Below are positions 1 to 50,811 of a DNA stretch of 50,811 nucleotides, piece after piece. The notes below the pieces were generated by a model. The model ran no database searches, was not told where the DNA came from, and saw only the letters and a list, made by a program, of their open reading frames with translations. The stretch is taken from positions 1 through 50,811 of the forward strand of contig JANLSY010000185.1 in NCBI GenBank assembly GCA_031362665.1, given 5' to 3'. This DNA is from Sphingomonadales bacterium. Lineage in GTDB: Bacteria > Pseudomonadota > Alphaproteobacteria > Sphingomonadales > Sphingomonadaceae. Within the stretch, counting starts at the first letter, position 1. Each line of letters opens with the position of its first letter. The translations under genes and the position numbers were made by a program.

Positions 1-1404
1 TGTCGCCGGCTCGCTTACCGCATCGGCCATCGCGTTGTGCCCGCCCATCATGACCCCCTGCCCCATCATTACTGCGGCCCAGCTTGTTTCGGTAAAAAGC
101 TCGTCGTCTTCGCGAAAAATCTGGCCATTTTGCCGGAACAATGCAACTTTTTCGGTAAGGCTGTCGGGCACACTCATGTTGCGGCAATAGTTCCAGAACG
201 GACTGTCATCACGGGTGGTGCTATTGTAATGCAAAATCAGGAAATCGCGGATGCGCGCATATTCCTTCCCGGTTAACCGGTTGAACGCATCTTCCTGAGC
301 CTGCGTTATTCCGTCAAGCGACAGCAACGCGATGAGCTTGTTGATGCCGGTATTGATCAGGTGGATCGATGTGGATTCCAGTGGCTCCATAAAACCTGAC
401 GCGAGCCCCAAAGCGACGACGTTCTTGTTCCAGAATTTCTTGCGCCTCCCGGTTACGAACCGCAGGAAATTGGGTTCGGCAGCCGGTTTGCCGGCGATGT
501 TATTGACCAATATGCCATGCGCCTCGTCGTCGGACATATATTCGCTGCAATAGACATGGCCGTTGCCGTTCCGATGTTGTAGCGGCACCTGCCATTGCCA
601 CCCTGCAGAATGGGCGGTGGCGCGTGTGTAAGGAAGAGGGCCGCTGCCATCTTCGCGCAGGCAAGGCAGGGCGACCGCGCGGTTGCATGGCAGATAGTTC
701 GACCAGTCGTCATATCCGGTTTTGAGCGCCTGTTCGATAAGCAGCCCGCGAAAGCCGGAACAGTCGATAAACAGGTCACCTTTGATTATCTCGCCATTTT
801 CCATCGTCACTGACGCGACAAAACCGCTTTCGCCATCGAGCGCAACGTCGGCGACGCGACCCTCGCGGCGCACGACACCGCGCGCTTCTGCATATTTACG
901 CAGGTATCGTGCGTAACGGCCGGCATCAATATGATAGGCGTAGTTGACCGGCGGCAAATCTTCGCGTTGGTAATCCTCCGTGCGCGCGAAGCGACCGAAG
1001 TGGGCGGCCATTGTCTCGACGTTGAAAACCTGGATCGGTCGCTTGTCGCCTGCCTGCCGGTATTTATGCCAGACATGATGAAACGAAATGCCATCGACCT
1101 GATAGCCGTAATTGCCGAAGGGATGGATATAGCTGTCGCCTATTTTGCCCCAGTTGATGAATTGGATACCCAGCTTGAAGCTTCCCTGAACTTCGGCAAG
1201 CATTTCGCGTTCGTCGACTTCGAGCAATTTGTTGAAATCGAGAAACGGCGGAATTGTTGCTTCGCCAACGCCGACGGTACCGATTTCTTCCGACTCAATA
1301 AGCGTGATTGACACCGGCCTTCCGGCGCGAATCCGCGAAAGCGCCGCCGCTGCCATCCACCCAGCCGTTCCGCCGCCGACGATTACGATATTCTCTATGG
1401 CCAT
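1..1404 (-). CDS. Flavin-dependent (tryptophan) halogenase family protein, 3' end beyond window
   Basis: Not in the ORF track because no stop lies in the window. Manual translation from ATG 1404: MAIENIVIVGGGTAGWMAAAAL..GVGEATIP..GSFKLGIQF (catalytic Lys, K77)..GWQWQVP (WxWxIP variant)..GFMEPLESTSI. Frame checked at 1404, 1179, 600, 390 and 60. Confidence 0.93.
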   Translation of the reverse strand, partial: MAIENIVIVGGGTAGWMAAAALSRIRAGRPVSITLIESEEIGTVGVGEATIPPFLDFNKLLEVDEREMLAEVQGSFKLGIQFINWGKIGDSYIHPFGNYGYQVDGISFHHVWHKYRQAGDKRPIQVFNVETMAAHFGRFARTEDYQREDLPPVNYAYHIDAGRYARYLRKYAEARGVVRREGRVADVALDGESGFVASVTMENGEIIKGDLFIDCSGFRGLLIEQALKTGYDDWSNYLPCNRAVALPCLREDGSGPLPYTRATAHSAGWQWQVPLQHRNGNGHVYCSEYMSDDEAHGILVNNIAGKPAAEPNFLRFVTGRRKKFWNKNVVALGLASGFMEPLESTSIHLINTGINKLIALLSLDGITQAQEDAFNRLTGKEYARIRDFLILHYNSTTRDDSPFWNYCRNMSVPDSLTEKVALFRQNGQIFREDDELFTETSWAAVMMGQGVMMGGHNAMADAVSEPAT

Positions 1405-1453
1405 AGCGCCCATCCTCTCGATATCTGCATAGCGATATAACGCTGTAGTGCAA

Positions 1454-1493
1454 ATTGTGAACGTTCATTTTATCTATTGTGAACGCTATCAAT
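1454..1493. promoter_or_regulatory. Two tandem LacI-family operators in the halogenase/TBDR divergent promoter
   Basis: ATTGTGAACGTTCATT (1454-1469, core palindrome TGAACGTTCA) and ATTGTGAACGCTATCAAT (1476-1493); central CG typical of LacI sites; matches the site at 11819-11836. Confidence 0.75.
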
Positions 1494-1558
1494 TGTAGTT
1501 ATGTGTTGTATTGCAGGTGGGAGTAATACCCTCCGCAGAGGCAATTAGGGAGGATCAT

Positions 1559-4500
1559 TTGGCTCGCAAATCACTATTCGGAGCGTCGCGTGCGCAGCGC
1601 TTGCTGGCACTGACAACGGCTTCAAGCCTTGCATTGTGCGCTGCCCAACCGGCTTTGGCGCAAACGACCGATCAACCCGAAGAGACTGCTGAAACCGAAG
1701 ATGCGATCATCGTCACGGGTTTCAAAAAATCACTCGAAAACGCACAGAACATCAAGCGTGATGCCGACACATTCGTCGATGTTATTACCGCCGAAGATAT
1801 CGGCGCGCTTGCCGACCGTTCGGTAGCAGAAGCACTGCAGCGCGTTCCGGGTGTCAATATCTCCCGCTTTGAACAGCGCAATGATCCTGACCGTTTTTCA
1901 GTCGAAGGCTCCGGTGTTATCATCCGTGGCTTGCCTTATGTCCGCTCCGAACTGAACGGTCGCGACATCTTCTCAGCTAATGGCGGCCGCGAGCTATCGT
2001 TCAACGATGTCTCGCCCGAACTCCTTGGTCGCGTCGAAGTTTTCAAGAACAACACAGCCGACATGATCGACGGCGGAATCTCGGGTACCGTCAACCTTGT
2101 CACCCGCAAGCCGCTCGATAAACGTGGTTTCCACATCGCCGGAACGGTTGAAGGCAATTACGGCGATCTGGCAAAAGAATGGTCGCCCGGCTTTTCGGTC
2201 CTTGCTTCGAACACCTTCGAGACGGGTATCGGCACTTTCGGCCTTCAATTGGCTTATGCGCAGTCGGAACTCGTTACGCGCACTGACGCCTCGCAGATTA
2301 CCGACCCGTGCTATCGTGCGCCTGCTTTGAATGCGCCCTGTATCCGGGTTCGTCCCGTTGGTTCAGGTGGCTTTGGTGGCACACCGACATTAAATGCATC
2401 CAACTTCCCACCTGCGGGCGCCGTTTTCGTGCCCAAGGGTGCAGGCGTTCGCACAACCGACCTGACGCGTGACCGCAACGCTTATTCGGCGGTTGGCCAA
2501 TGGGAAAGCAATGACGGCCGCGCGCAAGTGACGATCGAATATCTGCGTGCCGAAACCGAGGCGACGTTGAATGAATTCGCCGTTCTAGCGCTGGTCAATG
2601 ATGACGGGCTTTTTCCGACGATTGCACCAGGTACAACACCAACCTTTAACGGCAACCAGTTCGCGACAGGTACGCTCACGCAGTTTCAGCCCTTTAACGG
2701 CGGGCGGGGAATTCCAACCGAACTTCTAAGGTTCCAGCGCGAAGACGCGGCGAAGACCGAGGATATCTCGCTTCAACTCAAGCTTACTCCGACCGACCGC
2801 CTGCGGTTCAACTTCGAGGTCCAGAAAATCAAATCGGACCGGACCGAAGACGGCTTCATCTCCGCGATGCAAACCTACACCGATGTATCTATCGATAATA
2901 CCGGCAGTACGCCACTCGTGCAGTTTCTTCAGCCCGGGACGACAGGTTCGCCCGCAAGCTATTTCAATGACCCTGCGCGCACATTCTTCTGGTTCCTGCT
3001 CGACAATCAGGTGAAGAACGAAGGCGAGCTGACCAGCATGCGCTTTGACGGCGAATATGATGTCAGCGAAGAGGGCTTCTTCAAAAAGGCGCGATTTGGT
3101 GCGCGTTGGGGCGACCGCAACCGCGTAACCCGCAATGCCAACTTCTCCAACTGGGGCAATCTGGGTGCGCCGTGGACGGGCCGCGGCGGCAACTGGAACT
3201 GTGGCGATTTCCAAGCCTTTGGCTGTGGCGGCGCCTATGTGAAAGATTTCCCGAACTCGGCAAGCCTTCGCAACCCGTTTGGCAATAGCTTCCAGCGTGG
3301 TAATGCACCGACGCCCCTTGGCGATGGCTCTGCCTTCTTCTTTGGCGGCGACAATGTGCTGGCGGATTATCTCAGCGGTGCAGTGCGGCAACAGGCAAGT
3401 GCAATCACCGCCTACACGCTAACGCCAAATGCTTGGTTTCCGATTTCAGCCCGCACCAATGCGTTGCCCGGCGGACCTTGGACCGCCGGCGAAATCTCCG
3501 ACGTCGAAGAAAGCACCTTCGGTGCCTATGCTCGCGTTGATTTCGGTACCAATTTGGGTAGTGGCGATGTCACGTTGAACGGCAATGTCGGCGTGCGTTA
3601 CGTCCAAACAACGGTGCGCAGCGGCGGTTCGATCGCATATCCGACTGGGCAGTTCTTTGACACGCCTCCGGGTGGGAATGGCGATGGGCGCGTTAGCGTG
3701 GCTGAGCTGCAGACCGCCTGCGGTGCGGTGCAGCCCGGACAGGTTGCGCCGGGCTATTGCGGCCTATCTCCGGCGCGACTCGCGCAATTTGCTTCGGTGT
3801 TTACCGGCGAAGTGATCGACGATAGCGCGAACATCAAATTCGACCATTGGCTTCCAAGCTTCAATGCAAAGCTTGATTTCGGAAATGGCATGCTGGTGCG
3901 TGCTGCCGCGTCGAAGAGTATTTCGCGGCCAGACTTGTCCTCTTTCGCCACCGGTGGCGGAATATCGGACAATACTACCAATCTCCGATCTGCCGGTACC
4001 TTGGAAACGGGACCGTTGTTCCAGATTTTCACGGGCAACCGGTTGCTGCGCCCGATTGAATCGTGGAATTACGACCTGTCGTTCGAGTGGTATTTTGACA
4101 CAGTAGGTTCGGTTTCGGTGTCGGGCTTCTATAAAGACATCAAAGGAATCGTAAACGGTGGCGCCGTTGTCCGCAACTTTACAAGCCCGAGCGGTGTTTC
4201 TACCAACGTGCTGGTCAACGGTCCGATCAACAGTGACGGTGGAAAACTGAAAGGCGTCGAAATCGCTTATCAGCAAACCTACGACTTCCTGCCAAGTTTC
4301 CTAAGCGGATTGGGTGCGCAGCTGACATACACCTATGTCGATGCAGGCGATTTCAACAACTCGAATCTGGGCGCCGAACAAAGTCCGTTCACTGGCGGAC
4401 TGCCGCTGGCCGGCGTGTCAAAACACACAGTGAATGCGGTCGCATTTTACGAAAAAGGCCCCATCTCCGCCCGTGCCGCGTATAACTGGCGATCTGACTT

Positions 4501-4744
4501 CCTGCAGACCCCGCGCGACGTGATCTTCCCGTTCTCGCCCATTTACGGTGAAGCAACGGGACAGCTTGATGCTTCAATTTTTGTGACCGTCAGCAAACAA
4601 TTGAAACTGGGCGTGCAGGGCGTGAACTTGCTGGACGAAGTGACACAAACATCGCAGGTCATCGACTTTGCTGGAACGCGGGCCACGCGATCGGCTTTCC
4701 GAAACGACCGGAGATATACCTTCCTGGCACGTTTCGAATTTTAA
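1559..4744 (+). CDS. TonB-dependent receptor (likely beta-gluco-oligosaccharide importer)
   Basis: Signal peptide, TonB-box-like DAIIVTG, plug motif SVAEALQRVPGV, C-terminal Phe (..FLARFEF). TTG start at 1559 chosen for upstream GGGAGG; ORF track starts at 1511. Confidence 0.95.
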   Translation: MARKSLFGASRAQRLLALTTASSLALCAAQPALAQTTDQPEETAETEDAIIVTGFKKSLENAQNIKRDADTFVDVITAEDIGALADRSVAEALQRVPGVNISRFEQRNDPDRFSVEGSGVIIRGLPYVRSELNGRDIFSANGGRELSFNDVSPELLGRVEVFKNNTADMIDGGISGTVNLVTRKPLDKRGFHIAGTVEGNYGDLAKEWSPGFSVLASNTFETGIGTFGLQLAYAQSELVTRTDASQITDPCYRAPALNAPCIRVRPVGSGGFGGTPTLNASNFPPAGAVFVPKGAGVRTTDLTRDRNAYSAVGQWESNDGRAQVTIEYLRAETEATLNEFAVLALVNDDGLFPTIAPGTTPTFNGNQFATGTLTQFQPFNGGRGIPTELLRFQREDAAKTEDISLQLKLTPTDRLRFNFEVQKIKSDRTEDGFISAMQTYTDVSIDNTGSTPLVQFLQPGTTGSPASYFNDPARTFFWFLLDNQVKNEGELTSMRFDGEYDVSEEGFFKKARFGARWGDRNRVTRNANFSNWGNLGAPWTGRGGNWNCGDFQAFGCGGAYVKDFPNSASLRNPFGNSFQRGNAPTPLGDGSAFFFGGDNVLADYLSGAVRQQASAITAYTLTPNAWFPISARTNALPGGPWTAGEISDVEESTFGAYARVDFGTNLGSGDVTLNGNVGVRYVQTTVRSGGSIAYPTGQFFDTPPGGNGDGRVSVAELQTACGAVQPGQVAPGYCGLSPARLAQFASVFTGEVIDDSANIKFDHWLPSFNAKLDFGNGMLVRAAASKSISRPDLSSFATGGGISDNTTNLRSAGTLETGPLFQIFTGNRLLRPIESWNYDLSFEWYFDTVGSVSVSGFYKDIKGIVNGGAVVRNFTSPSGVSTNVLVNGPINSDGGKLKGVEIAYQQTYDFLPSFLSGLGAQLTYTYVDAGDFNNSNLGAEQSPFTGGLPLAGVSKHTVNAVAFYEKGPISARAAYNWRSDFLQTPRDVIFPFSPIYGEATGQLDASIFVTVSKQLKLGVQGVNLLDEVTQTSQVIDFAGTRATRSAFRNDRRYTFLARFEF

Positions 4745-4768
4745 CGCTCTGAAATCGGCGTCGCAATG

Positions 4769-4807
4769 GACGGGCCTTGGTCATATGACTTTGGCCCGTT
4801 CTTTTTT
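4769..4807 (+). terminator. Intrinsic terminator-like hairpin between TBDR and GH16
   Basis: ACGGGCC..GTCATATGAC..GGCCCGT followed by TCTTTTTT. Confidence 0.7.
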
Positions 4808-4826
4808 GGTCCCAAGGAGAAAATAT

Positions 4827-5801
4827 ATGCCCTTCCGGATGTTTTTGCTCTCCGCGATTGTGGGATTGTCCGGATGCACATCCGCAACGCTCAACGCGCA
4901 ACCGGCCAAAGTCGGATGGGATCTTGTCTGGTCCGATGAATTCGATGGCACCGAACTGAACCGCGAAAAGTGGAAGCCGGAGCAATCCTGCTGGGGTGGA
5001 GGTAATCAGGAGCGTCAATGTTATACTGACCGGCCAGACAATATCCGCGTCATAGATGGCGTGCTGCATCTTAAAGCCCGCAAGGAACAGTTCACCGGAC
5101 CTGATCGCCCGCCCGAAATCGCCGACAAACCCAATCCCAAAAAGACTCAGGAATTTACTTCGGCTAAGATACGCACCTTAGGCCTTGCCAGTTGGAGATA
5201 TGGCAAGATCGAATTTCGCGCCAAGCCTCCCAAAGGGCAGGGAACATGGCCAGCCGTGTGGATGATGCCTGCTGACAATATGTACGGCGGATGGCCGCGT
5301 TCGGGCGAAATCGATATATTGGAGGGCGTCAATCTCGGCGCAACCTGCGATACTTGTAACGGCGAAGTCGGTGAAAACCGGATGATTAGCGCGCTGCATT
5401 TCGGGGATTACGCGCCCAAGAACAAATTCCTCGATACCAGAGTAGCGCTTCCTACAAACGCCCTCCCGTCCGACGACTTCCACGTCTGGACGCTCGAATG
5501 GGGCGAGGGACTGATGCGTTTCTATCTCGATGGCCGGAAATATTGGGAGGTGAAGGCCGGTCAATGGGACAGCGCGTCGCCGCTTGCGAAATCAAACGCG
5601 GTTGCACCATTCGACCAGCCCTTCTACATCATGGCAAATCTTGCCATCGGGGGTGGGCTGTCAGAGAAAAACAACGACAAAGGAGTTGCAGTAAATGTAG
5701 CTCCGGTGGATTTTCTCATCGATTGGATCCGGATATACCAGTGCGCGGATGATAGAGAAAAAGGGCTGGCCTGCATGCAGGGCGTCAACGAGGGCAGTTA
5801 A
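4827..5801 (+). CDS. GH16 endo-beta-1,3-glucanase (laminarinase-like), probable lipoprotein
   Basis: WSDEFDG, GTWPAVWMM, catalytic EIDILE (ExDxxE), PFDQPFY; lipobox LSGC; ATG 4827 after AAGGAG. Confidence 0.92.
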   Translation: MPFRMFLLSAIVGLSGCTSATLNAQPAKVGWDLVWSDEFDGTELNREKWKPEQSCWGGGNQERQCYTDRPDNIRVIDGVLHLKARKEQFTGPDRPPEIADKPNPKKTQEFTSAKIRTLGLASWRYGKIEFRAKPPKGQGTWPAVWMMPADNMYGGWPRSGEIDILEGVNLGATCDTCNGEVGENRMISALHFGDYAPKNKFLDTRVALPTNALPSDDFHVWTLEWGEGLMRFYLDGRKYWEVKAGQWDSASPLAKSNAVAPFDQPFYIMANLAIGGGLSEKNNDKGVAVNVAPVDFLIDWIRIYQCADDREKGLACMQGVNEGS

Positions 5802-5804
5802 AAG

Positions 5805-6860
5805 ATGGCGAGACGCCGTCAGGCAATCACGATCAAGCACGTAGCGGCCGATGCGGGGGTCTCCCTGCAGACGGTAAGCCGTGTTATCAATAACGAACCC
5901 AATGTGCGGCCTTCGATGAAGGAGCGCGTGCAGGCGTCAATTGACAAGCTCGGCTATGTGCCCTCGATTGCCGCGCAGCGGATGAGCGGTTCGCGCTCTT
6001 ATCTGATCCTGGCGATCAACGACCGCGAGCGCACCATCGCCGACTGGCGGACACGGCAAGGCACCGACTGGGTTGACCAGATGCTGCTCGGCGGAATGCT
6101 GAAATGTGCCGAGCACGGCTACCGGATGATATTCGAGCTGGTCGATACGCATAACGATCATGTCGAGCGCGAACTGGGCGCAACGATTGCTGCGTTACAG
6201 CCAGACGGCGTGATCCTGACTCCGCCGCACTCGGAAAATCCCCTAATCACCGGCTTTCTAGCCAAGCGGAAAATACCGTTCGCGCGGATAGGTTCGATGA
6301 CGCCGGGGCCAGGCATTGCGATGACGATGGACGATGAGGGGTCGGCACGCCGGGCGACCGAGCATCTGATCGCCTTGGGGCATCGCCGTATTGGCTTTAT
6401 CGCGGGGTCGGAAGAATATGACCTATCGAACTGGCGGACAGACGGGTGGCGCGAAGCGATGGAGGCAGCCGGCCTACCTCACCACAACCTATGTACTAGG
6501 GGCGACTTTAGTTACGAAAGCGGGGTAATCGCGGCGAACAAACTGCTTGGTCTGGATACACCGCCGACAGCGATTATCGCAAGTAATGACCAGATGACGC
6601 TTGCGACCTTGGACACCGCAAACCAGCGCGGGTTGAAAGTGCCCGATGACCTGTCGCTGATCAGTTTCGACAATACGCCCGTTGTGCGCTTCACCGACCC
6701 GAAACTCACCGCCATCGATCAGCCCATCGCGGCGACTTTTTCAAAAGCGGTCGAACTGCTGATTACAAACGGCGACACGGCGGTACAGCATCAACCGGTG
6801 GTTACCGAGGGCAATCTTGTCGAGCGCGGCAGCACTGCACGCCCACGCGACGGTGCCTGA
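5805..6860 (+). CDS. LacI-family transcriptional regulator
   Basis: HTH TIKHVAADAGVSLQTVSRVIN plus sugar-binding domain (..SNDQM..VPDDLSLISFD..). Confidence 0.96.
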   Translation: MARRRQAITIKHVAADAGVSLQTVSRVINNEPNVRPSMKERVQASIDKLGYVPSIAAQRMSGSRSYLILAINDRERTIADWRTRQGTDWVDQMLLGGMLKCAEHGYRMIFELVDTHNDHVERELGATIAALQPDGVILTPPHSENPLITGFLAKRKIPFARIGSMTPGPGIAMTMDDEGSARRATEHLIALGHRRIGFIAGSEEYDLSNWRTDGWREAMEAAGLPHHNLCTRGDFSYESGVIAANKLLGLDTPPTAIIASNDQMTLATLDTANQRGLKVPDDLSLISFDNTPVVRFTDPKLTAIDQPIAATFSKAVELLITNGDTAVQHQPVVTEGNLVERGSTARPRDGA

Positions 6861-8067
6861 CATAACGACCGTCGCCCCAGACCAGCAATCGGCGCGCTTC
6901 ATGTATCTTTACGCGCTTGCAGTGTCAGGTGGCGCGGTCGCCTATATTCCCTTCCTGACGATATTGTTGCCGGTCCGCGCCTCTGGCTTGGCAGGCGACA
7001 ATGCGCTCAATATGCTGGCCATCGCTGCCTTTGCAGGCGCGATATCTGCAAGCCTTGCCAACATCGGTTTCGGATGGGCAAGCGATGTGACACGGGCAAG
7101 GCGGCCGTGGATATGGGCTGGGCTGGTTTTGTCATCGTTGCTGCTCCTCACGATACCACTGGCGACAAGTCCGGTGGTGCTCATCATCATGATTGTCTTC
7201 TGGCAAATCGGCCTCAATATGATGCTCGCCCCGCTTGGCGCTTGGGCGGGCGATAGCATTCCAGACTCGCAGAAGGGGCTGCTTGGGGGCTTGCTGGCGC
7301 TAGCGCCTGCATTAGGTGCGCTGTCTGGGGCTATCGTGACGTTGCAGGGGTTCGCGCCGTTCGAAAATCGGGAATCACTCGTCGCTATATTGGTTATGTT
7401 GATGGTCGGACCCGTTTTGCTGTTCGGCAAGCCTGTCGCGATGCCGCAGTTGATGCAGCGCACCATAGACGCAAACCCAATCGACGCGCACGTGTTCGCT
7501 ACCCGACGTGCCGCAATCCGGATGTGGCTGGCGCGTTTGCTGGTCCAGATCGCCGAGGCTTCATTGTTCGCGTTCCTTTTGTTGTGGTTTCGCAGTCTCG
7601 ATCCCGATTTCGGCGAAAACGATGCTGCGAGCATATTTGCTTTGGTGCTGGGCCTAGCCGTTTTTCTGGCGCTCGCCGTCGGTCGCTGGTCCGACCGCGC
7701 CAATCGGCCGATCCTGCCGCTAGTCTGGGGATCGGCTATTGCCGCGGCTGGGCTTCTGATCATGTCCTTTGCACCGAACCTGCCATTTGCAATCGCTGGC
7801 TATGTCGCGTTCGGTTTGGCCAGCAGCGTGTTTCTGGCACTCCACACCAGCCAGACATTGCGCGTGCTGCCGCGACCGCACACACGGGGGCGAGACCTTG
7901 GTATTTTCAATCTGACCAACACCGTCCCGTCATTGATTATGCCATGGCTGACACTGGCTCTCGTCCCCGCTTACGGCTTCGACACGTTGTTCCTGCTACT
8001 GGCTGGCCTTGCGATGATTGCTTCGGCTTTACTGCTGACCATACGGCGCCAGATTGCGGAAATCTAG
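6853..8067 (+). CDS. MFS transporter
   Basis: About 12 hydrophobic segments; motif-A-like GWASDVTRARR and GRWSDRANR; GTG 6853 overlaps the lacI end. Confidence 0.88.
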   Translation: MPDITTVAPDQQSARFMYLYALAVSGGAVAYIPFLTILLPVRASGLAGDNALNMLAIAAFAGAISASLANIGFGWASDVTRARRPWIWAGLVLSSLLLLTIPLATSPVVLIIMIVFWQIGLNMMLAPLGAWAGDSIPDSQKGLLGGLLALAPALGALSGAIVTLQGFAPFENRESLVAILVMLMVGPVLLFGKPVAMPQLMQRTIDANPIDAHVFATRRAAIRMWLARLLVQIAEASLFAFLLLWFRSLDPDFGENDAASIFALVLGLAVFLALAVGRWSDRANRPILPLVWGSAIAAAGLLIMSFAPNLPFAIAGYVAFGLASSVFLALHTSQTLRVLPRPHTRGRDLGIFNLTNTVPSLIMPWLTLALVPAYGFDTLFLLLAGLAMIASALLLTIRRQIAEI

Positions 8068-9341
8068 GCAGGTCTGCGCGCGTAAAATCCGAACCCGGCG
8101 ATAATCGCATAGCATGCCATCGGCAGCATGAAAGCAATCGCGAGGCTGGACGTCAAATCAGCGATAATGCCGGTCAGCAACGGAATGACCGCACCGCCGA
8201 CAATCGCAACATTGATGATGCCCGAACCGTCGGCTGCGCGCGAACCAAGCTTCTCGCAAGCGAGCGTGAAGATTGTCGGGAACATGATGGCGTTGGTTAA
8301 ACCTACCGCAAGCAAACTATAGCCTGAAAAGGTGCCCGTCGTCTGCGTCGATATAATCAGCAATCCAATCGCTGCAATCGACACAAAGGCTAGCACTTTG
8401 CCCGGGCTCAATACGCGCAACACCGCCGAACCAATGAAGCGGCCGACCATCGCGCCGCCCCAATAAAGTCCGATCAGCTTGCCGGCCGCCTGTTCTTGCA
8501 GCCCCATGACATGGCTCTGCATCAGATAATTCACGATCAGCGAACCGATGGAAACCTCAGCACCCACATAAAGGAAGATGCACAACGCACCGAAACCAAA
8601 GCGTGGCCGTTTCAAAAGGTCGAGGCCGGCCAGACCTTCGCTCGCTTCATGCTTTTCGCCCTTCAGCGCGTTGCGGAACATCCAGACCACGCCAGCAACA
8701 ATCGCCAGCGCGACCGCAATGCCGAGATAGCCGTTCACAATCGCCTGGCTCTCTGCGGTGCGATACGCATCGAGCTCGACACCCGACAATTGGTCGGCAG
8801 TAACCGTCGCCAATCCACCGAGGATCAATATCGAGCCGACAATTGGAAATATCGTGGTGCCAAGCGAATTGAACGCTTGGGCAAAGGTCAGACGGCTGTG
8901 TGCGGTGGCGGGTTTGCCCAGCAGCGAGATCAGCGGGTTGGAGACAACTTGCACGATGACCACGCCGCTCGCCAGCACGAACAACGCCAGCAGGAACACG
9001 CCATAAGTCGCGGTCTGGCTGGCCGGAATAAATAACAGGCATCCTGCCATCATCGTCAGCAATCCAGCGACCGCGCCGCGCATATAGCCGATTTTCTTGA
9101 CGAGCCGTGCGCCGGGAATACCGATGACCGCATAAGCCGCAAAAAAGCAGAACTGCACCAGCATCGCTTGCGTGTAGTTGAGCGTGAACAGCTCTTTGAG
9201 CTTTGGAATGATGACATCGTTCAGGCTGGTGATCCCGCCGAAGATGAAGAACAGACCCATCACGAACAATTGCAGTTGGGGAGCATCGATATGCGTCTCA
9301 TCCGAACCGGATGTTTCGACTGCGCCGGGTGCCAATGCCAT
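8064..9341 (-). CDS. gluP: Glucose/galactose MFS transporter (GluP/FucP family)
   Basis: LNDVIIPKLK..VQFCFF..SRLTFAQAFNSLGT..FLYVGAEV are FucP/GluP family signatures. Confidence 0.88.
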   Translation of the reverse strand: MALAPGAVETSGSDETHIDAPQLQLFVMGLFFIFGGITSLNDVIIPKLKELFTLNYTQAMLVQFCFFAAYAVIGIPGARLVKKIGYMRGAVAGLLTMMAGCLLFIPASQTATYGVFLLALFVLASGVVIVQVVSNPLISLLGKPATAHSRLTFAQAFNSLGTTIFPIVGSILILGGLATVTADQLSGVELDAYRTAESQAIVNGYLGIAVALAIVAGVVWMFRNALKGEKHEASEGLAGLDLLKRPRFGFGALCIFLYVGAEVSIGSLIVNYLMQSHVMGLQEQAAGKLIGLYWGGAMVGRFIGSAVLRVLSPGKVLAFVSIAAIGLLIISTQTTGTFSGYSLLAVGLTNAIMFPTIFTLACEKLGSRAADGSGIINVAIVGGAVIPLLTGIIADLTSSLAIAFMLPMACYAIIAGFGFYARRPA

Positions 9342-9368
9342 CTTCTCTCTCCCTCTATTCAGCGCGCT

Positions 9369-11798
9369 TTACCGGGGGCATGACGCACTTTGTGTTGTTG
9401 CTTCGATATGAACGGACCGGATGGTGGCAACAAGCCCTTTTGCCGCGTGCATACGTATGGGGGAACCGACCGCATCGAATTTTGCACCGGCATCGGCGAA
9501 ACAGCGCAATGCTATGCGGGTTTGTACCGGGGTTCCGGTAGGCAAGGCGCGTATCGCCTGCTGAATATCAATCGTCGCACCGCCAAATGACAGCATGACT
9601 GGCCCTGTAGCCGCCCGGTCAATCCGCCAGTCGATCAACAGCGTCCAGCCCTCGTCAAGTTGTTTGGAGAGGTTGACTGCCGGGCCGTTGACGACGAACG
9701 CGCCGTCGGCGTTCCACGTAAACTGTCGCGCGTCTTCCTGTGCCGAAAGGTCCACTGCCCGCGTGCTGATCGAACCGTCCATTTGCAGGTTCCAGGGCGC
9801 AGGAACCTTGCCGCGCACAAAATATTTTGTGGCCGTGGCTAGCGATGACATATCGACCCTTGGATCTTCGTTGACCTGCGCAAGCCTGCCCGAATGCCCG
9901 TAATCGAGCCCGTAGCCGAGCGGGAATAAAGGATCGATAAAAGGCGACCGCGCATCGGCGGGCCAGGCGAACGGCAAGCGTCCGGTAAAGTCGCGCGGCG
10001 CTTTGTTGTTACGACCCGCCACGAGCACGTCCGCAACGCCTGCACCCTGCGTTCCGGGCAACCATGCAGCAACGAAAGCATCCGCCTGATTGATGATCTT
10101 GCCGGTAAACATTGGCCTGCCAGACAGGAACAGGACGACTACCGGGATACCCTGCGATTTGAACCGCGCGATCATGTCTTGTTCGAATGATTGCGGCTGG
10201 AATGCGAGATGCGGTACATCGCCTTCAAACTCCGCATATGGCTTTTCGCCGAGCACGACGATCGCGACGTCGGGCTTTGCCTCGAACGTGCCCGCCGCCG
10301 AAATCATTGCAGTCCCGCCATTTGCCTTAACGGCTTCGGAAATGGCGCGACCTATCGTCTGGCCATTGGCAAAGTCTGCCGCAGTGGTATCGGTGCCCTG
10401 CCAGCTGATCGTCCAGCCACCGGCCTGCATCGCCATATTGTCAGCGCCCGATCCCGCAACCAGCACGCGTGCGCCATTGCGGATCGGCAGCACCCCGGCA
10501 TCATTCTTCAGCAGGACAAGCGACTTCGATACGGCTTCGCGGGCTAGCTGCAAATGCTCCTTTTTGCCAACCAACGATGTATCACCGCGCGTTGTCCGGG
10601 CGTCACCCATCAGCCCCAGCTTGTATTTGACGCGCAAGATACGGCGGACCGCATCGTCAATCCGTGCCTTAGAGATTCGCCCGTCGCGTGCCGCCGCCAG
10701 CGTTGAGTCAAATAGCGCTTTCCAGCTGTCGGGTGCCATGAACAGGTCGAGCCCGGCATTGATCGCAGCCGGACAATCGGTCGGCGCGCATCCCGCGACC
10801 TGGCCATGGCCATTCCAGTCACCGACAACCAGCCCGGTAAATCCCATTCGATCCTTCAACACTCCAGTCAGCAGCGAGGCATTGCCGTGATGCTTCACCC
10901 CATTCCAGCTCGAAAAGCTGGCCATTACCGTCAATGCGCCTGCATCGATTGCCGCGGGATAGCCTTGGGCATGCTTTGCAATCAGCTCTGCCTCGCCGAT
11001 TTGCGCATCGCCCTGATCGCGTCCATCCATTGTTCCGCCATCGGCAAGGAAATGCTTGGCGGTCGCGGCAACGCGCTGTGCATCCAGCGGTTTTCCGGCA
11101 ACCATCTGTCCTTGCAACCCGACGGTCATTGCGCGGGCGTAGCTGGCGATCAATGCCGGGTCGGACGAATATCCTTCATAGCTCCGTCCCCAGCGCAAGT
11201 CCTGCGGCACGGCAAGCGTTGGCGCAAAGGTCCATTCGATCCCACTTCCGGAAATCTCGGCCGCGGTGGCAACGCCGATCCGTTCGATCAGGTCGGCATC
11301 GCGCGCTGCACCAAGACCAATATTGTGCGGGAAAATAGTTGCTTCGGGCAGGTTGGAATGGCCGTGAACCGCATCTACGCCAAATAATATCGGGATACCG
11401 GCGCCCGATTTGCGCGATACATCGCGAAACGCGTCGACGAGCTTTTTCCACTGCGCGGCATTCGCCCGTTCGTCACCATAAGGGCCGGAATTGCCACCGG
11501 CCAGGATTGAGCCCAGCGGATAGCGCGCAAGGTCGTCGGGCTTGATCGAACTGATGTCCGCCTGGATCAACTGGCCTACTTTTTGTTCGACGGTCATTCG
11601 GGACAACAACGCCGAAATTTCGCTTTCCGTTTTGGCATCGGTGATCGCCGGCGGAGTGGCGGCGGTTGGCCAAAGCGCGGGGTTTGCGGTCGCTTGCGTG
11701 TTTGCAGATAAAGCATCCGGCGAATTGGTCGAGGCTATCGAAGATGCACAACCTGCCAAAGCGAAGGCACACAAAGCCGCCAATCGATCGAACCGCAT
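9369..11798 (-). CDS. GH3 beta-glucosidase / exo-beta-glucanase with C-terminal extra domain, probable lipoprotein
   Basis: DAVHGH, RWGRSYE, AKHF, nucleophile region VVGDWNG, GEKPYAE; lipobox LAGC; ATG 11798 after GGGAG. Confidence 0.94.
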   Translation of the reverse strand: MRFDRLAALCAFALAGCASSIASTNSPDALSANTQATANPALWPTAATPPAITDAKTESEISALLSRMTVEQKVGQLIQADISSIKPDDLARYPLGSILAGGNSGPYGDERANAAQWKKLVDAFRDVSRKSGAGIPILFGVDAVHGHSNLPEATIFPHNIGLGAARDADLIERIGVATAAEISGSGIEWTFAPTLAVPQDLRWGRSYEGYSSDPALIASYARAMTVGLQGQMVAGKPLDAQRVAATAKHFLADGGTMDGRDQGDAQIGEAELIAKHAQGYPAAIDAGALTVMASFSSWNGVKHHGNASLLTGVLKDRMGFTGLVVGDWNGHGQVAGCAPTDCPAAINAGLDLFMAPDSWKALFDSTLAAARDGRISKARIDDAVRRILRVKYKLGLMGDARTTRGDTSLVGKKEHLQLAREAVSKSLVLLKNDAGVLPIRNGARVLVAGSGADNMAMQAGGWTISWQGTDTTAADFANGQTIGRAISEAVKANGGTAMISAAGTFEAKPDVAIVVLGEKPYAEFEGDVPHLAFQPQSFEQDMIARFKSQGIPVVVLFLSGRPMFTGKIINQADAFVAAWLPGTQGAGVADVLVAGRNNKAPRDFTGRLPFAWPADARSPFIDPLFPLGYGLDYGHSGRLAQVNEDPRVDMSSLATATKYFVRGKVPAPWNLQMDGSISTRAVDLSAQEDARQFTWNADGAFVVNGPAVNLSKQLDEGWTLLIDWRIDRAATGPVMLSFGGATIDIQQAIRALPTGTPVQTRIALRCFADAGAKFDAVGSPIRMHAAKGLVATIRSVHIEATTQSASCPR

Positions 11799-11818
11799 CA
11801 AATCCACTCCCGCACGAT

Positions 11819-11836
11819 TTTGTGAACGTTATCATT
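11819..11836. promoter_or_regulatory. LacI-family operator upstream of GH3-gluP
   Basis: TTTGTGAACGTTATCATT; 13/14 identical to TGTGAACGCTATCA at 1478-1491. Confidence 0.75.
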
Positions 11837-12022
11837 AACTGCTGACAGCAACCGAAAGTAAAATCAAGCACCATCAGTATAGACCGCCCTGAACGTAGTG
11901 GTTGTGCGGCGCGGCGGGCACGGTCATAAGCGGGCTATGTCCGAACCACATAGCGCCTGTGTGATCCACGATCAGCTTATCGCGCGTTTGATTGCTATAT
12001 CTCACGCCGCCAAAATCCCTGC

Positions 12023-13399
12023 ATGACAGCCGGGGTATTCGACCTTTTCAAGATCGGCGTCGGTCCTTCGAGTTCGCACACCGTCGGGCCAATGGTAGCG
12101 GCGCGGCGTTTTTGCGAGCATCTCAAGGCGCACGATATGCTTCAGGCTACCCGCCATATCGCCATCGACCTGTACGGGTCGCTGGCGCTGACCGGCAAGG
12201 GCCATGCGTCCGACACCGCGCTCATCGTCGGCCTGACCGGCGCAGCCCCCGCCACCGCAGATATCGACGCGATCCCCGCGCTCATTGCTCAGACCCGCGA
12301 GACAAAGCGCATCGCCGTGCTCGGCCATCACGAGGTCGCCTTCGACCCAGCCACCGATATGCGATACCACCAGCGCGAGCGGCAGCCATTCCATAGCAAC
12401 GCCATGGCGTTCGAGGCTTATGGAGACGGTGACGAACTGCTGCGGCGGCGCCTCTATTATTCGGTCGGCGGCGGCTTTGTCGTTGACGAGGACGAGGCGG
12501 GCCGCAACGCGCGCGACGACCTCGCGCCTTCCGTCCCTTATGCCTATTGCTCTGGCAACGAATTACTGGGGCTCGGCGAGACAAGCGGGCTGACCTTCGC
12601 CGAAATGATGTTTGCCAACGAATGCGCTAGCCGTGACGCGGCCGAGGTCAACGCCGGGCTGGACACGGTGGCCGCCGCGATGTCCGACAGCATCGATCGC
12701 GGGTGTCAGCAAACCGGCACCCTGCCCGGCGGCCTCAACGTCAAGCGCCGCGCGCCGTCCTTTGCCGCCGAACTGGTCGCCAGAGCCGACCGCGCGCTGA
12801 ACGAACCATTGGCTCAGCTCGACTGGATCAACCTGTGGGCGATGGCCGTGAACGAAGAGAATGCCGCCGGTGGCCGCGTCGTCACCGCGCCGACCAATGG
12901 CGCGGCGGGCATCATCCCCGCCGTCATGCGCTATCACGAACGCTGCTATCGCGGCGGTCCGGAAAGCCGCCGCATCTTTCTGCTCACCGCCGCCGCCATC
13001 GGCGCGCTGTACAAACGCAACGCCTCGATTTCGGGCGCGGAGGTCGGCTGTCAGGGCGAAGTCGGCGTTGCCTGCTCGATGGCCGCCGCAGGGCTGACCG
13101 CGGCGCTGGGCGGCACCAATGCGCAGGTTGAGAATGCCGCCGAAATCGGCATGGAGCATAATCTCGGCCTCACCTGCGATCCGGTAGGCGGGCTCGTCCA
13201 AATCCCATGCATAGAGCGCAACGCGATGGGCGCCGTCAAAGCCATCGACGCCTCCCGCCTCGCCATGATGGGCGACGGATCGCACATGGTCAGCCTCGAC
13301 AAGGTCATCGAAACGATGCGGCAAACCGGAGCCGACATGCGCGACAAATATAAGGAAACCTCGCAAGGCGGGCTGGCGGTGAATGTGGTGGAGTGTTGA
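12023..13399 (+). CDS. sdaA: L-serine dehydratase (Fe-S dependent)
   Basis: [51 protein letters not shown]. Confidence 0.97.
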
Positions 13400-13689
13400 G
13401 GGGTTAGGCGAAAGCGGTGCGGTCAAGCAACTTCATCACTTCGGTGATCGCCACTGCCTCCACGCGCACCTTAGGCGCGCTCCTTCAATTGGTGGTGCGA
13501 CTTTGTCAACGTCCGCGCGAAGGGTGCGGTCGGTTCGCTCCGGAATAAAAGTGTAACAACATGTTGCTGGTAAGATATCGGCGATTGTGTCAGCCTGCAC
13601 GTTGAAAAGGTTCATCATATTCAATTCTATCTGCCCGATTCGGGGGTAGAGGTCGCTGGTGTCGCATTACAGCCAAAGAGGAGGATGAC

Positions 13690-14286
13690 ATGAAAACTAC
13701 CCGATTAATGTTGTCCGCAACGGCTGGAGTGGCGGTCGCCGCAGCGGCTTGGGCGCAGACTGACAAGATGGCGCCCATGGGCCGCGGCGAAGCAACTATT
13801 TATCGCGACCAAGATTTCCGTGGGCCGGCAGTTTTTGTGGGCGAGGCGAAAAGCAATTTGGGGCTGGCCTGGTCGGTCCGCTCGATCCGAGTGCGATCGG
13901 GCACATGGGAATTGTGCGCGCGCGCCCGCTACCGCTCGCCATGCTTCAGGGTTTCAGCCGACGAGAATGACCTGCGCCGGGTTTATCCTTTGCTCTACGC
14001 CGTCCAGTCGATGCGGCCCATAGGCTATGCACCCCCGGTTCAACCCGATCCGCCGGCCGGCACATCGCTGCGTGGCATGTCTGGTGAATTTTTCCCCGCA
14101 CCCGGTCGCAACGGATATCGCATATTATCCTGCCCCAATGGCAGTTCGACCGCCAATTGCGCGGCACAAACCGCTGATAACTATTGCAAGAACATAGGCT
14201 ATGGCGGATCGGCGAGCCAGACGCAGGAAACCATCTATAATCGCGTCTATCTTGCCGACGTGTTGTGCACGCGAACCGGGTACTGA
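13690..14286 (+). CDS. Secreted beta/gamma-crystallin-domain protein with Cys-containing C-terminal domain
   Basis: Signal peptide; IYRDQDFRG..SIRVRSGTWELC..Y Greek-key pattern; SD GAGGAGG. Confidence 0.75.
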   Translation: MKTTRLMLSATAGVAVAAAAWAQTDKMAPMGRGEATIYRDQDFRGPAVFVGEAKSNLGLAWSVRSIRVRSGTWELCARARYRSPCFRVSADENDLRRVYPLLYAVQSMRPIGYAPPVQPDPPAGTSLRGMSGEFFPAPGRNGYRILSCPNGSSTANCAAQTADNYCKNIGYGGSASQTQETIYNRVYLADVLCTRTGY

Positions 14287-14289
14287 TCG

Positions 14290-14937
14290 ATGCGCGGTTC
14301 AGTTATGATCGCCGCGGCAGTTGCCATTGCTGCCCCTGCCCTTGCCGCCACGCCCGATAGCTGGGCAAAGCTCGACAAGGTGTCGGAGGACGCATGCCTC
14401 AAGGCTGCAAACCTCGGCGGCGCCGCGGTCGGCGGACCGGCGCGCTATTCGGACCGGGTCGGCATCGACGCGCGGGTGGTCACAGGCACCTGGCCGCAAC
14501 CGCATATGAAGGGCGCCAAAGCCAAGATGCTGTGCCTCTACAACCGCAAGACCAAGCGCGCTGAGGTGCAGGAACTGGTTGAACCTTTGGTAAAGCAGGC
14601 GATGGCGGTCAAAGACGTGTGGTGGCGCGCCGAGGATATTGGCAGCAGGGGCGTGGTCGACAATAGCGAAGTTACGCTGATGCTCGGCAGCGATGGCAAA
14701 GTTGGCGGCAAGTCGGGCTGCAACGGATTTTCCGCTAATTACCAGCTTAGCGGCGATACTCTCAAGATCTACCCGCCGATGATTGGCACGCGGATGATGT
14801 GTCCGCCGGCGCTGATGAACCAGGAACAGGCCTATCGCTCGCTGATCGAGACAGCGCAGTCGGCGAGCGTCACGCCGGAGGGCGCGTTAGTCATTACAGC
14901 TTCTGGAGGAGAGACTATCCGCTTCACCCGAAAGTAG
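14290..14937 (+). CDS. Secreted META (HslJ-like) domain protein with an extra N-terminal domain
   Basis: Signal peptide; C-terminal GKSGCNGFSANY..GTRMMCPPALMNQE is a META signature. Confidence 0.85.
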   Translation: MRGSVMIAAAVAIAAPALAATPDSWAKLDKVSEDACLKAANLGGAAVGGPARYSDRVGIDARVVTGTWPQPHMKGAKAKMLCLYNRKTKRAEVQELVEPLVKQAMAVKDVWWRAEDIGSRGVVDNSEVTLMLGSDGKVGGKSGCNGFSANYQLSGDTLKIYPPMIGTRMMCPPALMNQEQAYRSLIETAQSASVTPEGALVITASGGETIRFTRK

Positions 14938-15026
14938 CGAGTGCCCAGCTGCCAGTTTTTCGCATATATCCTTGAAAGCACAAGGACGCTGGTGCAAAGC
15001 GGCGGCCAGCAAAAGACGGAGCTTTC

Positions 15027-15950
15027 ATGCAGGGCAGATTGGTTACGATATTCGGCGGCGGCGGGTTTTTGGGCCGTTATGTTGCGCAGGCCGTTCTCGC
15101 ACAGGGCGCGCGGGTGCGTATTGCCTGTCGCAACCCGGCGGGCGCGATGCATATTAAGCCGCTCGGCAATCTGGGGCAGGTGCAATTGATCACCGCCGAT
15201 GTGCGCAAACCAGGGAGTGTGGCACGGGCGGTGGCGGATGCGGATGCAGTGGTCAATCTGGTCGGCAGCTTCGATAACATGGACGCCGTGCAGCATATTG
15301 GCGCGGCCAATGTGGCAAGGGCCGCAGTCGCAGCTGGTGTTGGGGCGCTGGTACATATTTCGGCAATCGGAGCTGATGCGCAGAGTGAAGCCGAATATGG
15401 ACGGAGCAAAGCGGCGGGCGAAGCGGCGGTGCGTGCGGCCTTTCCATCTGCAACGATCCTGCGGCCTTCTATTGTTTTCGGTCGTGAGGATCAATTCATC
15501 AACCGCTTTGCAGGGCTGATCAGGATGTTGCCGGTCGTGCCGGTAATTGGCGCGAATACAAAATTTCAGCCGGTGTTTGTCGGCGATGTGGCGAAGGCGG
15601 TTGCCGCAGCGCTAGCGGACGAAAGCGGCGACACGTTCGAATTGGGCGGGCCTGAAGTCTTGACGATGCTCGAACTCAATCGCTGGATTGCAAACGCCAT
15701 CGGCCGCGATCCGGTGTTTGCGCCGGTTCCCGACTTCGCTGCCAAGCTACTCGCCAAAACGACAGGCTGGCTTCCCGGCGCCCCGATTACCATGGATCAG
15801 TTCAAGATGCTGGGTAGCGACAATGTGGTAACTGGCAAGGATGGCCTCGCCGCATTCGGCATCGTACCAACTCCCCTCGATACAGTCGCAGAGGACTGGC
15901 TGGATATCTATCGCAAACATGGGCGTTTCGGGCAGGCTTCGGCGGCATGA
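15027..15950 (+). CDS. NDUFA9-like NAD(P)-binding SDR oxidoreductase
   Basis: VTIFGGGGFLGRYV, YGRSKAAGE, LRPSIVFGRED. Confidence 0.92.
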   Translation: MQGRLVTIFGGGGFLGRYVAQAVLAQGARVRIACRNPAGAMHIKPLGNLGQVQLITADVRKPGSVARAVADADAVVNLVGSFDNMDAVQHIGAANVARAAVAAGVGALVHISAIGADAQSEAEYGRSKAAGEAAVRAAFPSATILRPSIVFGREDQFINRFAGLIRMLPVVPVIGANTKFQPVFVGDVAKAVAAALADESGDTFELGGPEVLTMLELNRWIANAIGRDPVFAPVPDFAAKLLAKTTGWLPGAPITMDQFKMLGSDNVVTGKDGLAAFGIVPTPLDTVAEDWLDIYRKHGRFGQASAA

Positions 15951-16747
15951 CCGATATCTGGGTTGCGATCATCCTCGGCATTGTCGAGGGTCTTACCGAA
16001 TTCTTGCCTGTCTCATCCACTGGCCACCTGATACTTGCAACCGAATTATTAGGCTATGATGCGGGACGCTGGGCGATTTTCAACATCGCCATACAACCCG
16101 GCGCGATTTTGGCGGTGGTAGTTTTATATTGGCGAACATTTCTGGAAGTGTTCAAGGGCCTGTTCACATGGGAAGCGGGCGCGGTAGCCTTTGTGCGCAA
16201 CCTGTTGCTCGCCTTTACCCCTGCGGTGGTGCTGGGGCTGGCCTTTGGCGATTTAATCGAGGTCATGCTCGAAAACGCGGTGATTGTCGCTTGGGCGCTG
16301 ATTATAGGCGGCATAGGCATTTTGATTGTCGAGAAATATGCAAAGCCGGAGGAAAGTGGTGGGGTTGCCGCGCTATCGGTACGCACATCCGCGCTCATCG
16401 GGCTGGTGCAGTGCCTCGCGATGATACCGGGAGTTTCGCGCTCGGGAGCAACTATTCTTGGGGCTATGTCGCTTGGCGTAGACCGCAAGACGGCTGCGGA
16501 ATTCAGCTTCTTCCTTGCGATGCCGACGCTGACAGGAGCAACCATATTACAATTGTTCAAGCACCGCGACGCGGTCAGCATGGATGATTTGGGTCTTATT
16601 GGTATCGGCTTCTTCGTTTCGTTTGTGGTCGCTTGGATCGTCATAAAGGCGTTTCTGGCGGTAGTGACCCGCTATGGCTTCGGTCCATTCGCATGGTATC
16701 GAATCGTCGCAGGCGTGGCTGCTTTGATTTGGCTGGCGCAGAGATAG
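15947..16747 (+). CDS. uppP: Undecaprenyl-diphosphate phosphatase
   Basis: GIVEGLTEFLPVSSTGHL and PGVSRSGAT motifs; ATGA overlap with upstream gene. Confidence 0.97.
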   Translation: MTDIWVAIILGIVEGLTEFLPVSSTGHLILATELLGYDAGRWAIFNIAIQPGAILAVVVLYWRTFLEVFKGLFTWEAGAVAFVRNLLLAFTPAVVLGLAFGDLIEVMLENAVIVAWALIIGGIGILIVEKYAKPEESGGVAALSVRTSALIGLVQCLAMIPGVSRSGATILGAMSLGVDRKTAAEFSFFLAMPTLTGATILQLFKHRDAVSMDDLGLIGIGFFVSFVVAWIVIKAFLAVVTRYGFGPFAWYRIVAGVAALIWLAQR

Positions 16748-16907
16748 GGCCGATGCGGTATTAGTTTATTGTAATATTATTACGGGTGTTGGAAATTTGC
16801 ATTCATATATCGCAATATAAGTCATAAATACTGACCTATTATTATGTTTTACGCGTGACTTTGGCCGACTGCCACCCTATGTGCGGCGCATCTTCAAGGA
16901 GTGCGTT

Positions 16908-18350
16908 GTGGCCAAAGATCCCATGCTCAAATTTGTATCACAGCCGCAGGCTTTTCCCGAAAAACGGGCCGCCAAACTGCGTGCCGAGGATTTTGCAGAG
17001 ATCGCCAACCGCTACGCGCCACAGGCAGCCGAAGAACAGGCTTCGCGCTGTTCGCAATGCGGAGTGCCTTATTGTTCGGTGCATTGCCCGCTGCACAACC
17101 ATATTCCCGACTGGCTACGCTTGACCGCTGAGGGCCGACTGCGCGAGGCCTATGAGCTTTCGAGCCTCACTAGTACAATGCCGGAAATATGCGGCCGCAT
17201 CTGTCCGCAGGACCGGCTTTGCGAAGGCAATTGCGTTATCGAATTTTCTGGCCACGACGCGGTCACCATCGGATCGGTTGAGAAATATATCACTGACACG
17301 GCATGGGAAAAAGGCTGGGTCGAACCGATCGAAGTTGGCCCGTTGCGGGGCCAATCGGTCGGAATCATAGGTGCAGGGCCAGGTGGCCTCACCACCGCGG
17401 AATATTTACGCGTCGCTGGCTATGAAGTCCATGTCTACGATCGCTACGACCGGATGGGCGGGTTGCTGACTTACGGCATCCCCGGATTCAAGCTCGAGAA
17501 AGATGTCGTCATGCGCCGGATCAATCGGCTCGAAGATGCGGGCATCATCTTCCATGCCAATTTCGAAGTCGGGCGTGATGCCTCGCTCGACGACCTCCGC
17601 GCCAAGCATGACGCGGTTTTGATAGCCACCGGCGTTTACAAGGCACGCGACATCAAGAAGCCGGGCATCGGTCTCAACGGGATTGTCCCCGCTCTAGATT
17701 ATCTGACTGCCTCGAACCGCAAGGGCTTTGGCGATACGGTAGAAGCCTTCGACAACGGTGCGCTCAATGCCGAGGGTAAAGACGTTGTCGTCATTGGCGG
17801 CGGCGATACTGCGATGGATTGTGTGCGGACCGCTATCCGGCAGGATGCAAAGTCAGTCAAATGCCTGTACCGCCGTGATCGCGAAAATATGCCCGGCTCG
17901 CAACGCGAGGTCGCCAATGCGGAGGAAGAAGGCATCGAATTTGTCTGGCTGTCCGGCCCCAAGGGCTTCGATGGCGATGATAAGGTCGAGCGCGTGCATG
18001 TAAGCAAGATGCGACTTGGCGCGCCCGATGCCAGCGGTCGCCGCGCGCCTGAGAATGACCCCGAGGGCGACTTCACGCTAAACGCAGACCTGGTGATAAC
18101 GGCACTCGGTTTCGAAGCTGAAGACCTGCCCATACTGTTCAACGCGCCCGACTTGGGCGTCACCCGCTGGGGCACTATACGCGTCGATCACACAACGATG
18201 ATGACCAATCTCGATGGTGTATTCGCGATCGGCGACATCGTGCGAGGTGCCAGCCTTGTCGTGTGGGCAATCCGCGATGGGCGGGATGTGACCGAGCATA
18301 TGCACAATTATCTGAAATCCAACGCCAGCCGAGAGAAGGTTGCAGCATGA
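16908..18350 (+). CDS. gltD: Glutamate synthase small subunit
   Basis: RCSQCGVPYC..CP, CGRICPQDRLCE, IGAGPGG, VIGGGDTAMDC; GTG 16908 after AAGGAG. Confidence 0.96.
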   Translation: MAKDPMLKFVSQPQAFPEKRAAKLRAEDFAEIANRYAPQAAEEQASRCSQCGVPYCSVHCPLHNHIPDWLRLTAEGRLREAYELSSLTSTMPEICGRICPQDRLCEGNCVIEFSGHDAVTIGSVEKYITDTAWEKGWVEPIEVGPLRGQSVGIIGAGPGGLTTAEYLRVAGYEVHVYDRYDRMGGLLTYGIPGFKLEKDVVMRRINRLEDAGIIFHANFEVGRDASLDDLRAKHDAVLIATGVYKARDIKKPGIGLNGIVPALDYLTASNRKGFGDTVEAFDNGALNAEGKDVVVIGGGDTAMDCVRTAIRQDAKSVKCLYRRDRENMPGSQREVANAEEEGIEFVWLSGPKGFDGDDKVERVHVSKMRLGAPDASGRRAPENDPEGDFTLNADLVITALGFEAEDLPILFNAPDLGVTRWGTIRVDHTTMMTNLDGVFAIGDIVRGASLVVWAIRDGRDVTEHMHNYLKSNASREKVAA

Positions 18351-21300
18351 CGCACTTCCCCACCCCAGAGCATGAACGCCTCGCCCGCGATGGCATGTAT
18401 CATCCCGAATCCGAAGGCGATGCCTGCGGCGTTGGCCTAATCGCGGCGACCGACGGCAAGCCTTCGCGGCGGGTCGTTTCAGCCGGGATTGAAGCTCTGA
18501 AGGCCGTGTGGCATCGCGGCGCAGTGGATGCCGATGGCAAGACAGGCGACGGCGCGGGACTGCACATCGATCTGCCCGTGCGTTTCTTTGACGATGCGAT
18601 TTCGGATAGCGGCCACCGGCCAATGCCGAACCGGCTGGCAGTTGGGATGGTGTTCTTGCCTCGCACCGATCTGAGCGCGCAGGAAAATTGCCGGACTATT
18701 GTCGAGGCGGAAATCATCGACGCTGGCTACACGATTTACGGCTGGCGCCAAGTTCCGGTCGATGTGTCGGTAATCGGAACGAAGGCGCAGGCAACGCGGC
18801 CAGAGATCGAGCAGATCATGATTGCCGGACCAATGCCCGACGAAGTCGATGCCACCGAGTTCGAGAAGAATCTCTACCTCATTCGCCGCCGGATCGAGAA
18901 GAAGATCATCGCCGCGCAAATCCGCGATTTTTACATTTGCTCGCTGTCGTGCCGGTCGATTGTTTACAAAGGTCTGTTCCTCGCCGAAAGTCTGTCGGTT
19001 TTCTACCCCGACCTGCAGGATGAACGGTTCGAAAGCCGCGTCGCGATTTTCCACCAGCGTTATTCGACCAACACTTTCCCGCAATGGTGGCTGGCCCAGC
19101 CCTTCCGCGGCCTCGCGCACAATGGCGAGATCAACACTATCCGCGGCAACCAGAACTGGATGAAAAGCCACGAGATCAAGATGGCAAGTATCGCCTTTGG
19201 CGCGCAGTCAGACGATATTAAGCCCGTGATTCCAGCCGGATCGTCTGACACGGCGGCACTCGATGCCGTGTTTGAGACGCTTGTGCGCTCGGGCAAGGAG
19301 GCACCGACCGCAAAGCTGATGCTGATCCCTGAAGCATGGCAGTCGAACCCCAACATTCCTGCCACCCACCGTGCGATGTATGAATATATGGCGTCGGTGA
19401 TGGAGCCGTGGGATGGGCCCGCCGCGCTCGCGATGACTGACGGAAATTGGGCAGTCGCGGGCGTCGACCGCAACGCGCTGCGTCCGCTGCGGTATAGCCG
19501 GACTACGGACAATCTGCTCGTCATCGGTTCCGAAACCGGAATGGTCGTTTTGCCCGAGTCGACGATATTGGAAAAGGGCCGCCTTGGCCCCGGACAGATG
19601 ATTGCGGTCAACCTCGAGGAGGGCAAGTTATACCGCGATGGCGAACTCAAGGACCGGATCTCCGCCGAGCAGGATTATGGTGCGCTAGTTAAAGGTTTCC
19701 GCGCAATCAGCGATCTGCCCGAGGCAGCAGGTGAGCCTCTGCCGGCATGGACTCGCGCCGAACTGACCAAGCGACAGATCGCCGCCGGCATGACGTTGGA
19801 AGATGTCGAGATGATCCTTGCGCCGATGATCGAGGACAGCAAGGAAGCCATCGGCTCGATGGGCGACGATACCCCGCTCGCCGTCATCAGCGACAAGCCT
19901 CGTCTGATCAGCCAGTTCTTCCGCCAGAATTTCAGTCAGGTCACCAACCCGCCAATCGACAGTTTGCGCGAACGGCATGTGATGAGCTTGAAGACGCGCT
20001 TCTCGAACCTTGCCAATATCTTGGAAGAAAAGAGCCAGAACGCCGACGTACTGGTGCTCGACAGTCCGGTCCTGACGGCGGCGGAGTGGCACAAGCTTAA
20101 GGCTGCGTTTGGTCCGGTTGCTGCCGAAATCGACTGCACCTATGACATATCGGAAGGGCAGGAAGGTTTGCGCGCGGCGATTTCCCGCATCCGCGAGGAG
20201 GCGGTTGAAGCGGTTCGGATGGGCAAGTCCGAACTTTTCCTTACCGATGAAAATATCGGCCCCGACCGCGTGGCAATTGCAATGATCCTTGCGGCTGCAG
20301 CCGTGCACACGCATCTCGTCCGCAATGGCTTACGCAGCTATTCTTCCATCAATGTTCGGTCCGCCGAGTGTCTCGATACCCATTATTTTGCAGTCCTAGT
20401 TGGTGTCGGCGCGACCACGGTCAACGGCTATCTTGCCGAGGCCTCGATTGCTGACCGCCATGTACGCGGCCTTTTAGGCGGGCTGTCGCTCGAACAAGGC
20501 GTTGCGAACTTCCGCACTGCGATCAACGAAGGCTTGCTCAAGATCATGTCCAAAATGGGCATCGCGGTCATCTCCAGCTATCGCGGCGGATATAACTTCG
20601 AAGCGGTTGGATTGAGCCGCGCGCTGGTTAACGATTTTTTCCCCGGCATGCCAAACAAGATTTCGGGTGAAGGCTACCACTCGCTGTACGTCAACGCCCG
20701 TGATCGCCACGCGGATGCGTTTGACAGCGCGGTTGCGCGCCTTCCCGTTGGCGGATTTTACAAGCAGCGCAACGGTGGCGAGGCGCACGCCTATTCGGCC
20801 GGCCTTATGCACCTGCTGCAAAGCGCGGTCGCCAATGACAGTTACTCGACCTACACGCAATTTGCGCAAGGCGTGAAGGAACTGCCGCCGATTTACTTGC
20901 GCGATCTGCTCGAATTCAACTTCGCCAAGGAACCTGTGGCGATTGACGAGGTCGAGGCGATTACCGAAATCCGCAAGCGTTTCGTAACGCCAGGTATGAG
21001 CCTTGGCGCACTTTCCCCAGAGGCGCATGAAACGCTTGCTATCGCTATAAACCGCATCGGTGCAAAGGCCGTTTCGGGCGAAGGCGGCGAGGACAGCAAA
21101 CGCTTCAAGCCTTATGAAAATGGTGACAACGCCAACAGCGTCATCAAACAGATAGCCTCGGGCCGCTTTGGCGTGACCGCTGAATATTTGGGTGCCTGCG
21201 AGGAAATAGAGATCAAGGTCGCGCAAGGTGCAAAGCCGGGAGAAGGCGGGCAGCTCCCTGGCTTCAAGGTCACCGAAATGATCGCACGCCTTCGGCATTC

Positions 21301-22870
21301 AACACCCGGCGTGATGCTGATCTCGCCGCCACCGCACCATGACATTTACTCGATCGAAGATCTGGCCCAGCTTATTTACGATTTGAAGCAGATCAACCCA
21401 CGCGCACGTGTTTGCGTGAAGCTGGTCAGCGCGGCAGGAATCGGTACGATTGCCGCTGGTGTCGCCAAAGCGCATGCCGACGTCATCCTAGTTTCGGGCA
21501 ATGTCGGCGGCACCGGGGCCTCGCCCCAAACGAGTATAAAATATGCCGGAACGCCTTGGGAAATGGGCCTGTCCGAAGCCAATCAGGTGCTCACGCTGAA
21601 CGGGCTGCGGCACCGCATAAAGCTGCGTACCGACGGCGGGCTGAAGACTGGACGCGACATCGTGATCGCAGCGATCCTTGGCGCGGAAGAATTCGGAATC
21701 GGGACGCTGAGCCTCGTTGCGATGGGCTGCATCATGGTGCGGCAGTGCCATTCCAATACATGCCCTGTTGGCGTCTGCACCCAAGACGACGAACTACGCA
21801 AAAAATTCGGTGGTTCGCCCGAGAAGGTGATCAACCTGATGACTTTCATCGCTGAAGAAGTGCGCGAGATTTTGGCGAAGCTTGGCTATCGCTCGCTTGA
21901 TGAAGTCATCGGCCGCACCGAACTGCTTCGTCAGGTAAGCCGGGGCGCTGAGCATCTCGATGATCTAGATTTGAACCCGATCCTTGCCAAGGTCGACGCA
22001 CCCGACGAAGCACGCCGGTTTTCGATCCCTACCTTCCGCAATGAAGTACCCGACAGCCTTGACGCGCAGATGATCCGTGATGCGATGCCGGTATTCGAAC
22101 GGCGTGAAAAAATGCAGCTCACCTATAATGTCCGCAATACGCACCGCGCGGTCGGGACACGGTTCAGTTCCGAGACTACCCGGCTTTACGGCATGAAGGG
22201 CTTGGCCGAAGGCCACGTCCATGTCCGTCTTCGCGGCTCGGCTGGGCAGTCACTGGGCGCATTTCTCTGCCAAGGCATTACGCTTGAAGTCTTCGGCGAT
22301 GCCAATGACTATGTCGGCAAGGGCCTTTCGGGCGGCACGATCATCGTACGCCCAACTGTGAGCTCGCCGCTCACCAGTCAGGACAACAGCATTATCGGCA
22401 ACACCGTTCTCTACGGCGCAACCTCAGGCAAACTGTTCGCCGCCGGTCAGGCAGGCGAGCGGTTCGCAGTGCGCAATTCGGGCGCGCATGTCGTTGTCGA
22501 AGGCTGCGGCTCAAACGGTCTCGAATATATGACTGGCGGGATTGCCGTCATCCTCGGCAAGATCGGAAGCAACTTCGGTGCCGGCATGACCGGCGGCATG
22601 GCTTTCATACTCGACCCTGACAACGAGTTCGCAAGCATGGCTAACCCTGACAATATAGTCTGGCAGCGGCTCGATAGCATGTATTGGGAAGAGCAACTAA
22701 AGGCTTTGGTCATGGCGCATGCGCATTCGACGGACAGCAAATGGTCGCATTCGATCATAGAGGACTGGGACCGTCGTCGCGGCGAATTCTGGCAGATTTG
22801 TCCGAAGGAAATGCTGACGCGATTAAGTCATCCGCTATCGGACGCGGAGGCACTTGAAGCCGCGGAATAA
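18347..22870 (+). CDS. gltB: Glutamate synthase large subunit
   Basis: DACGVG (Ntn Cys), HQRYSTNTFP, AQGAKPGEGGQLPG, CIMVRQCHSNTCP; ATG 18347 overlaps the gltD stop (ATGA). Confidence 0.98.
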   Translation: MTHFPTPEHERLARDGMYHPESEGDACGVGLIAATDGKPSRRVVSAGIEALKAVWHRGAVDADGKTGDGAGLHIDLPVRFFDDAISDSGHRPMPNRLAVGMVFLPRTDLSAQENCRTIVEAEIIDAGYTIYGWRQVPVDVSVIGTKAQATRPEIEQIMIAGPMPDEVDATEFEKNLYLIRRRIEKKIIAAQIRDFYICSLSCRSIVYKGLFLAESLSVFYPDLQDERFESRVAIFHQRYSTNTFPQWWLAQPFRGLAHNGEINTIRGNQNWMKSHEIKMASIAFGAQSDDIKPVIPAGSSDTAALDAVFETLVRSGKEAPTAKLMLIPEAWQSNPNIPATHRAMYEYMASVMEPWDGPAALAMTDGNWAVAGVDRNALRPLRYSRTTDNLLVIGSETGMVVLPESTILEKGRLGPGQMIAVNLEEGKLYRDGELKDRISAEQDYGALVKGFRAISDLPEAAGEPLPAWTRAELTKRQIAAGMTLEDVEMILAPMIEDSKEAIGSMGDDTPLAVISDKPRLISQFFRQNFSQVTNPPIDSLRERHVMSLKTRFSNLANILEEKSQNADVLVLDSPVLTAAEWHKLKAAFGPVAAEIDCTYDISEGQEGLRAAISRIREEAVEAVRMGKSELFLTDENIGPDRVAIAMILAAAAVHTHLVRNGLRSYSSINVRSAECLDTHYFAVLVGVGATTVNGYLAEASIADRHVRGLLGGLSLEQGVANFRTAINEGLLKIMSKMGIAVISSYRGGYNFEAVGLSRALVNDFFPGMPNKISGEGYHSLYVNARDRHADAFDSAVARLPVGGFYKQRNGGEAHAYSAGLMHLLQSAVANDSYSTYTQFAQGVKELPPIYLRDLLEFNFAKEPVAIDEVEAITEIRKRFVTPGMSLGALSPEAHETLAIAINRIGAKAVSGEGGEDSKRFKPYENGDNANSVIKQIASGRFGVTAEYLGACEEIEIKVAQGAKPGEGGQLPGFKVTEMIARLRHSTPGVMLISPPPHHDIYSIEDLAQLIYDLKQINPRARVCVKLVSAAGIGTIAAGVAKAHADVILVSGNVGGTGASPQTSIKYAGTPWEMGLSEANQVLTLNGLRHRIKLRTDGGLKTGRDIVIAAILGAEEFGIGTLSLVAMGCIMVRQCHSNTCPVGVCTQDDELRKKFGGSPEKVINLMTFIAEEVREILAKLGYRSLDEVIGRTELLRQVSRGAEHLDDLDLNPILAKVDAPDEARRFSIPTFRNEVPDSLDAQMIRDAMPVFERREKMQLTYNVRNTHRAVGTRFSSETTRLYGMKGLAEGHVHVRLRGSAGQSLGAFLCQGITLEVFGDANDYVGKGLSGGTIIVRPTVSSPLTSQDNSIIGNTVLYGATSGKLFAAGQAGERFAVRNSGAHVVVEGCGSNGLEYMTGGIAVILGKIGSNFGAGMTGGMAFILDPDNEFASMANPDNIVWQRLDSMYWEEQLKALVMAHAHSTDSKWSHSIIEDWDRRRGEFWQICPKEMLTRLSHPLSDAEALEAAE

Positions 22871-23017
22871 CGCTTCACCGCGTTTTACAAGCGTTTACCA
22901 TGCTTGCGGTAGGCTGAGCCTGTTGTTCAGCTTGCGCTAAGTCGTCTGCATCTAATAACTCTCGCAACGGCACCTTCGCCGCTACGCCTTCGATGGCGGT
23001 GAGTGAGGATGATTGCT

Positions 23018-23545
23018 ATGCGTTCCAGATATTTGCTCGTTGCGCTTCCACTGCTGGCAGTTTTTGCCACGCCGATCGCTGCACAGGATGTCGTTTTTGT
23101 TTCGGGTACCGGCGATCCATCTGCGATTGAGGCGTTTGATGATGATTTTTCGACTGCCGCCGACGAAGGCGATGCCGGTTTTGTCGAAATGACAGACAAG
23201 ATGTCCGATCCCGCAGTGCAGGAAGGCGTCGCTGCCGTTGTCGAACGCACCACTGCTACGATGATGAATTTACCCATCGGCCGCTTTGCCGAAGCGATCG
23301 AACGAACGCGTCCCGGTACGGTTAGCGGCCGAATCCGAAGCGATTCGACCATTGCCGACATTGCGGGCCGCGATGCGCGCTATCTGCCCGAAGAACTTGG
23401 CGAGCGCAGCCGCGAGGCGATGGGTATGATGAGCGGCTTTGCCCGCGCGATGACGATGATGATGCCTGAGTTCGAGCGCATGGGCCGTGAAATGGAAGAA
23501 AGTTTTCGTGCCGCAAAAGCGCAAGCACGCCGTAACAGAAATTAA
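23018..23545 (+). CDS. Secreted hypothetical protein (acidic, Met-rich helical)
   Basis: Signal peptide MRSRYLLVALPLLAVFATPIAAQ; no motif recognised; start uncertain (23003-23018). Confidence 0.75.
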   Translation: MRSRYLLVALPLLAVFATPIAAQDVVFVSGTGDPSAIEAFDDDFSTAADEGDAGFVEMTDKMSDPAVQEGVAAVVERTTATMMNLPIGRFAEAIERTRPGTVSGRIRSDSTIADIAGRDARYLPEELGERSREAMGMMSGFARAMTMMMPEFERMGREMEESFRAAKAQARRNRN

Positions 23546-23551
23546 CGAACG

Positions 23552-23683
23552 ACCGGCGGGGGCGTTTCGCCGGTAGTAAACCTCAGTTTCTGGGGTTCGT
23601 CGCGTCTCCCTCGGGTCGCACATCTTCGGATGAACGAGGGAAATGGGGCGGGGTGCGGGGTCGCGTCAAAACGGCCCTGCACC
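23552..23683 (+). ncRNA. Candidate structured RNA (four consecutive hairpins)
   Basis: Hairpins 23552-23574, 23579-23597, 23607-23641 (cUUCGg loop) and 23652-23683; G-U wobbles all favour the + strand; family not recognised. Confidence 0.5.
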
Positions 23684-23729
23684 ATCGCGTGATTGCAAAA
23701 CCGTGTTCGGGTTGCTTAAAGTGCCGGTC

Positions 23730-24770
23730 ATGGCCAACCCAACATCCGCACCCGTTACACCCCGGAATATCATGACCGAGTCCGTTGCCGACGCGCGGCT
23801 GACGCAAAACCGTGCGGACATATTGGCATTGATTGCCAAGGCCGACCATCGCCGCGATGCGGGCGATAACCGTGCTGCCAATGCCTATTATACCGCCGCC
23901 ATCAGACTGGCCGCAGCGTCACCTTCGGCCAATACCGAGACCAATAACGAGCTTGCGCGCGCACATGCTGCGGTGACGTGGCTCGGGGAGACGTTTAAAC
24001 AACATCTTCTAGTCGCACTGAACGACGCCGGGTATCCCCGCGCGAGACAACATCCGCGCTTCCGGCTGTCGCTCGATATGATGCTAGGCGAGGCCGAGCG
24101 ACCGCCCGAACGGCGCCAATACCCCCAATTGCCGCAAGTGCATTATTATCCGGGCACCGATTATCTGCAATTTGCCGTTGTTACTCAATATGACTGGGTT
24201 CCCGCGCTGGAGGCCCAATTCCCCGCGATGCGTCAAGAGGCGTTGGCGCTACTCGGCGACCATGCCGGTTTTACGCCCTATATGAAGGCCGATACCAAGC
24301 GGCCACAGGGCGACTTTCACGGGATGCTTGAGAATCCTGACTGGAGCACATTGTATCTTTGGCAAAATGGCGCAGCGGTCGAAGAAAATATTGAACGCTG
24401 TCCAACAATTTTCAAAGCCGTGATGGATCATGTACCGCTATGCTATATTGGCCCGCGTGCGCCGTCTGTGATGCTGTCATTGCTTCGTGCCGGAGCGAAA
24501 ATTCCGCCGCATACCGGAATGCTCAACAGCCGCCTGATTTGTCATTTGCCGTTGGTCGTTCCGCCAGGTTGTGGCTTTAGGGTCGGCAGCGAAACGATCG
24601 AGTGGACCGAAGGTAAGGTGATAGCATTTGATGACAGCGTCGAGCATGAAGCTTGGAACAACAGCATCTATGACCGGCTCGTTCTGATTTTCGATATCTG
24701 GCGGCCAGAATTGTCGACGGAAGAGCGGGAACAGGTGACCGCCATGTTCGCAGCGGTTGACAATTATTGA
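23730..24770 (+). CDS. Aspartyl/asparaginyl beta-hydroxylase family 2OG-Fe(II) oxygenase
   Basis: IPPHTGMLNSRLICHLPL..FDDSVEHEAWN..RLVLIFDIW; sigma70-like TTGCAA-N18-TAAAGT ends 7 nt before ATG 23730. Confidence 0.9.
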   Translation: MANPTSAPVTPRNIMTESVADARLTQNRADILALIAKADHRRDAGDNRAANAYYTAAIRLAAASPSANTETNNELARAHAAVTWLGETFKQHLLVALNDAGYPRARQHPRFRLSLDMMLGEAERPPERRQYPQLPQVHYYPGTDYLQFAVVTQYDWVPALEAQFPAMRQEALALLGDHAGFTPYMKADTKRPQGDFHGMLENPDWSTLYLWQNGAAVEENIERCPTIFKAVMDHVPLCYIGPRAPSVMLSLLRAGAKIPPHTGMLNSRLICHLPLVVPPGCGFRVGSETIEWTEGKVIAFDDSVEHEAWNNSIYDRLVLIFDIWRPELSTEEREQVTAMFAAVDNY

Positions 24771-24792
24771 ATTCACCGGCGGGAGAGTAAAA

Positions 24793-26550
24793 ATGATAAA
24801 AAGATATTTGATCAGCGCAGCCGCTATCTCATTGGCTACGGCCGGACCCGCCAATGCCAACGCCAACGATGATCTTAAGACATTGGTAAATGCTTTTTGG
24901 GCGGCCGTCCTGAAAGAACAGCCAATTTATGCCAGCGCGCTCGGCGTGGATACCTACGCCAGTGAGGTCGGCGATTACACACTCGCGGCACAGGACCGGC
25001 GGGCAAAAGACGCAGCCACGTTCCTAAAAAGGCTAGACGCCATTCCGGCAAACACTCTCGATGCCGCATCAAAAGTCGAGGCGGGAATATTGCGCCGTAC
25101 ACTCAATTCGACCATCGAAGGCAACCGTTTCGGCCAGCGCGCCATCAACTTCACGACCTATTCGAGCTGGCACCAGCAATTTGCCGGGATTGCCGAAAAC
25201 CTGCGGTTCCGGACCAAGGCCGATTTCGAAAACTACAACAAGCGCCTCACGCAATATGGACGCTTCAATGACGAGAATATCGAGGTCGCCAATGTGGCGA
25301 TCAAAGGCAAATATACGCAGCCTTGCGAGACGCTGACGGGCTTTGAGGGGACGGTGAGTGGGCTGATAACCGACAACGTCCGGAAATCACGCTTCATGGC
25401 ACCCTATCACCAGCCTCGACCCGAGAGCATAAGCGAAGCTGACTTCTTTGCGCTGGCTGGTGAAGCCGGGGCAACAATCGCGACAATCGTTCATCCGGCA
25501 CTGCAAAAGCAGCTTGCCTGGTACAAGGCGAGCTACAAGCCTGCCTGCGCCAAGGCGCCCGGCGTGTCGGCGCAACCCGGCGGTGACAAATATTACGCCT
25601 TCCGTGTGCGTGAGGAAACCACGACCGACCTGACGCCTGAACAAATTCATCAAATCGGTCTTAATGAAGTGGCACGAATCCGCGCGGAGATGGCAGAGGT
25701 CGCAACGAAGGCGGGCTACCCAAGCCGCGAAGCCTTTATCGAGCATCTGCGCACCGACCCGCAATATTATGCGAAGACGCCCGAGGAACTGATGGAGAAG
25801 GTTGCGCGGGTCAACAAGATCATCGACGGCAAGATGCCAACGCTCTTTGGCCGGTTGCCGCGATTGCCCTATGGCATTAAAGAAATCCCTGCTGAAACCG
25901 CCGAAGGGACGACGACCGCTTACTACAATCCGGGTTCGCCCGAAATCGGCCTGTCGGGCACCTATTTCGTCAACACTTCGAAGCTGAACCAGCGGCCTTT
26001 CTGGGAGATCCCTGCGCTGTCGGTGCATGAAGCAGTGCCAGGACATCACCATCAGATCGCACTACAGCAGGAACTTCCGCTTTCCGATTTCCGCAAATAT
26101 GGTGTGTTCTTTACCGCTTTTACCGAAGGCTGGGGGCTGTATTCGGAACGGCTAGGCATCGAGATGGGGCTATATGACACACCCGCAAAGGATATGGGGC
26201 GGCTGTCCTATGAAATGTGGCGCGCCTGCCGTCTTGTCGTCGATACCGGCATCCACGCCAAGGGCTGGTCGAAGCAACAGGCGATAGCTTTCATGACCGA
26301 CAACAGCGCCCTGTCCGCCGCCAATATCGAAGCCGAAGTCAATCGCTATATCAGCTGGCCGGGGCAGGCGCTGGCCTACAAATTGGGCGAACTCAAGATC
26401 CGTGAATTGCGCGCGATGGCGACCAAGGAACTGGGCGCGAAATTTGACCTCACAGCGTTCCACGATGTCGTGCTCGGCCAGGGGTCGGTGCCGCTTGATG
26501 TGCTAGAAGCGCAGGTCAAAGATTGGATTGCAGTCGAGAAGGTAAAGTAA
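24793..26550 (+). CDS. DUF885 family secreted metallopeptidase-like protein
   Basis: HEAVPGHHHQ, FTEGWGLYSE, RACRLVVDTGIH, PGQALAYKLGE; signal peptide. Confidence 0.92.
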   Translation: MIKRYLISAAAISLATAGPANANANDDLKTLVNAFWAAVLKEQPIYASALGVDTYASEVGDYTLAAQDRRAKDAATFLKRLDAIPANTLDAASKVEAGILRRTLNSTIEGNRFGQRAINFTTYSSWHQQFAGIAENLRFRTKADFENYNKRLTQYGRFNDENIEVANVAIKGKYTQPCETLTGFEGTVSGLITDNVRKSRFMAPYHQPRPESISEADFFALAGEAGATIATIVHPALQKQLAWYKASYKPACAKAPGVSAQPGGDKYYAFRVREETTTDLTPEQIHQIGLNEVARIRAEMAEVATKAGYPSREAFIEHLRTDPQYYAKTPEELMEKVARVNKIIDGKMPTLFGRLPRLPYGIKEIPAETAEGTTTAYYNPGSPEIGLSGTYFVNTSKLNQRPFWEIPALSVHEAVPGHHHQIALQQELPLSDFRKYGVFFTAFTEGWGLYSERLGIEMGLYDTPAKDMGRLSYEMWRACRLVVDTGIHAKGWSKQQAIAFMTDNSALSAANIEAEVNRYISWPGQALAYKLGELKIRELRAMATKELGAKFDLTAFHDVVLGQGSVPLDVLEAQVKDWIAVEKVK

Positions 26551-26565
26551 CAACAATGTCACCAT
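26545..26565 (+). promoter_or_regulatory. Possible Pho box
   Basis: GTAAC (26547) and GTCAC (26558) repeat with 11-bp period just upstream of alkaline phosphatase. Confidence 0.4.
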
Positions 26566-26604
26566 CGTCTGCGACGCAGCACGATACTGAATTCGGAGAT
26601 AATA

Positions 26605-28089
26605 ATGCGTAACCTTTCGTTCCTGCTTGCTTCATGCCTGATTGCCGCCCCTGCCATAGCGCAGCCGGCGAAACCGCCCGTAAACACCAGCGACGGCTAT
26701 CTCAAGGCCGGACAGACAGAGCTGAAACGTCTGATCGCAGACAAGCCCAACAACCGCAAGGCGCGCAACGTTATCATCTTCATCGGCGACGGTATGGGGG
26801 TCAGCACGCTGACTGCAGCACGCATTTTCGAGGGGCAGCAGCAGGGCTTGGACGGCGAATCCTATGTCGCGCAAATGGACCGCCTGCCCTATACCGCTCT
26901 AGTCAAAACCTATTCGCACGACACGCAAGTTGCCGACAGCGCGCCGACCGCCACTGCACTGGTCGCCGGTGTGAAAACGAAGAACGGCGTGATCGGCGTC
27001 GGACCCGAGGCGACCGAGAATGACTGCGCCGCGACCGCACCCTATAAAGTGCAATCGCTGTTCGAGCTTGCCGAGGACAAGGGCTATGCCACCGGCGTCG
27101 TCTCAACCGCAACGATCACACACGCCACGCCCGCGTCGACCTATGCCCATGTCGCCCAACGCGACTGGGAGGTTGACAGCAACATGCCCGATGCTGCGAA
27201 GGCCGCAGGCTGCACCGACATTGCTCGGCAGATGATCGAATGGCCGCATGGCAACGGGCTTGAAGTCATGCTCGGCGGCGGGCGTCAGCATTTCTTCCCG
27301 TCCAGCACAACCGATTCTGAATATCCGGCAGCCAAAGGCAAGCGCGCCGATGGCAAGGATTTAACCGCGATTTGGAAAGCAGCCAATCCGGAAGGCCAAT
27401 ATGTCTGGAACGCCGAAGGTTTTGCTGCAGTCGACGCCAAAAAGACATCCAAGCTACTCGGGCTGTTCGAACCGTCGCATATGCAGTTCGAGGCGGACCG
27501 AACGGCGGCGGGCGGCAAGGAGCCATCGCTTGCCGAGATGACGACTAAGGCCATCGCAATGCTGTCGAAAAACCGCAAAGGCTATGTACTGATGGTCGAG
27601 GCAGGCCGTATCGACCACGCTCACCACGGCGGCAATGCCCGCCGCGCGCTTCAGGATACTGTCGCGCTGAATCAAGCGCTCAAAGCGGCGATTGACAGCG
27701 TTGACCTAAAAGACACGCTGATCATCGTTACCTCTGACCATAGCCACACGTTCACGATGTCGGGCTATCCCGATCGCGGCAATCCGATTTTGGGCGTCGT
27801 TGCAAGCCCCATCGGCACACCGACGCTGGCTAAGGACGGCAAGGCTTACACCACGCTCGGCTATGCCAATGGTCCCGGCGCAGTCACTGCGACCGAACGG
27901 CCCGATCCGGCCAAGGAAGACACCGGCGCGCTGAATTACCGGCAGCAGTCTCTGGTCGGCCTTTCGAGTGAAACGCATGGCGGCGACGACGTCGTCGCCC
28001 GCGCTACAGGGCCAAAGGCGTATCTGTTCAAGGGCACGATCGAGCAGAACACGATCTTTCACATTATGAGAGCTGCTTTGGGCTTTTAG
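26605..28089 (+). CDS. phoA: Alkaline phosphatase (PhoA family)
   Basis: IFIGDGMG, DSAPTAT (catalytic Ser), THATPA, VEAGRIDHAHH, TSDHSH, HGGDDV. Confidence 0.94.
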   Translation: MRNLSFLLASCLIAAPAIAQPAKPPVNTSDGYLKAGQTELKRLIADKPNNRKARNVIIFIGDGMGVSTLTAARIFEGQQQGLDGESYVAQMDRLPYTALVKTYSHDTQVADSAPTATALVAGVKTKNGVIGVGPEATENDCAATAPYKVQSLFELAEDKGYATGVVSTATITHATPASTYAHVAQRDWEVDSNMPDAAKAAGCTDIARQMIEWPHGNGLEVMLGGGRQHFFPSSTTDSEYPAAKGKRADGKDLTAIWKAANPEGQYVWNAEGFAAVDAKKTSKLLGLFEPSHMQFEADRTAAGGKEPSLAEMTTKAIAMLSKNRKGYVLMVEAGRIDHAHHGGNARRALQDTVALNQALKAAIDSVDLKDTLIIVTSDHSHTFTMSGYPDRGNPILGVVASPIGTPTLAKDGKAYTTLGYANGPGAVTATERPDPAKEDTGALNYRQQSLVGLSSETHGGDDVVARATGPKAYLFKGTIEQNTIFHIMRAALGF

Positions 28090-28683
28090 TTATTTGGGCT
28101 CCGGCAACGGCTCAGTGTCGGGCGAGTTCGCAGCGGCGGCTTCCTTGGCATCCATTTCTGCCTGCAATTTCGCCTCGCGTTCGGCACGGCCCTGTTCGAA
28201 TTCGGTGACTCGCGCTTCGACTTCGGCGGCCTCGGCATCTATTCCTGCCATACGCTTGGCGCGCTCGGCGGCGATCAGGCGGCCGAAGGTGATGCCGGGG
28301 TCCTGAGCCTTTTCGGCATAGGCCTTGTCGATTTCCTTCAGGCCACAGCCGGTGAAGCCGCCAGCACCCGATGGCGAGCAGCTCATCGTGCCGCTGGCAC
28401 CCACATATTCATAAGCTTTGATCCGCTCCGATGTCGCCTGATTGCGTGGGTCGTTAGGGTCGCCGCGCAAACTGGACGGGATGCGATAGCGCGCGGCCTC
28501 GTCCATCCGCGCGCACACAACGATTTCATCGCCCTGGCTCTGCGGGCATTCATCATCGCCGTAGATAATCAGCTGGTTGATTTTCTCGTCGCCGACCTGG
28601 CTGACCGGGACATCTTGCGCCATTGCAGGAGCCGTAAGCGCGAGTACGGTGGCGGCGAGCAGAATTTTCGACAATGCAGTCAC
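28090..28683 (-). CDS. Secreted hypothetical protein with Cys pairs
   Basis: Signal peptide; YGDDECP..EIVVCAR..SCSPSGAGGFTGC; GTG 28683 after GGGAGA. Confidence 0.8.
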   Translation of the reverse strand: MTALSKILLAATVLALTAPAMAQDVPVSQVGDEKINQLIIYGDDECPQSQGDEIVVCARMDEAARYRIPSSLRGDPNDPRNQATSERIKAYEYVGASGTMSCSPSGAGGFTGCGLKEIDKAYAEKAQDPGITFGRLIAAERAKRMAGIDAEAAEVEARVTEFEQGRAEREAKLQAEMDAKEAAAANSPDTEPLPEPK

Positions 28684-28744
28684 TTGGGTTTCTCCCGGAA
28701 ATTTCATGTTTAATCGGCGTTGTTAGCTGAACAACCGATGAAAG

Positions 28745-29293
28745 TCAGATTCGTTTCGAAACCGCAATCGCCGTGCGGCACCCCATCCGGATAATGGCGC
28801 TCATCAATGGATAGGCAGGTGCCCGCTCCGCACCTTCCGCCAATGCTGTCGCCTTGTGCTCCAGCTCATCCGCCTGAAAGTCCAAGACCATCGCCGACAG
28901 CTCGGGTTCGCTATCCCCCAGTTCGACAAGCTGTTCCGAATAATGGCGGTCAATTTCGGTTTCGACAGCAACGGTACACGCCATCGCAGCTTCGGGACCG
29001 ATGGCGGCAGTTACTGCACCCAAAGCGAAACCGGCGACATCCCAGATTGGCTGCAGCGCTGTCGGACGAATGCCGCGTTCGGCCATCATCTTGTCGAACG
29101 CAGACAAATGACGTTCTTCCTGCTCGGCCATATGTGCGATACTGCGCGCGGCAGGGGTACGATCGCCCATTACCGCCAGTTGCCCGGCATAGATGCGTTT
29201 CGCCCCGAATTCACCGGCCTGATTGACGCGGATCATGCTCGCGATGGCGTCGGAACGCTGCGCGGCGGTTTTCAGATTTTGGGGCTTTTCCAT
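28745..29293 (-). CDS. coq7: Demethoxyubiquinone hydroxylase (di-iron)
   Basis: MIRVNQAGEFGA..YAGQ, EERH, VETEIDRHY, DELEH. Confidence 0.93.
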   Translation of the reverse strand: MEKPQNLKTAAQRSDAIASMIRVNQAGEFGAKRIYAGQLAVMGDRTPAARSIAHMAEQEERHLSAFDKMMAERGIRPTALQPIWDVAGFALGAVTAAIGPEAAMACTVAVETEIDRHYSEQLVELGDSEPELSAMVLDFQADELEHKATALAEGAERAPAYPLMSAIIRMGCRTAIAVSKRI

Positions 29294-29751
29294 ATCATAG
29301 CGAGAATGGCGATTGAACCGCCAACCGACAAGAGGAAATTATAGCCTGCAAGCGAAATGCCAAACAAAGTCCACGGCGCTACGTCGCAGCGGATGAGCGG
29401 CGCGTTCATGATCGACTTCAAAAGATCCTCGCCTGAACCCGAGACCGAACTGGTGCATTTGGTCAAACCTTCCCACCAGCCATATTCGACACCGGCATGA
29501 AACCCGCCGATCAGGCCACTGGTAAGGATGCCCAAGGCGGCCAGCGCGACCAGCGCATGACGATAGGGCGGATTGAGGACGAAAAAGGCGACGAAGGCAG
29601 TTACCACGGCCTCAAAATGCGGATAACGCTGCCACCAGCACATTTCACAGGGGTACAGCCCGCCCAAATATTGCGAGCCATAGGCACCCGCGAGAAGCGC
29701 GGCAGGCAACAGAAACGCCAGCCAGTGCGCCAAACCAAATCGTGACATCAT
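29272..29751 (-). CDS. dsbB: Disulfide bond formation protein B family
   Basis: PCEMCWWQR, HAGVEYGWW, second Cys pair, four TM segments. Confidence 0.88.
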   Translation of the reverse strand: MMSRFGLAHWLAFLLPAALLAGAYGSQYLGGLYPCEMCWWQRYPHFEAVVTAFVAFFVLNPPYRHALVALAALGILTSGLIGGFHAGVEYGWWEGLTKCTSSVSGSGEDLLKSIMNAPLIRCDVAPWTLFGISLAGYNFLLSVGGSIAILAMIWKSPKI

Positions 29752-29754
29752 GAC

Positions 29755-31125
29755 TTAATTTCGTGCCTTACCCTTTGGCGCAGGCTTTTCGGCGAGCTTC
29801 ATTGTTTTCGAGCCCAGCCGGTTGAGTGTTTCCATCGCATAATGCAGCTGGAAATCCTCGATGCCCTTTGCCTTTAACTGCTCGGCGGTCATCGTGAAGC
29901 GGGGATCGTCGGCGATATCCTCTTCGAGTTCCTTCGCGTCGTCGGTGATTTCATTGACGAGGTGACGGCGAAGGTCGGTTTCGCGAATGGCGACTCGCTT
30001 CTTGTAGTCGGGGTCCGAAAGCTGAGGCACCTGGATATCGGGCTTAATCCCACCTTCCTGCACCGAACGGCCCGAAGGCAGGTGGTAACGCGCGACTGTA
30101 AGACGGAGGCCGGTGTCGCGAGTCAGCGGCAACACATTCTGGACGCTGCCCTTGCCAAAGCTGCGCTCCCCCATGACAAGGCCACGATGATGGTCCTGTA
30201 ATGCACCGGCAACGATTTCGGAGGCAGAGGCAGAGCCTGCATCGACCAGAACGATAATCGGCGCACCGCCAGTCACGTCGCCGGGAACCGCGCGTTCGGC
30301 CCACCAGCGTTCGATGTCTTTTTTGTCACGGCCGCGTTCGGAAACGATTTCGCCTTCAGACAGAAATGCGTCGGAAACGGCGACTGCTTCATCAAGAATC
30401 CCGCCCGGGTTGGAGCGCAGATCGACAATATAGCCAAGCGGTTTGCCGCCCAAAGATTTCTTGATGCTCGATACCGCCGAAACGACGTCAGCGCCGGTTT
30501 CTTCAGAAAAGCCGGTGATAGTGATGAGTCCGATGCGATCTTTAACTTCCCATTGAACTGGTTTGAGATCGATGATTGCGCGCGTGACGGTGACATCGAA
30601 TGGCGCATCGCGGCCCGGGCGGACGATAGTCAGCTTGATCGAGGTACCCGGAACGCCGCGCATAGCCTCGACGGCTTCGTCGAGGGTGCCGCCATAAATC
30701 AGCTTGCCATCGAGATGCGTGATATAGTCGCCCGATTTGATCCCGGCCTTGTCAGCTGGCGTGTCCTTGGTAGGAGCGATTACCTTGACCGCTTCATCCT
30801 CGAGCGTCACCGACAGTCCAAGACCGCCATATTCACCGTCTATCTGGGTCTGCAAATTGCTGAAATCGGATTTATTCAGGAAGCCGCTGTGCGGATCGAG
30901 GCTGGCGAGCATCCCCTGGATCGCGCCTTCCATCAATTGCTTGTCTTCGACCTTGTCGACATAGCTCGACTTGACCTTCTTGTAGACGGCAAGGAACTCC
31001 TCAAGCTCGCGGAACTGGTCGGCCTGCGCTTGCTTTTGCTGCGCGCTTTGCGCCAGTAGCACGGTGGCAGGTACGCTGATTGCAAGCGCCAAAGCGATAG
31101 TCGAGGGCAGCAGGCGGTTTTTCAT
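29755..31125 (-). CDS. ctpA: S41 carboxy-terminal processing protease
   Basis: LDPHS, PDZ GGLGL, DLRSNPGG, SASASEIVAGAL, SFGKGSVQ. Confidence 0.94.
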   Translation of the reverse strand: MKNRLLPSTIALALAISVPATVLLAQSAQQKQAQADQFRELEEFLAVYKKVKSSYVDKVEDKQLMEGAIQGMLASLDPHSGFLNKSDFSNLQTQIDGEYGGLGLSVTLEDEAVKVIAPTKDTPADKAGIKSGDYITHLDGKLIYGGTLDEAVEAMRGVPGTSIKLTIVRPGRDAPFDVTVTRAIIDLKPVQWEVKDRIGLITITGFSEETGADVVSAVSSIKKSLGGKPLGYIVDLRSNPGGILDEAVAVSDAFLSEGEIVSERGRDKKDIERWWAERAVPGDVTGGAPIIVLVDAGSASASEIVAGALQDHHRGLVMGERSFGKGSVQNVLPLTRDTGLRLTVARYHLPSGRSVQEGGIKPDIQVPQLSDPDYKKRVAIRETDLRRHLVNEITDDAKELEEDIADDPRFTMTAEQLKAKGIEDFQLHYAMETLNRLGSKTMKLAEKPAPKGKARN

Positions 31126-31227
31126 CGGCTAATCCGTTCCTTAAAGCAGGTTGATTCGTATATCGCGCATGAACCTTTGGTGAAAGCGCGTTTACCACGA
31201 AAGCCGGATGCCACCCGACAAGCGTAG

Positions 31228-32394
31228 TTAGTTAAGCAAGGCCGCGATATCCATGACTCTCCCGTTTTTGCGCAACTCGACGCCAATTTCGGGAGTACCG
31301 TCACCCGATGTGCCAAGTACCGCGCCTTGCGCCACAGTTGCGCCTTTGGCGACCTGCACAGCATCGAGACTGGTGATCAGCGTATTCCAGCCATTGCCAT
31401 GTTCGATGATGATGATTTGGCCGTAACTACGATAGCGCCCCGCAAAGCTGACCTTTCCGCCGGCGGGCGCCACTACCGGCGAAGACGCCGCTACCGCCAT
31501 CCTAAGGCCGCGTTCGCGATAGCCGGTAGCGTTGAGTTCGTTAAAACCCGATACGATCGCACCACGCGCCGGCAGGATATAGACCGCTTTACTTGACGTC
31601 TCTCGCACCTCGCCCGATTGCCGGAGAATCGGGCCATCAAGAGCGGCCAGTTCCGCCGCTTTCTCGCTGCTGAGCCGCTGTGTGTCGATGCGCCCGACAA
31701 TGTCGCGCGCGCGTTCGCCTTGCGCAATCGCTTGTTCGAACTCGATCGCAGCATTGGCAGATAAATCGCCCGCCTTGCCGCGCGCATCGCCTTCGAGCCG
31801 TGCCAATGCGGTGCGGCGACTTTTGAGGCGGCTGCGGGCGTCGCCCAATGACCTCAGCGCAACCAGTTCCTGCGCGCGCAACTCGTTCTGCACCGCGATC
31901 TGTTGCCGCAGTGCGCTGGTACGGCGGATTATTTCGGGCTGCACCGTCGCCATCACAGCGCGCAGATGAATATAATCCTCGCGCTGTCCGGGCTGTGCAA
32001 TCATCAGCGCGGTCGGGCGGCTGGTCATTTGCTGGAGCGCGGCGTTGAGGCGGAGCATCGGTTCACTCTCCTGCCCCAGCCTTGAACGCTGCGCGCGTTG
32101 GCGACGGGTAATGATTGCTACGCGGGCGTTGGCGGCCTCTATCTGCGCCTCAGCCGCTGCAATTTCCGCAGACAGCACCGCGCGCTGGGCAACGATACGA
32201 TCGGCGGTGCTGGCGGCATTGCTCGCTTCCTGTCGCAGGAATTCGCTGCGCCTTTCGGCTTTTATTGCTTTTGCCTTGGCTTCGCGCAAAGCCTTTTGCT
32301 CGGTATCGAGTGACGGTGCGCTTTGCGCCATCAACGCGCCCGCTACGCTCAAAGGCGCAACGGCGAGGAGGGATAGGGTTATGGCAAGCCGCAT
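31228..32394 (-). CDS. envC: EnvC-like murein hydrolase activator (coiled coil plus degenerate M23)
   Basis: Signal peptide, long coiled coil, C-terminal LytM-like segment (YGQIIIIEHG) lacking Zn ligands; position between rlmH and ctpA. Confidence 0.8.
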   Translation of the reverse strand: MRLAITLSLLAVAPLSVAGALMAQSAPSLDTEQKALREAKAKAIKAERRSEFLRQEASNAASTADRIVAQRAVLSAEIAAAEAQIEAANARVAIITRRQRAQRSRLGQESEPMLRLNAALQQMTSRPTALMIAQPGQREDYIHLRAVMATVQPEIIRRTSALRQQIAVQNELRAQELVALRSLGDARSRLKSRRTALARLEGDARGKAGDLSANAAIEFEQAIAQGERARDIVGRIDTQRLSSEKAAELAALDGPILRQSGEVRETSSKAVYILPARGAIVSGFNELNATGYRERGLRMAVAASSPVVAPAGGKVSFAGRYRSYGQIIIIEHGNGWNTLITSLDAVQVAKGATVAQGAVLGTSGDGTPEIGVELRKNGRVMDIAALLN

Positions 32395-32398
32395 GGTC

Positions 32399-32821
32399 CT
32401 ATCCTTCACGATGATAGGGGTGGTTGGCAATGATAGATGTCGCACGGAAGAGCTGTTCAGCAAGCATCGCCCGCGCCATCAAATGCGGCCAAGTAGCTTT
32501 GCCAAAGGCGATGAGTCGGTCCGCCCCTGCCCGCTCGGCATCGCCAAAGCCGTCCGCAGCACCAATCAGGAATCGTACCTCGCGCACGCCATCGTCGCGC
32601 CAGCGCTCTAGCAGGCGTGCGAGTTCGACCGACCCAAGCTGGTGGCCTTTTTCGTCCAAAATGATGGTTTTGAACGGCGCATCAGAGGCAGGAAGTTCGC
32701 CGCCCCGATCAGGCAGTTCGCTATGTTTCACCGGCCAGCTTATCCGCTTCAAATAACGGTCGACGAGGTCAGCCTCGGGCGATCGGCTGATCTTGCCGCG
32801 CGCGAGGATATGCAGGCGCAT
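32399..32821 (-). CDS. rlmH: 23S rRNA pseudouridine-1915 N3-methyltransferase
   Basis: LDEKG, FLIGAADG, TWPHLMARAMLAEQLFRA..HPYHR. Confidence 0.96.
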   Translation of the reverse strand: MRLHILARGKISRSPEADLVDRYLKRISWPVKHSELPDRGGELPASDAPFKTIILDEKGHQLGSVELARLLERWRDDGVREVRFLIGAADGFGDAERAGADRLIAFGKATWPHLMARAMLAEQLFRATSIIANHPYHREG

Positions 32822-32845
32822 CGCCATGTGCGCCCTTAGAAGCTG

Positions 32846-33241
32846 TTAAGCCTGCGCGACTTCAGGTGCGTCGCCGAAGGCCCACATGCGTTCCAGATTA
32901 TAGAAGCTGCGCACTTCGGGGCGGAACAGGTGGACGATCACATCCTCGGCGTCGATCAGCACCCAGTCAGCCGAAGGCAAGCCTTCGATCCGCGCATGGC
33001 GACCGGCTTTCTTGATACGTTCGGCAAGTTTCTGCGCCATCGATGCAACCTGCCGCGACGAACGACCGGAAGCGACGACCATATGGTCGGCGATATTGCT
33101 TTTGCCTTCCAAGGGAATGGTGACGACTTCCTGTGCCTGATCGTCGTCCAGCGACTGGAGGATGAGGGCATGGAGCGCGTCGGGGCTCAATGATGATCCC
33201 TTGGCCGTTACGGGCGCGGGGACGGAGGCAGTTTCGATCAA
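32846..33241 (-). CDS. rsfS: Ribosome silencing factor
   Basis: IADHMVVASGRSSRQV, DWVLID, VHLF..RSFYNLERMW. Confidence 0.96.
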   Translation of the reverse strand: MIETASVPAPVTAKGSSLSPDALHALILQSLDDDQAQEVVTIPLEGKSNIADHMVVASGRSSRQVASMAQKLAERIKKAGRHARIEGLPSADWVLIDAEDVIVHLFRPEVRSFYNLERMWAFGDAPEVAQA

Positions 33242-33250
33242 GTTTGCTCC

Positions 33251-33880
33251 TTAAGAGACAAGTTTGCGGGTAACGCCGTCACGCGTTCCAAGTTCCTTAT
33301 ATCGGTTAAACCAATATGGGTCGGCGCGGCGTATCGCGGTTGCCGAACGGGGATCTGGACGAAAGCGCAAAAAGACAAGCGCTGGCGTACTCCACTTTGT
33401 CCAGTGATGACGCTGGTCCGGACGCCGGACAAACCGTCTGAACCAGGCCATTGCGGGACCCGCAATCGCAAGGGCACCATAGCCGGGTCTGGCGATAACT
33501 GCAATCGGCATCAAACGCGCTAAGTCACGCCAGCGTTTCCAGTGATGAAATTGCAACAGATTATCCGCGCCCATGATCCAGATGAAACGGACTTTGGGAT
33601 AGCGCGCAGTCAATGTGCGCAATGTATCGACGGTGTAGACGGTACCCAATTCGCGCTCGATTGCCGTCGCTTTAATCGGGCTGCGGCGTGCCTGCGCCTT
33701 CGCTGACGCGAGACGTGCCGGCAGCGGTGCCATGTCTTTTTTCGGCTTTAGCGGATTGCCCGGCGAGACCATCCACCAGAATTCGTCGAGACCCAAAGCG
33801 TCAGTCGCAAACAGGCTAATCGCCCGGTGTCCGCCATGTGCGGGGTTGAACGAGCCGCCCATCAGGCCAATGGTTTTCAA
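33251..33880 (-). CDS. nadD: Nicotinate-nucleotide adenylyltransferase
   Basis: GGSFNPAHGGH, WIMGADN, SATAIR; TTG 33880 overlaps the proA stop. Confidence 0.94.
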   Translation of the reverse strand: MKTIGLMGGSFNPAHGGHRAISLFATDALGLDEFWWMVSPGNPLKPKKDMAPLPARLASAKAQARRSPIKATAIERELGTVYTVDTLRTLTARYPKVRFIWIMGADNLLQFHHWKRWRDLARLMPIAVIARPGYGALAIAGPAMAWFRRFVRRPDQRHHWTKWSTPALVFLRFRPDPRSATAIRRADPYWFNRYKELGTRDGVTRKLVS

Positions 33881-35130
33881 GGCCGGGTCTGCCCCTGACC
33901 GTGGACCAGCCATTTGTAGGTTGTCAGCCCTTCAAGCGCGACCGGGCCGCGGGCATGTAGCCGGCCCGTCGCAATGCCGATCTCTGCGCCGAGCCCAAAT
34001 TCGCCGCCGTCGGCATATTGGGTCGAGGCGTTGTGCATGACGATGGCGCTGTCCACCGTTGCGAGGAAGTCGGCAGCGATGTCTTCGTTTTGCGTTATAA
34101 TCGCGTCGGTATGATGCGAACCGTGCCGCGCGATATGCTCCATCGCTTCTTCGGGGCCTGACACGACGCGAGCTGAAATGACCGAATCGAGGTATTCGGT
34201 ATCCCAGTCCGAATCATCGGCCGACACAGTACGCGCATCGAGTTCCATCAACATGTCATCGGCGCGCACTTCACAGCCGGCACCGATCAGCGCCGATATC
34301 AGCTCAGCAGGCGCGCCATAATCCTGATCGATGAGCAAGGTTTCGGTCGCGCCGCAAATGCCCGTACGCCGCATCTTGGAATTGACGATGATCGCCTTTG
34401 CCATCGCGGGATCGGCATCCTTATGGACATAGACGTGGTTGATGCCGTCCAGATGCGCAAGGACAGGTACCCGCGCTTCGTCCTGAACGCGGGCTACGAG
34501 CGACTTGCCACCGCGCGGGATGATCATGTCGATAGCGCCTTGCGCACGCAACATCGCGCCGACCGCCGCGCGATCCTGCGTTGGAACCAGTTGCACGGCA
34601 TCGGCCGGCAGACCGGCGGCTGTGATGCCTTCGACCATCGCCGCGTGGATGGCGCGGTTACTGTTCACTGCCTCGCTCCCACCGCGCAGGATGACCGCGT
34701 TGCCCGAGCGAAGGCCAAGCGCGGCTGCGTCAGCGGTCACATTGGGGCGGCTTTCGTAAATGATGCCGAGCACGCCGATGGGGACGCGGATGCGTTGCAT
34801 CTTCAGGCCGTTCGGTTGGGTATGTGAGTCGATAATCTCTCCGACTGGATCGGCGAGAACAGCCACCTGCTCGACGGCGGCGGCAATGCCTGCAATCCGG
34901 CCCTCATCAAGTTTGAGCCGGTCGAGCATTCCGCCCGAAAGACCGGCCTTCTCGCCTGCCTCCATATCAATGGCATTTGCCGCGATAATTACGCTCGATC
35001 GTTCACGCAGGACAGACCCGGCCCGTTTTAGCGCATCGGTTTTGTCAGCATCGCTCGCACGAGCCAGTACACGCGCAGCGGCACGCGCCTTTCCGGTCAT
35101 GGCGATGATCAAGGTTTCAGGGTCGTTCAT
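33877..35130 (-). CDS. proA: Gamma-glutamyl phosphate reductase
   Basis: IIYESRPNVT, IPRGG, ICGATET, NASTQYADG..GAEIGIAT..HARGP; start at MNDPE (35130). Confidence 0.97.
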   Translation of the reverse strand: MNDPETLIIAMTGKARAAARVLARASDADKTDALKRAGSVLRERSSVIIAANAIDMEAGEKAGLSGGMLDRLKLDEGRIAGIAAAVEQVAVLADPVGEIIDSHTQPNGLKMQRIRVPIGVLGIIYESRPNVTADAAALGLRSGNAVILRGGSEAVNSNRAIHAAMVEGITAAGLPADAVQLVPTQDRAAVGAMLRAQGAIDMIIPRGGKSLVARVQDEARVPVLAHLDGINHVYVHKDADPAMAKAIIVNSKMRRTGICGATETLLIDQDYGAPAELISALIGAGCEVRADDMLMELDARTVSADDSDWDTEYLDSVISARVVSGPEEAMEHIARHGSHHTDAIITQNEDIAADFLATVDSAIVMHNASTQYADGGEFGLGAEIGIATGRLHARGPVALEGLTTYKWLVHGQGQTRP

Positions 35131-35420
35131 TGCCCAATGCTCGTAGAGAAACGGTGGAAAAAGGGGAAGTGCCGGGACAAAAAAGCACCAAGCTGCTCTA
35201 TGCGAAAATCGAATCGCCATCATCGCACTGTATTTATGTGATTTTATTTTAAAGAGATTTTCGCGCTATTAGATTCAGCGACCGATTTTAACCATCTGGA
35301 TAACGTTTTCCACAACTCACCGTGCGACTCCACCGACTCGTCACGAGTCGCCCGAAACCGATTCGCAAGCGCTTTGTTCCTCTGCTAGGCGCGCTCTCAC
35401 AAATAATAACGGGGTGGGTC

Positions 35421-36596
35421 GTGTCGCTACAGACCAGAATGACCGGTTGGCAAAACCGGATCGCTGGATGGTTTATTGACCGCGAGTTTTTCATGCGCGC
35501 CAATGGCCAAGTCCGGTTCTTGAAGATATCTGCGCAATTGCAACGTCGTGTTGCAGGGTCGGTCGCGCTCGTCGTCGGCGTATGGCTGATTGTTACGCTC
35601 GGTATGGCGATCAACCAGGTCAGCGTAACTATCGAACGCATGGCGCTCAGCGAAAAGCAGGCAAAGATCGAATCCGCCGAGGAACGCGTCGCCAATTATC
35701 GCGGATCGATTGATGAGGTTACCGCCGATCTGGAACGCCGCCAGAAAATGCTTGAATCACTAAGCGAGCAATATCTCGACGAAGTGCCTGCTGCGGAACC
35801 CGCTGCCACGACGGAAGAAGACAAGGCAGTCAAAAAGATCAGTGCACTGGTGCCTGAAGCCGCCGGGCTTGCGCAGATCGAAGCGCGCCAAATCCGCTTT
35901 ACGGAATTGATGACGCGCGTTGCGTTGGCGCGGACACAGAAAGCCGAAGCCGCTATCCGCCAGTTCGGCCTCAATCCTGACGTGCTCGCGCGGCAGGCAG
36001 ACAGCGCACAAGGTGGTCCGTTTGAGTCTTTCTTCGGCAACGGCAAAAAGGACGTTCGCGATCCGCGCTTCCTGAAACTCGCCAATTCGCTTGGCCGTAT
36101 GGACGCCATGGAACGCGCATTGGCTGCAATCCCGACCTCTATGCCCGCTGCCGTCATGATGATGTCGAGCGGTTTCGGCTATCGCAGCGACCCCTTTACC
36201 GGCGCTGGTGCGATGCACGCCGGTCTCGATTTCAAGGGCCCTGTTGGAACGCCGATCCTTGCTGCAGCGGAAGGCAAGGTAACCTCGGTCGGTGCGCAGG
36301 GCGGTTATGGTAACTGCATCGAAATCACCCATGCTAACGGTCTGGTAACGCGTTATGCTCACTTGTCGGGCTTCAACGTTAGAAATGGTCAAAAGATCGA
36401 TCGTGGTGTACAGATCGGGCGGATGGGAAGCACGGGGCGTTCGACCGGCAGCCATCTGCATTTCGAAGTTCGCCTGAACGGGCAGGCCATAAACCCACGC
36501 AAATTCCTGGAGGCAAATTCAGATGTTCTCGAAATCCAAGCCATCGCCGGAGGTCGCACCGATGATCCCGCAGGGCGCAAATTCGCAAAGAGGTAA
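35421..36596 (+). CDS. Membrane-anchored M23 endopeptidase (LmdC-like: N-terminal cytoplasmic segment, TM, coiled coil, M23)
   Basis: REFFMRANGQVRFL, TM helix, HAGLD and HLH Zn motifs; directly upstream of a bactofilin; GTG 35421 is the likely start. Confidence 0.9.
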   Translation: MSLQTRMTGWQNRIAGWFIDREFFMRANGQVRFLKISAQLQRRVAGSVALVVGVWLIVTLGMAINQVSVTIERMALSEKQAKIESAEERVANYRGSIDEVTADLERRQKMLESLSEQYLDEVPAAEPAATTEEDKAVKKISALVPEAAGLAQIEARQIRFTELMTRVALARTQKAEAAIRQFGLNPDVLARQADSAQGGPFESFFGNGKKDVRDPRFLKLANSLGRMDAMERALAAIPTSMPAAVMMMSSGFGYRSDPFTGAGAMHAGLDFKGPVGTPILAAAEGKVTSVGAQGGYGNCIEITHANGLVTRYAHLSGFNVRNGQKIDRGVQIGRMGSTGRSTGSHLHFEVRLNGQAINPRKFLEANSDVLEIQAIAGGRTDDPAGRKFAKR

Positions 36597-37017
36597 CAAC
36601 CGTATGGCAAATTCAGGCCACACTTTCTCGATCATCGCTTCGGACGTCGAAATTGTCGGCAACCTTAACGCACGTGTCGATTTACATATCGACGGCAAGG
36701 TTATGGGCGATGTGACCTGCGGTAGCATCGTTCAAGGCGAGGGTAGCATTATTGCAGGCAAGGTCACAGCTGAGTCGGCTAAGTTATCGGGTAAAGTCGA
36801 AGGCTCTATTGAAGCCAATGACCTAGTCATCGAAGCCAGCGCGCGGATTATCGGCGATGTCGTGTATAACAACCTCACCATCGCACCGGGTGGTCAAGTT
36901 GAAGGCAAGTTCAAGCACAAATCGTCTGGTGGGGTTCCAAGCATTGCCCGCACCACGGTCGATGTTAGCAAGGTCGCCGATCCGCTGATACTCGGCTCCG
37001 AGTCAAAAGTCGCGTAA
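36523..37017 (+). CDS. Bactofilin (polymer-forming cytoskeletal protein)
   Basis: Beta-helix repeats (SIIASDVEIVGNL..LHIDGKVMGDV..); N-terminal MFSK peptide; overlaps the M23 gene by 74 nt. Confidence 0.93.
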   Translation: MFSKSKPSPEVAPMIPQGANSQRGNNRMANSGHTFSIIASDVEIVGNLNARVDLHIDGKVMGDVTCGSIVQGEGSIIAGKVTAESAKLSGKVEGSIEANDLVIEASARIIGDVVYNNLTIAPGGQVEGKFKHKSSGGVPSIARTTVDVSKVADPLILGSESKVA

Positions 37018-37043
37018 GGCAACCCATCAAATTGTACCGCTGC

Positions 37044-37076
37044 AAAGGCCGTCCTTTTGGGCGGCCTTTTTCTTTT
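37044..37076 (+). terminator. Intrinsic terminator after bactofilin
   Basis: AAAGGCCGTCC-TTTT-GGGCGGCCTTT followed by TTCTTTT. Confidence 0.85.
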
Positions 37077-37100
37077 GAACTTCTGCGATAATCTAGGAAT

Positions 37101-37134
37101 CAAAATCGGCCCGAACCATTTCTGGTCCGGGCCG
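37101..37134 (-). terminator. Terminator of the glnK-amtB transcript
   Basis: Minus strand CGGCCCGGACCA-GAAA-TGGTTCGGGCCG-ATTTTG: 12-bp stem with GNRA loop. Confidence 0.75.
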
Positions 37135-37210
37135 TAAGGTGGATGTTCGCGGGAGGAACACCGGGAGGAGGCGGGGCGTTAAAGGAGAGGAGAGAACGTC
37201 CCGCCGCCAA
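37101..37210 (-). ncRNA. Candidate amtB 3'UTR sRNA with anti-SD (CUCC) loops
   Basis: Minus strand: GGCGGGACGTT[CTCTCCTCTCCTTT]AACGCCCCGCC-TCCTCCC-GGTGTTC[CTCCCGC]GAACATCC, then the terminator. Confidence 0.6.
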
Positions 37211-37220
37211 GCTTTGAAAC

Positions 37221-38687
37221 TCAATAATTGTAGGCGCGCTCACCATGCGAGGAGAGGTCGAGGCCTTCGCGCTCTGCATCTTCGCTCGGACGCAGACCGA
37301 TGGTCTTGTCGATGATGAAGAACAGGACGGCAGAGCCAATACCTGACCAAAGGAGCGTTACCGCCACCGCCTTGATCTGCGTGATTACTTGGCCTGCCAT
37401 GTCATATTCACCAGCCTTCGCAACCGCAGCGGTGTAATCGATCCAGCCCTGACCCCCCAGGGCTGGATCGGCCACGATACCAGTGGCAATCGCCCCCACG
37501 ATGCCGCCGATGCAGTGAATTCCGAACACGTCGAGCGTGTCGTCATATTTCAGCTTGTTCTTCACCGTCGAGACGAAAAGGTAGCAGATGGGTGACACCA
37601 CAAAGCCAAGGATAATCGCGGTACCCGGATGCGCAAAGCCCGATGCCGGCGTGATTGCAACTAGCCCCGCAACGGCTCCAGAAACCGCGCCCAGTAGCGA
37701 CGGACGGCCATGCTTGACCTGCTCGACAATCGCCCAACTAACCGCAGCAGCAGCGGTAGCGACGAAAGTGTTGATGAAAGCGACGGCGGTGATGCCGTTG
37801 GCTTCGAGGTTCGAACCAGCGTTGAAGCCGAACCAGCCGACCCAGAGGAGCGAAGCACCGATCATCGTCATAGTCAGGCTGTGCGGCGGCGTGGCTTCCT
37901 TGCCAAATCCGATTCGCTTGCCAATCATCAGGCAGCCGACAAGGCCAGCAATACCCGCATTGATGTGGACGACGGTGCCGCCCGCAAAGTCAAGCGCGCC
38001 CCATCCCCAGAGCAGCCCCATGTCGTCGGGCGCACTGACGAGGAAGTCGGGTCCGGCCCAATACCAGACCATATGTGCAATCGGGAAATAGACGACGGTC
38101 AGCCAGAGCACCGTGAACACCATCAAGGAGCTGAATTTCACCCGTTCGGCAAAGGCCCCAACGATTAGTGCAGGCGTAATGCAGGCAAAGGTCATCTGGA
38201 ATATGATGAAAACATACTCAGGCAGATAAACGCCGTTGGAGAAGGTCGCGGCGAGCGTTGACGCGTCTACGCCCATCAACAGCACCTTGTCAAAGCTGCC
38301 GACATAGGGGCTGCCACTGGTAAAGGCCATCGAATAGCCCCAGCCTACCCAGACCAATGCCGCGATGCTGACGATCATGAAGACCTGCATAAGCACGCTG
38401 AGCATGTTCTTGGTGCGGACAAGCCCGCCGTAGAACAAGGCGAGCGCCGGAACGGACATCATCAGGACGAGTACCGAAGATGTCAGCATCCATGCCGTGT
38501 CACCTTTGTTGACCATTTCGGCGGTCGGAACGAATGCAGCAGCGGCGGCAGGTGCCGCCTCGGTCACTGCTGTCGTTGCAGCGGCTGCACCTTCGGCTGC
38601 TTTTTCCGCAACCTCCTGCGCAAAGGCGGGAAGGCTTGCGAACAATGTCGCCCCCGCCGCACCTAGTAATTTCAATGTTTTGGACAT
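37221..38687 (-). CDS. amtB: Ammonium transporter
   Basis: FYGGLVR, FQMTFA, DFAGGTVVHINAG, WFGFNAGS, DDTLDVFGIH; signal peptide. Confidence 0.98.
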   Translation of the reverse strand: MSKTLKLLGAAGATLFASLPAFAQEVAEKAAEGAAAATTAVTEAAPAAAAAFVPTAEMVNKGDTAWMLTSSVLVLMMSVPALALFYGGLVRTKNMLSVLMQVFMIVSIAALVWVGWGYSMAFTSGSPYVGSFDKVLLMGVDASTLAATFSNGVYLPEYVFIIFQMTFACITPALIVGAFAERVKFSSLMVFTVLWLTVVYFPIAHMVWYWAGPDFLVSAPDDMGLLWGWGALDFAGGTVVHINAGIAGLVGCLMIGKRIGFGKEATPPHSLTMTMIGASLLWVGWFGFNAGSNLEANGITAVAFINTFVATAAAAVSWAIVEQVKHGRPSLLGAVSGAVAGLVAITPASGFAHPGTAIILGFVVSPICYLFVSTVKNKLKYDDTLDVFGIHCIGGIVGAIATGIVADPALGGQGWIDYTAAVAKAGEYDMAGQVITQIKAVAVTLLWSGIGSAVLFFIIDKTIGLRPSEDAEREGLDLSSHGERAYNY

Positions 38688-38719
38688 TTTATGGTTCCCC
38701 TAGCTTATTGGATATCGCG

Positions 38720-39058
38720 TCAAAGCGCGGTTTCGTTGGTGTCGCCGGTGCGGATGCGTAACGCTCCGGCAAGTTCAAATTCGAATATCTTGCCATCGCC
38801 GATCGCGCCGGTTTCAGCGGCGTGTTGGATGGCTTCGATGATGGCTGCGGATTGGTCGGAGGGGCAAGCCACCTCGATCTTGACCTTGGGCACCATATTG
38901 GTCGCATATTCCGCGCCGCGATAAATTTCGGTCTGGCCCTTTTGCCGTCCGAAGCCCTTGACCTCGGTCACGGTCATGCCAGACACGCCGAGCGCCGTCA
39001 GCGCTTCTCGGACCGGGTCGAGTTTGTGCGGCTTGATAATGGCAATAATATATTTCAT
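38720..39058 (-). CDS. glnK: P-II nitrogen regulatory protein
   Basis: KGFGRQKGQTEIYRGAEY (T-loop Tyr), GDGKIF, RIRTG; directly upstream of amtB. Confidence 0.96.
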   Translation of the reverse strand: MKYIIAIIKPHKLDPVREALTALGVSGMTVTEVKGFGRQKGQTEIYRGAEYATNMVPKVKIEVACPSDQSAAIIEAIQHAAETGAIGDGKIFEFELAGALRIRTGDTNETAL

Positions 39059-39090
39059 GCACACCCCCCGTTTTGGTTGTGCAGTGCAAT

Positions 39091-39107
39091 ATGCAAACGC
39101 CGTGCCA
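39091..39107 (-). promoter_or_regulatory. Sigma54 (-24/-12) promoter of glnK-amtB
   Basis: Minus strand TGGCACGGCGTTTGCAT = TGGCAC-N5-TTGC consensus. Confidence 0.9.
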
Positions 39108-39180
39108 GAATCGCATGAAGCTGTATTTGTTGGAATTGCGGCAGTTATATGCGGCCAAACGCAATCCCATCCAATATTTT

Positions 39181-39228
39181 TTGCCTAATATTTAATCAGT
39201 CTTTGGTGCATGATTAAATATTAGGCAA
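39181..39228. promoter_or_regulatory. Paired NtrC-like enhancer sites forming a perfect 18-bp inverted repeat
   Basis: TTGCCTAATATTTAATCA-N12-TGATTAAATATTAGGCAA; each arm resembles TGC-N11-GCA; 75-120 bp upstream of the sigma54 promoter. Confidence 0.7.
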
Positions 39229-39933
39229 TCAGTCCAGCCCTAGATTGGCCCAGATCGGAAGATGGTCGGACGCGCGTTGGGATAACGAAGAAATATGGAC
39301 TCCTTGCCCCTCGACCGAAATGTCGTGGCTCACGATGATGCGGTCCAAATGCGCGACCGGCCGGGAGCTGTGGAAGCTTTTCGGAGTCTTGATAATCCGG
39401 TGATGATGAAAGGCAAATTCGGACAGTGCGCCGCGGTCGGACCATTGGTTGAAATCGCCCATGATAATGGTCGGCAGGTGGCGCGGAGCAGCATCGATAT
39501 GCGCAAGTATCGCCCGCACCTGCCGCCGCCGCCAAAGCCCGGACAGGTCGAGATGGACGCCAATTATACGAAACTGGCGACCCTCCAGCGTACAATGGGC
39601 CTCAACCGCGCCGCGCGGCTCAAGCATCGGTAAGTCAAGAGGATGTGCATGGTTTGCTTCGATGCCCTTACGAACAAGGATGGCATTACCGTGCCAACCA
39701 ATGCTGCCCGGCCGGATATTGAAGGAGACTGGATGCCACGGCGTTTCGGCCTCGATCAGAGAGGCGGGCAGGCAACTTTCGCGCGAGCCGAAACGACGGT
39801 CAGCCTCCTGCAGGGTTATGACATCGGCGTCGATTTCGTTCAGTACCTTTAGGATGCGGTCGGGATTGCGCTTCTGATCAAGGCCGACGCATTTGCGGAT
39901 ATTGTAGGTCGCGACCTTTAACGGCAGCGTCAT
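39229..39933 (-). CDS. Endonuclease/exonuclease/phosphatase (EEP) family protein
   Basis: VATYNI, LQEAD, MGDFN, LDRI, SDHLP. Confidence 0.92.
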   Translation of the reverse strand: MTLPLKVATYNIRKCVGLDQKRNPDRILKVLNEIDADVITLQEADRRFGSRESCLPASLIEAETPWHPVSFNIRPGSIGWHGNAILVRKGIEANHAHPLDLPMLEPRGAVEAHCTLEGRQFRIIGVHLDLSGLWRRRQVRAILAHIDAAPRHLPTIIMGDFNQWSDRGALSEFAFHHHRIIKTPKSFHSSRPVAHLDRIIVSHDISVEGQGVHISSLSQRASDHLPIWANLGLD

Positions 39934-40142
39934 GCGATGTTTGCTTCGTTCAGCAATTCGGCAGCCTCGTCATAATCCTCATCCAGCACCATTAGCCGCA
40001 CCGGAATGGCAAACGCCGCACTATCGGCAATGTTCATTCCGCCGTCGAACGTAACCGCGCCCAGCCCGTGCGATTCGAGGAACGTCCGGGCTATTTCGGC
40101 AGCCATCGATGATGGGTAGCGAGCGAGTTCGACCAATGCCAC
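39930..40142 (-). CDS. DUF2007-like small protein
   Basis: AEIARTFLESHGL..VRLMVLDEDYDEAAELL pattern; overlaps the downstream start. Confidence 0.8.
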   Translation of the reverse strand: MALVELARYPSSMAAEIARTFLESHGLGAVTFDGGMNIADSAAFAIPVRLMVLDEDYDEAAELLNEANIA

Positions 40143-40145
40143 AGA

Positions 40146-40706
40146 TTATTGGGCGGGACCGAAATAGCGATCGGTCACGCGCGTGGGAATGCCATCGATG
40201 CTCTTGGTCCTGCCTCGCGCCTTTGCCATCCAAGCCTCTTCATCCATCCCGGCATGTGCCTTTTGCAGCGTTTCGCGCTCGCGGTCGAACGCCATAAACG
40301 GCACACCCCAACCACAGCTAGTCTGCACGTTTTCGATATCGATAACGAAGATCTGCCGTGTGCCGGGGAGGAGCGTGAAATGCGCGACCAGCCCCTCCCA
40401 CTCGGCATCCTGCGGCAAAACCGCGCGACCCCGTCCATATATCCGCAAGATCAACGCGGGCCGGTCGAAATTGCAGAACATCAAGGTGATGCGGCCATCA
40501 ACCGACAGATGTGCATGAGTTTCATTTCCCGATCCACCCAGATCGAGATAGGCGACGCGGGTCGCCGACAGCACGCGAAACGCATCATAACCCTTGGGCG
40601 AAAGGTTGATCCGTCCATCGGCAGCGGCGGTCGCGGTGAAGAAAACCGGCTGCTTACCGATCATCTCGATATGCTTCTCGGTCAGGGTGTCGGTAAACTC
40701 GGCCAT
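40146..40706 (-). CDS. Pyridoxamine 5'-phosphate oxidase-like FMN-binding protein
   Basis: FFTATA..INLSPKG, YLDLGGSGNET, QTSCGWGVP. Confidence 0.88.
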   Translation of the reverse strand: MAEFTDTLTEKHIEMIGKQPVFFTATAAADGRINLSPKGYDAFRVLSATRVAYLDLGGSGNETHAHLSVDGRITLMFCNFDRPALILRIYGRGRAVLPQDAEWEGLVAHFTLLPGTRQIFVIDIENVQTSCGWGVPFMAFDRERETLQKAHAGMDEEAWMAKARGRTKSIDGIPTRVTDRYFGPAQ

Positions 40707-40742
40707 GCATAATACTTGGCCGAATTGCTCGGGAAGCGCAAC

Positions 40743-41948
40743 CTAGCAGGAGGTGCCGGGAATCGGAATTCCCATCGGTCCTTTGCATTTTTTCTTTGGC
40801 TGCGGCTTGGGCGCCCCACCTTCTTCCGCATCGTCCATGCCTTGCATGCCAGCCATTCCGCCCATTCCGGTCATGAAGCTGCTGAAGGCGCGGAACCGCA
40901 CTTTCGCGGTCCAGTCGATATTCCATGTGGCTTTGGGGTCGGCGGGCTTGGGCGGGAAGGAAAAATTCTCCTCGGGTCCGAAGGCGTTCATGCTGCCGAA
41001 CATCATGCCCCCGGCTGCGGCTTTGGCTTCTGCAGGAATGGCGCAGCTCTTCTGGGTCGGCGGCATTACATTTTTCGCGGTGATTTGCCGCGCGACCTCG
41101 GCCGGCGACAGCCAGTCCATGCCAAGCCCGGAATCGCGATTATTGGCGGACGTCCACATCACCATATCGCCGCCCTGCCCCGCCCCCTGCATACCGCCCA
41201 TCGCCCAGGCGATATAGCCGGTCGCGGTCGGTACTGAATTCCAGCCGAGCAGAATTGCACCCATCTGCTCCATCGGGTTGACCTTGAGCGAGGCCATATA
41301 ATCATTGGCGACTGCAAATTTGATTTCGGGCGTGAAGCCGCTCGCAATGCGGTGATCGCCGCGCAGCGATGAGCCCGATTTGGGCTGCTTGCCGTTCGAG
41401 CCATTGGGCCACCAAGCCGCATTGGCATCGCGCGCCGCAGCCGCCGCCTGATAGCCCCGCATTTGCGCCGGCATGCCCGCGGGCATTTGCGCGGTCGGCA
41501 TTTTGGCAAAATCGATGATGAAAGGCTGGCCTTTGGGCGCTTTTGCATAACAGCCCCAGAACATCAGCAAGCGGCCCTTGGGCTTTTCCATACTGCGCGG
41601 ATCATAATCGCGCTCGACCTTTGCGGGCTTACCGGGCGAATCACCAAGCAAGGGAACCGATTTCCCCATTTTTGCGGTTGGCATGAAGAAATGGTCGCCT
41701 TTTTCGGGTTGGGTCGGTGCAGGCGTCGCCGAAGTCAGCCGCAAGTCGAGCACATAATTATCGCCGCCGCCGCCCATCAGGCTTCCCAAACCGCCGCCCA
41801 TCATCGCGCCCATTCCCATGCCAGACATGGTCGACACATCCATCGCATAAGTCGCTTTGGGGCCTGTGGTTTTCTGGGCTGAACCGGGAACGGAAATGAT
41901 GGCGACACTGATCGCGGCCAGTGATGCAAAACGGGTAATGGAACGCAT
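40743..41948 (-). CDS. Secreted hypothetical protein with Met/Gly-rich tracts
   Basis: Signal peptide, SD AAGGAG; no family recognised. Confidence 0.8.
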   Translation of the reverse strand: MRSITRFASLAAISVAIISVPGSAQKTTGPKATYAMDVSTMSGMGMGAMMGGGLGSLMGGGGDNYVLDLRLTSATPAPTQPEKGDHFFMPTAKMGKSVPLLGDSPGKPAKVERDYDPRSMEKPKGRLLMFWGCYAKAPKGQPFIIDFAKMPTAQMPAGMPAQMRGYQAAAAARDANAAWWPNGSNGKQPKSGSSLRGDHRIASGFTPEIKFAVANDYMASLKVNPMEQMGAILLGWNSVPTATGYIAWAMGGMQGAGQGGDMVMWTSANNRDSGLGMDWLSPAEVARQITAKNVMPPTQKSCAIPAEAKAAAGGMMFGSMNAFGPEENFSFPPKPADPKATWNIDWTAKVRFRAFSSFMTGMGGMAGMQGMDDAEEGGAPKPQPKKKCKGPMGIPIPGTSC

Positions 41949-42049
41949 GTCTGAACTCCTTCAGCTCCGGAAAGGTGTTTCCGGACAAACATGCGACCCG
42001 ATTCTTCTTATGCTTTAGGTATATGCCTCTCAAAATTCAGCGCAAGTGC

Positions 42050-47366
<5,317 letters not shown>

Positions 47367-47379
47367 AAAGGACAGAACG

Positions 47380-47838
47380 ATGACCGACGTGAATGACACA
47401 CTCCCCGGCGTCAATGTGCTCGACAGCGAAGGCAATGCCGTCAATCTTGCTGCGCTCGAAGGCCCGCTGGTGCTCTATTTCTACCCAAAGGCCGATACGC
47501 CGGGTTGCACGAACGAAGCGAAAGATTTCACGGCGCTGGCGGGCGAGTTCGCGAAGATCGGCTGTCCGGTGTACGGCATGTCAAAGGACAAACCCGCCAA
47601 GCTGGCGAAATTTGTGGCGAAATATGATCTCAATGTCACTCTGCTGTCCGACGAAACGACTGACGCGACCGAACAGATGGGCGCTTGGGTCGAAAAATCG
47701 ATGTACGGCAAAAGTTATATGGGCATCGACCGATCTACGTATCTTGTCGGCAAGGACGGCAAAGTCAAACAGGTTTGGCGCAAAGTGAAGGTCAAAGACC
47801 ACGTCGCGCAAGTGCTGGCTGCGGCGCAGGCGCTCTAA
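47380..47838 (+). CDS. bcp: Peroxiredoxin Bcp
   Basis: LYFYPKADTPGCTNEA, KSMYGKSYMGIDRSTY; ATG 47380 after AAGGA. Confidence 0.93.
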   Translation: MTDVNDTLPGVNVLDSEGNAVNLAALEGPLVLYFYPKADTPGCTNEAKDFTALAGEFAKIGCPVYGMSKDKPAKLAKFVAKYDLNVTLLSDETTDATEQMGAWVEKSMYGKSYMGIDRSTYLVGKDGKVKQVWRKVKVKDHVAQVLAAAQAL

Positions 47839-48234
47839 CAACGCCCGCCCTGTCCGCCTCGGCAATATTTGCCGGTCATCGGCAGCAGATGATTCGGGCT
47901 TCGCGCGCGCCTTGAATCGCACCAAAACCCGGGAATTTTTTGCCCTAAAGCGGGAACAAATCGGCTTGTCACACGTTGGGTCAAGACCAAGCTGTTACCA
48001 ATACCATACTGGAAAGTGCCGCTAATCCGCCACTTTCGAGGGGCCTTTGTGCCCCCTTTCAACGACTCGCCGCGTTTGAACGCCGGTTTGTCCCGCGAAT
48101 ATGTCGCGTAGGTTGCAATGCCCGGAACTCTCCGTCACCTAAGCTTCACATAAGGGGTGGGCAGATAAACTGCCTTTGTAAAAACTTCGGGGCTGCGCAG
48201 TAGCGTGGGTCGCAACAAAAGGTAACTACACGCT

Positions 48235-48957
48235 ATGGTATGCAGCGCTTTGGCTATTCGCCAATCACTGACCCTCAAAGCTGTAACAACGCTAAGCATT
48301 ATGGTCGCCGCTTCGGCAATGACCCCTGCTTACGCAAATTCCGCAGCCAATGCCTCAGACACTTTCCGCGTAAAGCCGGAAGATTTGAAAGCGAGCCAGA
48401 CTGCTTTGGGCGTTTCCGACCCGGAATTCCGTGCGCTGGCCGATAGTTGGGGCAAGATTAACGGCGCGGTTACCAAGATAGAAGTTGCCGTTCCTTCAAT
48501 CAATCCCGTTGACATCATGAAATTTTCTAGCGGGTTCGGCTATCGCAGCGCACCGACGCGCGGAGCCAGCCGCAACCACAAGGGTCTCGATATTCCCGGC
48601 CCCGTCGGTACACCGATTTATGCGACTGCCGATGGCACGATCGGTCGCGCGCAATGGGTCGGCGGTTATGGGAAATTTGTCGAAATCAATCACGGCAACG
48701 CTGTGCAGACCCGTTATGGCCATCTGTCGGCAATGAACGTCGTTCCCGGCCAGCGCATTCGTAAGGGTGACGTGCTGGGATATATGGGCTCTACGGGTCG
48801 CTCTACCGGAAGCCATTTGCACTATGAAGTCCGCATCGCAGGCGAAGCCATCAATCCGACGGCTTTCCTCTCACCGGTCGCCGCAACTTCAAACCTCTTG
48901 CTTGCTGCCAAAACACCTGATAGCAAAGCCATAGGCGGACCAGCTGAAGACGAGTAA
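48235..48957 (+). CDS. M23 family metallopeptidase, exported
   Basis: HKGLD and HLH Zn motifs, GSTGRSTG; N-terminal signal-like segment. Confidence 0.92.
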   Translation: MVCSALAIRQSLTLKAVTTLSIMVAASAMTPAYANSAANASDTFRVKPEDLKASQTALGVSDPEFRALADSWGKINGAVTKIEVAVPSINPVDIMKFSSGFGYRSAPTRGASRNHKGLDIPGPVGTPIYATADGTIGRAQWVGGYGKFVEINHGNAVQTRYGHLSAMNVVPGQRIRKGDVLGYMGSTGRSTGSHLHYEVRIAGEAINPTAFLSPVAATSNLLLAAKTPDSKAIGGPAEDE

Positions 48958-49002
48958 GCTAACCGGCTAAACGCATCACCTTTGGGAGAGGGTGTAAATT
49001 TG

Positions 49003-49039
49003 GGGGCTGGTAGCGGAAACGCTACCGCCCCTTTTCTTT
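49003..49039 (+). terminator. Intrinsic terminator after M23
   Basis: GGGGC-T-GGTAGCG-GAAA-CGCTACC-GCCCC-TTTTCTTT. Confidence 0.88.
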
Positions 49040-49066
49040 ATCTGCTGTCGGGCCTACATGAGCTAT

Positions 49067-49402
49067 ATGACCGAACCCCAAGTCATTTCCATGACAGAAA
49101 ATGCCGCGCGCCGCGTCGCCGAAATTGCCGTTAAGCTAGGCAAGCCACCGGTGTTGCGTCTATCGGTCGAAGGTGGCGGATGTTCGGGGTTCCAGTATAA
49201 ATTCGGAATGGCGGAAACGGTTGAAGCCGACGATATCCGCGCCGAGGGCGCAGGCGCGTCGCTCGTGGTCGATCCGATCAGTCTTGATCTGGTGCGCGGT
49301 TCGGCAATCGATTTCGTAGAGTCTCTCGGCGGCAAAAGCTTTCAGGTGACCAATCCGCAGGCACAATCGGGTTGCGGTTGCGGTTCCAGTTTTTCGGTTT
49401 GA
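49067..49402 (+). CDS. erpA: Fe-S cluster insertion protein (ErpA/IscA/HesB family)
   Basis: VEGGGCSGFQY and CGCGSSF. Confidence 0.9.
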   Translation: MTEPQVISMTENAARRVAEIAVKLGKPPVLRLSVEGGGCSGFQYKFGMAETVEADDIRAEGAGASLVVDPISLDLVRGSAIDFVESLGGKSFQVTNPQAQSGCGCGSSFSV

Positions 49403-49433
49403 TGCGATAGCCGTCGCCCGCTAGGGTCACGCG

Positions 49434-50213
49434 ATGCGTATCGCGACCTACAATATCAACGGCGTCAAAGCCCGCCTGCCCCGCCTGCTTGAATGGCTGG
49501 AGGAAACCAAGCCCGATATTGCCTGCCTGCAGGAAGTGAAGTCACAGGATGACGGCTTCCCGGTCGCCGAGTTTGAACGTGCGGGCTATGGCGCGATCTG
49601 GCATGGACAGAAGGCGTTCAACGGCGTCGCAATCCTCGCGCGGGACGCGCAGCCTTTAGAGGCGCAGCGTACACTCCCCGGCGACCCCGAGGATGAGCAT
49701 GCGCGCTATCTGGAGGCCGATGTCTTCGGCATTCGCGTCGCCACCATTTACCTGCCCAACGGCAATCCGCAACCGGGGCCGAAATTCGACTACAAGCTCG
49801 ATTGGATGCGCCGGTTGCAGACGCGCGCTGCAGAGTTGCTAAAGAATGAAATCCCGACGGTGCTTGCAGGCGACTATAATGTCATTCCCACACGCAACGA
49901 CATTTGGTCAGCATCCGCGATGCTGGACGATGCGCTGCGTCAGCCCGAAAGCATCGCCGCCTATCGCACACTCCTTGGCCAGGGCTGGACCGACGCATTG
50001 GCAACGCATTATCCGCAAGGCGGCATCTGGACCTATTGGGATTTCCAGGCGGGCGCATGGCAGCGTGATCACGGCTTTCGCATCGATCATTTGCTGCTGA
50101 GCCCAGCAGTAGCGGACAGACTCATGTCTTGCGGCGTCGACAAGGAGCATCGCGGCCGCGAAAAGGCGAGCGATCACGCGCCGACATGGATCGAACTGAC
50201 CGACGAAAAGTAA
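49434..50213 (+). CDS. xth: Exodeoxyribonuclease III
   Basis: ATYNING, LQEVK, YLPNG, GDYN, RIDH, SDHAP. Confidence 0.96.
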   Translation: MRIATYNINGVKARLPRLLEWLEETKPDIACLQEVKSQDDGFPVAEFERAGYGAIWHGQKAFNGVAILARDAQPLEAQRTLPGDPEDEHARYLEADVFGIRVATIYLPNGNPQPGPKFDYKLDWMRRLQTRAAELLKNEIPTVLAGDYNVIPTRNDIWSASAMLDDALRQPESIAAYRTLLGQGWTDALATHYPQGGIWTYWDFQAGAWQRDHGFRIDHLLLSPAVADRLMSCGVDKEHRGREKASDHAPTWIELTDEK

Positions 50214-50217
50214 CTAT

Positions 50218-50233
50218 TGTAGCAGTCGCTACA
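50218..50233. promoter_or_regulatory. Palindromic operator candidate
   Basis: TGTAGC-AGTC-GCTACA upstream of two membrane-protein genes. Confidence 0.5.
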
Positions 50234-50272
50234 TTTTGTTAGAGGATGTCCATCGCTGGAAGGATATTCTTC

Positions 50273-50686
50273 ATGTCTGATGACGCCGCCAACCGAATAG
50301 GCCTTTCTAATCAGCAGACTGTGCTGCTCATCGTTATTGGTGGTATTTTGTGGTTCTTGGCCGCGATCATCCTGCGTTTGCTTTCTCCGATGGGTGCACT
50401 GGAAGGTTCCGGCCGCTTTATCACTTACGCACTCGTCATTCCGGGGACGCTGCCTTTTGTTATTCTGACCAAGATGATTGTGAAGCTACTTCCTCATCAA
50501 CTTTTCACTGGCATCGCGGTGGCAACGACAACTGCGTTGCTGATCGATGGCATTGTCATCGCTTGGTTCCCGGCAGTCTATGGCGGGGCGTTGCCGCAAG
50601 TCACTAACTGTGCGGCCGCAATCTTATGGGGCGCCGGGGTCGGACTGGTGCTGGCATTCATATTGAACAAGGGAGCAAGTAAATGA
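50273..50686 (+). CDS. Four-TM hypothetical membrane protein
   Basis: Four hydrophobic segments; ATG 50273 after GAAGGA (ORF track starts at 50246). Confidence 0.8.
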   Translation: MSDDAANRIGLSNQQTVLLIVIGGILWFLAAIILRLLSPMGALEGSGRFITYALVIPGTLPFVILTKMIVKLLPHQLFTGIAVATTTALLIDGIVIAWFPAVYGGALPQVTNCAAAILWGAGVGLVLAFILNKGASK

Positions 50687-50811
50687 ACCTATTTCGAATA
50701 TTGCTGATCGTGATCATTGCGACAATCGGCATTTACACCGTCAACGTCATTGCAAATCACGGGTGGGGCCTGCTGCCTATATTCTATGGCGACATCGCGA
50801 AAATGGGATGG
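50683..50811 (+). CDS. Hypothetical membrane protein, truncated by window end
   Basis: ATGA overlap with the previous stop; reads MNLFRILLIVIIATIGIYTVNVIANHGWGLLPIFYGDIAKMGW without a stop. Confidence 0.7.
   Translation, partial: MNLFRILLIVIIATIGIYTVNVIANHGWGLLPIFYGDIAKMGW

Follow-up and report, generated by a model that had tools for sequence, protein, structure and literature searches.

A conserved structured RNA with a predicted anti-Shine-Dalgarno seed in the amtB 3' UTR of sphingomonads

Introduction

The question raised by this locus is whether the glnK-amtB mRNA of a sphingomonad carries, behind the amtB stop codon, an RNA element with a function of its own. The window, that is the whole stretch of DNA analysed (50,811 nucleotides of a Sphingomonadales genome), had earlier been interpreted from its letters alone. 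This sequence-only reading proposed that the amtB 3' UTR releases a nitrogen-regulated sRNA of the cuckoo/alpha-r14 type, which would block Shine-Dalgarno (SD) sequences through exposed CUCC motifs. No description of an sRNA in the amtB 3' UTR was found in the literature searched, and 'amtB' is absent from the main text of PMC12559287, bioRxiv 2025.12.09.693200, bioRxiv 2025.11.14.688489, PMC10746234 and PMC9731577. The sRNA catalogues of S. granuli or Zymomonas may already list the transcript as uncharacterised, and the alpha-r8 phylogeny (Lagares 2016) might list the locus.

Layout and fold of the element

A three-hairpin RNA lies 3' of the amtB stop codon (at 37221) on the minus strand. Its parts, with the gene that precedes it, are as follows.

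37221..38687, minus strand: amtB, ammonium transporter of 488 aa (Pfam Ammonium_transp, E 5.8e-113)
37167..37208, minus strand: hairpin 1, a variable accessory part with a G+C-rich stem and a CU-rich loop at 37194-37181
37145..37159, minus strand: conserved 15-nt core GUUCCUCCCGCGAAC within hairpin 2 (37162-37142), the predicted anti-SD seed
37135..37141, minus strand: single-stranded ACY/ACCUU spacer ahead of the terminator
37102..37134, minus strand: intrinsic terminator, 12-bp stem (37134-37107) with a GAAA loop; 8 of 9 pairs show two-sided changes

Positions 37101-37210 fold at -50.4 kcal/mol (z = -5.77), which 0 of 200 shuffles equalled. Hairpin 1, the hairpin 2 that bears CUCCCGC and the GAAA-loop terminator were all recovered by folding where the sequence-only reading had placed them. 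The 14-nt loop of hairpin 1, CUCUCCUCUCCUUU (37194-37181), has an unpaired probability of about 1.0, while the first C of the CUCC in hairpin 2 is unpaired only 43% of the time. The U tail of the terminator is short in this genome and longer in most relatives. A separate terminator on the plus strand, 37044-37069, serves the convergent M23-peptidase-like/bactofilin genes and could also halt read-through from the short-U amtB terminator.

The description of an unpaired UCCUCCC linker between the first two hairpins, and with it a count of three exposed CUCC elements, did not hold. Its CC at 37168-37167 is taken up by hairpin 1, in whose stem it faces the 5' GG (unpaired probability 0.01-0.02), and the free bases between hairpins 1 and 2 are only four, UCCC. 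Relatives read CCGCC, CCCCC or CCACC at this position, and only 40 of 167 copies have CTCC in the 14 nt that precede the core. For these reasons two CU motifs, not three, are exposed here, and the conserved unit has one seed. Small ORFs overlapping the element were dismissed because their length and frame vary freely among copies.

Conservation and covariation

The 15-nt core (the GUUCCUCCYGCGAAC hairpin) and the terminator are present in all 21 amtB orthologues obtained from the genus, each with GTTCCTCCCGCGAAC. These came from 25 genomes searched; three of the remainder gave only a second amt paralogue, which is without the core, and one was truncated. Beyond the genus, 80 further genera were sampled, 67 of which gave a match; 70 of 71 matches were examined and two paralogues set aside, leaving 68 orthologous loci. 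The core is found in 52 of these and missing as an intact sequence in 16, which include two degenerate versions (L070, at 39 bits, and L088); kin are non-independent in these and all other conservation counts given here. The original proposal had staked itself on the CUCC loops being kept in amtB orthologues, and for the core of hairpin 2 they are.

A scan of GTDB genomes for the core plus spacer gave at least 119 stretches, of which 96 among the matches listed lie directly behind amtB; the others listed are one contig-edge copy and 22 unrelated stretches without a terminator. Among 80 titled matches, those linked to amtB belong to sphingomonad genera or unclassified Sphingomonadales, four being titled only Alphaproteobacteria/Proteobacteria. 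The genera named among the matches listed are Sphingomonas, Sphingobium, Novosphingobium, Sphingopyxis, Erythrobacter, Blastomonas and Parasphingorhabdus. A covariance model of the element (R1) finds one copy in this genome at 57.8 bits, the next match scoring 25.3. Across 150 class-wide genomes its scores outside the family stayed at or below 40 bits, with no match there placed behind an amt gene. Among 30 amt loci from the class search the core was present only in two family members.

That search also turned up look-alikes. Those in L142 (2122-2185), L132 and L154, amt 3' UTRs from other alphaproteobacterial families, have C-rich anti-SD-like stretches before a terminator, and L142 resembles the core (20.8 bits with the element model). 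It is possible that these are convergent or remote versions of the element.

At gathering score, Rfam gave 0 matches over the window, and what appeared at E <= 10 in 36600-37600 was no better than the noise that terminators produce. The element is a real, family-wide and uncatalogued conserved RNA, and it defines an uncatalogued RNA family across seven named sphingomonad genera.

The 167 distinct copies show what is held constant. The core GTTCCTCCTGCGAAC accounts for 110, a GCGGAC variant for 23 and the CCCGCG variant of this genus for 22; these three differ by one base, while the terminator stem and the flanks vary. A further variant, CCCCAAGG, is found in eight copies and re-forms the stem in a shifted register. 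The four inner pairs of hairpin 2 are nearly invariant in sequence. Its closing pair covaries (UA 62, CG 34, GC 24, UG 11, GU 3; paired in 134 of 157), one stem pair shifts from UA to UG in 24 copies, and the GCGGAC change retains a U-G pair. In an alignment of 64 copies 89.3% of cells pair. Covariation across amtB 3' UTRs, which had been proposed as a check, was thus found for the closing pair and for the structure as a whole, whose score of 0.313 was reached by 0 of 500 shuffles, most two-sided changes being in the terminator.

The distance from stop codon to core ranges from 2 to 133 nt, yet the internal spacing of the module is constant, and where unrelated extra hairpins have entered ahead of hairpin 1, downstream of the stop codon, they leave it intact. 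A near-invariant loop and stem in a 3' module of such mobile spacing fits a seed. In L008, L009, L015, L020, L066 and L116 a palindromic repeat with AAAAGTGGGAACCGGTTTT or a close variant lies between the stop codon and hairpin 1; it looks like a small mobile repeat.

The operon and its promoter

Upstream of amtB lie glnK and the sites expected to control both genes.

38720..39058, minus strand: glnK, PII protein (Pfam P-II, E 4.8e-28)
39093..39107, minus strand: sigma-54 -24/-12 promoter of glnK-amtB, TGGCAC-N5-TTGC
39182..39198, minus strand: proximal NtrC-type palindrome, 17 bp, TGA-N11-GCA
39211..39227, minus strand: distal NtrC-type palindrome, 17 bp, TGC-N11-TCA

The NtrC motif is given as TGC-N11-GCA (PMC10746234). 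A consensus sigma-54 promoter and NtrC-like sites had been claimed for this operon, and both were located. The sigma-54 site is kept in 16 of 16 genus loci that take in the glnK upstream region, and the glnK promoters of relatives also show paired NtrC-type palindromes. Perfect TGGCAC-N5-TTGC[AT] sites number only three in the whole assembly; one of them is in G000:C127 (minus strand), near position 1196 of the reverse strand, upstream of a start codon. There is no terminator between amtB and the element, from which it follows that operon transcripts should include it.

Relation to known sRNA families

Of the known families, alpha-r8 (SuhB of Sphingopyxis, MmgR, SisA-D of Caulobacter) comes closest to the element. 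Alpha-r8 RNAs are recognised by a weak hairpin followed by UUUCCUCCCU in single-stranded form, then a terminator; most also have an FGase gene as neighbour (PMC12559287). The amtB element has the same order of hairpin, anti-SD core, short ACU/CUU spacer and, shortly after the core, a Rho-independent terminator. Sphingomonad FGase copies, picked by the core motif, read GTTCCTCCCTGAACCTTGGCC, their core and spacer align with the amtB element, and they too start with GUU; by Pfam, 18 of the 24 motif loci printed are adjacent to an FGase gene. The FGase-adjacent copies and the amtB element have GUUCCUCC...GAAC...UGGCC in common, the FGase-linked copies reading GUUCCUCCCUGAACCUUGGCC and the sequence behind amtB GUUCCUCCUGCGAACCACUGGCC.

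There are also differences. The amtB core, UUCCUCCYGC, is half-paired, with GUUC in the stem, in contrast to the single-stranded alpha-r8 core; its GUUCCUCCYG sits in the covarying hairpin and in this genome matches the alpha-r8 10-mer at 8 of 10 positions. The amtB element lies within an mRNA 3' UTR and not beside an FGase gene. Rfam suhB (RF00519) has no match at the locus at E <= 10, nor in six orthologous loci at E <= 0.05. This model under-detects sphingomonad alpha-r8, as a true FGase-linked copy (L036) scores 33.6 bits against a cut-off of 41. A loose family-wide pattern, matching in 132 of 301 genomes and too unspecific to be diagnostic, gave none of 30 loci at amtB; what it exposed was the FGase-linked alpha-r8 copies. 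Since the FGase set was selected by motif and scores only 11-15 bits with model R1, below the terminator background of 25, we call the element alpha-r8-like and not a member. From sequence comparison, it is likely to be a divergent sibling of SuhB, MmgR and SisA put under Ntr control by its position.

The assignment to the cuckoo/alpha-r14 family fared less well. Cuckoo RNAs have two to four hairpins, each with CCUCCUCCC, on variable stems, and the family list given in PMC4615179 is without sphingomonads. Rfam ar14 (RF02344) gave no match at E <= 10 in 36600-37600, and the element is not among its four genome-wide matches at E <= 1. The loops here, CUCUCCUCUCCUUU and CUCCCGC, are not identical CCUCCUCCC copies, and the sole CCUCCUCCC straddles the base of a stem. 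The cuckoo rule of conserved loops on variable stems is true of hairpin 1, but hairpin 2 shows the opposite, an invariant stem; moreover hairpin 1 is dispensable, unlike the cuckoo pattern. The likeness to the family (RF02344; NfeR1, RSs0680/CcsR) consists of C/U-rich anti-SD loop motifs and, in many copies, two adjacent hairpins. A link to nitrogen is also shared with NfeR1, whose targets are given in bioRxiv 2025.11.14.688489. However, NfeR1 is described as having its own sigma-70 promoter and being repressed by NtrC (PMC10746234; PMC7143759), whereas the amtB element would be NtrC-activated. Elsewhere in the genome, ar14 matches G000:C214:3415-3527 (plus strand) below its threshold (39.5 of 58.8 bits), immediately behind a small lipoprotein-like gene; this stretch has three hairpins, two of them with C-rich loops.

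A third comparison is with the enterobacterial GlnZ, which comes from the 3' UTR of glnA, an NtrC-regulated mRNA, and is freed by RNase E cleavage on either side of the stop codon (PMC9731577). Both RNAs belong to a nitrogen-assimilation mRNA whose 3' UTR contains a conserved seed and a terminator; as in 3'UTR-derived sRNAs of the GlnZ/CpxQ type, the seed behind amtB lies downstream of the stop codon and ahead of the shared terminator. GlnZ differs in host gene and lineage and has a proven target, sucA. No GlnZ-type Rfam match was obtained at the locus, and the sucA leader here has no GGAGG-type complement.

Proposed mechanism and alternatives

On balance we lean towards an NtrC-induced 3'UTR sRNA with an anti-SD seed, probably released by RNase E. 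Nitrogen limitation would raise glnK-amtB transcription from the sigma-54/NtrC sites, the element being co-transcribed with amtB. Cleavage by RNase E at 37220/37219 or 37211/37210 would then yield an RNA of about 110-118 nt, which would pair its UUCCUCC seed in trans with the ribosome-binding sites of other mRNAs and repress them. Pairing may depend on Hfq, and the genome presumably encodes an Hfq-like protein, judging by its motif. By analogy, targets could be carbon-uptake (TonB-dependent receptor, TBDR) or carbon-storage mRNAs. The part of the sequence-only reading that stands is an RNA, conserved, structured and bearing an anti-SD motif, in the 3' UTR of an operon of the sigma-54/NtrC type; the cuckoo identity does not stand.

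The putative cleavage sites lie at and just behind the stop codon.

37208..37221, minus strand: predicted candidate sites for RNase E; RN/WUU is matched exactly at the stop codon, 37221-37217, and the conserved AGCUUGG forms the foot of hairpin 1, 37214-37207

They were chosen by sequence, using the RN/WUU consensus from Salmonella (PMC5222698), and the AGCUU foot motif of the window departs from it. Ahead of hairpin 1, 129 of the 167 copies have a U-rich foot motif (shuffles give a mean of 22.6 and a maximum of 39), an enrichment that is suggestive only, because the pattern was derived from the same sequences; strict RNWUU is found in only 66 copies against a shuffled mean of 24. Of the 167 copies, 105 have a CU motif in the interior of hairpin 1. 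In some genera the hairpin is absent altogether, and in some genomes the core begins 2-9 nt after the stop codon. Hairpin 1 is likely to be a 5' stabilising stem that in some lineages bears a second CU seed.

Among the candidates and partial screens run, no conserved trans target of the seed was found. The best match in this genome is folE, with 11 nt the top of 2,381 leaders (gene starts being the rough gene calls of this analysis), but the match is kept in only 3 of 18 other genomes of the genus and in none of 12 other genera. Also rejected were gdhA, which turned up in only 24 of 60 genomes and with a variable SD, and phyR, whose leaders vary. Two seed-plus-ATG pattern screens of ten genomes gave no orthologue common to genomes among 60 of 574 matches. 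The leaders of glnA, glnB, gltB, glnD, sucA, icd and gltA, identified by motif among the same rough gene calls, have no notable complement, and phbB was not found in this genome with the motif used.

As for the suggestion that GGGAGG-type SDs such as that of the TBDR in the window are possible targets, the GGGAGGA is real, and it is kept in three of three close orthologues with an upstream region; it is also unspecific, 31 genes here having RGGAGGA. In a crude TBDR-like set strong G-rich SDs occur in 8 of 28 genes, against 151 of 2,390, an excess which strong translation alone could explain.

The alternative that survives best, though we judge it unlikely, is that the element acts in cis, its hairpins stabilising the glnK-amtB mRNA, binding a protein or folding onto the operon's own ribosome-binding sites, with no free sRNA. 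The element is always fixed behind amtB, and its invariant stem sequence would suit a protein site. Stabilising hairpins, on the other hand, seldom require an invariant loop sequence. In self-pairing, GUUCCUC could engage the amtB SD of this genome (GGGGAAC) over 7 bp, and leaders of the form G[GA]GGAA are frequent among amtB orthologues that have the usual core, compared with 79 of 2,390 genes here. Yet the pairing stands only at the 20th percentile of all leaders, and it is missing in the core-bearing L014, L016, L017, L061 and L065 and in five of the six CCCCAAGG-variant loci printed.

Less probable still is that the 3' end of amtB contains a separate sRNA gene with a promoter of its own, in which case nitrogen control could not be deduced from the operon promoter. 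Primary transcripts are frequent among 3'-end sRNAs. The stand-alone alpha-r8 siblings are reported each to have unrelated promoters of their own (PMC12559287). A crude scan of 36950-37500 found no sigma-70-like site, however, with 0.2 expected by chance, and the absence of a terminator between amtB and the element means that operon transcripts must include it in any case.

It is very doubtful that a released fragment serves as a decoy, pairing with a G/A-rich regulatory RNA of the CrfA kind or titrating a protein that binds C-rich RNA. CrfA pairs with the alpha-r8 core of SisA-D (PMC12559287), and an invariant 15-mer without a conserved mRNA target is what a single RNA partner would lead one to expect. 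Against this, the longest perfect complements elsewhere in the assembly (85% complete) are eight 11-mers in unrelated places, none reaching 12 nt. That the hairpins are chance stem-loops at a terminator is scarcely credible: loss or degeneration in 16 of 68 orthologous loci would suit it, but it is already contradicted by covariation and by a non-coding 15-mer that stays near-invariant among genera in which the AmtB C-terminus has only about 40-90% match to the query.

Returning to the released sRNA, a broader reading, which we hold only tentatively, is that an alpha-r8/MmgR-type seed was captured into the glnK-amtB 3' end early in the Sphingomonadaceae. The transcript would then give rise, throughout the family, to a regulatory RNA that holds back TonB-dependent carbon uptake and PHB flux in nitrogen starvation, competing with its stand-alone siblings and with any CrfA-like sponge. 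MmgR has been reported to be NtrC-induced and to limit PHB (PMC7143759), and SuhB, with Hfq, to repress phbB and a TBDR (bioRxiv 2025.12.09.693200).

If it is a released sRNA, the element would parallel GlnZ in the Alphaproteobacteria, with another gene as its host, and would show how an sRNA seed comes under nitrogen control once it is placed behind an NtrC-driven mRNA. Natural variants (UGC, CGC and CCAAGG loops, with or without hairpin 1, or lost) make the function of the seed directly testable, and tractable strains that bear them are used for biodegradation.

Separate alpha-r8-type copies in the genome

The genome also holds one suhB match and two more alpha-r8-like copies apart from amtB. 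The first, G000:C143:708-783 (minus strand; locus L161), is above the Rfam suhB cut-off at 41.9 bits and divergent from a LysR gene. It is likely to be the counterpart of S. granuli SuhB, which a preprint of December 2025 describes as the only characterised sRNA in Sphingopyxis granuli TFA. The second, in G000:C59, is an FGase-adjacent copy (ACCTCCCTGAACCTTGGCC plus terminator) downstream of the FGase gene at 883-1620; the Rfam suhB search of the genome at E <= 1 did not list it. The third, G000:C180:1913-1990 (minus strand; L163), has a perfect UUUCCUCCCU core and lies downstream of what we take to be argF and an Hsp33-like gene. A similar copy, L053:1456-1519 (minus strand), is found 74 nt behind a gene that is presumably also Hsp33-like, and these last two copies are possibly a second 3'-end sibling.
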